A DNA stretch of 64,000 bases, taken from contig CAVYXA010000001.1 of NCBI GenBank assembly GCA_963772365.1, positions 1,216,001-1,280,000 of the forward strand. Reading direction: 5' to 3'. The notes below the pieces were generated by a model. The model was given only the letters and a program-made list of their open reading frames with translations, ran no database searches and was not told where the DNA came from. Numbering within the stretch: the stretch's first letter is position 1; each line of letters opens with the position of its first letter. Both the position numbers and the translations under genes were made by a program. Below, piece by piece: positions 1 through 64,000 of this stretch. Origin of the DNA: an uncultured Verrucomicrobiae bacterium (GTDB taxonomy: Bacteria; Verrucomicrobiota; Verrucomicrobiia; Chthoniobacterales; UBA10450).

Positions 1-846
1 ATAGAGCAAGGTCCCCAGGGCCATCGGAATCATGAGACAGCTTGCTTCGGTTCCCAGTTCCCCGCCAGTAAGCCAGACCGGGCCGGGAAAACTGACATTC
101 AGAAGCCGATCTACCGGCACTTGTCCGCCATTTCGGGTACCGATGATAAAGAGCTGGCCGAAATCAAAGGCCGCATGCCATCCCACCGCCCACCAAAGCG
201 ATCCGGTAACACGAACACTGAGACAAATGATGATCCCCAAAGCGAAAATCATCCCGATATCCAGAGCATTTTCATGCGGCTTCGATACATGAGCTCCCGC
301 GAACAGGGCTGTAGTGATCAGCGCAGCCGGCCAGAAACCGGCGGCGCGCCAGAGTGATTGTAAAGCGTAGCCGCGGAAAAGGTACTCTTCACTGATTCCG
401 ACGAGCACCATCGCAATGAGCCACAAAAGTGGTGAGACGATCCAATTCGACCCGTGCAAGGCGACTCCATGTACGCGCATCGCGCCGGTGACCAGCATTC
501 CTAGCGCTACAAAAATAGCGCCTCCAAGGCCGAGAAAAGCTCCATTCCAAAACAGACCACCGGACGCTCGTTCCAGCGGCAAACCATAACTGTCGATTCG
601 GCGATGTTCGAGGAGAGCAACGACTGCGGTCCCAGCCAGCAAAGGAATCAAATTCAAGATCTCGCCAAGAATGAGGCCCGGTGCGCTCAGCGCCTGAAGT
701 TGAAGCTGGAGCTTTGGGAATACGAACGCCAGCACCGGTCTTTCCACGAATTGGTAGGCAAATTCGATCGCGACAGCGAAAGCGACGAACCGCCAGCCAT
801 ATCTCACGCCATTTCGCCCAATAAATATCCGTTTCAAGCCGTTCAT
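1..846 (-). CDS. CPBP (CAAX protease/Abi) family intramembrane metalloprotease, runs off the left edge
   Basis: Not in the ORF track because no stop lies in the window. Manual translation from ATG 846 gives a hydrophobic protein MNGLKRIFIGRNG... with EEYLFRG, FAGAH and GSLWWAVGWHAAFDF motifs. Confidence 0.85.
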   Translation of the reverse strand, partial: MNGLKRIFIGRNGVRYGWRFVAFAVAIEFAYQFVERPVLAFVFPKLQLQLQALSAPGLILGEILNLIPLLAGTAVVALLEHRRIDSYGLPLERASGGLFWNGAFLGLGGAIFVALGMLVTGAMRVHGVALHGSNWIVSPLLWLIAMVLVGISEEYLFRGYALQSLWRAAGFWPAALITTALFAGAHVSKPHENALDIGMIFALGIIICLSVRVTGSLWWAVGWHAAFDFGQLFIIGTRNGGQVPVDRLLNVSFPGPVWLTGGELGTEASCLMIPMALGTLLY

Positions 847-894
847 CGAAAGCAATTCCCGATTGCGGCCAGGTCGTAGAAAACAAAGTGAATC

Positions 895-2388
895 TTACAC
901 TTCCGGTTGGACGGCGAAGCCGACCTGCGGTTCGGCCTCACCCGCCACATTGGTCTGATCCTGCAAATACGTGCGACCTCTGTAAAAGGGAGTGACAATC
1001 ACGAACAACACTGCCGTTCCCAGCATCACCCAAACGAAAAACATGAAATAGCTTGAGCCTTGTAGCTTCACCGAGCCATCCGGATTTTGGATGAAGAAGT
1101 TCACTGCCGCCGTGAATTGATTGCCCAGTGATATGGCAAGCAAATAGGTGCACATGACCAGCGATTTCAGTTTTATCGGCCCTTGTGTGTAGGAGAATTC
1201 CAGGTGAGTCGGCGAGACGAGTGTCTCACCAGCAGTCAGGACAACGAATGCCCAAACTTGCCAGATGATGTTCGGCTTTGCACCGGCATCGATCCGCGTT
1301 TGGATCAGCGCCACAATGAAAAATGATGCCGCGGTAACAAAGAGTCCGGCGCCGATTTTTCGAAGAGGCGTCAGCTTCACAAATTTTTCCAGGAATGGAT
1401 AAAGGACATAAGAAAAGAGCGGAAGCATTATCAAAATGAAAATCGGATTAACGGTCTGGATTTGTTCCGGGAGCCAGTCAATCCCGAAAAGATGTCGATC
1501 CATTGATTTGGCCTGAAGGATCCATGAGGAAAAATTTTGCTGCCAGAGCGCCCAGAACATCGCTACGAACGGAACGGGTATCAGAATATTGAGAATGATT
1601 TTGCCAGTTTTCTTATTGAAAATTTCGCGCCCATAAGTTCGCAAGCCGACTGGCGGAATGTGGACAAATTTTTTGCGACCAGCCCAAAAGAAAATCGTCG
1701 CGATCAGCATGAATATACCTGGCAAGCCGAAAGCAACGTCCGGGCTATGCAATCGCGGGCTGACCAGAAAATCTGCAACCGAAACTGGCAATAGATTTTT
1801 GAGCCAGTCCGAAAGTGAACCCGGCTCAAGTAACCATGGGATCAAAAGCGTCGACAGCGCTGAGCCGGCGTTGATGGAAAAATAGAACCAGTTAAAAAGG
1901 CGCGGCAGCAGATGCTTGTTGCTTTCGCCAAACTGATCGCCCACGTTCGTTGAAACACACGGCTTGATCCCACCGGCGCCAAGAGCGATCAAAAAAAGTC
2001 CGATTCCTGAGAGGACTACGGGCGGAATGACGTGCGCAACGGCTGAACCCATCAACGCGAGCGTCGCGTGCCCCGCGCAGTAGACGATCGACAGCCAAAA
2101 GACGACCCAAAATTTTCCAAAGAGCGCGTCAGCGAGGATCGCGCCGAACAATGGCAGAAAGTAGAGCGCCGAAACAAAAGTGTGATACCACGCATCAGCC
2201 TGCGCTGGCCCCATCACAGCGAGGTTGCCCGCCTTGTCGTGAAGGAACGTCGTCCAAAAAATCACGACGATGGAATTCATCCCGTAATACGAGAAACGCT
2301 CGGCGGCTTCATTGCCGATGATGTACGGAACGCCCGGCGGCCAAGTGCTGATCTTCGGCGGTGAAGTCAGGTATTTCTGCTTGGCCAT
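895..2388 (-). CDS. POT/PTR family proton-dependent oligopeptide transporter (MFS)
   Basis: NEAAERFSYYG, GAGGIKPCVS and FYFSINAGS signatures; many TM segments. Confidence 0.93.
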   Translation of the reverse strand: MAKQKYLTSPPKISTWPPGVPYIIGNEAAERFSYYGMNSIVVIFWTTFLHDKAGNLAVMGPAQADAWYHTFVSALYFLPLFGAILADALFGKFWVVFWLSIVYCAGHATLALMGSAVAHVIPPVVLSGIGLFLIALGAGGIKPCVSTNVGDQFGESNKHLLPRLFNWFYFSINAGSALSTLLIPWLLEPGSLSDWLKNLLPVSVADFLVSPRLHSPDVAFGLPGIFMLIATIFFWAGRKKFVHIPPVGLRTYGREIFNKKTGKIILNILIPVPFVAMFWALWQQNFSSWILQAKSMDRHLFGIDWLPEQIQTVNPIFILIMLPLFSYVLYPFLEKFVKLTPLRKIGAGLFVTAASFFIVALIQTRIDAGAKPNIIWQVWAFVVLTAGETLVSPTHLEFSYTQGPIKLKSLVMCTYLLAISLGNQFTAAVNFFIQNPDGSVKLQGSSYFMFFVWVMLGTAVLFVIVTPFYRGRTYLQDQTNVAGEAEPQVGFAVQPEV

Positions 2389-2403
2389 GAGGTCCCCTTT
2401 TCC

Positions 2404-2625
2404 CTACGGATTTTTGGTAGGAAAGAAATCAACCGGCGTGGGTGTGGCCGGAGCCGGAGAAGTTGATTCCTGAGCTCCTTTTGAATTGTCGGCGTTGGCG
2501 AGATCGACATGCTCTTTTTGCACTTCGGGCATCTCGCCGAGGTGGTGTTCTTCGCAGGAACAAAAGAGAATCGCTGCGGCGCCACCGAGGATTGCGAGGC
2601 CCTTTCGCAATGAAAATCGCATCAT
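2404..2625 (-). CDS. small putative lipoprotein
   Basis: Basic N-terminus, hydrophobic stretch, then FCSC lipobox-like motif; same strand and directly upstream of the POT gene. Confidence 0.55.
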   Translation of the reverse strand: MMRFSLRKGLAILGGAAAILFCSCEEHHLGEMPEVQKEHVDLANADNSKGAQESTSPAPATPTPVDFFPTKNP

Positions 2626-2679
2626 GCGCAGGGACAGTAATCACCCTTCGGCCTGGCGCGCAAGTCAAAGCACGTGTCT

Positions 2680-2803
2680 TCTTCCTCATACTCATACTCA
2701 TACTCATACTCATGATCCTGATCCTGATCCTGATCCTGGTCGAATGACTTATCAATTAGGATTAGGATCATGGGTATGATCAGGAGCATGAGTATGAGGA
2801 AGA
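2680..2803. repeat. palindromic hexamer tandem-repeat element
   Basis: (CTCATA)4 CTCATG (ATCCTG)4 followed by inverted units; perfect 16-bp terminal IR 2680-2695 / 2788-2803. Confidence 0.85.
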
Positions 2804-2807
2804 GATA

Positions 2808-2835
2808 TTGAAACGCGCGCCCGGCGCATTACTAT
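2808..2835 (+). promoter_or_regulatory. putative sigma70 promoter of ftsK
   Basis: TTGAAA-16 bp-TACTAT, ending 8 nt before GTG 2844. Confidence 0.5.
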
Positions 2836-2843
2836 CTGCCAAA

Positions 2844-5291
2844 GTGGCCCGCTCAGTTAAGAACAACGCCTGGAACGAGGTCTTTGCCCTTATTCTGCTT
2901 TTCGTCGGCACACTCCTCTTTCTCGCGCTGATTTCCTATACGCCAAAGGATGTACCGTCGTGGGTCTGGTTCAGTCATATTTCGCCCGCGAATCATCCAG
3001 CGCAAAATTTCATTGGACCGTTCGGTGCGATCGTCGCCGGAATTTGCTATTACCTATTTGGCGCCGCCTCGTATTTGCTCGCGGCGATCCTCCTCGGCTT
3101 CGGCACGGCGAAATTGTTTCACTACAGCCTGCGGGTTACGCCGCGGATTCCGTGGATTGTTCTGTTCATCATTTCAGGTGCGTGTTTGCTTCAACTGCAA
3201 ACCAGTCATCTTCAGGGCTGGAGAGGCGCTTTCAATATTCCGGGGCCCGGCGGATGGGTCGGTTATTTTTTTGGGAAGACGCTTCTGCTCAATTCCATGG
3301 GCAAAGTCGGATCGATTATTCTGCTGGCGGGCGTTTATCTGGCCACTTTGATTTTAATGACCGGTCTTCGCCCGATTCATTTCGTGCGCGAAACCATCGC
3401 GGGCACAGGTCGCGTCATTGGCAAGCTCCACGAGTGGCAGTTGCATCGACAATTGCGAAACGCGGATATCAAAGGGCAGCTCGAGATCAGCCGGAAAGAA
3501 TTGGCCAAACAACGGCGCTCGATTGAGAAGCAGCTCAAGAAAAAAGGCGCACCGGTTTCTGAGTCGGCGGCTCCATTCATCTCAGCCGAAGAATTAGCCG
3601 ATCGCCCGACGCCGAAGGTAGTCGATACGACCGCGCTGCCGAACGAGCTGGCGCCTTCGCGAAGGAAACCTTCGCTGGCGGAATTGCGTTCCGGTCCGCA
3701 AAAATCAGCAGTTTCTTCCGGCCTAACAACCCGGAACTGGGATGCTGCCTCTTACTCCTTGCCAGGACTGGATTTGCTCGAGGAACATGATCCCGAAGGT
3801 CGCGGCGGCGCCGACCCGGCCGAGCTTCAGCGTGTCCAGCAAACTTTGATCGATACACTCGGCCAGTTCGGAATCGCTGTTGCCGCCGGCGACATCACCA
3901 AAGGCCCGACGATCACCCGTTATGAAGTTTACCCGGCCAAAGGCGTGCGTGTCGACAAGATCGTTAGTCTGGAGCGCGATCTCGCTCGGGCCACGCGCGC
4001 AGAACGGATCAATATTCTCGCGCCGATTCCGGGCAAGGACACGGTCGGCATCGAGCTGGCCAATTCGCGTAAAGTCACGGTCACGCTTCGCGAACTGCTG
4101 GAATCGACCGATTGGGATGAAATCAAGGGGCGCGCCAAGATTCCGCTTGCCTTAGGCAAAGATGTTTACGGCAAGGCGATCATCACGGATCTGGCGCAAA
4201 TGCCGCACTTGTTAGTTGCCGGCACTACCGGCAGCGGCAAGAGCGTTTGCATCAACGCTCTCATTGCCAGCATGCTGTTTCGGTTCACGCCGGAAGAGCT
4301 GCGTTTCATCATGATCGATCCGAAGGTCGTCGAGATGCAGGTGTACGAAGCGCTGCCGCACCTGGCTTTTCCCGTCGTGGTCGATCCTAAAAAGGTGTTG
4401 CTGGCGTTGCGCTGGTTGATCGATGAAATGGAACGACGTTACAAAATTTTCGCCAAGGAAGGCGTGCGCAACATCATTGGATTTAATGCGCGTCCGAAGA
4501 AGAAAACGCAAAAAGAGCTGGACGCTGATGCTGTAGCGTCCGCTGTCTCACCGGACAATTCGCGCAAGTCCGCTGAGACAGCGGACGCCAAAACGAAAGT
4601 TCCACGCGGCGACGCGATCCAGATTCCGGACAACCTCCCCTACATCGTCGTAATCATCGATGAGCTGGCCGATCTGATGCAAACCGCGCCGGCCGACGTG
4701 GAAAGTGCAATTGCGCGGATCACGCAAATGGCTCGCGCAGCCGGGATTCACCTCATCGTGGCAACACAAACGCCCCGGGCGGATGTGATCACTGGAGTAA
4801 TCAAAGCCAACATCCCGAGCCGAATCGCATTTCAAGTGGCGAGCAAGATCGACAGCCGCGTGATTCTGGATGAAAACGGGGCCGACCGATTGTTAGGTCA
4901 GGGCGACATGCTCTATCTTCCGCCGGGTGCTTCCCGGCTGATCCGCGCGCAGGGCGTTCTCGTGACGGATGAGGAGATTCGCCGGCTGATCCAGTTCGTT
5001 ACCGCCCAAAGCCCTCCCGCATTCGATGCGGCCATGCATGAAAAACTGCAAGCGGCCAGCGCATCGGCCGGCGAGGAGGTGACGGATGAAGATGAGGAGC
5101 TGGTCGAGAAATGCATCGAGATCATCCGACAGGAGAAGCGCGCTTCGACTTCATTGCTGCAGCGGCGATTGCGACTTGGTTATACCAGAGCGGCCAGAAT
5201 CGTTGATATTCTGGAGCAGCGCGGTATTTTAGGCCCCGGCGAAGGCGCTAAGCCGCGCGAGATTCTTGTCGATCTCGACGCCGCTGTTTAG
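2844..5291 (+). CDS. ftsK: DNA translocase FtsK (ORF track start 2808; GTG 2844 preferred)
   Basis: N-terminal 4TM domain, HLLVAGTTGSGKS Walker A, IIDELADLM, C-terminal gamma domain LQRRLRLGYTRAARIVD. Confidence 0.97.
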   Translation: MARSVKNNAWNEVFALILLFVGTLLFLALISYTPKDVPSWVWFSHISPANHPAQNFIGPFGAIVAGICYYLFGAASYLLAAILLGFGTAKLFHYSLRVTPRIPWIVLFIISGACLLQLQTSHLQGWRGAFNIPGPGGWVGYFFGKTLLLNSMGKVGSIILLAGVYLATLILMTGLRPIHFVRETIAGTGRVIGKLHEWQLHRQLRNADIKGQLEISRKELAKQRRSIEKQLKKKGAPVSESAAPFISAEELADRPTPKVVDTTALPNELAPSRRKPSLAELRSGPQKSAVSSGLTTRNWDAASYSLPGLDLLEEHDPEGRGGADPAELQRVQQTLIDTLGQFGIAVAAGDITKGPTITRYEVYPAKGVRVDKIVSLERDLARATRAERINILAPIPGKDTVGIELANSRKVTVTLRELLESTDWDEIKGRAKIPLALGKDVYGKAIITDLAQMPHLLVAGTTGSGKSVCINALIASMLFRFTPEELRFIMIDPKVVEMQVYEALPHLAFPVVVDPKKVLLALRWLIDEMERRYKIFAKEGVRNIIGFNARPKKKTQKELDADAVASAVSPDNSRKSAETADAKTKVPRGDAIQIPDNLPYIVVIIDELADLMQTAPADVESAIARITQMARAAGIHLIVATQTPRADVITGVIKANIPSRIAFQVASKIDSRVILDENGADRLLGQGDMLYLPPGASRLIRAQGVLVTDEEIRRLIQFVTAQSPPAFDAAMHEKLQAASASAGEEVTDEDEELVEKCIEIIRQEKRASTSLLQRRLRLGYTRAARIVDILEQRGILGPGEGAKPREILVDLDAAV
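4532..4592. repeat. GTAG-type REP doublet inserted in-frame in ftsK
   Basis: TGTAGCGTCCGCTGTCTCA ... TGAGACAGCGGACGCCAAA inverted pair, each half with its own GTCCG/CGGAC hairpin. Confidence 0.75.
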
Positions 5292-5305
5292 CCGGCAATT
5301 CCATT

Positions 5306-6199
5306 ATGACGATCGAAGGTCTGGGCAAGAAATTTCAGGACGCAAGGCTCGCCAGGAGGCTAACCATCGAGGAAGCCGCCCGAATGACTAAGATCCGGCC
5401 TTCGCGGCTGGCGGAAATCGAGGCTGATGACTTTTCCCAATTTCCAAGTCTGGCTTACGCCAAGGGGTTCCTTTTGATTTACGGAAAATTTTTGGATGTC
5501 GATGTGACGCCGTATCTGGAAGCCTTCGAAGGATCGGAAAACGTCACGGTCGATGGGTACTCCTATCTGCAGGAAAGTCCGGCGCCCAAACCGACTCGCA
5601 CACCGGTTGTTCGAACACCGCGTAGACAGACATCACTCTGGCCGCTGGTGATCGCGGTCGTCGTGCTGGTGCTTGGATTTTCGGTCACAAAATTGATTAT
5701 CAATCTCAAAAGACTTGCCCCACGAACAGAAACCATGATCGGAATACCCGAGTCGGCGCTTGCCTCGCCCTCTCCGGTTCCGGCTTCTCCTGTGATGGCG
5801 ATAGCGTCTCCTGCACGACCAATGGCAAACACTCCACCATCGAGGCCGGCGCCATCAGCTGTCGCAAGTGCGAGATCTCCTGAGCCGGAAGTGCGTCGCG
5901 CAGAGCCAGTAGGTCCACAGGATGTGACTAACCAAGCTGCCGCCCAGGTTCCTTCGCCTGCGGAACAGGCCACGGAGAACTTGGTCGATATCAAGCCACT
6001 TAAGAAAACCTATCTCAAAGTCGTGGTCGATAATGGCTCCAGCACGCCGCCGTACGAACGCTGGATCTCGCCGTCGGATGGAATCGTTGAATTCAAAGGC
6101 CAACACATCGCTGTGCGAGTTTTGGATCGCGAGGCGATCCAGATCCGGAAGAATGGGAAGCCAATCACGGATGGCGATAACGAAGTCACAATTCAATAG
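5306..6199 (+). CDS. RodZ-like protein (HTH_25, one TM helix, Pro-rich linker)
   Basis: LGKKFQDARLARRLTIEEAARMTKIRPSRLAEIE...YAKGFLLIYGKFL; typical position between ftsK and rimO. Confidence 0.8.
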   Translation: MTIEGLGKKFQDARLARRLTIEEAARMTKIRPSRLAEIEADDFSQFPSLAYAKGFLLIYGKFLDVDVTPYLEAFEGSENVTVDGYSYLQESPAPKPTRTPVVRTPRRQTSLWPLVIAVVVLVLGFSVTKLIINLKRLAPRTETMIGIPESALASPSPVPASPVMAIASPARPMANTPPSRPAPSAVASARSPEPEVRRAEPVGPQDVTNQAAAQVPSPAEQATENLVDIKPLKKTYLKVVVDNGSSTPPYERWISPSDGIVEFKGQHIAVRVLDREAIQIRKNGKPITDGDNEVTIQ

Positions 6200-6243
6200 C
6201 GCGCATCGGCAAGCAATTTTCTAGCGGCGTCTCGAACAATGAC

Positions 6244-7617
6244 ATGAGTAACAGGATTCGAATCGGCATGATCAGCCTGGGCTGCGCCAAGAACCTGGTG
6301 GATGCCGAGATCATGCTCGGGAGCGTTTTACAGCGTGGAATGGAAATCACGTCGGATGCAGATGAAGCCGATGTGCTGGTGGTGAATACCTGCGCGTTTA
6401 TCGATTCCGCCAAAGAGGAATCGATCGAAGCGATCCTGACCGCGCATCAGGAGCGCGGCTTGAACAAACGGCCGAATCAAAAACTGATTGTGAGCGGGTG
6501 TATGTCTCAGCGCTTTGCCAGCGAGCTGCGAAACGAAATGCCGGAGGTGGATGCGTTTATCGGGTTGGATCAGGTCAGTCAGCTTGGTGAAATTGTGGAG
6601 GACTTGGTTTCACATAACTCACAGAATTCCTATGCGAGACGTGAGCCGTTCACCCAGACGCGACCGACTTACATTCCTGATTACGACACGCCCCGGTTTC
6701 GACTTACTCCCGCGCATACTGCTTATCTGAAGATCGCTGAGGGCTGCAATCATCCATGTAGTTTTTGTGTGATCCCGCAGATGCGCGGCAAACACCGCAG
6801 CCGCACCATGGATTCTGTGCTGGCGGAAATGCGCGGTCTTGTTAGGGAAGGTGTGCGTGAGATTAATTTGATCAGCCAGGATACGACTTATTACGGAATG
6901 GATTTGTGGACGGAAAAGGCCGGGCCGCGCCAACCGGTCGATTCCTCACGCGGCCCAACTCTCACCGCGCTTCTGCGCGAGATCCAAAAGATCGACGGCG
7001 AATTCTGGGTCCGCCTTCTTTACACGCATCCCGCGCATTGGAGTGATGAATTGATCGAAACGATCCGGCAGCTGCCGGACAAAGTCGCGCGTTACATCGA
7101 CATCCCATTGCAACATATTGATGAATCGATGTTACACCGCATGCGTCGCGAGACATCGCGCGCTCACATCGAGCGCTTGATCGAGAAACTGCGGGCCGGA
7201 ATTCCCGGCGTCGCGCTCCGAACAACATTCATCGTCGGTTTTCCCGGAGAAACCGAAGCAGAATTCGAGACCTTACTGGAATTCATTGAGCGTGCCAGGT
7301 TCGAACGGCTCGGCATCTTCAAGTATTCGCAGGAGGAAGGCTCGCGCGCGGCCAAAATGCCCGGCCAAATTCCCGCAAAAATCAAGAACGCGCGCTACCG
7401 CAAAGCGATGTCACTCCAGCAAGAGATCGCGCACGAACTTGCGCGCGAGAAAATCGGACGCGAATTGAAGTTGCTCGTCGATCAACCGCACATTGCCCGC
7501 ACAGAAGCGGATGCACCCGATGTCGATGCTCGCGTGATCTTGTCCAGGTCCGCCCCGGTAGGTGAATTCATTACGCGAAAAATCACGGGCAGCCGCGGCT
7601 ACGATTTGTTGGCATAA
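6244..7617 (+). CDS. rimO: ribosomal protein S12 methylthiotransferase RimO
   Basis: SLGCAKNLVDAE, NTCAFI, CNHPCSFC radical SAM motif, APDVD. Confidence 0.95.
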   Translation: MSNRIRIGMISLGCAKNLVDAEIMLGSVLQRGMEITSDADEADVLVVNTCAFIDSAKEESIEAILTAHQERGLNKRPNQKLIVSGCMSQRFASELRNEMPEVDAFIGLDQVSQLGEIVEDLVSHNSQNSYARREPFTQTRPTYIPDYDTPRFRLTPAHTAYLKIAEGCNHPCSFCVIPQMRGKHRSRTMDSVLAEMRGLVREGVREINLISQDTTYYGMDLWTEKAGPRQPVDSSRGPTLTALLREIQKIDGEFWVRLLYTHPAHWSDELIETIRQLPDKVARYIDIPLQHIDESMLHRMRRETSRAHIERLIEKLRAGIPGVALRTTFIVGFPGETEAEFETLLEFIERARFERLGIFKYSQEEGSRAAKMPGQIPAKIKNARYRKAMSLQQEIAHELAREKIGRELKLLVDQPHIARTEADAPDVDARVILSRSAPVGEFITRKITGSRGYDLLA

Positions 7618-7635
7618 ACTCTCCGCGTCTTCTGC

Positions 7636-9621
7636 TCAATTCGGCGGAAGGAGGTAAGCGGAAAAGAGCTGTCTTCCGCCTCGACTATTCACTACGCGAG
7701 TTGTGCCGCCGGGATAACGGGATTGAATCGCCGTTAAATATTCTTCGCTGCCCGGAAAGAAGATGAAGGCGATACCTTTGCCCGATTCTACGCGTGGCAA
7801 TTGATCCTCGGTGGGCTGGGCGACGTTCGCATAATCTTCTGTGCCCGAAAGAAACTTCGTCATCCCGGAATCGTAAGCCACAGTGCGGTTCGCTATCGAC
7901 CTCACCGAGTAGTTATGGCCGAGTGAGCCGAGGAAACGGCTCAGTGCCACTTGAATTTCGTACCCTTCTTGCGCCGATCTGTAGCGAGAATCGACGATTA
8001 GATTGGGATTCGCGTAATAATCTTTGAAGTAGAATCGAACGTTCAGCGCGCAAAGCCCCATCAGAACAATAGCGAGCGTGGCCGGCGCTATCATTTTCCA
8101 TCTCAGTGACAACTCCTTGCTCAACAGATCTGTCGATGCTCCAAGCGCTATCGCGACCGCCGCATAGAACGCGGGGAAAGCGCCAGTCAAATGATTGAGG
8201 AACGGCGCGCCCGCAACCAGCGTTCCGCCGACGATGATCACGCCCAAACCGCTCAAGATCATCAGAAACGCCGCGGGATGTTTCCAATCGCGCATCAACA
8301 ATCCCGCGCCCAGAATGAGTAGCGCAGCTTCGATGGGTAACAGGAAAGGCGCAAAGTAGATGATATCCTGTGATGGAATCGTGGTTAGGCCGAGCAGACT
8401 TCGCACGAAGTTGGGCCAGAGCACCGAACACATCCGGCTGAAGTCAGAGGGAGTATCCGGCCAATGATCCCAGGCCAGAACGCTGGTTCCATGGTGAAAA
8501 TAGAGACCCGGATGCACTAGAAAATGCGCCAGCAACGGACCAAAACCAATCAGATAGCCCACACCGACCAAACCCCAGCCCATCGCAAACCTGCGAATCT
8601 TTTGGCGGTGGAAGATCGACAAATACGCGAGGAAAACCAGCAGAAGAAAAGGCAACAAGCGCGTGGCGTAGAATCCATATTCGCTGACGCCAGCCGACAT
8701 TCCGGCCAGCCCCCAATCCGTGGGTCGGGAGAAGAAAAGCGCGCGCATTAGAAAGAAGAAACAGAGCGTCCAAAAAAACGGCGTCAGAATGTTGTTGATG
8801 CCGAGCCGGCTGTAGTGAACGTCGGCCGCGCTGAACGCCATGATTGCTGCGCCCGCGATCGCCACATTCCGCCCCCACGCCGTTCGAAGGAATCCATAAA
8901 ACGGCAGCACGGTGGCAGCGCCGAAAAGTGCCGACGGCAAACGCACTGCAGCCAGGGTCGTCCCAAAGATTTTGAGTGAGATGGAAACGAGAAAGAACCA
9001 GAGGCCGGGCAAATCGATATCACCCCAAACCGTGCTGAAGATCGACGGCGGCAACCCACCGCTGAGATAGGATGCGCTACTGATTTGTCCCGCGGTGATT
9101 TCATCTGGATAGATGTTGTTAGGAAATTCAGCCAATTTCCAAAGTCTCAGAACAAAACCGACCAGCATAATCCCGGCGAGTGCAGCTATTTCCCAGTTCG
9201 GCCAATTATGTGCAGGCTTTTGCTGTGATGCCACAGAGCGGGGAAGACGCAGAAAAGCCAATGAAGTCGCAAACAGACCGATGCTGAGGAGCCACAGCCA
9301 GCCCGCTGCACCGAAGGTTGCATGCGGTTGAGCGAGATAGGCCAAATCGGCGGCCAGTCCAGATAGCAACGATGCAAACAGCCCGATCCACGTTGCTTTA
9401 GTGAAATATCGAGCAGGTAAGAGCGCAGCCGGTTCTGCGAACTCACGCGGATGCCAGGATCGACAAGCGAAAAGGATTAAGACTGCTGCAACCGCGGCAA
9501 CCATCAGACCAAAAATCCGCCATACTTCTACGCGCAAAAGAAAAACGCTGATGAACGCAAGTATCCACGCAGGGATTGCGAGGCTTGCTTCGAAAAAGCT
9601 GTGTCGCTGGTCTCCGGCCAT
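7636..9621 (-). CDS. ArnT/PMT-like GT-C membrane glycosyltransferase
   Basis: LRLWKL...IYPDE motif, AVRLPSALFG, many TM helices. Confidence 0.75.
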   Translation of the reverse strand: MAGDQRHSFFEASLAIPAWILAFISVFLLRVEVWRIFGLMVAAVAAVLILFACRSWHPREFAEPAALLPARYFTKATWIGLFASLLSGLAADLAYLAQPHATFGAAGWLWLLSIGLFATSLAFLRLPRSVASQQKPAHNWPNWEIAALAGIMLVGFVLRLWKLAEFPNNIYPDEITAGQISSASYLSGGLPPSIFSTVWGDIDLPGLWFFLVSISLKIFGTTLAAVRLPSALFGAATVLPFYGFLRTAWGRNVAIAGAAIMAFSAADVHYSRLGINNILTPFFWTLCFFFLMRALFFSRPTDWGLAGMSAGVSEYGFYATRLLPFLLLVFLAYLSIFHRQKIRRFAMGWGLVGVGYLIGFGPLLAHFLVHPGLYFHHGTSVLAWDHWPDTPSDFSRMCSVLWPNFVRSLLGLTTIPSQDIIYFAPFLLPIEAALLILGAGLLMRDWKHPAAFLMILSGLGVIIVGGTLVAGAPFLNHLTGAFPAFYAAVAIALGASTDLLSKELSLRWKMIAPATLAIVLMGLCALNVRFYFKDYYANPNLIVDSRYRSAQEGYEIQVALSRFLGSLGHNYSVRSIANRTVAYDSGMTKFLSGTEDYANVAQPTEDQLPRVESGKGIAFIFFPGSEEYLTAIQSRYPGGTTRVVNSRGGRQLFSAYLLPPN

Positions 9622-9801
9622 CGATTTCGAATTGTGCAGCGAAATCCGCTTGTCGTCCTAAATCTATCAGATTACGGGCAATCTCCGTCGTAAAGTCCAG
9701 TTTGAGTGGTGACAAGTCGACGGTTTTTGATCAATCTGGTTTCGATCAATTCGCCGCCCTTTAGGCCCGACGCAAACCAATTGAGAAAAGGAACTGTTCA
9801 G

Positions 9802-10236
9802 ATGGCACTGCCACCCAAGCTCGAGCCGCCCGTCGGAAACGCCGAATCGCCTGAGACCGCAGACATTCTTTTGTCGAGACGACCATCGCCGGACCAACGT
9901 TCGATCCCGTCGGAAGCCTCCTCTGTTGCCGCTGCGATCGCGAAAGCTGATTCGAGTTCGCAGACTGTTGCCGGCGCATCCAACAACGAAAATGCCGCTA
10001 TCGGCTCTCTGCGCGATTTGCCGAAGCCGCCCAAGGTGCAATTGAAAAAGACCCAGCCGCTCAGCCGAATGCCGGCTTCGATCCCGGCCAGCGTGCCGCT
10101 CAAGATGGCGCCCGCGATTAGGGTGGAACCGGAGCCAGAGAGGAATGTCGATCGAATCCCGACCGGCCTCTGCTGGGGAGTGCTGATTTTATCAGCTGGG
10201 ATTTTGATTATTCAGATTTGGACTTATCTTTTCTGA
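9802..10236 (+). CDS. hypothetical Pro-rich protein with C-terminal TM helix (start uncertain; track gives 9706)
   Basis: Open frame ending 3 nt before trxA; KKT-x-P-L motif and C-terminal hydrophobic helix. Confidence 0.6.
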   Translation: MALPPKLEPPVGNAESPETADILLSRRPSPDQRSIPSEASSVAAAIAKADSSSQTVAGASNNENAAIGSLRDLPKPPKVQLKKTQPLSRMPASIPASVPLKMAPAIRVEPEPERNVDRIPTGLCWGVLILSAGILIIQIWTYLF

Positions 10237-10239
10237 GTT

Positions 10240-10569
10240 ATGGAAAATTCAGCCACCCTCAAACTCGATGAGTCCAACTTTGACCGTGAAGTAATGCAAA
10301 GCGACAAGCCGGTGATTGTCGATTTTTGGGCCGAATGGTGCGGTCCGTGCAAAATGATCGCCCCGGTGCTGGATGAGATCGCCCGTGAAAAAGGCGATTC
10401 ACTGAAAGTGGCAAAGGTGAACGTCGATGATAATCAAAGTCTCTCTTCCAAGTACAACATCCGCGCGATCCCATCGCTCCTCTTCTTCAAAGACGGCCAG
10501 GTCCGCGATCAAGTCACCGGTGTGACCAGCAAGAAAGATTTGCTGAACCGGATCGAATCCCTGGGCTGA
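10240..10569 (+). CDS. trxA: thioredoxin
   Basis: DFWAEWCGPCKMIAP. Confidence 0.97.
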   Translation: MENSATLKLDESNFDREVMQSDKPVIVDFWAEWCGPCKMIAPVLDEIAREKGDSLKVAKVNVDDNQSLSSKYNIRAIPSLLFFKDGQVRDQVTGVTSKKDLLNRIESLG

Positions 10570-10578
10570 ATCCGATGG

Positions 10579-11874
10579 CTACGCCGGCTGCAATCCCGCG
10601 ATGGGCGGGTCCCACTTTGTGGACGGATCCAAATCCGGCGGCCGGTGGCCCCACACATCGCCATATTGTTGACCCTTGATATGACTGATCGTGAGCCGTT
10701 GCACGAGATTCATGTTCGGTAACGCGGAATGAAAGCCGCTTTTTTCTAAAAGTTTGTCTTTGAATTCCCAGAAGCCGAAATCTTTGGGAGCAACGCAAAC
10801 AATTTCTTCGATGGGAATAAAGTTCGCCTGGGCTCCGAGATAAGGCACGGTGTTATCACCGGTGACAACGTCACTGGCCGGAGTTCCCTTGTGCCACTCG
10901 TTGCGAGCTGCTCCGAGTTCAAACCATGGCTTGCCGCTATCGCTGGTGATTCGCATCGAAACCCGTGTGTCTTCATCGACACCCACGATTGAAAGCCACA
11001 TCTTGGAATCGGAGAGCGCCAGTTTTTCGATCCGCGTGCGATGTTTCCAGGCGGCGTCCAGCATCGATTCGAGCAATTCGATCGCCCTATCCTGCGGCGT
11101 TCCATCGCCCAATCCGTACATGCGAATGAATGAAGCGAGGGTCTGAATCACACTCGGTTGCCATGCTTTGGGCAAAAACAGATCGTCGGATAGTCCAGCC
11201 TCGGCTGTGACCGCGCCTTTGTACGAAGGTAGAAGATGATACAGGGCCGGGGTGACTCTGGCCGCTTCTCTCTCGCGAGAACTCCCCGGTGCTTCTCCCA
11301 ATGCGCCAACGCCGGTGGTCACCTTGGCTACAGCTTCGAGCGAACCACGGAACGGCGACGCGATCGTGACCACTTTCTCCACTTTGGCTTCGCCACATTT
11401 TTGGATATAGCCCGCGACGATCAGGCCACCCATTGAATGCGCCACCAGGTTGACCTTTCCCGGGAAATCCTTCGTGCCATAGCCGGCCTTGTTGTAGTGA
11501 CGGAGCAGTTTTGTCCGATCGATCACTTCATCGATGAACTCCGACAATTCATCTTCCATCAGCGCCAACGGCTGACGCCAATCGTAAGCGAACGGATAAA
11601 CCGGCACCGGCCGGTCGGCCTGCGGCGTTAGATTATGACGCATTTCTTCAATAATCTCGCCATAGACAAGCACGAACACTTGATCCGCGTTCACGCGCGC
11701 CGGCTCGATTAGCTCATAGCGAACATCCGAGGGATGCAACGTGATCCGCTCGTACGATTTGATCAGAAGTTTCAGAGGCGACCAGACCGTCTCTGGATCA
11801 ACCGGATATTGATCTCTCAACACGCTCCCCATGATCCCAGGAACAAAAATGACTGGAGCGGGCAAGCGGGCCAT
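10579..11874 (-). CDS. lipase/acyltransferase (LCAT/PGAP1-like alpha/beta hydrolase)
   Basis: VIFVPGIMGS, FAYDWR, AHSMGG nucleophile elbow, GDNTVP, C-terminal His. Confidence 0.85.
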   Translation of the reverse strand: MARLPAPVIFVPGIMGSVLRDQYPVDPETVWSPLKLLIKSYERITLHPSDVRYELIEPARVNADQVFVLVYGEIIEEMRHNLTPQADRPVPVYPFAYDWRQPLALMEDELSEFIDEVIDRTKLLRHYNKAGYGTKDFPGKVNLVAHSMGGLIVAGYIQKCGEAKVEKVVTIASPFRGSLEAVAKVTTGVGALGEAPGSSREREAARVTPALYHLLPSYKGAVTAEAGLSDDLFLPKAWQPSVIQTLASFIRMYGLGDGTPQDRAIELLESMLDAAWKHRTRIEKLALSDSKMWLSIVGVDEDTRVSMRITSDSGKPWFELGAARNEWHKGTPASDVVTGDNTVPYLGAQANFIPIEEIVCVAPKDFGFWEFKDKLLEKSGFHSALPNMNLVQRLTISHIKGQQYGDVWGHRPPDLDPSTKWDPPIAGLQPA

Positions 11875-11975
11875 GATCTGGTTTTGTTTTATTAACGATG
11901 CTCAGCCAAGCCAAGCTCAAAAATCGAATGGTCTATCGAATGAATCGCTTCAGTCTCTGCAACCCTCGCGAAGCC

Positions 11976-12049
<74 letters not shown>

Positions 12050-12239
12050 GATGAGTCCCGAAGATAGCCCAATTTAATTATTTCGCGATTTGGTGATTCG
12101 ATGATTTGTGAATGATTGCAGCATCGCGACAGTCGATTCGCTAGATCTCTCAATCGTTATATCGCTAAATTGCGCGCCGCCGAGTTGCAATCTGCGCGAG
12201 TCTGTTGCAGACTCTCCGCCCCACGAACGGAGGCCTATC

Positions 12240-12578
12240 ATGAATCGCATCATCGACAGCATTGAAAAGGAACAGCAAAAGGATGGCGCGAAATTTTCCG
12301 TGGGCGACAGCGTGAATGTGCACACCCGCGTAGTCGAAGGCGATAAGGAGCGGATTCAGATTTTTTCCGGGATCGTCATCGGCCGCAAAGGCCGCGGTCT
12401 GAACGAAACATTCACCGTCCGTCGAATCTCCTACGGGGAAGGCGTCGAGCGGGTTTTCCCCCTGCATTCGCCACGGATCGCCAAAGTAGAAGTCGAAAAG
12501 CAAGGCCGAGCCCGTCGAGCGAAGTTGAATTACCTCCGCACCCGCAAAGGCAAGGAAGCGACCACCGTTCGCGAGTAG
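12240..12578 (+). CDS. rplS: 50S ribosomal protein L19
   Basis: [48 protein letters not shown]. Confidence 0.98.
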
Positions 12579-12592
12579 CTTCGCGAACGAAA

Positions 12593-12658
12593 AGCTGAAA
12601 AACTGAAACGGTGACACGCTGAAATTATTTCAGCTTTTCAGTTTTCGGCGTTTCAGTA
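12593..12658. repeat. palindromic octamer repeat array
   Basis: Four nnCTGAAA-like units followed by four inverted TTTCAGnn-like units. Confidence 0.75.
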
Positions 12659-12669
12659 TTTTCCCAGCG

Positions 12670-13371
12670 ATGTATCGTCGCTGCGGGTTCCGGCATGAAA
12701 AGAAATTGCGTCGCATTCTCGGAGTAGTTCGCATCGCCGGGATTGACGAAGCTGGGCGAGGCGCTCTGGCTGGACCTGTGGTTGCCGCAGCAGTCGTTCT
12801 TCCGGAAAAATTCAAGCACCGGCGCCTGAACGATTCCAAACAACTGGCGCCGGATTTGCGCGAAGAAATTTTTGTCGATCTTACCAGCGAGGCCGAGATC
12901 GCCTGGGGCGTAGGAATTGTCGACCATCTCGAAATTGACCGGATCAATATCTTGCGGGCGAGCCATCGGGCAATGCGGATCGCGATTGACGGTTTGGCGA
13001 TACCGCCCGATCACGTGTTGATCGACGGCCTGCCGGTCGTCCCTTTTCCGCTTCCGCAAACTGCGATCGTCGACGGCGATTGCCTGAGCCTAAGCATTGC
13101 GGCGGCTAGTGTGATTGCGAAGGTCATACGCGACCGGATGATGCGTGACTTTTGCGCGCAATTTCCCGAATATTGTTTCAGCCAACACAAAGGTTACGGC
13201 ACAGAGCTGCACTTGTTGAAACTTCATGAACTTGGGCCTTGTCCAATCCATCGCCGATCTTTCGAACCGGTGGCGCAACCGCTTCTCGCTCTCGAAGGAC
13301 TTGTCGAAACCGCAGCATCTCCGACGCGGCGTGCGCGGCGAAAGATTGGCGTGCCGGCATTTGAGGCGTAA
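12670..13371 (+). CDS. rnhB: ribonuclease HII
   Basis: [47 protein letters not shown]. Confidence 0.96.
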
Positions 13372-13690
13372 CGGTTACAAAATTCTTTTTCGCAATTTTC
13401 GCGGTCACAGCGGTGGTGAGATCGACATTGTTTGCCGAGACAGAGACACGCTGGTCTTCGTAGAAGTCAAAACGCGCACCCGGGAGGATTACGGGCGGCC
13501 TTTCGAAGCCGTCAACCGGCAGAAACAAAAGCTCATTTCACGTGGAGGGCTCGCCTGGCTGCGCATGCTGGATGATCCGGATATTCTATTCCGATTCGAT
13601 ATCGTGGAAGTAATTTTGACCGAGAACGCAAAACCGCAAATTGAGATCATCAAGAACGCTTTCGGGCTTCCCGCGCCGTATCTTTATTAG
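13226..13690 (+). CDS. YraN family endonuclease-like protein (start 13226 or TTG 13301)
   Basis: GERLA..HL...GYKIL.RN, GEIDIV, LVFVEVKTR, RFDIV. Confidence 0.9.
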   Translation: MNLGLVQSIADLSNRWRNRFSLSKDLSKPQHLRRGVRGERLACRHLRRNGYKILFRNFRGHSGGEIDIVCRDRDTLVFVEVKTRTREDYGRPFEAVNRQKQKLISRGGLAWLRMLDDPDILFRFDIVEVILTENAKPQIEIIKNAFGLPAPYLY

Positions 13691-14850
13691 GCAGTCGACT
13701 GTTTCCTGTTCGCGAAAATAAGAATCGGCAGCGAGGCCAGCTGAAGCAGTATTGATAGTAAGACTACGGCCAGGATCGATCGATCATAGAGAAAACCCAT
13801 TGCTGCGCTCCCCAGAAACCAGGCGAAACCGTAGCCTGTGTCGAACAATCCAAAAGCTGTGCTTCGCTTTTGCGACGGGATGACATGCGTGAGCATTGCT
13901 TGAAAGAGTGAGCCCTGAGCACTCATCCCGATTCCCCACAGAATCATTCCGACGAGCGCGAGAATCGATGATCCCAGAAACAAAAAAGGCGCTGCAGCGG
14001 CGGAAAGGAGGAAAGCGCCCAGCGAGACGTTCGGGCCAAAGCGATCGAACAAAAGGCCTAATGGGATAGAAACGAGCGCGCTGCTGGCCATGGCAACTGC
14101 GTAGTAAACCGGAATCAGGTTGGAAGATACGGTGTGTGCCTTGTGAAAGTGAAACCCGATCAGCGCGAAATCGGCGAAGCCGGCGGCAATGAGGACACCC
14201 GCCGCCAGATAGAGCCAGTAGCGCCGCCGAAAATCGACATGTCCAAAAGCGCGTTCTGCGCCTTCCTCTAATTCGTGAGGGCGCGGATGAAGAACGCGCG
14301 CGGCAATCAGGGTGACAACGGCCAGAAGCGCGGGTATGAGCAATACGCCAAATCCGAAACGAAAGCCTCGATGAAGATACAAAACCAGCGCCATCAGGAG
14401 CGGACCGACGGTCGCACCGGCTTGATCGAGCGCCTCGTTCAAACCAAATACCCAGCCTGCCCCGATCGATTTTCCAGCGTGCGATAGCATCGCTTCCATG
14501 TTCGGTTTACGAATTCCCCTGCCCGTCCGTTCCGCGATCACCAGTGCTGCAGCCAATGGCCATTGACCAGCGAATGCCAACGCCGGAACAGCCAGCATGT
14601 TCACGATGTACCCGGCGATCGCAAACGCCCAATAACGTTGGGTCCGATCCGCGTAATAACCCGAAACCGAGCGCAACCCATAACCCATCAACTCGCCCAA
14701 ACCCGCAATACTTCCGACCACTGCGGCGCTTGCGCCTAACGATCCGAGAAATGGCCCGATGATCCCGCGCGCGCCTTCATAAGTGAAATCGGCAAAGAAA
14801 TTAACGATGCCGATTGTGAGAACAAAGCGAAACGCGGCGTTGTGTTTCAT
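13687..14850 (-). CDS. MFS transporter
   Basis: About 12 TM segments; ERTGRGIRKP and GLLFDRFG motifs. Confidence 0.88.
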   Translation of the reverse strand: MKHNAAFRFVLTIGIVNFFADFTYEGARGIIGPFLGSLGASAAVVGSIAGLGELMGYGLRSVSGYYADRTQRYWAFAIAGYIVNMLAVPALAFAGQWPLAAALVIAERTGRGIRKPNMEAMLSHAGKSIGAGWVFGLNEALDQAGATVGPLLMALVLYLHRGFRFGFGVLLIPALLAVVTLIAARVLHPRPHELEEGAERAFGHVDFRRRYWLYLAAGVLIAAGFADFALIGFHFHKAHTVSSNLIPVYYAVAMASSALVSIPLGLLFDRFGPNVSLGAFLLSAAAAPFLFLGSSILALVGMILWGIGMSAQGSLFQAMLTHVIPSQKRSTAFGLFDTGYGFAWFLGSAAMGFLYDRSILAVVLLSILLQLASLPILIFANRKQSTA

Positions 14851-14892
14851 CCTGAAATGGTAGGGCGCGACCGCCGGGCGCGCCTTATCGAA

Positions 14893-15318
14893 TCAGAATT
14901 GCGGCGGCTCGTCCGCAGGTCCTGGTGCTTCTTCGCCGCCGCCGCGAAATTCGTGGCGCGCTCCGGAGAAATTCCCAATGTGCGTCAGCGCCCCGTCCCA
15001 ATAAACGTAACCGCGCAGTTTGCTCGGATCCCGTTTATCGACATAAATTCCGCCTTTGTGACCCCGCGATCCTATGGCGGTGTGCTCAACAACTGGCTGA
15101 GGAGCAGCGTAGTAATATCCCGCGTCATCTGTCGCCTGCAGAAAATACGTTCCTGTTGGAAAATGCAGCGTGGCTACGTGCACGGAACGTTCGAGCTCCA
15201 GGTATTTTGGGACCGCCGGCGGCCCTTCAGCTGGAATCGGGTGATAATCGCGGCTGCCAGCGCAACCCGCGAGCGTGAGAAGGCCAATAATGATTACGGC
15301 GCGACAAGTAACTTGCAT
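14893..15318 (-). CDS. putative lipoprotein
   Basis: Signal peptide ending in a LAGC lipobox. Confidence 0.7.
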   Translation of the reverse strand: MQVTCRAVIIIGLLTLAGCAGSRDYHPIPAEGPPAVPKYLELERSVHVATLHFPTGTYFLQATDDAGYYYAAPQPVVEHTAIGSRGHKGGIYVDKRDPSKLRGYVYWDGALTHIGNFSGARHEFRGGGEEAPGPADEPPQF

Positions 15319-15369
15319 CTTGCTCCGATGCTCAATGGAAAATCGAAGATCGACAATCGGAAAATGATC

Positions 15370-15441
15370 TGGGCGGTGAGGGTTTCGAACCCCCGACCTC
15401 CTCGGTGTAAACGAGATGCTCTACCGCTGAGCTAACCGCCC
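15370..15441 (-). tRNA. tRNA-Val(TAC)
   Basis: Reverse complement GGGCGGTTAGCTCAGCGGTAGAGC-TCTCG TTTACAC CGAGG-GGTTCGAA-CCGCCCA. Confidence 0.95.
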
Positions 15442-15533
15442 CTCGAGCTGGATGATAAATGACGAGTGCCGGGTGTTGAGTCAAACCGTTTCCAATTGCT
15501 CATTCTTGCGCAATCGGTCTCAATGCAATCTGA

Positions 15534-15977
15534 ATGAAAAGACATTACTTTGATGACTGCAAACGCGGTAAGCGTTTTCGCTCCACGACATTTCGAGTAA
15601 CAAAAAAGCAGATCATTGAGTTTGCTCGCCAGTTTGATCCGCAGCTGTTTCATCTCGATCCAAAGAAAGCGAAAGAGACAATGTTCGAAGGGCTCACCGC
15701 CAGTGGCTGGCACACGGCCGCGATCTCGATGCGTCTGTTTGTTCAGACGTTGAATTTTGCCGACGGCGCGATTGGGCTGGGCGTTGATGAATTGCGCTGG
15801 CCAAATCCCGTCCGGCCGAATGACGCACTCCGCGTCGAAACGGAAATCGTGTCAGTCCGTCCATCAAGATCCAAACCCGGCTACGGAATTATTCGAATAT
15901 CCAACGTCACGACGAATCAGCGGGGCGAAGTTGTGCAGACCATGTCCGCCGCGGCGATGCTCAGAAAACGAAAGTAG
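15534..15977 (+). CDS. MaoC-family dehydratase
   Basis: FARQFDPQLFHLD, ASGWHTAA, LRWPNPVRP. Confidence 0.9.
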   Translation: MKRHYFDDCKRGKRFRSTTFRVTKKQIIEFARQFDPQLFHLDPKKAKETMFEGLTASGWHTAAISMRLFVQTLNFADGAIGLGVDELRWPNPVRPNDALRVETEIVSVRPSRSKPGYGIIRISNVTTNQRGEVVQTMSAAAMLRKRK

Positions 15978-15988
15978 TCGAGAGCCGG

Positions 15989-16984
15989 TTATTTTGGCTC
16001 TGCCGCCACTCTCAGCACAATCTTGCCGCGTGTGTGATGAGTAGCGATCTGCTGCTGAGCTTTGGCGGCGTCAGCCAGTGGGAAGGTTTGCGTGACGAAC
16101 ACTTTGATCTTTTTCTCGTCGATCATGTTTCCGATCTCTGCCAACTCGGTCGAGTTCGGTTCCACGGAAATGGACGCCCCGCGAATACCGTTTTGATCCA
16201 GTTCGCTCTGGTCTAATCTCGAAACAATGGTCGCGATGAATCCGCCCTTTTTTACTACCGCGTAGGATCGCTTGAGCGTGTCACGGCCGACAGTATCGAG
16301 GACAACATCGACATTTTTCGCCGCGTCTTCGAATTTCTGCTTGGTGTAATCGATCGCGACGTCTGCGCCTAACTGCTTCAAGAAATTCTGGTTCGTTGTC
16401 GAAGCGGTCGCGATCACTTTGGCTCCGCGCGCCTTTGCCATTTGCACGGCAAAACTCCCGACGCCGCCAGAACCGCCGTGAATCAGCACCGTCTGACTCG
16501 CCTGTAATTTTGCGGCATCGAACAAAGCCTGCCACGCCGTCAATGCGACTACCGGCACTGCTGCCGCATCTATAAAAGAGATCGATTTCGGCTTAACAGC
16601 AGCTTCGCGTTCCGTGGCTGTGACGTATTCGGCATAACCGCCACCTTCAGGAATATCGAGATACGCATAAACTGCGTCGCCCGGTTTGAACTTCGTGATC
16701 TTTGCGCCTGTCTTTTCCACCACCCCGGCGACATCGTAACCGGGAATGAGAGGAAGGTGACCATCGTATCTTCCGGATCGAATCGAGACGTCCACCGGAT
16801 TCACGCCGGCCGCAATGACTTTGATCAGGATTTCATTTTCCTTTGGCTCCGGCCGCGAGACCTCTTCCGACTTCAATACTTCCGGTCCGCCAAACTCATG
16901 CGCGACGATCGCTTTCATGTTTTCGGCGCAAGCCCAGCGCACCGAGACGAGTGCGAAGACAGCGAACAGACCGATTGTTTTCAT
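15989..16984 (-). CDS. NADP-dependent oxidoreductase (MDR/quinone oxidoreductase family)
   Basis: AAGVNPVD, GYDVAGVV, GGSGGVG, HTRGKIVL. Confidence 0.92.
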   Translation of the reverse strand: MKTIGLFAVFALVSVRWACAENMKAIVAHEFGGPEVLKSEEVSRPEPKENEILIKVIAAGVNPVDVSIRSGRYDGHLPLIPGYDVAGVVEKTGAKITKFKPGDAVYAYLDIPEGGGYAEYVTATEREAAVKPKSISFIDAAAVPVVALTAWQALFDAAKLQASQTVLIHGGSGGVGSFAVQMAKARGAKVIATASTTNQNFLKQLGADVAIDYTKQKFEDAAKNVDVVLDTVGRDTLKRSYAVVKKGGFIATIVSRLDQSELDQNGIRGASISVEPNSTELAEIGNMIDEKKIKVFVTQTFPLADAAKAQQQIATHHTRGKIVLRVAAEPK

Positions 16985-17031
16985 ATCTTCTCCGGGGTAG
17001 AAGCAATCTAGCTAACTTATAATCTAAAGGC

Positions 17032-17129
17032 TGTCATCCTGAGCGAAGCGAAGGATCTCTCGCCATCGTCTTCCGGGCGCGCAATCGAAGCAGAATGATT
17101 TGAGATCCTTCGCTGCGCTCCGGATGACA
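17032..17129. repeat. TGTCATCCTGAGCG-type palindromic element
   Basis: TGTCATCCTGAGCGAAGCGAAGGATCTC ... GAGATCCTTCGCTGCGCTCCGGATGACA inverted repeat. Confidence 0.85.
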
Positions 17130-17139
17130 AAGCCTTATT

Positions 17140-18132
17140 TCAGGAGCGATTGAGAAGTTTCATCATCGCTTCCGGATAGCGCGAGCCGGCAAATGCATTC
17201 AGGGGCGCCACTTCGTCGATCCTCGCCAGGTCCTCACTGGTAAGATCGACATCGAGTGCGCCTATGTTTTCCTGAAGATATTTGCGGTGCTTTGTCCCGG
17301 GAATCGGCACAATGTCGTTGCCCTGCGCCAGAACCCATGCCAGGGCGAGTTGCGCAGCGGTGCAACGTTTCTCACGCGCGATCTCCTCCACTCGCTTCAC
17401 GAGATCGAGGTTGCGTTGAAAATTTTCGCCCTGAAACCGCGGTGTCGATTTCCGATAATCGTCGGCCGCCAGATCGCTTGGCTTTGTGATTTTGCCGGTC
17501 AGAAATCCCCGCCCGAGTGGACTGTAAGGAACAAACCCAATGCCGAGCTCGCGGCAGGCATCAAGAACCTCGCCCTCCGGATCGCGCGTCCAAAGCGAAT
17601 ACTCCGATTGCAATGCTGTGATTGGATGAACCGCGTGCGCGCCCCGGATTGTCTCCGCGCTGGCTTCAGATAATCCGAGAAAACGGACCTTCCCGGCACG
17701 GACAAGTTCCGCCATCGCACCAATGGTTTCCTCGATTGGAGTATCCGGATCGACCCGATGTTGATAATACAAATCAATAACATCGACACCGAGACGGCGC
17801 AGACTTCCTTCGCACGACTGCCGGACGTATTCCGGTTTCCCGTTGATCCCACGAAACTCAGGCTTTTCCGGATCGCGCACGATTCCAAATTTCGTGGCAA
17901 TCACCACCTGCTCGCGGTGACCACGCAATGCGCGTCCAACCAATTCTTCGTTTATATGCGGACCGTAAACGTCGGCCGTATCGGAAAATGTAACGCCGAG
18001 CTCGAGCGCGCGATGGATTGTCGCGATCGATTCCTCATTGTCGCGTCCCGAGTAAAAATCCGACATTCCCATGCAGCCAAGTCCAATCGCCGAAACCACC
18101 GGCCCACCGCGTCCGAGTTTTCGCTGTTTCAT
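17140..18132 (-). CDS. aldo/keto reductase
   Basis: [44 protein letters not shown]. Confidence 0.95.
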
Positions 18133-18216
18133 AACCGCAACTAAAACGCATCTCACCCGGGAGTCACGCCAATTGCGGCGAATCGGAGAAGCTGAATATC
18201 ATCTCGGGCGGAGTGC

Positions 18217-18312
18217 TTTTGGAGCGCGAGGCGTCTTTGCACCGCTTTTGGGATGCACGTCCGCCCTCGGAAAGCGACGCGAGGACGCGTGCGCACTCCA
18301 AAAGCTTCGCGA
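18217..18312. repeat. GGAG-type REP doublet
   Basis: TTTTGGAGCGCG...CGCTTT and AAAGCG...GCACTCCAAAA inverted pair. Confidence 0.8.
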
Positions 18313-18333
18313 AATGAAGCAGGGCGTCGGAGA

Positions 18334-19323
18334 TCAGAAGGTCAATTGCGTTCTTCCGCTGCCGCGTTCAATCCGCCCAATTGCTTTCGCTTTCAAGATC
18401 GACATCGCGCGTCTTGCATTTTTCTCAGACACGATCGCGACCATGCCGATGCCCATATTGAAAACCTGATACATCTCCGCAGGATCGACATCGCCATTTC
18501 GCTCGATCGTTCGACAAATTCGCGGCACGGACCATGATTTCGTGTCGATCACGGCATCACAATTCTTCGGCAGCACGCGCGGAAGATTGTCGATCAAGCC
18601 GCCGCCGGTTATGTGAGCCAGTCCCTTGATCATTCCGCTGGGCGCTTTTGCCAGAAGCGGCTGATAATTCTTGTGAACACGCAACAGTTCCGCGCCGACG
18701 CTCTTTGGCTTCATTTTCATTTTTCCAAAGAGAATTTTTCGCGCGAGCGAGTAACCATTCGTGTGTAGTCCATTCGAAGGGAGACCGAGCACGATGTCGC
18801 CCGGCTTGATTGTCGATCCATCGATCATCTTCAGACGTTCGACCACGCCGATGATGCAACCCGCCAGATCGTATTCGCCTTTGCGATACATTCCCGGCAT
18901 CTGCGCCGTCTCGCCGCCGATTAGCGCGCAACCTGCCTCGCGACATGCGCGAGAAAAACCGCGAATAAGTTGATTGAACACGCGCGGCTCAAGTTTCTCG
19001 CATCCGATATAATCGAGAAAGAAAAGCGGCCGCGCCCCGATGACTGCGATGTCGTTCACGCAATGGTTCACCAGATCGGCGCCGACGGTATCGTGTTTGT
19101 TCAGAGCGAAAGCGACCTTCAATTTCGTGCCCACGCCATCAATGCTCGAAACCAAGACTGGATCGCGCATTCCGGAAAATTCTGCGCGAAAGAGACCGCC
19201 AAATCCCCCGACTTTGCCGAGCACTTTCGGCCCATGCGTTTCCTTCACGAGCGATTGAATTTGCTTCTTCAGCTGATTGCCGAGATCGACATCCACGCCC
19301 GCGCGCACATAGGCCTTTTTCAC
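18334..19323 (-). CDS. purM: phosphoribosylformylglycinamidine cyclo-ligase (AIR synthetase)
   Basis: DGVGTKLK, GGETAQMP, GLHTNGYSL, HITGGG, FNMGIG. Confidence 0.97.
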   Translation of the reverse strand: MKKAYVRAGVDVDLGNQLKKQIQSLVKETHGPKVLGKVGGFGGLFRAEFSGMRDPVLVSSIDGVGTKLKVAFALNKHDTVGADLVNHCVNDIAVIGARPLFFLDYIGCEKLEPRVFNQLIRGFSRACREAGCALIGGETAQMPGMYRKGEYDLAGCIIGVVERLKMIDGSTIKPGDIVLGLPSNGLHTNGYSLARKILFGKMKMKPKSVGAELLRVHKNYQPLLAKAPSGMIKGLAHITGGGLIDNLPRVLPKNCDAVIDTKSWSVPRICRTIERNGDVDPAEMYQVFNMGIGMVAIVSEKNARRAMSILKAKAIGRIERGSGRTQLTF

Positions 19324-19333
19324 GTCTTAATGT

Positions 19334-19390
19334 TGTAGGGCAACCGCTCCGGTTGCCAACAATTTTGGCAGGCGGGGCGCCTGCCCTACA
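19334..19390. repeat. GTAG-type REP doublet
   Basis: TGTAGGGCAACCGCTCCGGTTGCC ... GGCAGGCGGGGCGCCTGCCCTACA between purF and purM. Confidence 0.88.
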
Positions 19391-19392
19391 AT

Positions 19393-20949
19393 TCATTTTA
19401 GATCCGCGAACAGCTTCGGCTGGCCGTCCTGATCGGCGAGCGCTTTGGCCCGGTTCTCTCGTTTTTCCATGATGAATTTGTCGAGGGCGGGATCGACCGG
19501 CAGCGGATAATTACCTGTAAAACAGGCGAGACAGAATTGGTTTATCGGTTTGCCGGTCGCGCGCACCATTCCTTCGACATCGAGATAGCCGAGACTGTCC
19601 ACACCAAGATACTTGCAGATTTCGTCGATCGACATTTGGTTGGCGATCAATTTTTCCGGATCGGGAAAATCGATCCCGTAATGACAGGCAAAGCGATGCG
19701 GCGGACAGCTCACGCGCATGTGCACTTCCTTCGCGCCGGCTTCGCGCAGGTTCACGACTCGCGCCCGCGCAGTGGTTCCGCGGACGATGGAATCATCGAC
19801 AACCACGACCCGTTTTCCGGCGACCATTTCCTTGACCAGGTTCAATTTCACTCGCACATCGAAATCGCGAATGAGCTGGCTCGGCTGCAAGAACGTTCGG
19901 CCGATGTAATGATTGCGCACAAAAGCGTGCTGATAGGGAATCTTCAGTTCCTGCGCAAAACCGAGCGCGGCATAATTTCCGGAGTCGGGCACTGGAACAA
20001 CGATGTCTGCTTTCGCTGGGAATTTTCTGGCCAGCTCGCGCCCCATTTCCGTGCGCACTTTGCCGACATTCACGCCGCCGATGATGCTGTCTGGCCGCGA
20101 AAAATAAACGTATTCGAACATGCAAAATGCCGGCTGCTGCGGCTGAAACGGAAACTCGGAGCGCAATCCTTTTTCATCGATGATGAGCACTTCGCCGGGC
20201 GCGATCTCGCGGATGAACTCGGCGTGGATCAGATCAAACGCGCAAGTTTCTGAAGCGAGGATATATGCATCATCGAGCCGGCCAAGGGAGAGCGGCCGCC
20301 AGCCAAATGGATCGCGCACCGCGATCAATTCTCGTTCGCTCATGATGATCAGCGAAAATGCGCCTTCGATTCGGCGCAACGCCGCCAGAACGCTGGAACC
20401 GTTATCCGCCGGACGCGCTAACAAATGCAGAATGATTTCGCTATCCGCCGTCGTTTGGAAAATCGAGCCTTTGCGCTCCAATTCATCTCGCAAAGCATCG
20501 GCATTTGTCAGGTTGCCATTGTGGGCGATCGCGATCTGGCCGCGCACGCAATCGACCACGAACGGTTGCGCGTTTTTGATCGTGCTGGTGCCGGTGGTTG
20601 AATACCGCGTGTGTCCGACCGCGCGCGTACCCTTGAGTTTCTCCAGTTCTTCCTGCCCGAAGACCTGCGACACGAGTCCCATTCCTTTTGCCTGCAAAAA
20701 GGTCTGATCGGGTCCGCTCGTTGTGACGATCCCGGCGCTTTCCTGCCCGCGATGTTGCAGGGCGAAAAGTCCATAATAGGTCAGCACTGCAGCGTTTGGA
20801 TGCCCGAACACGCCGAACAATCCGCATTCGTGCTGCGGATAGGATTCACGCTCGGTCGGCTCGGGGATGTCGATCTTCACTCGCGATAGGTTTTCGGAGT
20901 CGTCTGGAGGGATCACACTCAATAATCCACTAAAACAAGGCGCGTTCAA
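19393..20949 (-). CDS. purF: amidophosphoribosyltransferase (true start probably about 20880)
   Basis: ECGLFG, LQHRGQE, HTRYST, AHNGNL, VDDSIVRGTT. Confidence 0.97.
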   Translation of the reverse strand: MNAPCFSGLLSVIPPDDSENLSRVKIDIPEPTERESYPQHECGLFGVFGHPNAAVLTYYGLFALQHRGQESAGIVTTSGPDQTFLQAKGMGLVSQVFGQEELEKLKGTRAVGHTRYSTTGTSTIKNAQPFVVDCVRGQIAIAHNGNLTNADALRDELERKGSIFQTTADSEIILHLLARPADNGSSVLAALRRIEGAFSLIIMSERELIAVRDPFGWRPLSLGRLDDAYILASETCAFDLIHAEFIREIAPGEVLIIDEKGLRSEFPFQPQQPAFCMFEYVYFSRPDSIIGGVNVGKVRTEMGRELARKFPAKADIVVPVPDSGNYAALGFAQELKIPYQHAFVRNHYIGRTFLQPSQLIRDFDVRVKLNLVKEMVAGKRVVVVDDSIVRGTTARARVVNLREAGAKEVHMRVSCPPHRFACHYGIDFPDPEKLIANQMSIDEICKYLGVDSLGYLDVEGMVRATGKPINQFCLACFTGNYPLPVDPALDKFIMEKRENRAKALADQDGQPKLFADLK

Positions 20950-20976
20950 TGTCGCGATTTCTATTTCGCGCCACCT

Positions 20977-21069
20977 TTCGGAGTGAGACGCGTCCTCGCG
21001 TCGCTTTTATCGCGCGGGCATTGGCTTTCGGTATCCAAAGCGGTGCGAGGACGCTCCCGCACTCCAAAA
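20977..21069. repeat. GGAG-type REP doublet downstream of RAYT1
   Basis: TTCGGAGTGAG...CGCTTTT and AAAGCGG...GCACTCCAAAA. Confidence 0.82.
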
Positions 21070-21597
21070 TCAGAAATCGTCCGGCACATTGACCTTGTCG
21101 ATCTTAAAATTCTTCACCGTGTTCCCGAAGGCTGGCGAAGTATTGTGCAGGAACCAGGCGGCCGAACACCATTTGTAATTCTCGGCGATGGCAGTCACGC
21201 CATGATGGACTGGGTTATGATGAACGTAATTCAGTCGGGCCAAATAGGAGCGTTCAAAGGTGATATGGCTATCCCAAAATTGGTACCAAACTCTTCGACC
21301 AGGGGCATTGTCCCAATGATTCAATTTTTTGGACGTCTGCATGTGCAGCTTTCCCAAAAATTTCCGGAGTGTCCCGGGCTCCTGCGGCGAAGCCGCGATA
21401 AAATGATAATGATTCGCTAGAACTGCCCAAGCACGGAGGTCCCAGCAAAATGCCGCAGCCGAGGCAAACAAAGACTCGACGAAAAAATTAAGACGCATCG
21501 GTGAGTTCAAATGCGGAAGCTTTTTGTAAGTCCCGGCCGTAACCATATAAAGCCCAGGCTCGAAAAGCCAATGCACCGGGGCATGCGGCCACTTCAT
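21070..21597 (-). CDS. REP-associated tyrosine (Y1 HUH) transposase RAYT1
   Basis: YMVTAGT, WAVLANHYH (HUH), WYQFWD, NYVHHNPV..G, YKWCS; REP doublets on both sides. Confidence 0.88.
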   Translation of the reverse strand: MKWPHAPVHWLFEPGLYMVTAGTYKKLPHLNSPMRLNFFVESLFASAAAFCWDLRAWAVLANHYHFIAASPQEPGTLRKFLGKLHMQTSKKLNHWDNAPGRRVWYQFWDSHITFERSYLARLNYVHHNPVHHGVTAIAENYKWCSAAWFLHNTSPAFGNTVKNFKIDKVNVPDDF

Positions 21598-21639
21598 GCC
21601 GTAGTGAATGTCGAAAATTTGATCAACTGGCAACGTCTT

Positions 21640-21699
21640 TTTGGAGTGCGCGGACATGTCCGCGCTTTCAAAGCGGCGACATGTCGCCGCACTCCAAAA
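21640..21699. repeat. GGAG-type REP doublet upstream of RAYT1
   Basis: TTTGGAGTGCGCGGACATGTCCGCGCTTTCAAAGCGGCGACATGTCGCCGCACTCCAAA. Confidence 0.9.
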
Positions 21700-24066
21700 T
21701 CACAAGCTCGGGATGCGTTCACCAGCGGAATCGGATTCCACTGCGCGCCGGATCGCGTTCCACCAATCATCGTAAAGATCCCTAATGGACCAGCGAAGGT
21801 CCTCATCGTTCACTTTGATTCGCAATTCGTCGCCGCCGATTTTTCCAAGCTGTTCGAAAGGAACATCAAGGTCGCGGAGAATCGACATCGCCCTTTCCGC
21901 ATTGTTCGGAGCGACAGAAATGATGATGCGCGACTGCGATTCGTTAAACAATGCAACCGGAGCTGGTTGGTTTGTTTTTAGATCGACATCCGCGCCCAAC
22001 AGCTTTTCGGGATTGAAACAACATTCGGCCAGAGTGACGGCCAAGCCGCCTTCACTGCAATCATGCGCGCTTTTAGCGAGACCGGCGCGAATCAACTCGC
22101 ACACCGCATTTTGTATTTTAATTTCGTGGCCAAGATCGACGTGCGGTGGCGGGCCGATCTTGAGACCGTGACAAGTTTTCAGATAACGCGAGCCGCCGAG
22201 CAAAGACACTTCATCTCGACGGTCATAGACCGCCGCTATAGCGCCGATGAGAAGAATCACGTCGCCTTCGTTTTTGAACCATTGCGTCGTTATGTGTTTT
22301 TCGTCGTCGATCAAGCCGACCATCCCAATCGTCGGAGTAGGATCGACAACGCCAGCCGGACTCTCGTTATATAAGGAAACATTTCCGCCGGTGACCGGTG
22401 TTCCGAAAACGCGGCACGCTTCGCCGATTCCTTCAACCGCTTCACGCAACTGCCAGAAATTCGCCGGTTTGTAGGGATTGCCAAAATTCAAATTATCGGT
22501 CACGGCGAGCGGACGCGCGCCCGAGCATGTGAGATTTCGCGCTGCTTCGGCCACGGCAATTTTTGCTCCCTCGCGGGGATCGAGCGCGCAGTAGAGCGAA
22601 TTGCAGTCCGTCGTCGCAGCCAAAATCTTATTCGCATAACGAACGAAAAATACCGCTGCGTCCGAACCGGGTTTTACAAAAGTTCCGGTCCGGACAGTGT
22701 GATCATATTGGCGATAGACCCAGTTCTTCGAAGCAATGGTCGGGTCGCGCAGCAATTCGCAAAGAGATTTCACCACAGAGGACGCAGGGAGCGCGGAGAT
22801 TTTCTTAATTTTCTCCGTGATCTCTGCGGTTGGTTTCCTGGCTTCTCGCGAATACAGCGGCGCTTCTTCAGCCAGCGGTTTCGCCGGAATTTCAGCAGCG
22901 ATCGATCCATTGTTGCGCACGCGCATCAGGCCGTCATCGGTCACGCGGCCGATCTCGGCCCATGGCACATCCCATTTATCGAAAATTTCGCGCAGCAGAT
23001 TTTCCTTACCGCGCCTGGCGATGATCAACATTCGCTCCTGCGATTCGCTGAGCATGATCTCATACGGCGTCATACCAGGTTCGCGTTTGGGAACTTTTGC
23101 CAAATCGATCTCGATACCGCTGCCGCCGCGACTTGCCGTTTCGCAAGTCGAACAGGTCAAGCCAGCCGCGCCCATGTCCTGAATTCCTGCGACGGCATCA
23201 CGGGCAAGAAGTTCGAGGCAGGCTTCGAGCAAAAGTTTTTCCTTAAACGGATCTCCCACCTGCACGGCCGGACGATCTTCTTTTGATTCCTCGGTCAATT
23301 CCCGCGAGGCAAATGCCGCGCCGGCAAGTCCATCGCGACCGGTCTCAGCGCCGACATAGAAGACAGGATTCCCGACGCCACGCGCAGCTCCACGAGCAAG
23401 TTGTTCGTGCCGAAGGACGCCAAGACAAAAAACATTCACTAGCGGATTGCCCTCAAAACTTTCATCAAAATAAATTTCGCCGCCGATTGTAGGAATGCCG
23501 ATGCAATTCCCGTAATGAGCGATGCCGCTCACCACGCCGGTAAACAGGCGGCGGTTGGCGGCGATACGCGATGCGCGTTCCGCCATGCGCGATGGATCTT
23601 CTGATTCCGCATCTCGCACCCCACATCCCGCACCATCGACAATTGGCCCGAACCGCAGCGAATTCAGACAAAATTCCGGCCGCGCGCCCATGGTGAAGAT
23701 GTCGCGAATGATTCCTCCGACTCCGGTCGCTGCGCCCTGAAACGGCTCGATCGCGCTGGGATGATTGTGGCTCTCAATCTTGAATGCAATCGCCCAGCCG
23801 TCGCCGATATCGACCACCCCGGCATTTTCTTCACCGGCTTTGACCAGAATATTCGGGCCGGTGGTGGGCAGTTTCTTCAATTCCTTGCGGGAGTTTTTAT
23901 AGGAACAATGCTCGCTCCACATCACGGAAAAAATTCCCAGCTCGGTGAAATTCGGTTCGCGTCCCAGAATTTTTTTGATCCGCTCATACTCGTCCGGCGT
24001 AAGTCCGTGTTGCTTCACCAGTTGCGGCGTGACGATCGGATCGGCAGTTGTATGTTTGCTGCTCAT
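21700..24066 (-). CDS. purL: phosphoribosylformylglycinamidine synthase subunit PurL
   Basis: [52 protein letters not shown]. Confidence 0.97.
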
Positions 24067-24148
24067 CGACAAAGCAGGTTAACGCATCCGAAGCATCCGT
24101 CGAATACACTCATTACGAACCTTGGAAAAACAAACGAAGGGAAAACAG

Positions 24149-24496
24149 ATGAAGAAAACAATTATTGGTCTTGCTTGTGCGATCATAGCGCCATTCGCTT
24201 TTGCTCAAACGAGCACAACAACCACGCAGGAAACGTCCACAGATGCAACCGGCACGACATCGCAGACCACCACGACCTATACCACCGGCACCGTAACAAC
24301 CTACGAGCCCGGTAAGACGATCGTAGTGAAAAGCTCAGAAGGTCCCGTGAGCTTCGCCCTGGGCACTGCTGCCAACATCGTGGACGCCACGGGCAAATTG
24401 CTGACAGCGCCGTTGCGCTCGGGCCAAAAGGTCCGTGTCTATTATAGCGGCAGAGGCGATAACCGCACAGTTGAGCGCGTGATGGTGGAAGATTAG
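24149..24496 (+). CDS. secreted hypothetical protein (Thr-rich N-terminus, beta-rich C-terminus)
   Basis: MKKTIIGLACAIIAPFAFA signal peptide; SD-like AAGGG upstream. Confidence 0.75.
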   Translation: MKKTIIGLACAIIAPFAFAQTSTTTTQETSTDATGTTSQTTTTYTTGTVTTYEPGKTIVVKSSEGPVSFALGTAANIVDATGKLLTAPLRSGQKVRVYYSGRGDNRTVERVMVED

Positions 24497-24547
24497 CAAC
24501 AGAAAGCGAGCCGGTTTTTTTGCCGGTCTCGTCAGTTAACACTAAGG

Positions 24548-24577
24548 GCCGCAGATTGAACAATCTGCGGCTTTTTG
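24548..24577 (+). terminator. intrinsic terminator
   Basis: GCCGCAGATTG-AA-CAATCTGCGGC hairpin followed by TTTTT. Confidence 0.7.
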
Positions 24578-24667
24578 TTTCGTGACGCTATCATGTGGAC
24601 ATCCGAAAAAATCGACGGCTGCGAAAACTTAAGAAACATCAACAGCAACAAAAGGAAGGGAAATCTA

Positions 24668-25033
24668 ATGAAAACATTACTTGTATTACTTGCTTTCGCG
24701 CTCATGACACCGTTTGCCTTTGGCCAAACAACCAGAGCGCGCGTCCGGACCAACACAGCGAACACGGCCGGCACAGTCCCGGGGAGTTTCAATGCGAGCC
24801 ATATTATGGCGGTGAATTCCTTTGCTCCGGGTGATAGGATCGTTGTGCAGACTTCGGGCGACACGCATCCGGTGAGCATCTCGCTCAATGGGGCGGATGT
24901 CGCTTATGTCACAGCGGCCGGCCAGCAGATCAATCCGAACTCGATCCGGCCCGGATCGCATGTGCGGCTCGAGTTTACCGGCACAGGACAAAATCGAGTT
25001 CTCACTCGCATTGTGCTGGTCAGCTCATCTTAA
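24668..25033 (+). CDS. secreted hypothetical protein, paralogue of 24149-24496
   Basis: MKTLLVLLAFALMTPFAFG signal peptide; C-terminal half aligns by eye with its neighbour. Confidence 0.75.
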   Translation: MKTLLVLLAFALMTPFAFGQTTRARVRTNTANTAGTVPGSFNASHIMAVNSFAPGDRIVVQTSGDTHPVSISLNGADVAYVTAAGQQINPNSIRPGSHVRLEFTGTGQNRVLTRIVLVSSS

Positions 25034-25132
25034 GGCCGTAGAATCGAGAGAGATTAAAGCCGCAGGACTTTAAGCGGGTTCTGCGGCTTTCTTGTTGTCG
25101 ATCTTCCACCGGCGAAGCGCTAGTATCGTGTC

Positions 25133-25636
25133 ATGGATCTTGCCACGCTGGCTAATCTGGCAACTGCGGTGACTGTGATCATCGGCGTTATCTTTGGCTT
25201 GATAGAAGCGCGCCGAATCCGGCGCGAACGCGAAGAGCGAGCGGCATTGGAAGCCGTGCACGTTTTATTGACCCCGGCTTACATGGATTCGTTTCTTATC
25301 GTGCAAGCTATTCCCGACGGAGCGACTGCGCATGACATCGAATCTGATCCGCGAATTCTTCAGGCGGCACGTTCAGCCGGAATTGTAATAGAAGGCCTGG
25401 CCTTTGCAGTCTTTCAACGGATTGTTCCGTTGTCCGTGGTCGATGACCTGGCCAGCGGAAGTATTCGGGTGATGTGGCGGAAGTTGCGGCCATATGCGGA
25501 AGCCGAGCGAGCGCGAAGTTCGCAAAAAACTTTTGAATGGTTTCAATGGCTGGCCGAGCAGCTGGAAAAATATCAAATGGGAAAAACGAGCCTCGAGAAA
25601 GGCGCCCACGAAGCCTACCGGGATTGGAAACCGTGA
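25133..25636 (+). CDS. hypothetical membrane-anchored protein (DUF4760-like)
   Basis: N-terminal TM helix, then E.LA..V..., W.KL.PY...ER, FEWFQWLA pattern. Confidence 0.6.
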   Translation: MDLATLANLATAVTVIIGVIFGLIEARRIRREREERAALEAVHVLLTPAYMDSFLIVQAIPDGATAHDIESDPRILQAARSAGIVIEGLAFAVFQRIVPLSVVDDLASGSIRVMWRKLRPYAEAERARSSQKTFEWFQWLAEQLEKYQMGKTSLEKGAHEAYRDWKP

Positions 25637-25655
25637 GGCGTGTCCGGTCTCAAAT

Positions 25656-25715
25656 TGTAGGGCAACCGCTCCGGTTGCCGCCGCTTGGTCTGGCAAGCGA
25701 AGCGCTTGCCCTACA
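25656..25715. repeat. GTAG-type REP doublet downstream of RAYT2
   Basis: TGTAGGGCAACCGCTCCGGTTGCC ... GGCAAGCGAAGCGCTTGCCCTACA. Confidence 0.88.
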
Positions 25716-26202
25716 ATTTCAAATCTGGTAATTCGTAGCGATACGGCCAATCTTCTGGTCGTTTTATCAAGCTGGCTCGTACCGGGTTTTCTTCAATGTA
25801 TAGCCATTTTTCATACACCGATTCCTAGGCCCGTAGGAGGCGGTCAAAACAACCTGGTTGCCATTTCCAGGAAGCATGTAGTTCCTGTCGCATCCAGCGT
25901 TTTAATGCCGCCGCAAGATTTCCGACCCTGGCCTCGCGATCTTTTGTTGGCGCGGCCAGAATATGAAGATGATCAGGCATGACTACGGCGGCGAGCATAT
26001 TCCAGTCGCTCAGCTTCGCCGCAGCATTTTTGAATGCAATGAAAGCGCGGTCATTTCCCAGGACAGGTTTTCGATTCGCCACACAAATCGTGACGAAATA
26101 AGTCACGGATTGGTCCCAGCGTAACCAAACAGGAATCCTCGGTGGATGACCTATTGTCCTAATATTGCCAGGCGATGCGCCCGCCCTACAACACGAAACC
26201 AT
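25711..26202 (-). pseudogene. second RAYT/Y1 transposase with an internal in-frame TAG at 25825-25827 (start uncertain)
   Basis: TYFVTIC, VVMPDHLH, WQPGCFDRLLRA*, then in-frame ESVYEKWLYIEENPVRASLIKRPEDWPY, which carries the catalytic-Tyr motif. Confidence 0.8.
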
Positions 26203-26248
26203 GAATGCCGGTGCTCTTACAAATTGTAGGGCAACCGCTCCGGTTGCC
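26168..26248. repeat. GTAG-type REPs at the 5' end of RAYT2
   Basis: GGCGATGCGCCCGCCCTACA (to 26190) and TGTAGGGCAACCGCTCCGGTTGCC (26225-26248). Confidence 0.8.
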
Positions 26249-26333
26249 ATGTCTTCATCATTATTTTGGCTTCGGGTTTGGTCATTCTCCTGGGCGGTTT
26301 GCGTTTCAATTCTAAATCGCGGAAGATTTCCTG

Positions 26334-27749
26334 ATGGCTTTTGATCTCAAAGAAATCATCGCCGCGCGACTCGGCGAAAATTATCAACTGCACGAGAAGC
26401 ACGTGAATCGCACGCTCGTGCAGGCCCAGCGTGTCATCGGTTTCGATAAAGTCTATGCCCGGGCCGAGGGCGCATATCTCTACGACATGGATAATGTCGC
26501 CTATCTCGATTTCCTCAGCGGCTACAGCGTTTTCAACATCGGCCGCAATCATCCCGTGGTGAAGAAAGCGATCCGCGACGTGCTCGATCTCGATTTGCCG
26601 AACATGGTGCAAATGGATTGTTCGCTCTTGAGCGGCTTACTGGCGGAAGCGATCGTCAAACGCACACCGTCCCATCTCGATGCCGTATTCTTTTGCAACT
26701 CCGGCACCGAAGCGACGGAGGGCGCGATCAAATTTGCGCGCGCCGCTACGGGCCGGAAACGGATGATCTCATTGGCGAGCGCGTTTCACGGGTTGAGCGT
26801 CGGTTCGCTTTCGCTCATGGGCTGCCAAAGTTTTACCGAAGGTTTTGGACCGTTGATGGAAGGATTCGACGCGCGCGTGCCGCTCGATAACATCGACGAG
26901 TTAGATCGACAATTGCGTTCGCGCGATGTCGGCGGGTTCGTGATCGAGACCGTTCAGGGCAAAGGTTGCCAGACATCGAAGACCGATTTTTTCCCGCGCG
27001 CACAGGAACTTTGCCGCAAGTACGGCACACTCTTAATTTCTGATGAAGTCCAGACCGGACTTGGTCGGACCGGGAAAATGTTTGGCTTCGAACATTGGAA
27101 CTTGGAGCCGGACATCATCACGCTCGCGAAAACGTTGAGCGGCGGCTACGTCCCGTGCGGCGCGATCGTGACGAGGCGCGACATTTACCAGAAAACATTT
27201 TCGCGGATGGACCGTTGCGTTGTTCATTCAACGACGTTCGGCCGGAACAATTTAGCCATGGCCTGCGGACTGGCCGCGCTGGAAGTGATCGATCAGGAAA
27301 ACCTGGTCGAGCGCGCGGCGAAGATGGGCGCGCTGCTCATGGAGAAGATCGACAATCTGAAGTCGAAACATTCGTTCATCAAAGAAGTCCGCGGCAAAGG
27401 GTTAATGATCGGGATCGAATTTCACGAGCCGAGCGAGTTCAAGCTCAAGATGGCCTGGAAACTTTTGCACAAGATCGACAAGGTGTTGTTCGCACAGATG
27501 ATCGTGACCCAGATGTTGAGCAAATATCGGATCCTCACCCAGGTCGCCGGTCATGCCATGGACGTGATGAAAATTCTTCCACCGCTCATCATTGAGGAAA
27601 AAGAAGTGGACATATTCGTGAATGCGCTCGACGGGGTGCTTACCGAGTGCCGCAAATTCCCCGGCCCGATGTGGGAGCTGGGAAACAATTTCGTCAAAGC
27701 CGCGCTCGGCTCGAGAAAATCATCCGAGCCAAAGCCGGTTTCGGCGTAG
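26334..27749 (+). CDS. class III PLP aminotransferase, HpnO-like
   Basis: YLDFLSGY, FCNSGTEATE, DEVQTGLGRTG, AKTLSGG; N-terminus resembles HpnO as I recall it. Confidence 0.75.
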   Translation: MAFDLKEIIAARLGENYQLHEKHVNRTLVQAQRVIGFDKVYARAEGAYLYDMDNVAYLDFLSGYSVFNIGRNHPVVKKAIRDVLDLDLPNMVQMDCSLLSGLLAEAIVKRTPSHLDAVFFCNSGTEATEGAIKFARAATGRKRMISLASAFHGLSVGSLSLMGCQSFTEGFGPLMEGFDARVPLDNIDELDRQLRSRDVGGFVIETVQGKGCQTSKTDFFPRAQELCRKYGTLLISDEVQTGLGRTGKMFGFEHWNLEPDIITLAKTLSGGYVPCGAIVTRRDIYQKTFSRMDRCVVHSTTFGRNNLAMACGLAALEVIDQENLVERAAKMGALLMEKIDNLKSKHSFIKEVRGKGLMIGIEFHEPSEFKLKMAWKLLHKIDKVLFAQMIVTQMLSKYRILTQVAGHAMDVMKILPPLIIEEKEVDIFVNALDGVLTECRKFPGPMWELGNNFVKAALGSRKSSEPKPVSA

Positions 27750-27755
27750 CGCAAT

Positions 27756-27779
27756 TGTAGGGCAAGCGCTGCGCTTGCC
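27756..27779 (+). repeat. single GTAG-type REP
   Basis: TGTAGGGCAAGCGCTGCGCTTGCC. Confidence 0.75.
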
Positions 27780-28057
27780 GTGCATACCTCGGGCTGCAGC
27801 GAGTCTAGTTCACGGTGCGTTTTTCGATTGGTTTGAATAGTCGAGTTCAGTCGCGCTTCTAACTTCCCTTTTGCAGTCCCGGAAAACGCGGGACGATGTT
27901 TACGCAGGAGTCATCACGCGATGTGGGTGGCTCTAGCCTTGAAGCGTTCGGATGGTAAGCGAAGCAGCGCGATCGGCTAGTCTGCTTCGTGAGAAGCTGG
28001 AGTTTCGGTAATTTTTAGAAATTAGCGCAGGCTTGCGCTTGGTTGTCGCGCCTACGC

Positions 28058-28200
28058 ATCTAACCAGACCAAGATGAGCGACCAGTGCAAAGTAAAGCGC
28101 GCGGCACGGCGCGGACGAGAATACCGAGCGGTGGGAAGGCTCGGGATAGACGGCCAAGCCGCGCAGGTAGCCGCCGTTCGCTCCCATCTCACGGTTATGC
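28058..28200 (-). other. attC5 (degenerate)
   Basis: GCATAAC...GCTCATCTTGGTCTGGTTAGAT on the minus strand; shares AAGATGAGCGAC and CCGCCGTTCGCTC with attC1/2. Confidence 0.7.
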
Positions 28201-28319
28201 GTCTTGCGCGTCATTAACAACAGCGTCAGCTTCAAAATCAATTAGCCACTCCGGATCATGGATGGAGTCGCGTTATCATCGTCATCGCCGATATGCGAAA
28301 CGCTTTCGCTAACGTTCTC

Positions 28320-29264
28320 TCATTGCCGTAGATCTGTCGCTAGCATATTCATGCAGAAAGCTAGCTTCCACGCATCGCCATCTTTGACATAAACCGAGTT
28401 ACCGTGCACGGGCGGAACTTTTTCGCCGTAGCAGGTGCCGTCCGCCGTGCCCGTATGCATCAGCAGCCTGACGGTGGGCGAGAGCGCTGTGGCAACTCCA
28501 TCAGTCACGTCGACGCTCTTGATCTCGCAGATGGCACCGATCCAAGCTTTGATGGTGTCAGGCTTATTGCTGTAAGAGTTGCCGAAGATGTCGATAAACG
28601 AAAGGTCGGCGCTCGTTAGATCTTTGAGTTTCTGAGCGTCGTGCGCCTTCCAAGCTTCCCAAACGGATTTTTCCACGGCGACCAAAGCGTCGGTGCTTGG
28701 GTCGGTCGACGTGATCCCAGTTTCCTTGGCCGGCTGCGCAGGCGGCACCGTAGTTTTAGGCGAATCCTTGGGATCGATGATTGGGTTCTCGCCATGGAAC
28801 GCAGCCAGCCACTTGCCGCCGCCGCGAATCCAGATCGTGGCGGTCCGCGTCGGGCTCGGGATCTTCGCCGGTTTACCGTCCGCCGCCGTACACGTTCCGT
28901 CGCATGTGCTCCGATAGCTCAATACGTATGTGTCGGCGTCGATCTTTGCCATCCAAGGCTCGTCGAGGTTCCAGGTTTTAACATCACACTTGTTGCCAGC
29001 AATCATCTTCACGATGGCAGCCCTGTCCATCCGCTGCCCGCTTTGGCGCATGACGAACTTCTCGCTCAGTAAATTCTCGAAAAATTTCGCGTCACCTTTG
29101 CTGTAGGCTTCATCCGCCTGCTTTTCTAAAACCAGCAGTGTGTCGATTGTCGGTGACTGCGCGACAGAGTCAGAGGCATTACTACCGTTTTGGGCGTCCA
29201 CCCCGCTGTCCACAAAATAGGCCGAGGCTATCAACGTTAAAGTTAGCAGATTGTTCGGTTTCAT
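28320..29264 (-). CDS. cassette 5: secreted protein with two tandem NTF2-like (DUF4440/SnoaL-like) domains
   Basis: Signal peptide MKPNNLL...; two repeats LEKQADEAYSKGDAKFFENLLSEKF / VEKSVWEAWKAHDAQKLKDLTSADL, each ending in a KW/WK-L strand. Confidence 0.75.
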   Translation of the reverse strand: MKPNNLLTLTLIASAYFVDSGVDAQNGSNASDSVAQSPTIDTLLVLEKQADEAYSKGDAKFFENLLSEKFVMRQSGQRMDRAAIVKMIAGNKCDVKTWNLDEPWMAKIDADTYVLSYRSTCDGTCTAADGKPAKIPSPTRTATIWIRGGGKWLAAFHGENPIIDPKDSPKTTVPPAQPAKETGITSTDPSTDALVAVEKSVWEAWKAHDAQKLKDLTSADLSFIDIFGNSYSNKPDTIKAWIGAICEIKSVDVTDGVATALSPTVRLLMHTGTADGTCYGEKVPPVHGNSVYVKDGDAWKLAFCMNMLATDLRQ

Positions 29265-29570
29265 AATTTTCTTTCTAGTTGAAAAGGTGCTTCCCGGCGG
29301 GAACCGCGGCATTTCATCTAACGAGAATAAGAAGAGCGACGGCGATCTTTGCAAAACAATACGGCGGGAGTGCGTGAGCGTGAAGACCTGAATCGCACTA
29401 GGGGAGCCGGGACCTTGGATGAAGTCCAAGCGAGCGCGCGCGTCGTGCCCGGTAGAAGTGTGGAAGTCATCAAGTCATCTCAAAAGTGGAAGCGTACAGC
29501 GGTCCGCCGTTCGCTCCATCGCCTAGATGGCATGTAAGGGTGCGGGCGAGTGGTTAAGCTCACCCGCACT

Positions 29571-30674
29571 ATGCAAAATACAATCGTTCATAACGAAGGG
29601 GCGACCTCACCCGAGGGCGCCGTTGGTAAAGTAAAGCTCCCGTGCTCGGTGATCAAGCTTGGACTGGACATGCACGCCCGGGTCTATGTGGTAGTGGCCC
29701 AATACGATCAGCTCTTGCCCAAGGCGCCTCGACGCTTTGCCCCTCCCGAGTTTGTTCCCTGGGTGGAAGCAGTGTTGCGAAGGGGTCACACGGTTCATGT
29801 GGTTTATGAGGCGTGCGGGTTTGGCTTCGGACTGTATCGGCAGTTGTGTGCCGCTGGAGCACATTGCTGCGTGATTGCGCCGCGCAAACTCGACGAACAG
29901 GGCACGGGAATAAAAACCGATCCGCGCGATGCTCTGACATTGTGTCAGCGGCTCTCGCGTTATGTGGAAGGCAACACCTGGGAACTGGCCGTGATTCGGG
30001 TGCCGAGCGAAGAAGAAGAACAGGCCCGGCATGTTTCGCGTCAGCGTGGCCAACTGGTGCATCATCGGCAGAAGCTCGAAGCCCAAGGGCGCTCGCTGCT
30101 AATCAATCACGCGCTGGCAGCGCCGGCTCATTGGTGGAAACAACAGACCTGGAGCCGATTGGGCAAACATCTGCCGGTCTGGATCAGGCTACGGCTGGAT
30201 GTGGCACGACCCGCTCTTTTGAGTTTAGAGGAGCAAATTAACGCCCTAACCAGTGAATTGGAAGCGGCGGCGGGGGCTTGCATACCGGCCGGGATCGGCA
30301 AACTCACCAGCGTGGTGCTCACTCGCGAGATCTGTAATTGGCACCGGTTTAACAATCGGCGCGCGATCAGTTCTTACACCGGACTGTGTCCCGGCGAGCG
30401 CAGCAGCGGGAGTAAACGAGTTCCGGGCAGTGTGACCAAACGAGGCAACCCGCGGCTAAGAGCCGCGCTGGTCGAGTGCGCCTGGCGCATGGTGCGTTTC
30501 CAGCCGCAATATCCACCAGTTAAAAAACGGCTCGCTATCCTGGCAAAGGACGCGCCCGCCACCGGCGCACAACGCAAAAAAGCCATCGTCGCTGTGGCCC
30601 GGCATTTGGCCGTCGATCTGTGGCGCGTGCACACCGGACGCTGTAGCGCAGCCCGGCTCGGCCTAATTAATTAA
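29571..30674 (+). CDS. IS110-family recombinase/transposase
   Basis: GLDMH, VYEACG, KTDPRDA (DEDD RuvC-like domain); SYTGLCP..RSSG, KRGNPRLR..LVE.AW, AIVAVARHL. Confidence 0.93.
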   Translation: MQNTIVHNEGATSPEGAVGKVKLPCSVIKLGLDMHARVYVVVAQYDQLLPKAPRRFAPPEFVPWVEAVLRRGHTVHVVYEACGFGFGLYRQLCAAGAHCCVIAPRKLDEQGTGIKTDPRDALTLCQRLSRYVEGNTWELAVIRVPSEEEEQARHVSRQRGQLVHHRQKLEAQGRSLLINHALAAPAHWWKQQTWSRLGKHLPVWIRLRLDVARPALLSLEEQINALTSELEAAAGACIPAGIGKLTSVVLTREICNWHRFNNRRAISSYTGLCPGERSSGSKRVPGSVTKRGNPRLRAALVECAWRMVRFQPQYPPVKKRLAILAKDAPATGAQRKKAIVAVARHLAVDLWRVHTGRCSAARLGLIN

Positions 30675-30960
30675 CTACTCAAGTTCGAGGGGAACAGTTT
30701 TGGAACGTGGCGCGTGTCCGGGATCTAACCTGAACCGTTAAAACGACGAGCTTCGTCGCTTTAGATTGGACCGCGCCAAAGTTCCGCTTCAGTCGAGACG
30801 GAATAAGTCACATTGCGCTGTCAAAATTAACATCGACATGCGCGGATAGGAGTATCAGCCGCTGAACAATCCAAAGCGCGCACCAAAAGCGGAAGCGTTC
30901 CTACCCAAGTTCAACCCCACAACCTGACAAACCAATGTAACCGTCATCCTCAAAACTTAT
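30675..30960 (+). ncRNA. candidate seekRNA/bridge RNA of the IS1111-type element
   Basis: Non-coding; two predicted stem-loop domains (30702-30785 and 30788-30866) at the position where IS1111-group elements encode their guide RNA. Boundaries are inferred. Confidence 0.6.
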
Positions 30961-30996
30961 CTTTGACACCCTTCATAGGGGTTAGATGATTAGCTG

Positions 30997-31320
30997 TCAT
31001 AATCTCACGAGCTTTTCTTCTGCGAGTCTCTGAACGAACGGCAATTCAGACTCGACGATCCAGAACTCATCTGGCGTGTCATGAAATCCGGCGAGTTCGT
31101 CCCGGCCTCGCTTCAATTTGAAATCGCGCGTCGCACGGATGCGGGCGTTCGTGCACCAACTCGCGATGAGCTCGGGAAACTTCGAGCTCGGATAACGCTT
31201 GCGGTCTATGATGGCTGTCGTGCCATCGGAGTATTCCTGGAGCAAACGCCGCAAGACCGCTGAGTAACGTTTCGTACGAATGGCAATCACCTTCGGCGAC
31301 TCGCGACGCGTCCACATCAT
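30997..31320 (-). CDS. cassette 4: hypothetical protein
   Basis: Fills the space between attC3 and attC4; ATG lies within GTTAGATG. Confidence 0.7.
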   Translation of the reverse strand: MMWTRRESPKVIAIRTKRYSAVLRRLLQEYSDGTTAIIDRKRYPSSKFPELIASWCTNARIRATRDFKLKRGRDELAGFHDTPDEFWIVESELPFVQRLAEEKLVRL

Positions 31321-31441
31321 CTAACGAGACACAAGATCAGCTACCGCGCCCGGGAGCGCGCGTGGCCGCAAGTTGAAGGTTCTAGCTACTCTCAGCGGGG
31401 AAGCAGAACGGGGCGCGGTTAGCTGCATCGCCTGGTTAGAC
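31319..31441 (-). other. attC3
   Basis: GTCTAAC caggc GATGCAGC ... GCTGATC ttgtgtctc GTTAGAT on the minus strand, 123 bp, imperfect palindrome. Confidence 0.9.
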
Positions 31442-31924
31442 CCCGTTACCATGCAGCGCGATGCGAGAAGGTGCCCACTTACCGGTGGTAACCTGCTTGC
31501 AAATCACGATCTCCCAAGACTCTGGCGACATCTTTCGTGTAAGCTCGACCGCGCGCGCCCATTCTGGTGTGCCAGGTCTGATAGAGTATGGCTGGTAGTC
31601 TTCGGGTCTCTGAGGCGCTTCCGATGCAAGCCACTTAACGTAAATCGTATATGCTTTCTTGTCCGAGTCGCTCATCTGAGCCCACGCGTCGTCAGGAACG
31701 AGCGCACGCAAAACATATTTTCGTGAGGACGGCTCTTCGACGACCTTCGGTGAGGCGAAAAACGAACTGCCGTCGTCGCCCGGGTCTGGATGCATCAGCG
31801 TGAATGCAAACGAAACCTTAAGACCCTGCTCGATGCGAGGATCCTTCTCCATAGCTCGCTGCAGGCGATCTTCGGCGCGAGCAAATACCGCCAGAGCTAG
31901 GAGTAGCGCGATGGGTAGCCTCAT
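31436..31924 (-). CDS. cassette 3 gene B: secreted hypothetical protein
   Basis: MRLPIALLLALAVFARA signal peptide; ATGA overlap with gene A; stop TAA lies inside the attC3 R'' box. Confidence 0.75.
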   Translation of the reverse strand: MRLPIALLLALAVFARAEDRLQRAMEKDPRIEQGLKVSFAFTLMHPDPGDDGSSFFASPKVVEEPSSRKYVLRALVPDDAWAQMSDSDKKAYTIYVKWLASEAPQRPEDYQPYSIRPGTPEWARAVELTRKMSPESWEIVICKQVTTGKWAPSRIALHGNGV

Positions 31925-32235
31925 AGAGGCTTCCCGTCGCGCTTTTCCCATCCGTCAATGTATCCAGCCTTGAAGCCGACTTTGTAGGCTTCAGATGCGT
32001 TGGGAACGGTGATCTTGAGAATGCTGTCGAGATACTCAAGGGTTGGCTTCGGGAAGCCTTCGCGTGCGCGCTTCGCGCCGATCGATCTTCCGAGGTTAAA
32101 TCCTTCGAGGGCGTCACGCTCTTCCTGCGGCGTGCCGACGCGGATGATCTCCGACTGCTCGCCAACCGGAGCCGCGGCAGCGGCGCCGCTGGCGAGCACA
32201 ATGCTGATAATGATGGTCGTGATAATGGTTTTCAT
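31921..32235 (-). CDS. cassette 3 gene A: secreted hypothetical protein
   Basis: MKTIITTIIISIVLASGAAAA signal peptide; G-F/Y-x-x-G motifs. Confidence 0.75.
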   Translation of the reverse strand: MKTIITTIIISIVLASGAAAAAPVGEQSEIIRVGTPQEERDALEGFNLGRSIGAKRAREGFPKPTLEYLDSILKITVPNASEAYKVGFKAGYIDGWEKRDGKPL

Positions 32236-32259
32236 GGTGGTATTGGTGTGGTGCTAGGG

Positions 32260-32383
32260 GTCTAACGAGAACAAGATGAGCGACGGCGGACGAGGGCGCG
32301 CGTCGCTCGGAGTGGAAGGGTGGAAGGCATCTCAAAAGTGGCGCGCAGAGCGGTCCGCCGTTCGCTCCATCGCCTGGTTAGAT
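32260..32383 (-). other. attC2
   Basis: ATCTAAC caggc GATGGAGC ... GCTCATC ttgttctc GTTAGAC, 124 bp; L'' carries the extra-helical G. Confidence 0.93.
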
Positions 32384-32417
32384 GACGGACGTTGCATCGT
32401 ATCGGACGTCGTCTCCA

Positions 32418-32630
32418 TCATCTTCTGATATTGTGACGCTCCATCAGAGAGCGAATTCCGAAGACGCTCAAGGCGACGGCACCGAGGATCAAAAAAATGA
32501 ACGCGCCGATGCTGGAAGCAGTGTGTGCGGCGGGAAATATTCTGCCGATCGCTATCGCGCAGAGCATGAGCCCGATGCATCCAAAAAGGATGCCGACGAT
32601 TTGGAGGTGCCTGATGCGCGACGAAGTCAT
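32418..32630 (-). CDS. cassette 2: small two-TM membrane protein (70 aa)
   Basis: ATG within GTTAGATG of attC1; two hydrophobic helices; basic tail. Confidence 0.7.
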   Translation of the reverse strand: MTSSRIRHLQIVGILFGCIGLMLCAIAIGRIFPAAHTASSIGAFIFLILGAVALSVFGIRSLMERHNIRR

Positions 32631-32751
32631 CTAACGAGAATAAGATGAGCGACGGCGGACGAGGGCGCGCGTCGCTTGTTTCATAATTCTTAATTCTTCC
32701 TTCAGCCTTGTCATGCGGCGGTCCGCCGTTCGCTCAATCGCATGGTTAGAC
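32629..32751 (-). other. attC1
   Basis: GTCTAAC catgc GATTGAGC ... GCTCATC ttattctc GTTAGAT, 123 bp. Confidence 0.93.
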
Positions 32752-32757
32752 GACATA

Positions 32758-33366
32758 TCAGTATGAGGCCTTCATGGCTTCCGATGCTGTAATGAATGCA
32801 TTTAAGTACCGGACAAGGCGCTTCCGATAATGCGCCATCAAAAACTGGCCAGGCTCCAGAAAGTTGTGCATGCCGTACTCTTTCTTGTACAATTCATGCA
32901 GACGCCGTCGTGCCTTGAAACTGTAGTGGGCCAAATAATTTCTAATGACGTAAACTTCGTCAATGAGCTTTGCGGTGGCTGGCGGTATTGCCGTGAAAGG
33001 GTTGCAGTGATCTGAGAGGATTTTCTTCGAAAATCCTTTCAGATCTCCGATGGATTTAAAATCTCGATAGCTATCGCCAAACACTAACACCTGACAAACG
33101 GCCTTGCTGGGGTGCTTCGGGAGATCCACGCCGAAGTAATTAGATAACTTCGAGCTGTCTACGTTAACGCAGTCTATGAGGTGCTCATCAACGAACGACT
33201 CCCAATAGGCGCAAATGCGAAGGAGAACTGATTCGGCAAGGTCTCGCTTTTCCTGCGCCGTCTTAATGACGCGCTCGGAATGCACAATCTTGGCCAGAAA
33301 TTGCAGGTATCGCAGCACGACGGCGTCGAACTTCTTGTGGTTGTGTTTGAGGTTCGCTTTGCGCAC
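32758..33366 (-). CDS. cassette 1: putative HEPN-domain RNase
   Basis: Helical 202-aa protein with AYWESFV near the N-terminus and an R-x4-H motif (IRNYLAH). Confidence 0.65.
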   Translation of the reverse strand: MRKANLKHNHKKFDAVVLRYLQFLAKIVHSERVIKTAQEKRDLAESVLLRICAYWESFVDEHLIDCVNVDSSKLSNYFGVDLPKHPSKAVCQVLVFGDSYRDFKSIGDLKGFSKKILSDHCNPFTAIPPATAKLIDEVYVIRNYLAHYSFKARRRLHELYKKEYGMHNFLEPGQFLMAHYRKRLVRYLNAFITASEAMKASY

Positions 33367-33374
33367 GCGTTGTC

Positions 33375-33432
33375 GTCTAACGAGAATTCGGCCGAATTAT
33401 TCGGCATTTAAAGGCGGAATTATTCGGTCTAA
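33375..33432 (-). other. attI
   Basis: GTTAGAC core at 33375-33381 with no attC arm, plus two 11-bp direct repeats GAATTATTCGG (33394-33404, 33417-33427), between cassette 1 and intI. Confidence 0.8.
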
Positions 33433-33437
33433 TCCGC

Positions 33438-33466
33438 TTGCCTTCCAGGGAAGCACCCGATAAAAA
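33438..33466 (+). promoter_or_regulatory. putative Pint promoter
   Basis: TTGCCT-17 bp-TAAAAA, ending 7 nt before ATG 33474. Confidence 0.45.
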
Positions 33467-33473
33467 CCGAATC

Positions 33474-34463
33474 ATGGCCACCATTGTGCCGCTGGGACTG
33501 CCGGTGGACAAGCCAAAAAAACTGCTCGATCAGGTGCGCGACGTGATGCGGCTCAAGCATTACAGTCTGCGCACAGAACGCTCCTATTCTGATTGGATTG
33601 GGCGCTTCATCCGCTTCCACCAGATGCGGCACCCGCGGGCGATGAGCGAAGTTGAGGTGAGCGCCTTTCTCACCCACCTGGCGCGGGATAGCCAAGTGGC
33701 AGCTTCCACCCAAAATCAGGCCCTTAGCGCGATCCTCTTCCTCTACCAGCAGGTGCTCAAGCAAGAGATTGGCTGGCTGGGCAATGTCGAGCGGGCCAGC
33801 CGACCGGCGCGACTGCCGGTGGTGCTCAGTCGCGAGGAAGTCGACAAAATCTTTGCGCATCTGCATGGAACGCACCGCCTCATGGCGGGATTGCTCTACG
33901 GGAGCGGGCTCCGATTAATGGAGTGCGTGCGCCTGCGAACCAAAGACATCGAGTTTGCCTATGCAAAAATCATTGTTCGCGACGGCAAAGGTATGAAGGA
34001 TCGGGTAACGATGCTGCCAGTCGCTCTGGCACCACCGCTGCAGCGCCATTTGCAGAAGGTCCAAGCGCAACACGAACAGGACTTGGAAGATGGTTTTGGT
34101 GAAGTTTACTTGCCGCACGCATTGGCGCGGAAATATCCCTATGCAGCGCGGGAATGGGCCTGGCAATTTGTCTTTCCCTCGACCCGTATTTCAAGGGATC
34201 CGCGCTCCAGTGCAAAGCGGCGGCACCATGTCGAGGAAAGTTCCCTCCAACTTGCCATGAAAAAAGCCGTCCGCGCATCGGGGATTAACAAGCCGGCCAG
34301 TTGTCACACTTTGCGGCATTCGTTTGCCACGCATCTATTGGAGAACGGCTACGATATTCGAACCGTGCAGGAGTTGCTCGGCCACAAAGACGTGAGCACG
34401 ACAATGGTTTACACCCACGTGCTCAACAAGCCGGGGTTGGGCGTTCGCAGTCCGCTGGATTGA
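33474..34463 (+). CDS. intI: integron integrase
   Basis: [29 protein letters not shown], IntI-specific insertion [51 protein letters not shown]. Confidence 0.97.
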
Positions 34464-34505
34464 AAGCTCGAGGGGGCGAGATGTCTCCACTTTGCGCGGG
34501 TGCGG

Positions 34506-35219
34506 CTAAATCTCGATGATGCGAAACGGTTTGCCGTTTTTTCGGAGAACGGGTGCGGAGACATTGTAAACGGGAATGCCCGTTGCGGTAGCGCCGTCTC
34601 CGGTTCCGTTGTGGGCGTGGCCGTGGAGGACGGCGGTGACTCGAAACCGGTTGATCGGTTCCTCGAGGCGGCTGCATCCGAGGAATGGGAAGATTTCCGG
34701 ATCTTCGCCCTGAAGCGTCCCGCGAATGGGCGAATAATGGAGCACCGCGACCTTGCGGTCGGTTTGCAATTTGGCCAGGGCTTGTTCGAGATGCACAGCC
34801 TGATTGATTGTTTCCTGGACGAATTGTTTGATGAGCGGTTCGCCCCAGGCATTTAGCATTCGTCTGCCGAATCCACCGCCGAATCCGCACACGCCGGCGA
34901 AACCGACGCCTTCGATCTCGGTCGCAGCGCCTTCGAGCAAAATCACGCCGGCTTGATCAAGAACTTTGCGAACCAAATCCTGTTCGTTCGATTCGAAGTC
35001 GTGATTACCGAGCACGGCCAAAATTGGGATTCGCACTGCGGCGCGAAGATCGACAACCAGTTGTTCCGCTTCCTCGGCCAATCCGTAATCGGTTAAATCG
35101 CCGCACAACAAAAGGACATCCGCCGAGCGCGACATCTCGGCGAAATCGTCAGCCATTTGGCCGCGCGAATGTTTGCCGTAGTGAATGTCGGCCGTAGCGG
35201 CGATGCGAAGTTTGCTCAT
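34506..35219 (-). CDS. calcineurin-like metallophosphoesterase
   Basis: ADIH, GDLTD, GNHD, HYSP, HGHAH. Confidence 0.9.
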   Translation of the reverse strand: MSKLRIAATADIHYGKHSRGQMADDFAEMSRSADVLLLCGDLTDYGLAEEAEQLVVDLRAAVRIPILAVLGNHDFESNEQDLVRKVLDQAGVILLEGAATEIEGVGFAGVCGFGGGFGRRMLNAWGEPLIKQFVQETINQAVHLEQALAKLQTDRKVAVLHYSPIRGTLQGEDPEIFPFLGCSRLEEPINRFRVTAVLHGHAHNGTGDGATATGIPVYNVSAPVLRKNGKPFRIIEI

Positions 35220-35385
35220 GGCTCCGAGAATGAAAACGGATGCGCCGGCGGCGGCGGACGTTTAGCGGAACCCGACGGCTGTTAGCCCATGTCCTCATCG
35301 GCAGAGATGCCGATGCCACTGCTCTCGCACGGACGCGGCTACAAAATGCACGCACTGCCGGAGGCTGGCTCGTTTATCAATCTGG

Positions 35386-36174
35386 ATGACGAACAGATCG
35401 CATGAGCCGACCGCGCTCGATGATTTCTATCGCGCCTCGATGGAGGTATTGAATCGGGCCAACGTTCCGTTTCTGGTCGGAGGCGCATATGCTCTGGGCG
35501 TTTATACGAAGATTTCGCGGGACACCAAAGATCTCGATCTTTTCCTGCGACCGGCCGATGTCGATCCTGCGTTGAAAGCATTCGACCGGGCCGGTTATCG
35601 AACGGAAAAGACGTTCCCGCACTGGATCGCGAAAGCAAAACAAGACGAGTATCTGATCGATCTGATTTTTCGAGCCGGAAACGGTTTATGCGAAGTGGAC
35701 GATTCGTGGTTCCGGCGCGCCTGCGAGCAGGAAGTGCTCGGCGTCCGGGAAAAACTTTGCCCGGTCGAGGAATTTGTCTGGATGAAATCGTTCATCATGG
35801 AACGGGAACGCTTCGATGGCGCCGATGTTCTCCATTTGATCCAGAGCAGGGCGACCAAACTGGATTGGGCACACTTGATCGACTTGTTTGGCGAAGACTG
35901 GCGAGTGTTGTTCGCTCACCTGATCCTGTTTGGATACGTTTATCCAAGCGAGCGGCATCTCATCCCCGCAGATGTGATGGACGATCTTCTCGCGCGCGCT
36001 TCCGGGGACAAAAATCAGAGGCAGCTGGAACGGTTGTGTCGCGGCACATTGCTATCGCGCCGGCAATATCTCATTGACGTCGAGCAACGCGGTTTTCGCG
36101 ATGCGCGGTCGGACCAACGCGTTCAAATGAGTTGCGACGATATCAAACGCTGGACCGACGCGATAGCGCGGTAA
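35386..36174 (+). CDS. nucleotidyltransferase family protein
   Basis: PFLVGGAYAL...RDTKDLDLF (GG plus DxD), IDLIF. Confidence 0.82.
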   Translation: MTNRSHEPTALDDFYRASMEVLNRANVPFLVGGAYALGVYTKISRDTKDLDLFLRPADVDPALKAFDRAGYRTEKTFPHWIAKAKQDEYLIDLIFRAGNGLCEVDDSWFRRACEQEVLGVREKLCPVEEFVWMKSFIMERERFDGADVLHLIQSRATKLDWAHLIDLFGEDWRVLFAHLILFGYVYPSERHLIPADVMDDLLARASGDKNQRQLERLCRGTLLSRRQYLIDVEQRGFRDARSDQRVQMSCDDIKRWTDAIAR

Positions 36175-36205
36175 GGCAACCTCTGCTCGAAGGTCTCACC
36201 GATTG

Positions 36206-36316
36206 AAAAGCGACGCGAAGACGCGTGCGCACTCCTAAAGCTTCGCAAAACGAAAAAGTGCGCCGCAGTTTCGGACGCAGTCCTTTTGGAGTGCGAGGCG
36301 TCTTCGCGTCGCTTTT
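36206..36316. repeat. GGAG-type REP cluster
   Basis: AAAAGCGACGCGAAGACGCGTGCGCACTCC ... GGAGTGCGAGGCGTCTTCGCGTCGCTTTT. Confidence 0.85.
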
Positions 36317-36382
36317 CACGCCAGATAAAACACGCAGCCAGCCGATACCAATTCGAAAGCACCCACTCTTCACGCTATCCGA

Positions 36383-38221
36383 TTATCGCGGAGTCGATAT
36401 CGATGCTGGCGATGGCTTGGGAGACGGCGAAGCCGATGGAGCCGGCGTCGGACTCGCGGCAGCCGCTGCAATTTTGGCCCTAGTTTCTTCGAGAAGTTTT
36501 TTTTCCTCGATGTAGAGATGATCGTGCGATGCGGCCTGGACGTATTCCCGCGCGGCATCCATTTGGTTTTCATCGACCAAAAGAGTCGCCACGTAGACAG
36601 CTGCATGTGGATCATGCAATTTTTCCGGTGGCAACTTCTTGATGATATCGAGGCCTTCGGTTGTGCGTCCCAGGCTGTAGAGGGAAAAAGCGTAGGTAAC
36701 GGCGCAGTTCACATCGTTTGGCGCCTGATCGTAGGCTTGTCTGGCCAACAGCTGCGCCTGTTTTGTGTTTTGATCGATGTTCAGCCCGAGCCGGGCCAGA
36801 TCGGCAGTAATCCCAGGTTCGTTAGGTGAGCTTTCGTGCAGACGCTGGAGAATATCGTGCAATTTTCTCAAGTCATTGTTGGCGCGATAAATCCGGTAAA
36901 GAGCGTCCAGCGCTTCCCGGCGGGTAGGTGGATTTTGCGAAACATTCGACCAGAGCTGGGCTGCTTCACTCGTGAGATTCCATTTCGTCGCCAGTCGGGC
37001 CAGTTTGATTTGCCGGTCCGGCTGATCATGAGCGGCATACTTCGCCGAACGCCAGAGCCGGTCCGCTTCGGCATCGGCCGCAGCCTGACGTGACTGACGG
37101 GCGGCATAAGATTGATAGGCCAGACGCAGGTAATCATCCTGTTTCCACGATCCGGTGCGCGTCCAACGCTTGAGGTGCGACCAATTTTTTAACTCGGCAA
37201 AAGCTTCCGCGATGGCCACGGCCACCGGCGTATGCGTTGTCACATCCGACGTCAGCTTGTCGTTCCATTTGAGCACCTCGGACGACAGACCGTGGTTATT
37301 CATCCAATCCATTAACATCGCCAGATCGGCCGGTTCTCTTGCAGCCACCGGTTTCACTTTCTCCAGCAGCGCGCGAAATTTCTTTTCGTCGAGCTTCCGG
37401 TAAAGATTCAGACAAAGCAGATAATCTGAAAATGTGACCTCCTGCGACATCTGGAGTTGCTGAGCAAACTTATCGGCCGATTCCAGATCGTTTCGATCGA
37501 CGGCATCGTTCAACAAAGCTCGGACCGCGCCGGTGCGAAACGATTGGGATTGGCTCAGACGCTCTAAGTTTTGGCGCGCCTCCGCGCTTTTCGCCGCGTC
37601 CGACGATCGAATTTGCAGCACTGCCAGATTGAATTTGTAGAGATCGTTGCCCGGTTCGCGGTCCACAGCCGCCGCGAATTGGCGTTCCTGTTCGGCAATG
37701 TTGCCTTCGGCCTGCGCCAGCCAGCCGGCTACAACATGAAACTTCGCCTGATCGCGGTCGCGCGGTTCGACATTGCCGAGCGCTTCGCGAGCCGTGTCGA
37801 GATGACCGAACCGAAGGGCGGCGGAAGCCAGGTTGAGTTGGCTATCGAGATCGTGCGGCAGAAGCCGGGCAATTTGGGCGCGCCAGGAAATCGCCTCCTC
37901 AAGATTTCTTTTCTCAGCTGTTTCGGCCAGGATGTACAAAGCTGGCAGGACATCGGGGCGCTTCTCCAAGACTTCGCGGGCAACCCGGGCCGCCTCCGCC
38001 AGTTGGCCAGTCTGCTGGAGTGTGCTCGCTTGTTTGACTAAATTCCGTTCCCGCCAGCCACGGTAAAATTTCAATCCATAGTTAAACGAAAATCCCGCAA
38101 CCGCGAGCACCAGCACAGTCATCCCGATTAGAATCACGGCGCGCTTAGGAGAGAGATCGCGCCGCAAAATGTCGAGCGACCGCCTTTTCCTGCGGCGAAC
38201 ACGAACGATTCTCTCGGGCAT
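36383..38221 (-). CDS. TPR-repeat protein with N-terminal membrane anchor
   Basis: TM helix near the N-terminus followed by helical TPR-like repeats. Confidence 0.75.
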   Translation of the reverse strand: MPERIVRVRRRKRRSLDILRRDLSPKRAVILIGMTVLVLAVAGFSFNYGLKFYRGWRERNLVKQASTLQQTGQLAEAARVAREVLEKRPDVLPALYILAETAEKRNLEEAISWRAQIARLLPHDLDSQLNLASAALRFGHLDTAREALGNVEPRDRDQAKFHVVAGWLAQAEGNIAEQERQFAAAVDREPGNDLYKFNLAVLQIRSSDAAKSAEARQNLERLSQSQSFRTGAVRALLNDAVDRNDLESADKFAQQLQMSQEVTFSDYLLCLNLYRKLDEKKFRALLEKVKPVAAREPADLAMLMDWMNNHGLSSEVLKWNDKLTSDVTTHTPVAVAIAEAFAELKNWSHLKRWTRTGSWKQDDYLRLAYQSYAARQSRQAAADAEADRLWRSAKYAAHDQPDRQIKLARLATKWNLTSEAAQLWSNVSQNPPTRREALDALYRIYRANNDLRKLHDILQRLHESSPNEPGITADLARLGLNIDQNTKQAQLLARQAYDQAPNDVNCAVTYAFSLYSLGRTTEGLDIIKKLPPEKLHDPHAAVYVATLLVDENQMDAAREYVQAASHDHLYIEEKKLLEETRAKIAAAAASPTPAPSASPSPKPSPASISTPR

Positions 38222-38287
38222 TTTTTCCCCTTATGCTAGTTTGAATAGGACAATGCAACCGCGCCCCATCGCGAGCTGCGGCGACAT

Positions 38288-39646
38288 TTACGCTTCAACG
38301 CGTTCTGCTTCCCGGACAACCGGCAGGCTTTCAATCGACTCGAGCGTTTCCTGCCGCAGACGGCGGCCCCACACATATCGCGCGAGCAGCACCTTCAACG
38401 TGGCAGTTAACGGCACGGCAAGTATCGGCCCGAGCAATCCGCCAATGAGTAATCCCCACACGAAGATCGACACGATCACCGTCATGGGATGCAGACCCAC
38501 GTAAGTTCCTACGATCCGCGGCGCGTAAAATAATCCTTCGAGATTTTGAATCACGATGAAAATGATCGTGACCCAAAGCGGCCACCAACCGCCCATTTGG
38601 AATGTCGCGATCAGCACCGCCGGGACCCAGCAGATGATAATCCCGATGTAGGGAATCATGGTGAGGACGGTCACCATCAGCCCGATCAGTGGCGCAAAAT
38701 TCAGGCCGATGAGTGTGAGAGCGCTGCCAATAAGCACGCCATCCACCATGCAGACCAGTAATTGCCCGCGGAAATAAGCAATGATGTATTTGTTAATCTC
38801 CGACAACACGTCTGCCACTTCGTCTTTGAACGGCGACGCGCGCAATGGCAGATATTCTTTCCATCTCCGCGCAATGCGCGGGCTCTCCTTCAAGAGGAAA
38901 AACAGATACACCGGCACTAAAACAAGACTGAGAAGGAATCCGAAAACGCCGAGAAAGCCCCCGATGCTTTTTTGGAGAAGATTCCAAAACTTCTCGGTCA
39001 GGATCGGGATGTATTTCTCCAGATTGGGCATTTCTTTTTCTACCCAGGCCTGAACACGCTGCCGGTCTGCCGAGGAAATCTTGTCTGGATTAGGGGCAAT
39101 CACTTCACCAGACGGTCCGGCGCCTTCGGGCAGCGGTGTCGCAGTGGGCGAAGGCGAAGGACGCGGTGAAGGCGCGCCGAGAAGCCAGTTCACAAAATTC
39201 GCCGTGGGCGAAACGTGCTTCTCGTGCGACGCCTCGCTGGAAGCACCGAAGTTTCGATTAAACTGAAGCGCCAAATCGACCACGTAATCGCGCGCTTTCT
39301 GGGTATAATTGGGAAGTTCTTTCGCAAAATTCGCGCTTTGCGCCGAGATCGTCGGCACCAGCCACCAGAATAATCCAGCCAGGGCGATGAATGCGGTCAG
39401 GAAAATCAGTGCGATGGCTTGCAACCGGCCCCTAACGACCAGACTCAATCGCGTCACCAACGGATCCAGCAAATAGGCAAGGATCGCCGCGATGGCGACC
39501 GGGATCAGGATCGGCTGGAGAAAACTCATGACGTTGGCGCTCACCCAAACTACGGCGCCCGCCATGATCACCAGGATAATGACGAAAAAGGCGCTAAGCG
39601 CCGCCCACATCGTCTTTCTTTGCCAGGGCGTTGGATAACTGCTCAT
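38288..39646 (-). CDS. AI-2E (PerM) family transporter
   Basis: ILAYLLDPLV, YFRGQL, IPYIG, PRIVG..VGLHP, LAVPLTA. Confidence 0.92.
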   Translation of the reverse strand: MSSYPTPWQRKTMWAALSAFFVIILVIMAGAVVWVSANVMSFLQPILIPVAIAAILAYLLDPLVTRLSLVVRGRLQAIALIFLTAFIALAGLFWWLVPTISAQSANFAKELPNYTQKARDYVVDLALQFNRNFGASSEASHEKHVSPTANFVNWLLGAPSPRPSPSPTATPLPEGAGPSGEVIAPNPDKISSADRQRVQAWVEKEMPNLEKYIPILTEKFWNLLQKSIGGFLGVFGFLLSLVLVPVYLFFLLKESPRIARRWKEYLPLRASPFKDEVADVLSEINKYIIAYFRGQLLVCMVDGVLIGSALTLIGLNFAPLIGLMVTVLTMIPYIGIIICWVPAVLIATFQMGGWWPLWVTIIFIVIQNLEGLFYAPRIVGTYVGLHPMTVIVSIFVWGLLIGGLLGPILAVPLTATLKVLLARYVWGRRLRQETLESIESLPVVREAERVEA

Positions 39647-39713
39647 GCGTTAATCAAGGTCGACTATCGAGTCAAAGCAGTTCTCGTTCGAGCGCAATCT
39701 GCGAGTTTCTGGA

Positions 39714-41549
39714 TCACTGAATGAGATTCGGATTCGCCGGTTCACCCTTGCTCATCTTGGTTTTGGCGTTGTCGATCTTCTCCGCCAGTTTCTTGTCCTT
39801 GGGATCAAGGGCCAGCGCTTTCTGCCACGATTCCAGCGCCTGAGCCGGGCGATTTAATTTCGAATAAGTATCGCCCAAATGATTGAACACCACCGGATCG
39901 TTATGTGCCATGTTCTGCACGGCTCGCTGCAAATCAGCCAAGGCTTGCTCGAATTTGCCCTGCCGAAATTCCACCCACCCGAGGCTGTCGAGGTAAGCGC
40001 CGTTGCTCGGGTCGCTTTTCACTGCCCGCCGGATCATCTCCTCGGCTTCGGTCAAATGCATATTTTGCTCCGCCCACATGTATCCGAGATAATTGCAGGC
40101 GTCCGCGCAGTTCTCCGGGTCGAGCGCAATCGATCTGCGAAATAATTCGGCCGCTTTGTCGTAAAGGCCTGCTTGCTCAGCCGTCGCGCCATAGTTGAAA
40201 TAGAATTTCGAATTGACCATTTCGTTACCCTGGAGCTCGGCTTCGTGCAAAGCTTCGGCGAACATGGCCATCGCTTGTTGCGGCTGTTTCGCTTCTCTTT
40301 GGGCCAATGCCAGATAATAGGAAATCTCCGGGATGCCTGGGAAACGGCGGCGTGCTTCGCTCAAAACTTTGACGGCTCGATCTGCATCCCTTACGGCTCC
40401 GAGGAGCAGTTCCGCCAATCGCAGATAGGTGGTGACGTGCGTTGGATTAATGAGCAGGCTCTGTTCGTAATTGGCGGCGGCTTTGGCAAAAAAGGCTTTG
40501 GCCTGCTCGGCCTGGTTCGCCCGGTCCAAGGAACGTCCCTCGTCATCCTGCACCTGGGCGAGCAATTCGTATGGCTGAAATTTTGCCGGTTGCTGCTTAA
40601 TGATTTCTTCCAGTGTCTCGATTGCCTTGGTCCGTTGATTGGTCAGAACAAAGCCGGTGGCGAGTTTTTCCCGCGCGTTGGCGTCGTCGGGCTCTAGTTC
40701 GAGCACTCGCAAGTACAGCGGGATCGCTTCTTTGATTTGCTGCGTCGCGGCATAATAATCCGCCACATCCTTTAGCACCTCGGGATCATCTCCAGCGTTT
40801 TCGGCAGCTTTTTTGAAAACCGAATTCACCCGCTCGAGCTCGGCCGGTTCCGGCGTCGAATCGTTCTGGAACAGAATTGAAGCGTACAACTTCCCCAGTT
40901 GCGACCAAAAGGCTGGATCTTTGCTTTGCACCTTGAGCGCGCGGTCGAGCGATTCGAGCGCTTTTTTATCTTCACCGGCAGCGACGCGAATTTCGTAAAG
41001 CCGCTGATAAGCGTCGATGTTTTGCGGATCGAGATGGATCGCTTGATTCGCGTAATCGACGGCCTGATCGGTCCGCTTCAAATACTTCGCGTAGATGAAC
41101 GCGAGCTGCAGATAAGGCCGGGCATCTTTCGGGTTCGCCTTGACCGTGTCCTTCAGAACATCAATTGCCTGGGGATAATCGCCCTGTCGGCTTAACAAGC
41201 CTGCCACGCGCACCGCAAGCTCCGACTGACCAGGATCGACATTGAGGACTTTGCGATACGCGGCCAGCGCCTTCTCCATTTCTCCCTCTTCTTCCAACGC
41301 GTTACCCTCGACAAAATAAGAGAGCGCCTCGGCCTTGTGCACACCTTCGGGGCGCAAGATTAAATCTTTGGCCGGCACGCGATCGAAAGAATCGTCCTGC
41401 CGACCGACACTCCTTTTGGTCGCGACGGACGACTCAAGCGGCGTTGCTTGCGATGTGGCCGCCGGCGCAAGTTTCCCCCAGGCTAAAAGCAAAAGGAGAA
41501 CAGTTAGACAAAAAAGAGGCCGGAGACCCGCGTGCTTCAGCTCCGTCAT
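39714..41549 (-). CDS. exported TPR protein
   Basis: Signal peptide; many TPRs; NYLGYMWAE, YLDSLGWV, HLGD. Confidence 0.88.
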   Translation of the reverse strand: MTELKHAGLRPLFCLTVLLLLLAWGKLAPAATSQATPLESSVATKRSVGRQDDSFDRVPAKDLILRPEGVHKAEALSYFVEGNALEEEGEMEKALAAYRKVLNVDPGQSELAVRVAGLLSRQGDYPQAIDVLKDTVKANPKDARPYLQLAFIYAKYLKRTDQAVDYANQAIHLDPQNIDAYQRLYEIRVAAGEDKKALESLDRALKVQSKDPAFWSQLGKLYASILFQNDSTPEPAELERVNSVFKKAAENAGDDPEVLKDVADYYAATQQIKEAIPLYLRVLELEPDDANAREKLATGFVLTNQRTKAIETLEEIIKQQPAKFQPYELLAQVQDDEGRSLDRANQAEQAKAFFAKAAANYEQSLLINPTHVTTYLRLAELLLGAVRDADRAVKVLSEARRRFPGIPEISYYLALAQREAKQPQQAMAMFAEALHEAELQGNEMVNSKFYFNYGATAEQAGLYDKAAELFRRSIALDPENCADACNYLGYMWAEQNMHLTEAEEMIRRAVKSDPSNGAYLDSLGWVEFRQGKFEQALADLQRAVQNMAHNDPVVFNHLGDTYSKLNRPAQALESWQKALALDPKDKKLAEKIDNAKTKMSKGEPANPNLIQ

Positions 41550-41652
41550 GTTTTGCCGAATCTAACTGTGGAGATTGGCCTCCGCAAACCCAGCGAACCG
41601 CCGGCTTGGGTTCTGTTTGCAGTGATTTCGCCGCTCAGGCATCTTTGGCGCG

Positions 41653-43353
41653 GTGCAATATAACGAAGAGTACGTGCTTAAGCTCCTCGAAGACACGGGA
41701 CTTATTACCCCTCAGCAGATCGAGAAAGCACGCTCGCAATTGAACGGCGAGAAAGTGATCGACGTTCTGATTCGGGAAGGCGTCATATCCGATACCGACG
41801 TTTCGCGCTCGTTGGCGGCACAGGCCCACATGGATTGGATCGACATCTCTTCCATCGTCATTCCGCCAGAGGTAATTGCAGAAATTCGGGCCCAGGAAGC
41901 GCGCCGGTTCAAAGTGATACCGGTGGCGTTCGGCGAAACCGGGTTGGTTGTGGCCGTCAGCGATCCGCTCGATATCAACACCATCGACAGCCTCAGTTTT
42001 CTGCTGCAACGCGAGATCGAGCTGGTTTGCAGCAGCCCGGAAAAAATTCGCGAGGCCCTGGTCAAATATTATGGTACCGCGGAAGAGGCAGCCGACGTGA
42101 TCCGGCAAAAAATCGGCGAAGATGTCGATCTTGAGCTGGAACTTCCGGGCGCGGGTGAAATCGCCGAAGGCAACGAAACCGACGCGCCGATTGTTCGGAT
42201 GGTGTCGATGTTACTGGTCGAAGCGTATCGGCTTCGGGCCAGCGATATTCACCTGGAACCACTCGACAAAAAATTTCGTGTTCGCTTCCGGATCGACGGA
42301 GTTCTTCAGGAAATGCAGGCGCCGCCCAAGCGTTTGCAGTCGGCGATTGTCAGCCGGATCAAAATCATGACCGGCTCGATGAGCATCGCCGAAAAACGTT
42401 TGCCGCAGGATGGGCGGATTCGGGTAAAGATCAAAAAAAAGCCGCTCGACTTGCGTGTCTCGACGATTCCCACGAATCACGGCGAGAGCGTGGTGATGCG
42501 ATTGCTCGACAAATCGAGCCTGCTCCTCGGCCTGCCGGAGCTCGGTTTTTTCAGCGATGATCAGGAAACGTTCGAGCGCCTGATCAAATTGCCCGACGGG
42601 ATTCTGCTCGTGACCGGTCCGACCGGTTCCGGAAAAACGACGACCCTCTACGCCTGCTTGAATTACGTGAACAAACCCGATCGGAAGATCATCACGGTGG
42701 AAGAGCCTATCGAATATCAAATGACGGGCATCAACCAGGTCCAGGTGAATCCGGAGATCGGGATGACGTTTCCGGCTGCGTTGCGGTCGATGCTTCGACA
42801 GGCGCCCAATATCATCATGATTGGTGAGATTCGGGATACGGAAACGGCGAACATCGCCACCAACGCGAGCCTGACTGGTCATCTCGTGTTCAGTACACTG
42901 CACACAAATGACGCGCCTTCGGCAGTGGCCCGTTTAATCGACATCGGCGTGCAACCATTTCTCGTTGCCTCTTCCGTTCGAGCCATCATGGCCCAGCGGC
43001 TTGTCCGGCGACTCTGTTCAAACTGCAAGAAACCTGCGGAGCTGACGGAAACTCAAATGCGGGCACTCCGAATCGAGCCGGGCCAGATCGGCGACGCGCA
43101 AGTGATGGAACCGGTCGGCTGCGATCAGTGCCGGGAGACTGGGTACAAAGGCCGGATGGGTATCTTCGAAATCTTTACCATCGACGACGACGTCCGCCAC
43201 ATGATCAACAAACGGAGCCCAACTTTGCATTTGCGGCAACGCGCTCGCGAGCTCGGTATGCGCACATTGCGCGAAGACGGCATGCGCAAAGTTCTGGCCG
43301 GCCTCACTTCTGCCGATGAAGTAATTTCCACAACCGTAAGAGACGTGAGCTGA
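41653..43353 (+). CDS. GspE/PilB family secretion ATPase (copy 1)
   Basis: ASDIHLEP, RLPQDGR, TGPTGSGKTTTLY, LRQAP, STLHTND, Cys-x2-Cys pairs. Confidence 0.94.
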   Translation: MQYNEEYVLKLLEDTGLITPQQIEKARSQLNGEKVIDVLIREGVISDTDVSRSLAAQAHMDWIDISSIVIPPEVIAEIRAQEARRFKVIPVAFGETGLVVAVSDPLDINTIDSLSFLLQREIELVCSSPEKIREALVKYYGTAEEAADVIRQKIGEDVDLELELPGAGEIAEGNETDAPIVRMVSMLLVEAYRLRASDIHLEPLDKKFRVRFRIDGVLQEMQAPPKRLQSAIVSRIKIMTGSMSIAEKRLPQDGRIRVKIKKKPLDLRVSTIPTNHGESVVMRLLDKSSLLLGLPELGFFSDDQETFERLIKLPDGILLVTGPTGSGKTTTLYACLNYVNKPDRKIITVEEPIEYQMTGINQVQVNPEIGMTFPAALRSMLRQAPNIIMIGEIRDTETANIATNASLTGHLVFSTLHTNDAPSAVARLIDIGVQPFLVASSVRAIMAQRLVRRLCSNCKKPAELTETQMRALRIEPGQIGDAQVMEPVGCDQCRETGYKGRMGIFEIFTIDDDVRHMINKRSPTLHLRQRARELGMRTLREDGMRKVLAGLTSADEVISTTVRDVS

Positions 43354-43367
43354 TGAAGATTCGTTTT

Positions 43368-43425
43368 CCCTCACCCGGCGACTTCGTTGTCCCCCTCTCC
43401 CAATGGGAAAGGGTTGGGGTGAAGG
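43368..43425. repeat. CCCTCACCC...CCTCTCCC-type palindromic repeat
   Basis: CCCTCACCC ... CCCCTCTCCCAATGGGAAAGGG ... GGGGTGAAGG between the two ATPase genes. Confidence 0.6.
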
Positions 43426-43434
43426 CCATCTATC

Positions 43435-45123
43435 GTGAACGCTAAACAGCTTGCCGAGCTTTTCGTCGAACAACGCGTCCTCGAGCGATCTCAAGCAGAG
43501 GAAGTGGTGAACGAAGTCGAGCTCAACGGAAAAACCTTCGAGCAGGCAATGATCGACGGCGGTTATGTCGACCAATTCGGATTTTATCAAACCGTGGCCG
43601 ATGCGCTTGGCACTGAGTTTGTCGATCTTATCAATAAAGAAATCGCGCCGGAGATTTTGCGTTTGATTCCAAGCGGGCTAGCTCGTTTGCACCGGGCACT
43701 TCCGGTTTCGTTGAGCGGAAATACTTTGCGGGTCGCTCTGGTCGATCCTCTCGAACCGCGCACAGCCGAAGATCTTCGATTCGCTCTGGATAAAGATGTC
43801 GATGTTGTTGTCGCTCCAACCGAGCAAATTGAGGAGCGAATCAAGAATTTCTACGGCACGGAGACCGCGAGCATCGAGGAAATCCTCCAGCAACTGGGTG
43901 AGGCCGGCGATCTTCTTCAATTACGCGAGGCGGACGATGCCGCCGCGGCGGTCGAAGCCGAGGCAAACGCGACTCCGATCATTCGCTTTGTCGATCTAAT
44001 TCTTTATCAAGCCATCCAAGACCGCGCCAGCGACATCCATTTCGAGCCGTTCGAAAACGAATTCAAAATCCGCTATCGCGTCGATGGCGCACTGTACGAA
44101 ATGTCGCCGCCGCCGCGCCATCTGGCTTTGCCGGTGATTTCGCGGGTCAAGGTAATGGCCAACATGAACATCGCCGAGCGCCGCTTGCCGCAGGATGGAC
44201 GGATCCAAAAAAATATCGCCGGGCGCAGTGTCGACCTTCGGGTGTCGACCTTGCCTACGCAATTCGGAGAAAGCCTGGTCTTGCGCGTTCTCGACCGCTC
44301 GACCGTGAATCTGGATTTGGAGATGCTCGGCATGCCCGATTACATCCTGGAGGCCGTTCTGGAAATCATTCAACGGCCAAACGGAATTTTCATTGCTACC
44401 GGTCCGACCGGTTCTGGAAAAACGACGACGCTTTATTCCTGTCTGCGGAAAATCAACACAATCGATTCCAAATTGCTCACCGCAGAAGAACCCGTGGAAT
44501 ATGATTTGGAAGGAATCGTGCAGGTGCCGGTAAATGAAAGCATCGGGCTGACCTTCGCCCGGGCGCTCCGTGCCTTCCTGCGACAGGATCCAGACCGGAT
44601 CATGATCGGCGAAACCCGCGACTTGGAGACGGCGCAGATCGCTATGCAAGCTTCGCTCACGGGGCACCTTGTTTTCACAACGCTGCATACAAATGATGCG
44701 CCCGGCGCGGTCACGCGCTTGATCGACATGGGAGTCGAGCCATTTCTAATTTCATCGACGCTCGAGGCAGTTTTGGGCCAGCGATTGTTGCGCCGGATTT
44801 GCACGGGGTGTCGCACGACTTATCAGCCGAACAACGCCTTGCTCGCCCAACTCGATCTTTCCCGACGCGACATTGGCGAGAAAGAATTTCATTACGGGAA
44901 AGGATGCGAGAACTGCAATCAAACCGGTTACAAGGGACGAATCGGCATTTACGAATTGATGAGGATCACCGATCCGCTGCGGGAATTAATCAACGAACGA
45001 GCGCCTACAGTCGCGTTAAGACAAAAAGCGATCGAGTTGGGAATGGTGGCGCTGCGTCAGGATGGATTGCGCAGCATTTTCGCCGGCGACACTACAGTCG
45101 AGGAAGTGCTGAAATACACGTGA
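43435..45123 (+). CDS. GspE/PilB family secretion ATPase (copy 2)
   Basis: ASDIHFEP, TGPTGSGKTTTLY, LRQDPD, TTLHTND. Confidence 0.94.
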   Translation: MNAKQLAELFVEQRVLERSQAEEVVNEVELNGKTFEQAMIDGGYVDQFGFYQTVADALGTEFVDLINKEIAPEILRLIPSGLARLHRALPVSLSGNTLRVALVDPLEPRTAEDLRFALDKDVDVVVAPTEQIEERIKNFYGTETASIEEILQQLGEAGDLLQLREADDAAAAVEAEANATPIIRFVDLILYQAIQDRASDIHFEPFENEFKIRYRVDGALYEMSPPPRHLALPVISRVKVMANMNIAERRLPQDGRIQKNIAGRSVDLRVSTLPTQFGESLVLRVLDRSTVNLDLEMLGMPDYILEAVLEIIQRPNGIFIATGPTGSGKTTTLYSCLRKINTIDSKLLTAEEPVEYDLEGIVQVPVNESIGLTFARALRAFLRQDPDRIMIGETRDLETAQIAMQASLTGHLVFTTLHTNDAPGAVTRLIDMGVEPFLISSTLEAVLGQRLLRRICTGCRTTYQPNNALLAQLDLSRRDIGEKEFHYGKGCENCNQTGYKGRIGIYELMRITDPLRELINERAPTVALRQKAIELGMVALRQDGLRSIFAGDTTVEEVLKYT

Positions 45124-45135
45124 GCTTTCGACGAC

Positions 45136-45233
45136 TTAACGATTTAGCGAGTCAGGGATTTAGTGATTCAGATGGACTGGCGGGCGCACTTTCGCTTCAA
45201 TCGCTAACTCATTGAATCGTTAAATCATTAAAT
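45136..45233. repeat. palindromic octamer repeat array (nnGATTTA / TAAATCnn-like); similar array at 12076-12170
   Basis: TAACGATTTAGCGAGTCAGGGATTTAGTGATT ... AATCGCTAACTCATTGAATCGTTAAATCATTAA. Confidence 0.65.
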
Positions 45234-45239
45234 TCCATC

Positions 45240-46532
45240 ATGCCACGCTTCACTTATGTCGCTCTAGATTCGCGTGGTCAGGAATCGACCGGCCTGGTCG
45301 AAGCCAGTACTTCCAGCGAAGCGATCGGCCAATTGCGGCAGGCCGGTTTTTTCCCGACCAGCGTTTACGAGGAAGGCCAAGCCGGGGGTCGCGATGGAAA
45401 AACGGCGCGCAAATCGGCCAAAGCGAATCGTGCGCCGCGAACCAACCTTGCATCCAAAGAAATCACGCTATTCCAGCGCAAGAAAATCAAACCGAAAGTC
45501 TTGATGATTTTCACCCGTCAACTTGCGACCCTGATCGATTCCGGGCTTCCGCTTCTGCGGAGCCTCAATGTTCTTTCGAAACAGGAACGCGATTCCGTTT
45601 TGAAAAAGACCATCGACAAGGTGGCCGACTCAGTCCAAGGCGGGAATACCTTTTCCGACAGTCTCGCCCAACATCCGCTGATCTTTAACGATCTCTACGT
45701 GAACATGGTGAAAGCGGGCGAGCTGGGTGGTGTTCTCGAAGTTGTGCTCAAACGGCTGGCGGAGTTTCAGGAGAAAGCGGCCAAGATCAAGAACAAGGTC
45801 GCCTCGGCCATGGTTTATCCGAGCATTGTGCTGACGATGGCTGTCGCCATCCTGTCTTTCTTGTTAGTGTTCATTGTCCCAAGATTTGAAACAATTTTTC
45901 ACGAGATGCTCGGCGATAAGCCGCTCCCGGCCGTTACGCTGCTGGTCATCGGCATAAGCGGTTTTGTGAAAAATCACATTTTTGCTCTGCTGGGCGGGAT
46001 TGTGGCGCTGATTGCGGTTTACAAATTCATGGCTCGCACCAGCAGCGGAAGAATCATTGTCGATGAAATGAAACTCCATCTTCCGCTTTTCGGGGACCTG
46101 CTTCGCAAGACGGCGATCTCACGTTTTGCCCGGACCCTCGGCACGCTGGTCACGAGCGGTGTTCCCATTTTACAGGCGCTCAATATAACCCGGGAGACAG
46201 CGGGCAATACCGTGATTGCGCGCGCCATCGCAAAAGTACATGACAGCGTGAAAGAAGGCGAATCGATCGTCCAACCGCTCGAAGCCAGCCGGGCGTTTCC
46301 ACCGATAGTGATTAGCATGGTTGACGTCGGCGAAGAAACCGGTCAGCTCCCGGAAATGCTTCTCAAGGTCGCGGACGTCTTTGACGACGAAGTGGACACA
46401 TCCGTGGCCAGACTCACGGCCATGCTGGAACCGATCATGATTGTTTTTCTCGCCGTGATCGTGGGCACGATCGTCATTGCTCTCTTCATGCCGCTCATCA
46501 GCATCATCAGTGGATTACAGGAAAAAACGTAA
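45240..46532 (+). CDS. type II secretion F / PilC inner-membrane platform protein
   Basis: FTRQLATLIDSGLPLL, MVKAGELGG.L, GEETGQL, EPIMIV. Confidence 0.94.
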   Translation: MPRFTYVALDSRGQESTGLVEASTSSEAIGQLRQAGFFPTSVYEEGQAGGRDGKTARKSAKANRAPRTNLASKEITLFQRKKIKPKVLMIFTRQLATLIDSGLPLLRSLNVLSKQERDSVLKKTIDKVADSVQGGNTFSDSLAQHPLIFNDLYVNMVKAGELGGVLEVVLKRLAEFQEKAAKIKNKVASAMVYPSIVLTMAVAILSFLLVFIVPRFETIFHEMLGDKPLPAVTLLVIGISGFVKNHIFALLGGIVALIAVYKFMARTSSGRIIVDEMKLHLPLFGDLLRKTAISRFARTLGTLVTSGVPILQALNITRETAGNTVIARAIAKVHDSVKEGESIVQPLEASRAFPPIVISMVDVGEETGQLPEMLLKVADVFDDEVDTSVARLTAMLEPIMIVFLAVIVGTIVIALFMPLISIISGLQEKT

Positions 46533-46566
46533 ATCCAATGACGCCCCATGATCTCATGAATGCTGC

Positions 46567-46737
46567 TGTCATGTTGAGCGAAACGAAACATCTCAATCTA
46601 TTCTTGGAGCGACAATTACAGAAATAAGCGGGGATTGAACTCGTTCGTCTCCCGACTCACTCGCCGCTACCCTCGCGGCCTTACAGTCCATGTCGCTCAT
46701 CCCATTCGCTCCATTCTTCGCTGCGCTCAGAATGACA
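46567..46737. repeat. TGTCAT..TGAGCG-type palindromic element
   Basis: TGTCATGTTGAGCGAAACGAA ... TTCGCTGCGCTCAGAATGACA. Confidence 0.75.
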
Positions 46738-46740
46738 GCT

Positions 46741-47319
46741 ATGAGATGTCTTCAACGGCTTGAATGCATTAGCGATACGGCCAAGCGAAATAGATTCAAC
46801 GTCCGCGACCGTGGCTTCACGTTGATCGAAATTTTGGTTGTCATCGCCATCATTCTCGTGCTGGCGGGATTGATCCTGAGCACAGCGGGCTACGTTCAAA
46901 AGAAAGCTGCGCGTTCCCGGGCCGAAACCGAGATCGCCGCCATGTCCGCCGCGCTGGAAAGTTACAAGGCGGATAATGGCATCTATCCTACCGACCATGA
47001 CAGAACGGAAAACGTTAATCCCGACGATCCACCACCCGCAACCGCCAGTCAGTTTCTCTATGAGCAACTTAGCGGAGATGCAAACGATGACCGAACCGCG
47101 GAAGGAAAATCATATTTTACATTCAAGCCAAATATGCTGAGTCCCCTCGATCAATCGGAAATGGTGCAGTACATCCGCGATCCGTTCGGCAATCCCTATG
47201 GCTACTCGACAGCTCGAGCGACCGGACAGATCTACGGATACAATCCCACATTTGATCTCTGGAGCAAAGCCAATGCAGACCCGGCCACTGATCAACGCCA
47301 GTGGATCAAAAACTGGTAG
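46741..47319 (+). CDS. prepilin / pseudopilin (GspG-like)
   Basis: G-FTLIE N-methylation motif, hydrophobic helix, YKADNGIYP, DPFGNPY. Confidence 0.9.
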   Translation: MRCLQRLECISDTAKRNRFNVRDRGFTLIEILVVIAIILVLAGLILSTAGYVQKKAARSRAETEIAAMSAALESYKADNGIYPTDHDRTENVNPDDPPPATASQFLYEQLSGDANDDRTAEGKSYFTFKPNMLSPLDQSEMVQYIRDPFGNPYGYSTARATGQIYGYNPTFDLWSKANADPATDQRQWIKNW

Positions 47320-47348
47320 GCGACACAAGTAGCTGCGATTGCCGCTAA

Positions 47349-47528
47349 GAAAGCGACGCGATGCACGTCGCACTCCCAAAGCTTCGCAAAATAGGATCGA
47401 CAGCGACCTTGTCCATTCAAAAGCGGCGCGAGGACGCGCACACACTCCTAAAGCTTCGCAAAATGTAAAGTCTGTCTCGGTTTCGGACGCAGTCCTTTCG
47501 GAGTGCGATGCGTCCTCGCATCGCTTTT
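47349..47528. repeat. GGAG-type REP cluster (three units)
   Basis: Two AAAGCG...CACTCC.AAAGCTTCGCAAAA units and one inverted GGAGTGCG...CGCTTTT. Confidence 0.85.
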
Positions 47529-47570
47529 CCCAGCGAATGCAACTCGCCACTCGGCAAACCCGGCCCAGTC

Positions 47571-48635
47571 CTACCGCTCGTTGGTGTGTACGACGATCTC
47601 GACCCGCCGATTTGGTTGTTGCCGTGCAATCTCATAATCGGTTTCTCCTGCGTAAGAATTAGGCTGGACGACGAATTTCGTTTGACCGTAGCCGCGAGTC
47701 TCGATTTGCGCCGGATTGATTCCCATCACATAAACCAAATACGTTTTTACGCTCTCAGCCCGCCGTTGGCTCAGATCGAGATTGTAATCCGGCGGCCCAA
47801 ACGAATCGGTATAGCCTTCGACTGTGAACGTTGCCTTCGGATTTCGCCGGATCAGCGTGCCGAGCTTTTGCAATTGGGCGATCGCGCTCGGCTGCAAATC
47901 CGCACTGTCGTATCGGAAAAGCTGGTCGTCCGGCATCCGCAATTTGGTCCCCGATCCGAGCGGTCCTTTCTGCGACAGTAACTGATCGAGATCGCTGAAA
48001 CCGGGCGCGCGTCCCTTGTTAGGCCCGGCGCTGTCCGCCGGGATCTTACTCGTAAACGTGTTCGGTTTTTTAATCGTCGTGCTCGTGGCCAATTCGTTAC
48101 CATCCAGGGCCGGTTGCGGACGCCCCGAAATCACCGAGTCGTTCAGCAGCGATTGCTCGTGGATCGCGTTCGGACTGTCAGAAAGTGATTGCGCCGTGCT
48201 GCGTTCGATCTCGCTCATCACCGATGTCGCGTCCGGCTGTTCCACTTTCGGCTTATCCGGCAATACATCGCGCGTGTCGTCCGGCATTGCCGCACTGGCT
48301 TGAATGTCCTGCAAAAGTTTGTCGAACGATTTCTTCTCGTCCGGCAATTGCACGTCGGTCTTATCCGGCTCCGGTTTCGCCGCCGGATTTATTGTATCGA
48401 CGCTGTTCTTGTCGATGTTCGGATTTACATCAACGCTTCTTACCTTGAACGTCGCCGTCTGCTCTGGCTTGGTGATAGCTGCTTCCAAGGGCTGAAATCG
48501 TGTTCGATAAAACCAGAAGCAAAGCGCCAAATGCAACGCGAGCGAAACGATCAGCCCAACGAAGAGCCAGTTGCGTTGCTTTCCCCCGCTGACTAGCGCC
48601 TGATACCCGATATCATCAATCTCCCGAACATTCAT
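47571..48635 (-). CDS. OmpA/MotB C-terminal domain protein
   Basis: N-terminal TM; LFRYDSA, VEGYTDSFG..YN..LS.RRA, NRRVEI. Confidence 0.9.
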   Translation of the reverse strand: MNVREIDDIGYQALVSGGKQRNWLFVGLIVSLALHLALCFWFYRTRFQPLEAAITKPEQTATFKVRSVDVNPNIDKNSVDTINPAAKPEPDKTDVQLPDEKKSFDKLLQDIQASAAMPDDTRDVLPDKPKVEQPDATSVMSEIERSTAQSLSDSPNAIHEQSLLNDSVISGRPQPALDGNELATSTTIKKPNTFTSKIPADSAGPNKGRAPGFSDLDQLLSQKGPLGSGTKLRMPDDQLFRYDSADLQPSAIAQLQKLGTLIRRNPKATFTVEGYTDSFGPPDYNLDLSQRRAESVKTYLVYVMGINPAQIETRGYGQTKFVVQPNSYAGETDYEIARQQPNRRVEIVVHTNER

Positions 48636-49405
48636 GATCGGACATTAGACAACGCGCTGCCGTTTCGCGTTCGCTCAATAAATGCCCGGGCCGCACGCCG
48701 GATCTCCTCGGCCACACGCGCTTCAGGCGAAACAAACTTTGGGGTAAACCATGGAAAAAAACCGATCAGGTCGTGCGTCACCAGAATCTGGCCGTCGCAA
48801 TGTTCTCCCGAGCCGATACCGATGGTGGGAATACTGATCGCGCTTGTGATTTGTTTCGCGATGTCCGCCGCTACAATTTCCAGCACGACCGAAAACGCAC
48901 CCGCTTTCTCAACCGCTCGCGCATCAGCCAGCAACGCCTCGGCTTCGGATTGCGTCCGTCCTTTGACCTTGTAGCCACCTTCTTCGCGAACGCTTTGCGG
49001 TAACATTCCAATGTGCGCCATGAACGGAATCCCTGCGTTCGTAATCGTTTCGATTTGCCGAATGCGAGCAGTGCCGCCTTCAAGTTTCACCGCTTGCGCG
49101 CCAACATCGACAAAACGCTTTGCCGTCTCCAGTGCGTGCTCAGCAGTCTCGTAGGTATGAATTGGCATGTCCGCTACGAGCAGCGCCTGCTTCACCCCGC
49201 GCGCGACCGCGCGAGTATGATGCAACATTTCATCCAGTGTCACGCTCGTGGTGTCCTCGTAACCGAGGACGACCATCCCCATGGAATCGCCAACCAAAAT
49301 GATGTCGATTCCGCTCTCATCCAGCAGGCGCGCTGTCGGATAATCGTAAGCCGTTAACGCGGTGATTTTCTCACCGCGCTGTTTCATAGCTCGAAAATCT
49401 TTCAT
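48632..49405 (-). CDS. panB: 3-methyl-2-oxobutanoate hydroxymethyltransferase
   Basis: TAYDY, LVGDS, ADMP, KLEGG, IGIGSG..CDGQILV. Confidence 0.96.
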   Translation of the reverse strand: MKDFRAMKQRGEKITALTAYDYPTARLLDESGIDIILVGDSMGMVVLGYEDTTSVTLDEMLHHTRAVARGVKQALLVADMPIHTYETAEHALETAKRFVDVGAQAVKLEGGTARIRQIETITNAGIPFMAHIGMLPQSVREEGGYKVKGRTQSEAEALLADARAVEKAGAFSVVLEIVAADIAKQITSAISIPTIGIGSGEHCDGQILVTHDLIGFFPWFTPKFVSPEARVAEEIRRAARAFIERTRNGSALSNVRS

Positions 49406-49474
49406 CAACAACACTGTAGGGGAAGCTGACAGCTTCCCCGCGAATCTGCAACTGAGCCGTGAACCGCGGTTTCC

Positions 49475-49629
49475 GGGGAGCGCACGCATTCTGCGTGCTG
49501 GTGAAGGCATTCTGCCTTCACGAAATTTAGGGACGAATGGACATCGCGAATCATTGGGGAATCGATTAGGTCTGGAAAGTTCGCCTCTTTAAAATACGGC
49601 GGCCAGCACTCTGTAAGCGTGCGCTCCCC
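49475..49629. repeat. 155-bp MITE/REP-like element with 13-bp terminal IR
   Basis: GGGGAGCGCACGC ... GCGTGCGCTCCCC, internal hairpin GTGAAGGCA/TGCCTTCAC. Confidence 0.75.
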
Positions 49630-49673
49630 CCAATCCCACACGCGCGCTTGCGTAGTAGAATGCGCGGCAACAT

Positions 49674-50174
49674 CTACCATTCACTGCGAAACCGCGCGAC
49701 GCCGCTCTGTTCTTTGATTCCGCCGAGCAGCTCGCGAGCGCTTTGGGTTTGGCCGGGAAAAACGAAATCGGGAGCAATATCGGCAAGCGGTTGCAGAACA
49801 AACTTCCTGTCCTGCATTCGAGGATGCGGAAGCCGCAATTCTTCGCTGTCGACCCTGACATCGCCCGCATAAAGCAGATCGATGTCGATCTGACGCGAAA
49901 CATTGCGCGGATGATTAGAAGGACGCCCGAGAGCATTTTCGATCTCGCGCAATTTTTTCAACAGCGCAAAAGGGTCGCCCGAATAATCGAACTCGATCAC
50001 CGCATTCAAGAATTTGCCGGCGCCCGGTTCGCAATTCACGGCATCCGTCTCGTAAACTGCTGAGGAAAGGATCGGCTGTTCGACACCGGGAAGATCGACA
50101 ATCGCTTCGCGCGCCGCGCGCAGATTCGCCAGTCGATCGCCAAGATTTGACCCTAGAGCAACGGCGGTTCTCAT
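49674..50174 (-). CDS. folK: 2-amino-4-hydroxy-6-hydroxymethyldihydropteridine diphosphokinase
   Basis: ALGSNLG, FLNAV, RQIDIDLL, LPHPR...RKFVLQPL. Confidence 0.96.
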   Translation of the reverse strand: MRTAVALGSNLGDRLANLRAAREAIVDLPGVEQPILSSAVYETDAVNCEPGAGKFLNAVIEFDYSGDPFALLKKLREIENALGRPSNHPRNVSRQIDIDLLYAGDVRVDSEELRLPHPRMQDRKFVLQPLADIAPDFVFPGQTQSARELLGGIKEQSGVARFRSEW

Positions 50175-50186
50175 GATTCTTACCCA

Positions 50187-50269
50187 GTCATGTCGAGCGA
50201 AGTCGAGACATCCCGCGGACCAACCCTTAGGGCAACATCACGGGATTCCTCGACTTCGCTCGGAATGAC
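50187..50269. repeat. GTCAT..CGAGCG-type palindromic element (half copy also at 52682-52717)
   Basis: GTCATGTCGAGCGAAGTCGAG ... CTCGACTTCGCTCGGAATGAC. Confidence 0.8.
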
Positions 50270-50276
50270 GAGTTCG

Positions 50277-50963
50277 CTACAATCCGAGCACATCCTGCAT
50301 GCTGTAAAGTCCGGGCGACTTTCCAATCACCCATTTTGCTGCGCGCAATGCGCCTCGCGCAAAAATCTCACGACTGCTCGCCCGGTGCGTAATTTCCAAT
50401 CGCTCGCCGCTTCCTTTGAAGATCACGGTGTGATCGCCTACAATTTCTCCTTCACGGATCGACAGAATTACGATTTCCTTAAGGTCGCGGCGTGTTTCTT
50501 TTAAAATCTCGGCCAAGGTTTTAGCCGTTCCACTTGGCGCGTCTTTTTTGTTCGTATGATGAGCCTCGGTGATCTCGAGATCAAAGCTACCTCCTAGGAT
50601 CTCAGCGGCCTTCTTCGTTATTGCAAAGAGTACGTTCACACCAACGCTGAAGTTCGATGTATACACGATGGGCAAGCTCTGCGCCGTCTTCTCAATCAAT
50701 TCGCGTTGCTCGAAAGAATAGCCGGTTGTTCCAATGACAAGCGCTGTTCGATGTTTTAAAGCGGCGGCACAAATCTCGTCGTTGGCGGCGGCGTTGCTGA
50801 AGTCGATTGCAACATCGCACTGCTTCATCGCCGCCTCAATCGGATCGCCCAGGTCGCATTGGGCGACGATGTCGATGTTCGGATCACTTTCGGCAAGATC
50901 GACAATCGTTTTGCCCATCCGACCGGCTGCGCCAATTAATAACGCGCGAACCGGTTTGCTCAT
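50277..50963 (-). CDS. dapB: 4-hydroxy-tetrahydrodipicolinate reductase
   Basis: GAAGRMG, IGTTG, NFSVGV, EAHH..KKDAPSGTA. Confidence 0.96.
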   Translation of the reverse strand: MSKPVRALLIGAAGRMGKTIVDLAESDPNIDIVAQCDLGDPIEAAMKQCDVAIDFSNAAANDEICAAALKHRTALVIGTTGYSFEQRELIEKTAQSLPIVYTSNFSVGVNVLFAITKKAAEILGGSFDLEITEAHHTNKKDAPSGTAKTLAEILKETRRDLKEIVILSIREGEIVGDHTVIFKGSGERLEITHRASSREIFARGALRAAKWVIGKSPGLYSMQDVLGL

Positions 50964-51838
50964 TTTGCTTTTTCGAATTCCTCCAGCGTTTTGCGCAGAC
51001 GCGCCTGATTCGCTTCGCTCATTTCGCACAGGGGCAGGCGGACTTCACCCGACATCACTCGGCGCCAGGCAAGCGCCGTTTTCACCGGGACCGGATTCGG
51101 TTCGATAAACAAATCTTTGAATACGGCAAACATCCTTTCGTGTAATTGCTGGGCGGTTTTGGCATCCCCTGCTTCATAGGCGCGAACCAATGCGCATACT
51201 TGCGACGGATAAAGATTGGAAGCCACGCTCACAACTCCCGCAGCACCGACCGACAGGAACGGCAGAGTAAGCGAATCGTCGCCGCTCAAGATCGTAAATG
51301 AATCCGGAAGCCGCCGGCGCAGGTCGCTCACCCGCTCGACGCTCCCGCTTGCCTCCTTGATCGACACGGTGTTTTTGCATTCAGCAGCGAGACGCACAAC
51401 CGTTTCCGGTCCAATATCCACGCCGCAGCGGCCGGGAATGTTGTAAAGAATAATCGGCAAAGTCGTCGCTCGCGCGATGGTTTGAAAATGGCGAAACAAA
51501 CCCTCCTGGCTGGGCTTGTTGTAGTATGGAGCCACCAGCAACGCGCCGTCGGCCCCGAGTTTTTCGGCCAATTTTGTGTCGTTCACGGCATGTTGCGTGT
51601 TGTTTGAACCGGTGCCGGCAATCACCTGGCATCGCTTGTTCGCGATCGTGATGGCCAGCCGAATTACCTGCTCACGCTCGTCGGCTGAAAGGGTAGGCGA
51701 TTCTCCCGTTGTTCCAACGGCGACGATGCCTGTTATGCCGGCGGCAATCTGCGATTCGATCAGTTTCTCCAATGCGGCAGCGTCGACGCCGCCATCGCGA
51801 AATGGTGTGACCAGCGCTGTGAATGTGCCGCGAAACAT
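50960..51838 (-). CDS. dapA: 4-hydroxy-tetrahydrodipicolinate synthase
   Basis: ALVTPF, GTTGES, PYYNKP, YNIPGR, KEAS, SGDD. Confidence 0.97.
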   Translation of the reverse strand: MFRGTFTALVTPFRDGGVDAAALEKLIESQIAAGITGIVAVGTTGESPTLSADEREQVIRLAITIANKRCQVIAGTGSNNTQHAVNDTKLAEKLGADGALLVAPYYNKPSQEGLFRHFQTIARATTLPIILYNIPGRCGVDIGPETVVRLAAECKNTVSIKEASGSVERVSDLRRRLPDSFTILSGDDSLTLPFLSVGAAGVVSVASNLYPSQVCALVRAYEAGDAKTAQQLHERMFAVFKDLFIEPNPVPVKTALAWRRVMSGEVRLPLCEMSEANQARLRKTLEEFEKAK

Positions 51839-51852
51839 CTTCCAATTTGTAG

Positions 51853-52656
51853 CTAAATCTCGATTTGCCCTTCAAAAACAAACTCGGCCGGCCCGGTGAG
51901 CGTGACCTTCTCGAGCTGCTCACCCTTTTTCTCAAAGCCAACTTGTAATTCATCTCCCCCGCGCACGAGGACACAGATCGGACCATCGACATTTTCGATG
52001 GCAGCAAAAATCAACGCGCTCGCTACAACGCCCGTTCCGCAAGCAAGGGTCTCATCTTCCACTCCCCGCTCGTAAGTACGAATGGCAATTTCTCCTGGTC
52101 CGCGCTTTTCCAGGAAATTCACGTTTGCACCTTTGGGCGAAAAGCTTTCATGCTGGCGAATGGCGCAGCCTTCGCCGCGAACATCGACATCATCAATACG
52201 CGAAACCGGAACAACAACATGCGGCACACCACTGTTGATGAAATGGACCGCTCGTTGTTGTTTTCCGAGCGTCAGCGGAATGTTGAGCCGCAGATATGTC
52301 GGCTCGCTCATCTGCAATGTCACGAGATCACCGCGCAGTTCCGCGCCGATGACGCCAGCTGGAGTTTCAAAGGAAATCCTGCCCTTCGATCCGGCGAGCT
52401 TGTTCGCAAAACGAGTGAAACAACGAGCGCCATTGCCGCACATCTCGGCTTCGCCGCCGTCGCGATTGTAATAGCGCATCCGGAAATCGGCGCCATTCAA
52501 CGATTTTTCAAGCAGCAAAATTCCATCTGCGCCGATGCCCCGATGACGATCGCAAATCCGCGCGATCTGGTCCGGATTCAGATGAATGTCGCCGGCCCGA
52601 TTGTCGATCATCACGAAATCGTTTCCCGCGCCATTCATTTTGGTAAAGCGCACCAT
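51853..52656 (-). CDS. dapF: diaminopimelate epimerase
   Basis: FTKMNGAGNDF, EMCGNG, GVPH, ERGV..ETLACGTG. Confidence 0.96.
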   Translation of the reverse strand: MVRFTKMNGAGNDFVMIDNRAGDIHLNPDQIARICDRHRGIGADGILLLEKSLNGADFRMRYYNRDGGEAEMCGNGARCFTRFANKLAGSKGRISFETPAGVIGAELRGDLVTLQMSEPTYLRLNIPLTLGKQQRAVHFINSGVPHVVVPVSRIDDVDVRGEGCAIRQHESFSPKGANVNFLEKRGPGEIAIRTYERGVEDETLACGTGVVASALIFAAIENVDGPICVLVRGGDELQVGFEKKGEQLEKVTLTGPAEFVFEGQIEI

Positions 52657-52802
52657 GATGTCGATCTTACTCCAGCTTGTTATCATGTCGAGCGAAGCGA
52701 AAGAAAGTCGAGACATTCGGAGATTGGACCGAAAATTCCGCTTTTCACGGCCTGAATTCTCGCGTTCTTAATTATTAGTTTTACTAGTTAACTCAGGAAA
52801 AC

Positions 52803-53099
52803 ATGTGCCGAAACATCAAGACTCTGCATAATTTTCATCCACCGGCGTCGGATGACGAGATTCGCGCGTCGTCGCTGCAATTCGTTCGGAAACTGTCCGG
52901 ATTTACCAAGCCGTCGAATGCCAACGAAGAGGCTTTCGCTCGCGCGGTAGACGAAGTCTCGCACGCCGCACATCATCTGCTCGATTCGCTGGTAGCGAAT
53001 GCGCCGCCGCGCAATCGTGAAACGGAGGCGTTGAAGGCGCGTGCGTGTTCGGCGAAGCGGTTTGGCAGAGCCGCGATTCAGAACGGAAATGGACATTGA
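52803..53099 (+). CDS. DUF2277 family protein
   Basis: MCRNIKTLHNFHPPASDDEIRASSLQFVRKLSG. Confidence 0.85.
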   Translation: MCRNIKTLHNFHPPASDDEIRASSLQFVRKLSGFTKPSNANEEAFARAVDEVSHAAHHLLDSLVANAPPRNRETEALKARACSAKRFGRAAIQNGNGH

Positions 53100-53120
53100 T
53101 CATTCGAGGAATCTTTCCCG

Positions 53121-53474
53121 ATGAAGAAATTATTTGTTGTCACCAGAGTGCGCGGGAAAGCGTGGGATTCGAGTAAACCGATGCGGTCTCAAAAACTATG
53201 GGAGGAACACGCCGCCTTCATGGACGACCTGGCCACGAATCGATTCGTGACTTTAGGTGGGCCTCTTGACGATGGACCAAAAACGTTGCTCGTGATCGAT
53301 GCCAGCGATGAAGCGGAAATTCGAAATACCCTTGCTCGCGATCCGTGGAGCAAGTCGGGCATCCTTGAACTGCAATCGGTCGAATTATGGACGGTCCTAC
53401 TTCAGGCCGGACCAGCCATTCGCGTGATGCCCTCGGCTCAGGAGCCGGTCGGATCCAACGCTCGCGCCTCGTAA
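53121..53474 (+). CDS. YciI-like protein
   Basis: H..FM..L......GGPL, DPW motif. Confidence 0.75.
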   Translation: MKKLFVVTRVRGKAWDSSKPMRSQKLWEEHAAFMDDLATNRFVTLGGPLDDGPKTLLVIDASDEAEIRNTLARDPWSKSGILELQSVELWTVLLQAGPAIRVMPSAQEPVGSNARAS

Positions 53475-53478
53475 ATTT

Positions 53479-53537
53479 TGTAGGGCAAGCGCATCGCTTG
53501 CCGATTTCGGATTGGCAGCCGGAGCGGCCGTCCTACA
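53479..53537. repeat. GTAG-type REP doublet
   Basis: TGTAGGGCAAGCGCATCGCTTGCC ... GGCAGCCGGAGCGGCCGTCCTACA. Confidence 0.82.
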
Positions 53538-53548
53538 ATGGAATCGAA

Positions 53549-53977
53549 ATGAGCAAAGGTTTCGAGAGCAAGCGCGCGCCCGAACCAGTCGGCGCATTTC
53601 CGCACGCCAAGCGCGTCGGCAACTTACTTTTCCTTTCGGGGATCGGACCGCGAAAACGCGGGAGCAAAGAGATTCCCGGTGTCACGCTGGGATCTGACGG
53701 CAGGATCGACAGCTACGATATCGAAACGCAATGTCGTGCGGTCTTTGAAAATGTGCGGCTCGTGTTGGAAGACGCCGGTGCAACCTGGAACGATATTGTC
53801 GACGTGACGGTCTTCCTCACCAACATGAAGAACGACTTTCCGGCCTACAACAAGCTCTACGCCGAATATTTCGCGGGCGAGGGAAAACCAAACCCGACCC
53901 GCACCACGATCGAAGTCGGTTCATTGCCGACTCCGATTGCGATCGAGCTAAAAGTGATTGCGGTAGCAGCCAGGTAG
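53549..53977 (+). CDS. RidA family protein (2-aminomuconate deaminase-like)
   Basis: APEPVGAFPHA, LFLSG, PTRTTIEV..LP, IELKVIA. Confidence 0.85.
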   Translation: MSKGFESKRAPEPVGAFPHAKRVGNLLFLSGIGPRKRGSKEIPGVTLGSDGRIDSYDIETQCRAVFENVRLVLEDAGATWNDIVDVTVFLTNMKNDFPAYNKLYAEYFAGEGKPNPTRTTIEVGSLPTPIAIELKVIAVAAR

Positions 53978-54024
53978 GGGCGATTGACCTCAATCGCCCC
54001 CGGTCGTTTGTTCCGATTACGAGT

Positions 54025-54492
54025 ATGAGCACGAGTAGGAAGTTCCGGATCGTCGCTGTCGATCATACCGGCTTCACGGTTTCAAATCTCGAGCGCTCGC
54101 TAGAATTTTGGCGTGACGTTCTCGGGTTCGAGCTCTCTCATCGGCCGCACCAAACCGGCGATCTTGCCAGCGAAATCACTGGAGTCGCCGGTGCCGAGAT
54201 TCAAATCGCCGTGCTCAAAGGCTACGGTCATAAAATCGAGTTGCTCGAGTATCTGGCGCCTGTCGATCGCAGACATGCCGATCTTCGGCCATGTGATGTG
54301 GGATTCGTTCATGTCGCGCTCGTGGTAGACAATCTCGATGCGATTCTGGAACGAATCGCCGCGGTGGATTGGAAAGCTGCCGGCAAACCGCAGACGCTGA
54401 CTGCCGGGCCGAACGCTGGCAAACGCGTCGTTTACGTCCGCGATCCGGATGGCACCACGATCGAGTTCATGGAGTTGCCGCGGGATGGCTGA
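54025..54492 (+). CDS. VOC/glyoxalase family protein
   Basis: DHTGFTV, IELLEY, HVAL, RDPDG..IEF. Confidence 0.88.
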   Translation: MSTSRKFRIVAVDHTGFTVSNLERSLEFWRDVLGFELSHRPHQTGDLASEITGVAGAEIQIAVLKGYGHKIELLEYLAPVDRRHADLRPCDVGFVHVALVVDNLDAILERIAAVDWKAAGKPQTLTAGPNAGKRVVYVRDPDGTTIEFMELPRDG

Positions 54493-55738
54493 GAGTTCCG
54501 CGCGCGACGTTTTTGTAGACGACGCCAGCTTTCATGACGAAAACGACGCGCCGCACTGCGGTGATGTCTTTGAGCGGATCGCCATCGAGCGCGATGATAT
54601 CGGCTTCGTATCCGGGTACGATGGAGCCAATGCGATTACCCATGCGCATGGCTTCAGCGGCTAGCGAGTTTGCAGAAACCATGGCGCTCATCGGATCGAC
54701 ACCGGCATCGCGGACGCGATCGATGAATTCCTCGGCGTTGCGACCGTGCGAGCCCGCAAGCGCGTCCGTGCCGAACACCATTTTGAGTCGGGGAATCTTG
54801 CTAGCCTGGCGGACAATATCGTGGTCACGCGACAAGGCCCGTTCCATCGCGGCGAACCCCTCCTCGGTGTAACCTTCCGTCCCGAGGAATCGGTCCTTGT
54901 TAGCGAGATAATTCTCGATCACGAGTCCAGCTTGCGGATCGAAGTAAGTGCCGTGCTCAGCCAAGACTTTCAGATCGTCATCGGTCGCCAGCGTGCCGTG
55001 CTCGACCTCGGTGCAACCAGCAAGCGCGGCGGCACGCACCGCGTCCTTGTAAGCGTGCACGAGCGTGCGCAAACCAAGTTTGTTAGCCTCGCCGCAAGCG
55101 GCATTGAGCTGTTCTTGCGAGAGCGTCATTCCGCCGCCCTGCCGTATGGAAGCCGACGCAAAAATTTTGATGAGATCCGCGCCGGCTTGCTTCTGCTTGC
55201 GTACGAACGCGCGAATCTCATCGGGTGTTCCCGTTTTCTCGCCTTTACCTACGAGCGGCTCCACCGCTGTGAGAATGCGCGGCCCTGGGATCGCTCCTTT
55301 TGCAATCGCGTCACGCAACGGGAGGTCCATAGGTGAGCCGACGCTCTGCACGGTGGTAAAGCCGGCCATTAACGTCACCCAGGCGTTTGATGCTGATTGA
55401 TACGCGGCGAACTGCGTGGTCTCCTCCGGTCCCGCGTTCTTGCCGTCGGGGCCGAAACTCCACGTGATATGAACGTGCGAATCGATCCAACCGGGGATCA
55501 CGGTGAAGCCACCCAGATCGTAATCGACGGGCGAAGCCTTCGGATCGAGCGCCACGATCTTCGAGCCTTCAACCACTAGGCGCGTATCGTGCAGGACGTG
55601 GCCACGCCCATCGAGCAGCGTACTCGCCCCGATCACGATGCGCTTTTTACCCGCCTCGCCAGTCGCGCATTTAATCTGCGGAATCGCGAACATGATGAGG
55701 ATAACTGAAAGGACGAAAATGAATTTGGTGAATCGCAT
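54467..55738 (-). CDS. amidohydrolase family protein with signal peptide
   Basis: PGWIDSHVH, DLIK, VHAY, EHG, FGTD, ADII. Confidence 0.88.
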   Translation of the reverse strand: MRFTKFIFVLSVILIMFAIPQIKCATGEAGKKRIVIGASTLLDGRGHVLHDTRLVVEGSKIVALDPKASPVDYDLGGFTVIPGWIDSHVHITWSFGPDGKNAGPEETTQFAAYQSASNAWVTLMAGFTTVQSVGSPMDLPLRDAIAKGAIPGPRILTAVEPLVGKGEKTGTPDEIRAFVRKQKQAGADLIKIFASASIRQGGGMTLSQEQLNAACGEANKLGLRTLVHAYKDAVRAAALAGCTEVEHGTLATDDDLKVLAEHGTYFDPQAGLVIENYLANKDRFLGTEGYTEEGFAAMERALSRDHDIVRQASKIPRLKMVFGTDALAGSHGRNAEEFIDRVRDAGVDPMSAMVSANSLAAEAMRMGNRIGSIVPGYEADIIALDGDPLKDITAVRRVVFVMKAGVVYKNVARGTLSHPAATP

Positions 55739-55859
55739 CACGAGCAATACCGTTCTGATCGCAAATCGATTTCGCCGTGTCGAGCGCGAATTGCGCGCAG
55801 ATCACGCAAAACCACTCGACACTCGTGCACGGACCGGAATGCTGAGCTAAGATCGCGTG

Positions 55860-57134
55860 ATGGAATTTTCGTCGGACGAGCATTTTGCAATTCAACTAGA
55901 CCGCGAGGATCCGCTCAACCGGTTTCGCGGTAAGTTCCACCTACCGCTTGGGAAAGATGGAAACCCGGTGATTTACCTCGCCGGCAATTCGCTTGGTCTG
56001 ATGCCCAAAGATGCGCGAGCGATTGTCGATCAAGAGTTGGATAACTGGGCAAAGCTCGGGGTGGATGCGCATCATGCCACAGGCACGCCATGGTATTCGT
56101 ACCACGAGCAGTTTCGCGAATCAATGGCGCGATTGGCCGGGGCGAGACCTGTCGAGGTCGTCTGCATGAACAGCCTCACCGTGAATCTGCACCTTATGAT
56201 GGCGACCTTTTATCAGCCGACAAGATCACGCTTCGAGGTTCTGATGGATGATCCAGCGTTTCCCTCCGACACTTACGCGATCAAGACACAGATCGTGCAG
56301 CGTGGGCTCGATCCGCGCGAAGCGCTCGTCCTGGTCCGGCCGCGCAAAGACGAATTCGCCATCCGCACCGAAGACATTGTCGATCTTATTGAGAAAAATC
56401 GCGAACAACTCGCCGTCGTAATGTTCGCAGGCGTGAACTTTTTCACTGGCCAGCTTTATGACATTGAGGCGATCACAGCTGCGGCGCAGAAGCAGGGAGC
56501 CATCATCGGATTCGATCTCGCCCACGCGATCGGCAATGTCCCCCTCAAGCTGCATGACTGGAACGTCGATTTCGCAGTCTGGTGCTCTTATAAATATCTC
56601 AATGCCGGGCCAGGCGCGATCGGCGGCGCCTTCATTCACGAACGCCACGTCAAGAATACGAAATTACCTCGGCTCGCTGGCTGGTTCGGGAACGATCCGA
56701 ATACCCGATTTCGTTTGCATCTGGAACCAGAGTTTGTGCCGGTTCCATCAGCCGATGCCTGGCAAATCAGTAATCCACCCATTTTTTCAATGGCCCCATT
56801 GCGCGCTTCATTGTCGATCTTCGATGAAGCGGGTGGAATGGAACCTCTTCGGGCGAAGTCGATCAGGTTGACGGGCTATCTTCAGTTCCTGCTAGAACGA
56901 GCCGGTTCAAACCGGTTCAACGTGATCACGCCGCGCGAAACGAATACGCACGGCTGTCAATTGTCGATCCTGGCGCAAGAAAATCCCAAGGAGCTGTTCA
57001 GCAAACTCAAAGCCGCTGATGTGAAATGCGATTTCCGCGAACCGGACGTCATCCGCGTCGCTCCCACGCCACTTTATAATACTTTTCAAGAAGTCTGGCG
57101 CTTTGTCAGAATCCTGACTGAGCATCAGGGATAG
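55860..57134 (+). CDS. kynU: kynureninase
   Basis: YLAGNSLGL, LTVNLHL, FPSD.Y, DLAHAIGN, WCSYKYLN, IRVAP.PLYN. Confidence 0.95.
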   Translation: MEFSSDEHFAIQLDREDPLNRFRGKFHLPLGKDGNPVIYLAGNSLGLMPKDARAIVDQELDNWAKLGVDAHHATGTPWYSYHEQFRESMARLAGARPVEVVCMNSLTVNLHLMMATFYQPTRSRFEVLMDDPAFPSDTYAIKTQIVQRGLDPREALVLVRPRKDEFAIRTEDIVDLIEKNREQLAVVMFAGVNFFTGQLYDIEAITAAAQKQGAIIGFDLAHAIGNVPLKLHDWNVDFAVWCSYKYLNAGPGAIGGAFIHERHVKNTKLPRLAGWFGNDPNTRFRLHLEPEFVPVPSADAWQISNPPIFSMAPLRASLSIFDEAGGMEPLRAKSIRLTGYLQFLLERAGSNRFNVITPRETNTHGCQLSILAQENPKELFSKLKAADVKCDFREPDVIRVAPTPLYNTFQEVWRFVRILTEHQG

Positions 57135-57143
57135 CCAGCCGGT

Positions 57144-57563
57144 TCAGGCAAACAATTCCTTTACGCAACTGATTAGCAGTTGAATCGAGAACGGCTTAAC
57201 GAGGTATTTCACCTCGTGCTGGTTGAAAAAGAGAGCGATGTTCGGGTCGGCAGCAAAGCCGGTGATGAAAATGAATCGATCAGACAACGATGGCCGCATT
57301 TCCGCCGCTCTGAGATAAAATTGATCCCCGCGCAATTTTGGCATCTTGAGGTCACAGATCACGGCATCGTACTCATGCGCTTTGACCTTGAGCAAGGCGT
57401 CCTCACCGTCGAATGCGGTATCGACCAGAAAATTTTCGTCGGCCAGGATCCACTGCAAAGCCGAGGCCAATTGCTTATCGTCATCGACAACCAAAATCGC
57501 TCTCAGTTCGAGAGTGTTAGTCGGCAGCTCAAGTTCATCCGGTTCCGGCTCAAATTGTCTCAT
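57144..57563 (-). CDS. single-domain response regulator
   Basis: ILVVDDD, DLKMP, ITGF, KPF. Confidence 0.88.
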   Translation of the reverse strand: MRQFEPEPDELELPTNTLELRAILVVDDDKQLASALQWILADENFLVDTAFDGEDALLKVKAHEYDAVICDLKMPKLRGDQFYLRAAEMRPSLSDRFIFITGFAADPNIALFFNQHEVKYLVKPFSIQLLISCVKELFA

Positions 57564-57645
57564 CTGAAGCTGACCTCTCAAGCAACCTCGATGCCAGTTA
57601 AACTGGCTTCCTGAGCATTGCGTTTTTGGTGGAGCTTGTGCGAGC

Positions 57646-58974
57646 TTGTCTCGATTGAACGCAAAATTCATCTTGATTGGCAGCGGTTTGGCGGGCGGAT
57701 TGCTGGCCGCCTATCTGGGCCGGCGCGGATACGATGTCGATCTTTACGAGCGACGGAGCGACCCGCGCGAAGGCAACATCGTGGGTGGTCGCTCGATCAA
57801 TCTCGCGCTTTCCACCCGGGGAATTCATGCGCTCGAACAAATCGGCATTGCCAATGAAGTTTTGCGGCACGCGATTCCGATGCGGGGCCGAATGATTCAC
57901 GACAAATCGGGCGAGCTTCACTTCAGCTCCTACGATGTCGATCCAAACAAATGTATTAACTCGATAGGCCGGGCCGCGCTGAACACAACGGTGATCGAAG
58001 CGGCCCAGCGCTATCCAAATGTCCGTGTGCAATTCAACCACAAATGCATCGATGTCGACCTTGATGGACCGATGGCGAATTTGGAAACTTCGGCCGGCAA
58101 TGTCACAGCGCATGGCGACGCCGTGATCGGCGTCGATGGCGCATTTTCCGCCGTGCGCCAGTCGATGCAGCGCACGATTGACAATTTTCAACACGACGAG
58201 AGCTATCTGGCCCACGGCTACAAGGAACTCACGATTCCTCCGGCGCCGGATGGCTCGTGGCAAATGGAAAAGAACGCGCTCCACATCTGGCCGCGAAAAA
58301 GTTTCATGATGATTGCCCTGCCGAATCCGGATGGCTCGTTTACCTGCACGCTATTTTGGGAGTTTGAAGGACCGCGCAGTTTTGCCACCGTAAAGACCGA
58401 TGAAGATGTCCGCCGATTCTTCGATCAGGAGTTTCCCGATGCCGTCCCGCTCATGCCGACTTTACTGGACGATTTCCGCGAAAACCCAACCGGATCACTG
58501 GTGACAATCCGCTGCGGGCCATGGTTCTATCGCGACAAAGTTTGTTTGGTTGGCGATGCCGCGCATGCGGTCGTGCCGTTTTATGGGCAGGGAATGAATG
58601 CCGCGTTTGAAGATTGTGTCGTGCTCGACGAATGCCTGGCTAAATTTCCGCAGGATCGACAACGGGCCTTTACCGAATACTTCGACAAACGGAAAGAGAA
58701 CGCTGATGCGTTAGCTCATCTTGCGGTCGAAAATTTCATCGAGATGCGCGACAAAACCGCTTCACGCAGCTTTCGCGCAAAGAAGAAGCTCGATCATTTC
58801 CTCGAAGCCGCTCTTCCCGGAATTTACCTGCCGCTTTACACGATGGTCACGTTCACCCGCATTCCGTATTCCGCCGCGGCGAGTCGGGCGCAAAGGCAAG
58901 ACCGACTTGTTTACGGCACACTTGCTGTGCTAGTCCTCGCTGCGCTGATGATCCTCCTTGTAGCGGTTGTCTGA
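57646..58974 (+). CDS. kmo: kynurenine 3-monooxygenase
   Basis: GSGLAG, GRSINLALS.RG, YKEL, LHIWPR, MMIALPN.DGSFT, GDAAHA..PFYGQGMN. Confidence 0.92.
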   Translation: MSRLNAKFILIGSGLAGGLLAAYLGRRGYDVDLYERRSDPREGNIVGGRSINLALSTRGIHALEQIGIANEVLRHAIPMRGRMIHDKSGELHFSSYDVDPNKCINSIGRAALNTTVIEAAQRYPNVRVQFNHKCIDVDLDGPMANLETSAGNVTAHGDAVIGVDGAFSAVRQSMQRTIDNFQHDESYLAHGYKELTIPPAPDGSWQMEKNALHIWPRKSFMMIALPNPDGSFTCTLFWEFEGPRSFATVKTDEDVRRFFDQEFPDAVPLMPTLLDDFRENPTGSLVTIRCGPWFYRDKVCLVGDAAHAVVPFYGQGMNAAFEDCVVLDECLAKFPQDRQRAFTEYFDKRKENADALAHLAVENFIEMRDKTASRSFRAKKKLDHFLEAALPGIYLPLYTMVTFTRIPYSAAASRAQRQDRLVYGTLAVLVLAALMILLVAVV

Positions 58975-59041
58975 TCGGTTGCTGCCTTCAAACTTGACGC
59001 GTTGGATCAAGCGACATCACGCTAGGACTTTAGCCAAGAAC

Positions 59042-59614
59042 ATGATCGAGAAATTCTTTCTAGCTTTTATTCCGCTGTTTGTCGCTGTCGATCCGATCGG
59101 GCTTGTCGCCATTTTTATCGGTCTGGGCACAGGCGCGTCGCACGAACATCGAAAACACCAGGCGTTTCTCGGAATTTTTACCGGCTTGTGCGTGGCCGTC
59201 GGTTTCATTTTTCTCGGCAGAGCCATTTTCGCTGCCCTCGGAATCACGGTCGCAGATTTTCAGGTGGCGGGAGGATTAATCCTCCTGTTGCTGGCTGTAC
59301 GTGAGTTGGTCGACATTGGGCCGCACGATCGCGGCGGCAGCGATGAGTTCGGTGTCGTGCCGCTGGGCATGCCTCTCATTGCCGGACCGGCGCTGCTAAC
59401 TGCGTTGTTAATTTTGGTGGACACGGTCGGGCTGTTTTTCACGCTTTTGTCCCTGGTGATTAATCTCGCACTCGTGGCGGTCGCGCTCTGCAATGCTGAG
59501 CGATTCACGCGCTGGATGGGAAAACAGGGGCTGCGTGGTGTCTCGAAGATCATCGCCCTCCTGTTGGCCGCGATCGCCATCAGTCTGATTCGGCGCGGTT
59601 GGAAGGCGGGTTGA
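59042..59614 (+). CDS. MarC family membrane protein
   Basis: DPIG, FQVAGG, VPLGMPLIAGP. Confidence 0.9.
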   Translation: MIEKFFLAFIPLFVAVDPIGLVAIFIGLGTGASHEHRKHQAFLGIFTGLCVAVGFIFLGRAIFAALGITVADFQVAGGLILLLLAVRELVDIGPHDRGGSDEFGVVPLGMPLIAGPALLTALLILVDTVGLFFTLLSLVINLALVAVALCNAERFTRWMGKQGLRGVSKIIALLLAAIAISLIRRGWKAG

Positions 59615-59688
59615 GTTTCGGAAACCCGCAAATCCAAAGTCGCCGCGGCAATCGATTTAGAGTAGAAAATGGATCAGATCGCGGTCTA

Positions 59689-59716
59689 TTGACACCCGGT
59701 CACCCCTTGTTACTAT
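59689..59716 (+). promoter_or_regulatory. putative sigma70 promoter of hpnH-shc
   Basis: TTGACA-16 bp-TACTAT with TG extension, 10 nt before the ATG. Confidence 0.6.
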
Positions 59717-59726
59717 CCTCGCTCCT

Positions 59727-61034
59727 ATGAGATTTCCCCTCCAACTTACGGCTAAGATCGCAGGCTATATGATCGGCCATAAGCTCCGCGGCACCAAGAA
59801 GTTCGCTACCGTCCTGCAGCTCGAGCCGCTGCATACGTGCAACCTAACCTGCACCGGATGTGGCCGGATTCGGGAATACTCCACTTCGCTCAAGGATATG
59901 ATGAGCTTGGAGGATTGCCTCGGGGCAGCAAAGGAGTGTAACGCGCCGATGGTCTCGATTTGCGGCGGTGAACCGCTGATTTACCCCCATATTGAAGCGC
60001 TGGTGAACGGTCTGCTCGACCAGGCCCGGATCGTTTATATCTGCACCAATGCAATGTTCATGCGCAAAAAAATGCGCGACTGGATCGCGGCGGAATTGGC
60101 CAAAGCGCAAAACGGCAACGGCCAGAAATTACAAAACAAGATAGACATCCTGCTGGCCAAAGGATTGATCTCGGAAAAAGACGCAGCCGAAATTCGCAAA
60201 GGGCCGAAAGATCCAGCCAAACCAGCAATTGGTCCAAGCAAATGGATGTATTGGAATGTGCATCTCGACGGTCTGGAGCGAATTCACGATCTGATCGTCG
60301 AGCGCGAAGGGGTATTTAAGGAATGCATTCTAGCGATCAAGATGGCCAAGGTTCTCGGTTATCAGGTCGCAACTAATACGACCATCTACAAGGAAACCGA
60401 CATGCGAGAGGTCGAGCAGATGTTCGATTACCTCTCCGATCTCGGCGTTGACGGTCACACCATCTCGCCGGGTTATGAGTACGACGCAGCCAAGAAGGAC
60501 ATGATCAAACGGCTCAACCTGCTGCCGGAAAATTTCTTTCTCACCCGCAAAATGACGGTCGAAAAATTCGCCAATGTCGAAGAATGGATGAATCGCTATG
60601 CGTTTCTCGGAACGCCAATCTATTTTGAATTTCTGGCCGGCAAACGCGCCCTAACGTGTTCAGCGTGGGCCATCCCGACCCGTAATATCCGCGGCTGGAA
60701 AGGACCATGTTATCTGATGACTGACGCGCATTACTCGAGCTACGCGGAGCTGCTCGAGAAAGTGGAATGGGAAAAGTATGGCGTTGTCGATGGTGCGGCG
60801 CGCGATCCGCGCTGCGAGAATTGCATGGTCCACTGCGGCTACGAACCAACCGCGAGTCTCGGCTTGCAAGCGAAACGCGGCGACACCTGGAAGACAATTA
60901 AGTTTAATTTTGGATCAAAACCAAAACCGACAGGGCGCGGCAGCGAAACAATCGCGTTTAACGGCGTGAGCAGCGGGAACGGACACATCACCGGCAAACA
61001 CGCAGAGACCGACGGCACGGCTGCGCGAGCGTAG
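59727..61034 (+). CDS. hpnH: adenosyl-hopene transferase HpnH (radical SAM)
   Basis: LEPL..CNL.C.GCG.I, VS..GGEPL, W..PCYL, RDPRC.NCM.HCGYE; adjacent to shc. Confidence 0.88.
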   Translation: MRFPLQLTAKIAGYMIGHKLRGTKKFATVLQLEPLHTCNLTCTGCGRIREYSTSLKDMMSLEDCLGAAKECNAPMVSICGGEPLIYPHIEALVNGLLDQARIVYICTNAMFMRKKMRDWIAAELAKAQNGNGQKLQNKIDILLAKGLISEKDAAEIRKGPKDPAKPAIGPSKWMYWNVHLDGLERIHDLIVEREGVFKECILAIKMAKVLGYQVATNTTIYKETDMREVEQMFDYLSDLGVDGHTISPGYEYDAAKKDMIKRLNLLPENFFLTRKMTVEKFANVEEWMNRYAFLGTPIYFEFLAGKRALTCSAWAIPTRNIRGWKGPCYLMTDAHYSSYAELLEKVEWEKYGVVDGAARDPRCENCMVHCGYEPTASLGLQAKRGDTWKTIKFNFGSKPKPTGRGSETIAFNGVSSGNGHITGKHAETDGTAARA

Positions 61035-61061
61035 TTCTCGTCATGTCGTAAGATCGACATC

Positions 61062-63071
61062 GTGAAGCCACAGACCAGCAATCTCATTTCCTTGCGCGGT
61101 GCCGAACCCGAAGCTGCCAAGGCCGAGGAAATCGCGCGCGCCATTTCCTTCGCTCAGGAAAATCTGTTACGCCAGCAGCATGCTGATGGGCATTGGTGTG
61201 GCGAACTAATTGTCGATAGCACCCTTTGCTCGGACTTCGTCTTCTACATGCATTGGGATGGCGAAGTGGATGACCTGGTCCAGAAACGGTGCGTCCAGCA
61301 TATTCTGAAACGTCAACTTCCCGATGGCGGCTGGAACATTTATCACGGCGGGCCGAGCGAGATCAATGCGTCAGTGAAAGCGTATTTCGCGCTGAAACTT
61401 GCCGGTTATTCGGCCGATCTGCCGTTCATGGAGGCGGCGCGCGCGACGATTTTGCGCCTCGGCGGCATTCCGCGCCTGAACACTTTCAGCAAATTGTATC
61501 TCGCGCTGCTCGGCCAGTTTCCATGGAATTACCTCCCGACGATTCCCGTGGAAATGATCCTGCTTCCCACATGGGCGCCGTTTCACATTTACAAGATGTC
61601 ATCCTGGAGCCGGGCGATGATCGTGCCCCTGGCGATCATCAATCATTTTAAACCGACACGGCATCTTCCCGGTCTGAAACAGTTACATGAATTGTATCCG
61701 CTCGGAACCGAGCACGAGGATTTCAAGGTGCCGCGGGATGAGCGTTTCTTCACGTGGCGGAATTTCTTCCTGCGCAGCGATGATGTTCTCAAATTTATCG
61801 GCGGGCTGTTGAATAGTCCGATTCGGCGGGTCGCACTCGATGAAGCGGAACGCTGGATGACCGAGCGAATGGGCGAAGGCAGTGATGGTTTGGCCGCAGT
61901 TTATCCGGCGATGCTGAACTCGATGATCGCCCTGCGCGCGCTCGGTTACGCGAAGAACCATCCGCTGTTTGAAAAAGCGCGGAAAGATTTTGCCGGGCTC
62001 TTTGTCGATGATCCGGAAGATTTCCGGATTCAACCGTGTCTTTCGCCAGTCTGGGATACAGCAATCAACATTATCGCGCTGGTGGAGTCCGGTCTGTCGC
62101 CCGACGATCCGCGCTTGCGCAAGGCGGCTGATTGGTTGTTCGACAAAGAAGTGCGAATCCGAGGTGATTGGACCAAGAACAACCCGCATCCGGAAGCGAG
62201 CGGTTGGGCATTCGAATACAACAATGTTTATTACCCGGACGTAGATGACACCGCGATGGTATTGATGGCGTTGCGCCTCGTTGACCCGGAAAATCAATCC
62301 ACCTCCGCCGGGGTGGAACGCTTAACGAACGTTTTCGCGCGGGCGCTCCCATGGCACCTGAGTTTCCAATGTGGCGACGGCGGCTGGGCCGCGTTCGACA
62401 AAGATGTCACCACGTCCTGGCTCGAGGACATGCCGTTTGCCGATCACAACGCCATCCTCGATCCGACATGCAGCGATCTAACAGCCCGGACGCTTGAACT
62501 TTTCGGCTACATCGGTTTCGAACGAAATCACACGTCGGTAAAGCGCGCCCTGAAATATCTCATCAACACTCAGGAAAAAGATGGGTCGTGGTATGGCCGC
62601 TGGGGCGTCAATTACATTTACGGCACCTGGCAAGTCTTGCGGGGCCTGCGCGCGATCGGCGAGGACATGACACAAACATGGATTCTGCGCGGACGCGATT
62701 GGCTCGAAAGCTGTCAGAACGACGATGGCGGCTGGGGCGAAACCTGCGAGACATACGACAATCCTGCCGCAAAAGGCAAAGGCGAAAGTACCGCGTCGCA
62801 AACCGCATGGGCTGTCATGGGCATCTGTGCGTGTGGCGATCTCGACCGGCGCAGTATCCAGCGAGGACTTCGTTTCCTCCTGGATCGACAAAAGCCGGAT
62901 GGCTCGTGGGATGAATTAGAAATTACCGGCACCGGTTTCCCGAGAGTGTTTTACCTCAAGTACGATATGTACCGCCAAAATTTTCCCCTGCTCGCGTTCG
63001 CAACCTATCTCAATTACTGCAACGGGACCGATACCAAAGCAGGCTTTTACAGTTGGGGCGCCCGAGCGTAG
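61062..63071 (+). CDS. shc: squalene-hopene cyclase
   Basis: SPVWDT, YPDVDDTA, QW repeats, GRWGVNYIYGT, TGTGFP. Confidence 0.96.
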   Translation: MKPQTSNLISLRGAEPEAAKAEEIARAISFAQENLLRQQHADGHWCGELIVDSTLCSDFVFYMHWDGEVDDLVQKRCVQHILKRQLPDGGWNIYHGGPSEINASVKAYFALKLAGYSADLPFMEAARATILRLGGIPRLNTFSKLYLALLGQFPWNYLPTIPVEMILLPTWAPFHIYKMSSWSRAMIVPLAIINHFKPTRHLPGLKQLHELYPLGTEHEDFKVPRDERFFTWRNFFLRSDDVLKFIGGLLNSPIRRVALDEAERWMTERMGEGSDGLAAVYPAMLNSMIALRALGYAKNHPLFEKARKDFAGLFVDDPEDFRIQPCLSPVWDTAINIIALVESGLSPDDPRLRKAADWLFDKEVRIRGDWTKNNPHPEASGWAFEYNNVYYPDVDDTAMVLMALRLVDPENQSTSAGVERLTNVFARALPWHLSFQCGDGGWAAFDKDVTTSWLEDMPFADHNAILDPTCSDLTARTLELFGYIGFERNHTSVKRALKYLINTQEKDGSWYGRWGVNYIYGTWQVLRGLRAIGEDMTQTWILRGRDWLESCQNDDGGWGETCETYDNPAAKGKGESTASQTAWAVMGICACGDLDRRSIQRGLRFLLDRQKPDGSWDELEITGTGFPRVFYLKYDMYRQNFPLLAFATYLNYCNGTDTKAGFYSWGARA

Positions 63072-63247
63072 GGCCTGCACTGGATTTTCCAGATCCGTTT
63101 TGCCTGTCAGCTCACGGTACAGATCAGCGTCCGCAGAATTCGCGCCTGAGAAAAACAGCCATAGCTGGCGTAGTAAATACGACAGCTCTAAGGAGAGGTT
63201 TTGCCTTTGCAACGGAGGTTTGCCTTCGCTACCTTCGGGCCACAGTC

Positions 63248-64000
63248 ATGGGGAAGATGGTTTACCTGGTCCTAGCGTTCCTGCTCACGGCTGGGATCGT
63301 TCGAGCGGAAATCCAAACGCCCGGAGGGAACCCGATCGAAATTACTTCCACCGGGGAAACCACTTACGAGAACGGGTTGGCTACGGCTCGCGACAATGTC
63401 GCAATCCACATGGGCGATACCGATCTTTACTCCGATTACGCCCAGTACAATTCACAGACGCACGAAGTAATAGCCGAGGGAAACGTGCGTGTTTATCGAG
63501 ACATTAAACTGTACCTGGCGAACCGCGTCGTTTACAACACCGAGACCAAACAGATTTCGGCGATGGACACCCGGACGTCGTCGTTTCCTTATTTTGTCAG
63601 TGGCGAAAGGGTTAACGAGATCGGGACCACCAATGGTTATGTGATCCGGAACGGAAACTTTACGACTCAGGACTCAAGCCACCCGAACTTTCATCTCCGG
63701 GCGCGCACGATCCGGGTTTATGAAAACGATCGGGTAATTTTTTCCAATGTGACGTTTTACGTGGGCAAAGTTCCGATCATGTGGTGGCCGTACCTGTATC
63801 AGTCGCTGAACGACGCCTTCAGCTTCAGCGTCTCGCCGGCATTCCTGAGTTCGTGGGGTCCCTCGCTTTTGACCGAAGTTTTGTTCCCGATAACTGACAA
63901 AGCAAAAGGCCGGGTCCGGCTTGATTATCGCGGGCGCCGTGGTGTCGCGCTGGGGTTCGAATCGGACATTCACTACGGCAAAGAGGACGACAACGACACG
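63248..64000 (+). CDS. lptD: LPS-assembly protein LptD, runs off the right edge
   Basis: Not in the ORF track. Manual translation: signal peptide MGKMVYLVLAFLLTAGIVRA, OstA-like A.GNV, FTT.D, VTFYVGKVPIMWWPY. Confidence 0.8.
   Translation, partial: MGKMVYLVLAFLLTAGIVRAEIQTPGGNPIEITSTGETTYENGLATARDNVAIHMGDTDLYSDYAQYNSQTHEVIAEGNVRVYRDIKLYLANRVVYNTETKQISAMDTRTSSFPYFVSGERVNEIGTTNGYVIRNGNFTTQDSSHPNFHLRARTIRVYENDRVIFSNVTFYVGKVPIMWWPYLYQSLNDAFSFSVSPAFLSSWGPSLLTEVLFPITDKAKGRVRLDYRGRRGVALGFESDIHYGKEDDNDT

Follow-up and report, generated by a model that had tools for sequence, protein, structure and literature searches.

Insertion sequences of the IS1111 group that target attC sites have been known since 2008-2009 (ISKpn4, ISPst6, ISPa21, and ISPa25; Tetu & Holmes 2008; Post & Hall 2009), and their guide RNAs, the seekRNAs, since 2024 (Siddiquee et al. 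2024, PMC11187229; here and below, the cited papers are represented by their available sections). The bridge recombinases IS621 and ISCro4 were also described in 2024 (Durrant et al. 2024, PMC11208160; Hiraizumi et al. 2024, PMC11208158). In the sections of PMC11208158 available, the IS621 RNA has a left guide and a right guide that ends in AG followed by the handshake bases AU (A81/U82), the donor core is CT, and the first cut falls 3' of the core. We analysed a window of 64 kb (the whole stretch of DNA under study, G000:C1:1216001-1280000) in which a first-pass annotation had placed an element of IS110/IS1111 type exactly within the R''-L'' spacer of an integron attC site, attC4. This placement was borne out. 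We conclude that the insert is, with high probability, an intact and recently mobile RNA-guided element of the IS110 family with an IS1111-type layout, belonging to a Chthoniobacterales lineage that targets attC independently of ISKpn4, ISPa21, and ISPst6.

The window holds a complete integron, as judged by its sequence, consisting of IntI, an attI-side core, and attC-bounded cassettes on the opposite strand, with five cassettes on the minus strand. The following parts were identified.
33474 to 34463, plus strand: integron integrase IntI, 329 aa
33375 to 33381, minus strand: attI-side core G/TTAGAC, start of cassette 1, complementary to attC1 R''
32629 to 32751, minus strand: attC1, empty
32260 to 32383, minus strand: attC2, empty
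31319 to 31441, minus strand: attC3, empty, a near-target
30997 to 31320, minus strand: cassette 4 gene, 107 aa, without a Pfam or NCBIfam match
30980 to 30987, minus strand: attC4 R'' (ATCTAAC) and 1 nt of spacer, severed by the insertion sequence
29316 to 29524, minus strand: remaining part of attC4, with R', L', a long terminal loop, L'' (29513-29520), and 4 nt of spacer

IntI scored 485 bits against TIGR02249 (cut-off, 265), which confirms what had been called a probable integron. Once rejoined, attC4 measures 217 bp, against about 123 bp for attC1 to attC3. The spacer between R'' and L'' was 5 nt long in 69 of 80 empty attC-like sites and never longer than 7 nt. IntI should be unable to use an attC site whose R'' and L'' lie 1.45 kb apart. 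Because the insert creates just this separation, attC4 should be inactive as an IntI substrate and cassette 4 should be tied to its neighbour, probably for good.

The boundaries and terminal features of the insert were as follows.
29525 to 30979, plus strand: whole IS110-family insertion sequence, 1,455 bp, without target duplication
29525 to 29531, plus strand: left extension AGATGGC, 7 nt, of which the first two bases, AG, form the putative donor core (CT on the other strand)
29532 to 29542, plus strand: left subterminal inverted repeat ATGTAAGGGTG, 7 nt in from the end
30967 to 30979, plus strand: right subterminal inverted repeat CACCCTTCAT (30967-30976) and 3-nt extension AGG

In silico deletion of 29525-30979 joined CCATCGCCT directly to GGTTAGAT, reproducing the end of attC2, and the rejoined attC4 folded into an attC hairpin with an R''-L'' spacer of 5 nt. 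The insertion point lies 1 nt inside R'', and no base of the target is duplicated. As originally described, the inverted repeats are imperfect (10 of 11 positions match, with one indel; the match is looser or shorter in many relatives) and lie 7 and 3 nt inside the ends, so that subterminal repeats and 7-nt left and 3-nt right extensions together give the layout of IS1111-type elements. By eye, the arms of the repeats co-vary in relatives, for example in locus L015. The occurrence of AG at both junctions in relatives, together with the comparison with IS621, suggests that AG serves as the donor core.

Other copies in the same genome carry the same ends. A second full copy (C1:825124-823670) has the same 1,455 bp with 5 differences and lies between different flanks, CCGGCT on the left and GGTTAGAT on the right, and a third is a right-end remnant of 482 bp on contig C2 in which CATAGG is followed by GGTTAGGC. 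All three copies have the same end bases and lie within cassette arrays; since the second full copy and the remnant on C2 stop at the same bases as the copy in attC4, the ends of the element are fixed independently. The two further copies are flanked by T/GGTTAG (a slash marks the position of the element) or GGTTAG and lie in attC contexts.

A genome scan, restricted to the best 80 of 138 matches, yielded 75 relative loci with 52-88% identity. Among the matches listed, the hosts were mostly Verrucomicrobiae, Chthoniobacterales, or Ca. Udaeobacter, and the loci are not independent because several share one genome. With the sister lineage described below counted too, 25 of the 151 genomes in the host family contained a matching relative. 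Element motifs alone located 69 left and 60 right ends in the 75 relatives, of which 68 and 57, respectively, had enough flank to be read. Among these listed relatives, the left flank ended in T in 67 of 68 cases and the right flank started with GGTTAG in 52 of 57. We rebuilt the insertion sites of 68 elements with a long left flank (66 relatives and the two own copies) and found that in 40 of them an R' arm lies upstream, together with 6 or 7 of the 7 L'/L'' pairs, against 38 of 2,040 shuffles; in all 40, the insertion was on the R'' side. A stricter attC pattern was noisy (23/66, against 9 in controls) and was replaced by this pairing score. The other 28 sites fell under the attC threshold and are, by eye, mostly decayed, truncated, or interrupted attC ends, and at least one of them, that of L008, lies in coding DNA. 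T occurred at +1 in 9 of 69 empty sites and in 0 of 57 filled ones (Fisher p 0.004), which points to selection on this base.

The earlier suggestion of an alternative boundary, in which a shared TAG core would form the true ends, has next to no probability in the light of these sites. TAG does occur at both ends and T precedes nearly every left end, but T already stands at -1 in 63 of 69 empty sites, and the boundary would give attC4 an 8-nt spacer, a length reached by none of the 80 empty attC-like sites. Moreover, the resulting circle junction would lack ATAGGAG, which is invariant in the downstream RNA of 35/35 aligned elements. We therefore retain the ends at 29525 and 30979.

Analysis of more distant relatives showed that the target has changed. 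Five loci at 39-43% identity with both flanks read (L198, L201, L207, L209, and L210) occupy non-attC sites; they share the left end, have the right end CATAGC, and carry AG at both junctions. In 9/9 copies of a sister lineage at 36-37% identity, the insertion lies 13 nt deeper in the same attCs. A possible common attC-targeting ancestor of the 1-nt family and this 14-nt sister lineage received a tree support of only 57. As relatives use non-attC sites or a third attC position, targeting of attC has arisen more than once.

The element encodes an intact recombinase.
29571 to 30674, plus strand: recombinase ORF, 367 aa, ATG start, intact, with RuvC-like D33/E80/D117/D120 and Tnp-domain S279

The gene lies on the plus strand and the cassette genes on the minus strand, so that the transposase is antisense to the cassettes, as first reported. 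The protein matches Pfam PF01548 and PF02371 and scores 184 bits against NF033542 (cut-off, 140). D33, E80, D117, D120, and S279 are kept across 35 aligned rows apart from two gaps, one N, and four T. A search of the PDB with the single recombinase sequence gave 0 matches; a profile search found IS621 and ISCro4, and these two were also the best Foldseek matches (E 9e-12, TM 0.58-0.60) of the predicted structure (pLDDT 92). The protein has the RuvC-like DEDD domain and the Tnp domain with a catalytic serine by which the IS110 family is recognised.

Downstream of the recombinase gene we found a predicted guide RNA, which the first-pass annotation had missed and which explains the targeting of attC. 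The features read on the plus strand are as follows.
30700 to 30902, plus strand: predicted bridge/seek RNA, whose internal loop would bind the target and whose multiloop would bind the donor
30723 to 30731, plus strand: first target guide ATCTAACC(T), which spells attC R'' and is complementary, in reverse, to GGTTAGAT of the right flank
30759 to 30766, plus strand: second target guide NNT + AG + AT, with core and handshake bases as in IS621; TAGAT invariant
30807 to 30813, plus strand: possible left-end donor guide GTCACAT, uncertain, a partial match; TCA invariant
30846 to 30853, plus strand: right-end donor guide ATAGGAG(T), with the same sequence as the circle junction predicted here, ATAGG/AG

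A scan of the whole window with Rfam at gathering thresholds returned two tRNAs only. The 305-nt noncoding region 3' of the stop codon folded better than 100/100 shuffles. The consensus RNA of 23 elements has 41 pairs, 18 of them with compensatory changes, and 96% of cells are paired; 0 of 500 shuffles reached this and slid controls dropped to 32-49% paired, in a test favoured by the derivation of the structure from the alignment on which it was tested. The guides sit in unpaired loops of the covarying fold. Three of the four can be read clearly, and the left donor guide partially, with 4-5 of 7 bases matching and an overlap with a predicted stem. The first guide has the consensus RYCTAACC(T), in which CTAAC is invariant in 35 aligned elements, and the right donor guide reads ATAGCAG in relatives with the right end CATAGC. 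For the local copy, attC2 is a perfect target of the first guide, and attC3, which reads GCATCGCCT/GGTTAGAC, mismatches it at +8; of the two empty sites earlier listed as identical targets, only attC2 keeps that status.

Guides and targets vary together across the relatives. The base of the guide matched that of the target at +7 in 49 of 59 elements (29.2 expected) and at +8 in 38 of 59 (26.7 expected), where 15 more form G:T wobbles; L031, which has an extra G, was left out of these two counts. At -2 the match was 35/60 (23.6 expected), and covariation was absent at the guide positions facing -3 and -4 (15/60 and 7/60). With one copy per element type, the +7 match was 31/39 (p at most 0.002). 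Control for the tree left the same direction at non-significant levels, with 5.6 of 9 pairs in favour and 0.5 opposite at +7 (median p 0.125), p 0.06 at +8, and p 0.25 at -2. In the five non-attC loci the target guides spell the elements' own flanks, and the guides of the sister lineage match its own insertion position. These sequences point to natural reprogramming, in which the target guides change with three target classes and the donor guide with two ends. The non-significance of the tree-controlled covariation is what would be expected if the protein reads the target and earlier insertions have left the RNA matches behind as relics or scars. This reading is highly improbable, since guides placed in unpaired loops vary along with the three classes of target and the two donor ends, and since, in the available sections of PMC11187229, the noncoding region was essential in the IS1111 and IS110 elements tested. 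We therefore favour an RNA-guided choice of target.

How far the guides account for specificity depends on the sequence beyond R''. Of the 14 occurrences of the perfect 9-mer TGGTTAGAT in the genome, only 2 are attC R'' ends. The extended pattern CG-NN-T-GGTTAG-RY occurs 10 times, of which 8 are attC ends by eye, so that sequence could suffice for specificity. The conserved target CG at -5/-4 pairs with an invariant CG in the guide only via a 1-nt bulge (shifted test p 0.049), and sequence may suffice if this pairing across the bulge takes place. Alternatively, the guide would give part of the specificity and the folded single-stranded attC hairpin, or single-stranded DNA linked to IntI or replication, would also be needed. 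This is the less likely account but one with real points in its favour: 3/3 copies lie in arrays although so few of the 9-mer sites are R'' ends, the second guide matches just 2-3 bases without the bulge, and related lineages and the ISKpn4 group have also settled on attC. Against it, the CG at -5/-4, which faces an invariant CG in the guide, already narrows the genome to the 10 sites above; many filled sites are without an intact R' arm, though decay may post-date insertion; and the same RNA scaffold serves those relatives whose flanks are non-attC. On balance, we prefer recognition through the guides.

Two elements of expression had been noted before.
29540 to 29569, plus strand: hairpin directly 5' of the ATG, by folding
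30963 to 30968, plus strand: TTGACA, candidate -35 box, 11 nt from the right end, with conserved TTGAC

Both were recovered here. The hairpin has a folding energy of -25 kcal/mol (z -4.2), which 0 of 200 shuffles equalled, and probably limits translation from read-through transcripts. Hairpin-like sequence is kept in 23 aligned leaders, and RNAalifold on the alignment of these 23 leaders returned only 4 pairs, 1 of them compensatory, which lends the hairpin little support. TTGACA is the probable -35 of a promoter formed at the circle junction, judging from its conservation, which is partly imposed by the pattern used to find ends. The -10 across the predicted circle junction is weak (TGn-CATGTA at 17 nt). 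An outward promoter formed with the local flank, TTGACA-16-GATGAT, corresponds to chance (1 found against 1.1 expected) and was rejected.

The ends of the element, its fixed point of insertion 1 nt inside R'', its structured 3' RNA, and its covarying guides can be read from the DNA itself. Expression and every step of the reaction are modelled by analogy with IS621, ISEc11, and CazIS110-1. On this model, a circle would form whose junction joins TTGACA to the weak extended -10, leading to expression of the recombinase and the RNA. One guide would pair with R'' and one further base (RYCTAACC) and the other with the spacer base or bases across the insertion point. Cutting and exchange would then involve the strand equivalent to the cassette top strand, aided by AG-AU core/handshake pairing with the incoming donor. 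Because the target is without the donor AG core, nothing would be duplicated and both junctions would keep the sequence of that strand. R' ends would probably be spared because C, not G, precedes GTTAG there. On the opposite strand, the layout of the element equals that of IS621, which agrees with the reversed order of matches that the available part of PMC11187229 gives for IS1111 seekRNAs.

The junctions nearly always read T/AG on the left and AGG/GG on the right, as the cassette top strand would after one exchange. The target is without the A of the core, and the guides, placed by scaffold position, call for one base more than the real site has: NNT-AG-GTTAG is predicted and NNT-G-GTTAG is found. 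This reading of the junctions fits single-strand integration; biased repair after a two-strand exchange would look alike. In the sections available, CazIS110-1 is described as integrating a single strand and as copying out without leaving (bioRxiv 10.1101/2025.10.25.684509), ISEc11 as forming circles while the re-joined empty target was undetected (PMC11187229), and IS621 as giving rare post-excision junctions or empty sites (PMC13626964). By analogy with these elements, the return of attC4 by excision is doubtful. The earlier statement that the insertion freezes cassette 4 until it excises is thus sound for the freezing and unsupported for the excision, given ISEc11 and CazIS110-1.

More tentatively, and with somewhat less than even confidence, we propose that attC is a safe harbour that RNA-guided IS110 elements have repeatedly rediscovered. 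The Chthoniobacterales scaffold would have been reprogrammed to at least 2 positions (1 nt and 14 nt past R''), separately from the proteobacterial group, which inserts at 6 nt, and the offset guides would be family-wide evidence for a bridge recombinase that acts without a shared core and by single-strand transfer.

In our literature search, for which subscription papers mostly, and ISfinder itself, were outside coverage, the lineage and its insertion point were undescribed. The available sections of PMC5034289, PMC11322120, PMC7923331, PMC9229058, PMC11089894, and PMC12444791 held nothing on this lineage, and five lineage motifs gave 0 matches to the ISfinder proteins in the source data of PMC11187229. 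What appears to be new is a large Chthoniobacterales lineage, convergent on attC, that is aimed at the most conserved motif of gene cassettes. The relatives form a natural reprogramming series on one RNA scaffold, with non-attC targets that have a matched core and two attC positions that have a mismatched core, and this series makes one-strand versus two-strand integration and the requirement for a core directly testable. The insertions may also represent an overlooked route to the fixation of cassette arrays in abundant soil bacteria.

The closest functional parallel is the IS1111-attC group, which shares with the present element a fixed position in the 5' (R'') half of attC, an orientation antisense to the cassettes, 7- and 3-nt extensions, a 3' noncoding RNA, and zero duplication. 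These likenesses (for the orientation, see the available part of PMC3001079) would be expected of an ordinary member of that group (ISKpn4, ISPa21, ISPst6, ISPa25) that had moved into Verrucomicrobia, and in PMC11187229, as far as available, ISPa25 is an example of a targeting RNA being able to pair with a 46%-identical transposase. Such membership is nevertheless very unlikely, and the reading of the insert in the first-pass annotation as one of the known IS1111-attC elements found no support. Identity of the transposase to four ISKpn4-type proteins is 20.5-23.1%, and its placement in one clade with these four was rejected (p-AU 9e-57) in a quick LG+G4 tree of 31 rows, with long-branch warnings, only 3 canonical IS1111 references, and ISPa25 left out. 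In this tree the ISKpn4-type proteins group with ISEc11, IS4321, and IS1618, and the family of the element groups with Verrucomicrobia relatives and, further out, ISSso6.

The insertion point differs too. The known group inserts 6 nt after R'', inside L'', as measured from loci, whereas the present element inserts 1 nt after it. ISKpn4-type right ends lay 6 nt from GTTAG in 16 of 23 loci and at 1 nt in none, where ISKpn4-type means likeness of the noncoding region. These loci comprise hits to a motif from the published noncoding region (a usable right end in 22 of 80 loci, the rest being chance matches or incomplete) and one annotated class 1 integron copy (L211), whose gene is annotated only as an IS110 transposase. 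The guide sequences differ by eye from the seekRNA target matches of the group, its proteins have 347 aa against 367 aa here, and the hosts here are Chthoniobacterales. Finally, the nearest outside relatives with known flanks target other sites. From the core IS1111 clade (330-350 aa) the recombinase differs in its length and its separate branch, with 19.9-21.4% identity to ISEc11, IS4321, and IS1618. It shares with the IS1111 family a long noncoding region downstream of tnp in which the top-strand match (ATCTAACC) precedes the bottom-strand match (NNTAG).

With IS621 and ISCro4, the element shares the fold of the recombinase and, in the RNA of the opposite strand, the order of the guides, the CT donor core, and the AG-AU core/handshake bases. 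Here, in contrast, the RNA follows the gene on its 3' side and has a donor multiloop, the element carries subterminal repeats, and the target is without the CT core, hence the zero duplication. The nearest named transposase found is that of ISSso6 (28-29%), which shares this element's side of the tree, opposite canonical IS1111, and is still distant; the available source data of PMC11187229 list ISSso6 beside ISCARN28 and ISEc45 among the ISfinder IS110/IS1111 elements. Group IIC-attC introns, as described in the available part of PMC3001079, are likewise RNA-using mobile elements that home to attC antisense to the array, but they do so with retroelement chemistry and an unrelated protein. Judged by sequence, the element thus resembles the IS1111-attC group in the way it works and IS1111 elements in its layout, and it lies outside both that group and the core IS1111 clade.

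Two further groups of IS110 relatives were compared with the main element, the 1,455-bp IS110-family insertion sequence inside attC4.
L238-L241 and L248-L252: sister IS110 lineage, 36-37% identity to the main element's transposase.
L198, L201, L207, L209 and L210: relatives at non-attC sites, 39-43% identity to the main element.
All nine copies of the sister lineage lie in the same attC sites, with an insertion point 13 nt deeper, which falls on the inner margin of L'' and reads GTT|NG-CTCCA. This lineage carries matching guides of its own (the target- and donor-matching loops of the predicted 3' bridge/seek RNA), and its first core base is degenerate. In the five relatives at non-attC sites, the AG core is matched and duplicated, the flanks are spelled by these relatives' own guides, and the donor guide varies together with the right end. 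In four ISKpn4-type loci (L116, L122, L144, and L156), which resemble an element of the known IS1111-attC group, the right end is separated from the R'' GTT by 4 nt instead of 6 nt.

Within the source genome, one integron site and one remnant were also analyzed.
Window 28058-28200: attC5, with a decayed R'' that reads GGTTATG.
Contig C2, 46438-46917: right-end remnant of the main element, with the whole guide RNA kept and the transposase almost all gone.
The R' end of attC5 reads TGGTTAGAT on the opposite strand; it lacks CG at positions -5/-4 from the insertion point and carries no insertion. Contig C2 also bears a broken IntI-like gene, and a small cassette adjoining the remnant resembles, by eye, a truncated toxin-antitoxin pair. 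An extra G was observed at the insertion point in an empty attC near C2 46120 and in one filled site among the family loci (L031), possibly a footprint of imprecise excision or insertion.

Other candidate mobile elements were noticed. The left flanks of L011, L028, and L030 share a CACAGCC-ending sequence that directly adjoins the last 8 nt of the IS-neighboring attC. In L030 this sequence forms one terminus of a short element whose ends are inverted, which suggests that a second mobile element targets the same attCs, beside the IS110 element. Candidates of another kind lie in the window.
Window 25657-26250, 27757-27782 and 21070-21657: short palindromic repeats starting GTAG, with 141-aa and 195-aa ORFs.
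The repeats flank the 141-aa ORF, and both ORFs resemble REP-associated HUH transposases.

The attC sites themselves vary in length, attC4 (window 29316-29524) being 217 bp compared with approximately 123 bp for attC1-3; another long site resembling attC4 lies at 1301707-1301882 of the same contig. In window attC1-4 and the family loci, an L'-R' spacer of 8 nt (7-9) stands opposite a 5-nt R''-L'' spacer. The L'-R' spacer described here exceeds the 6 nt of classical attC sites.
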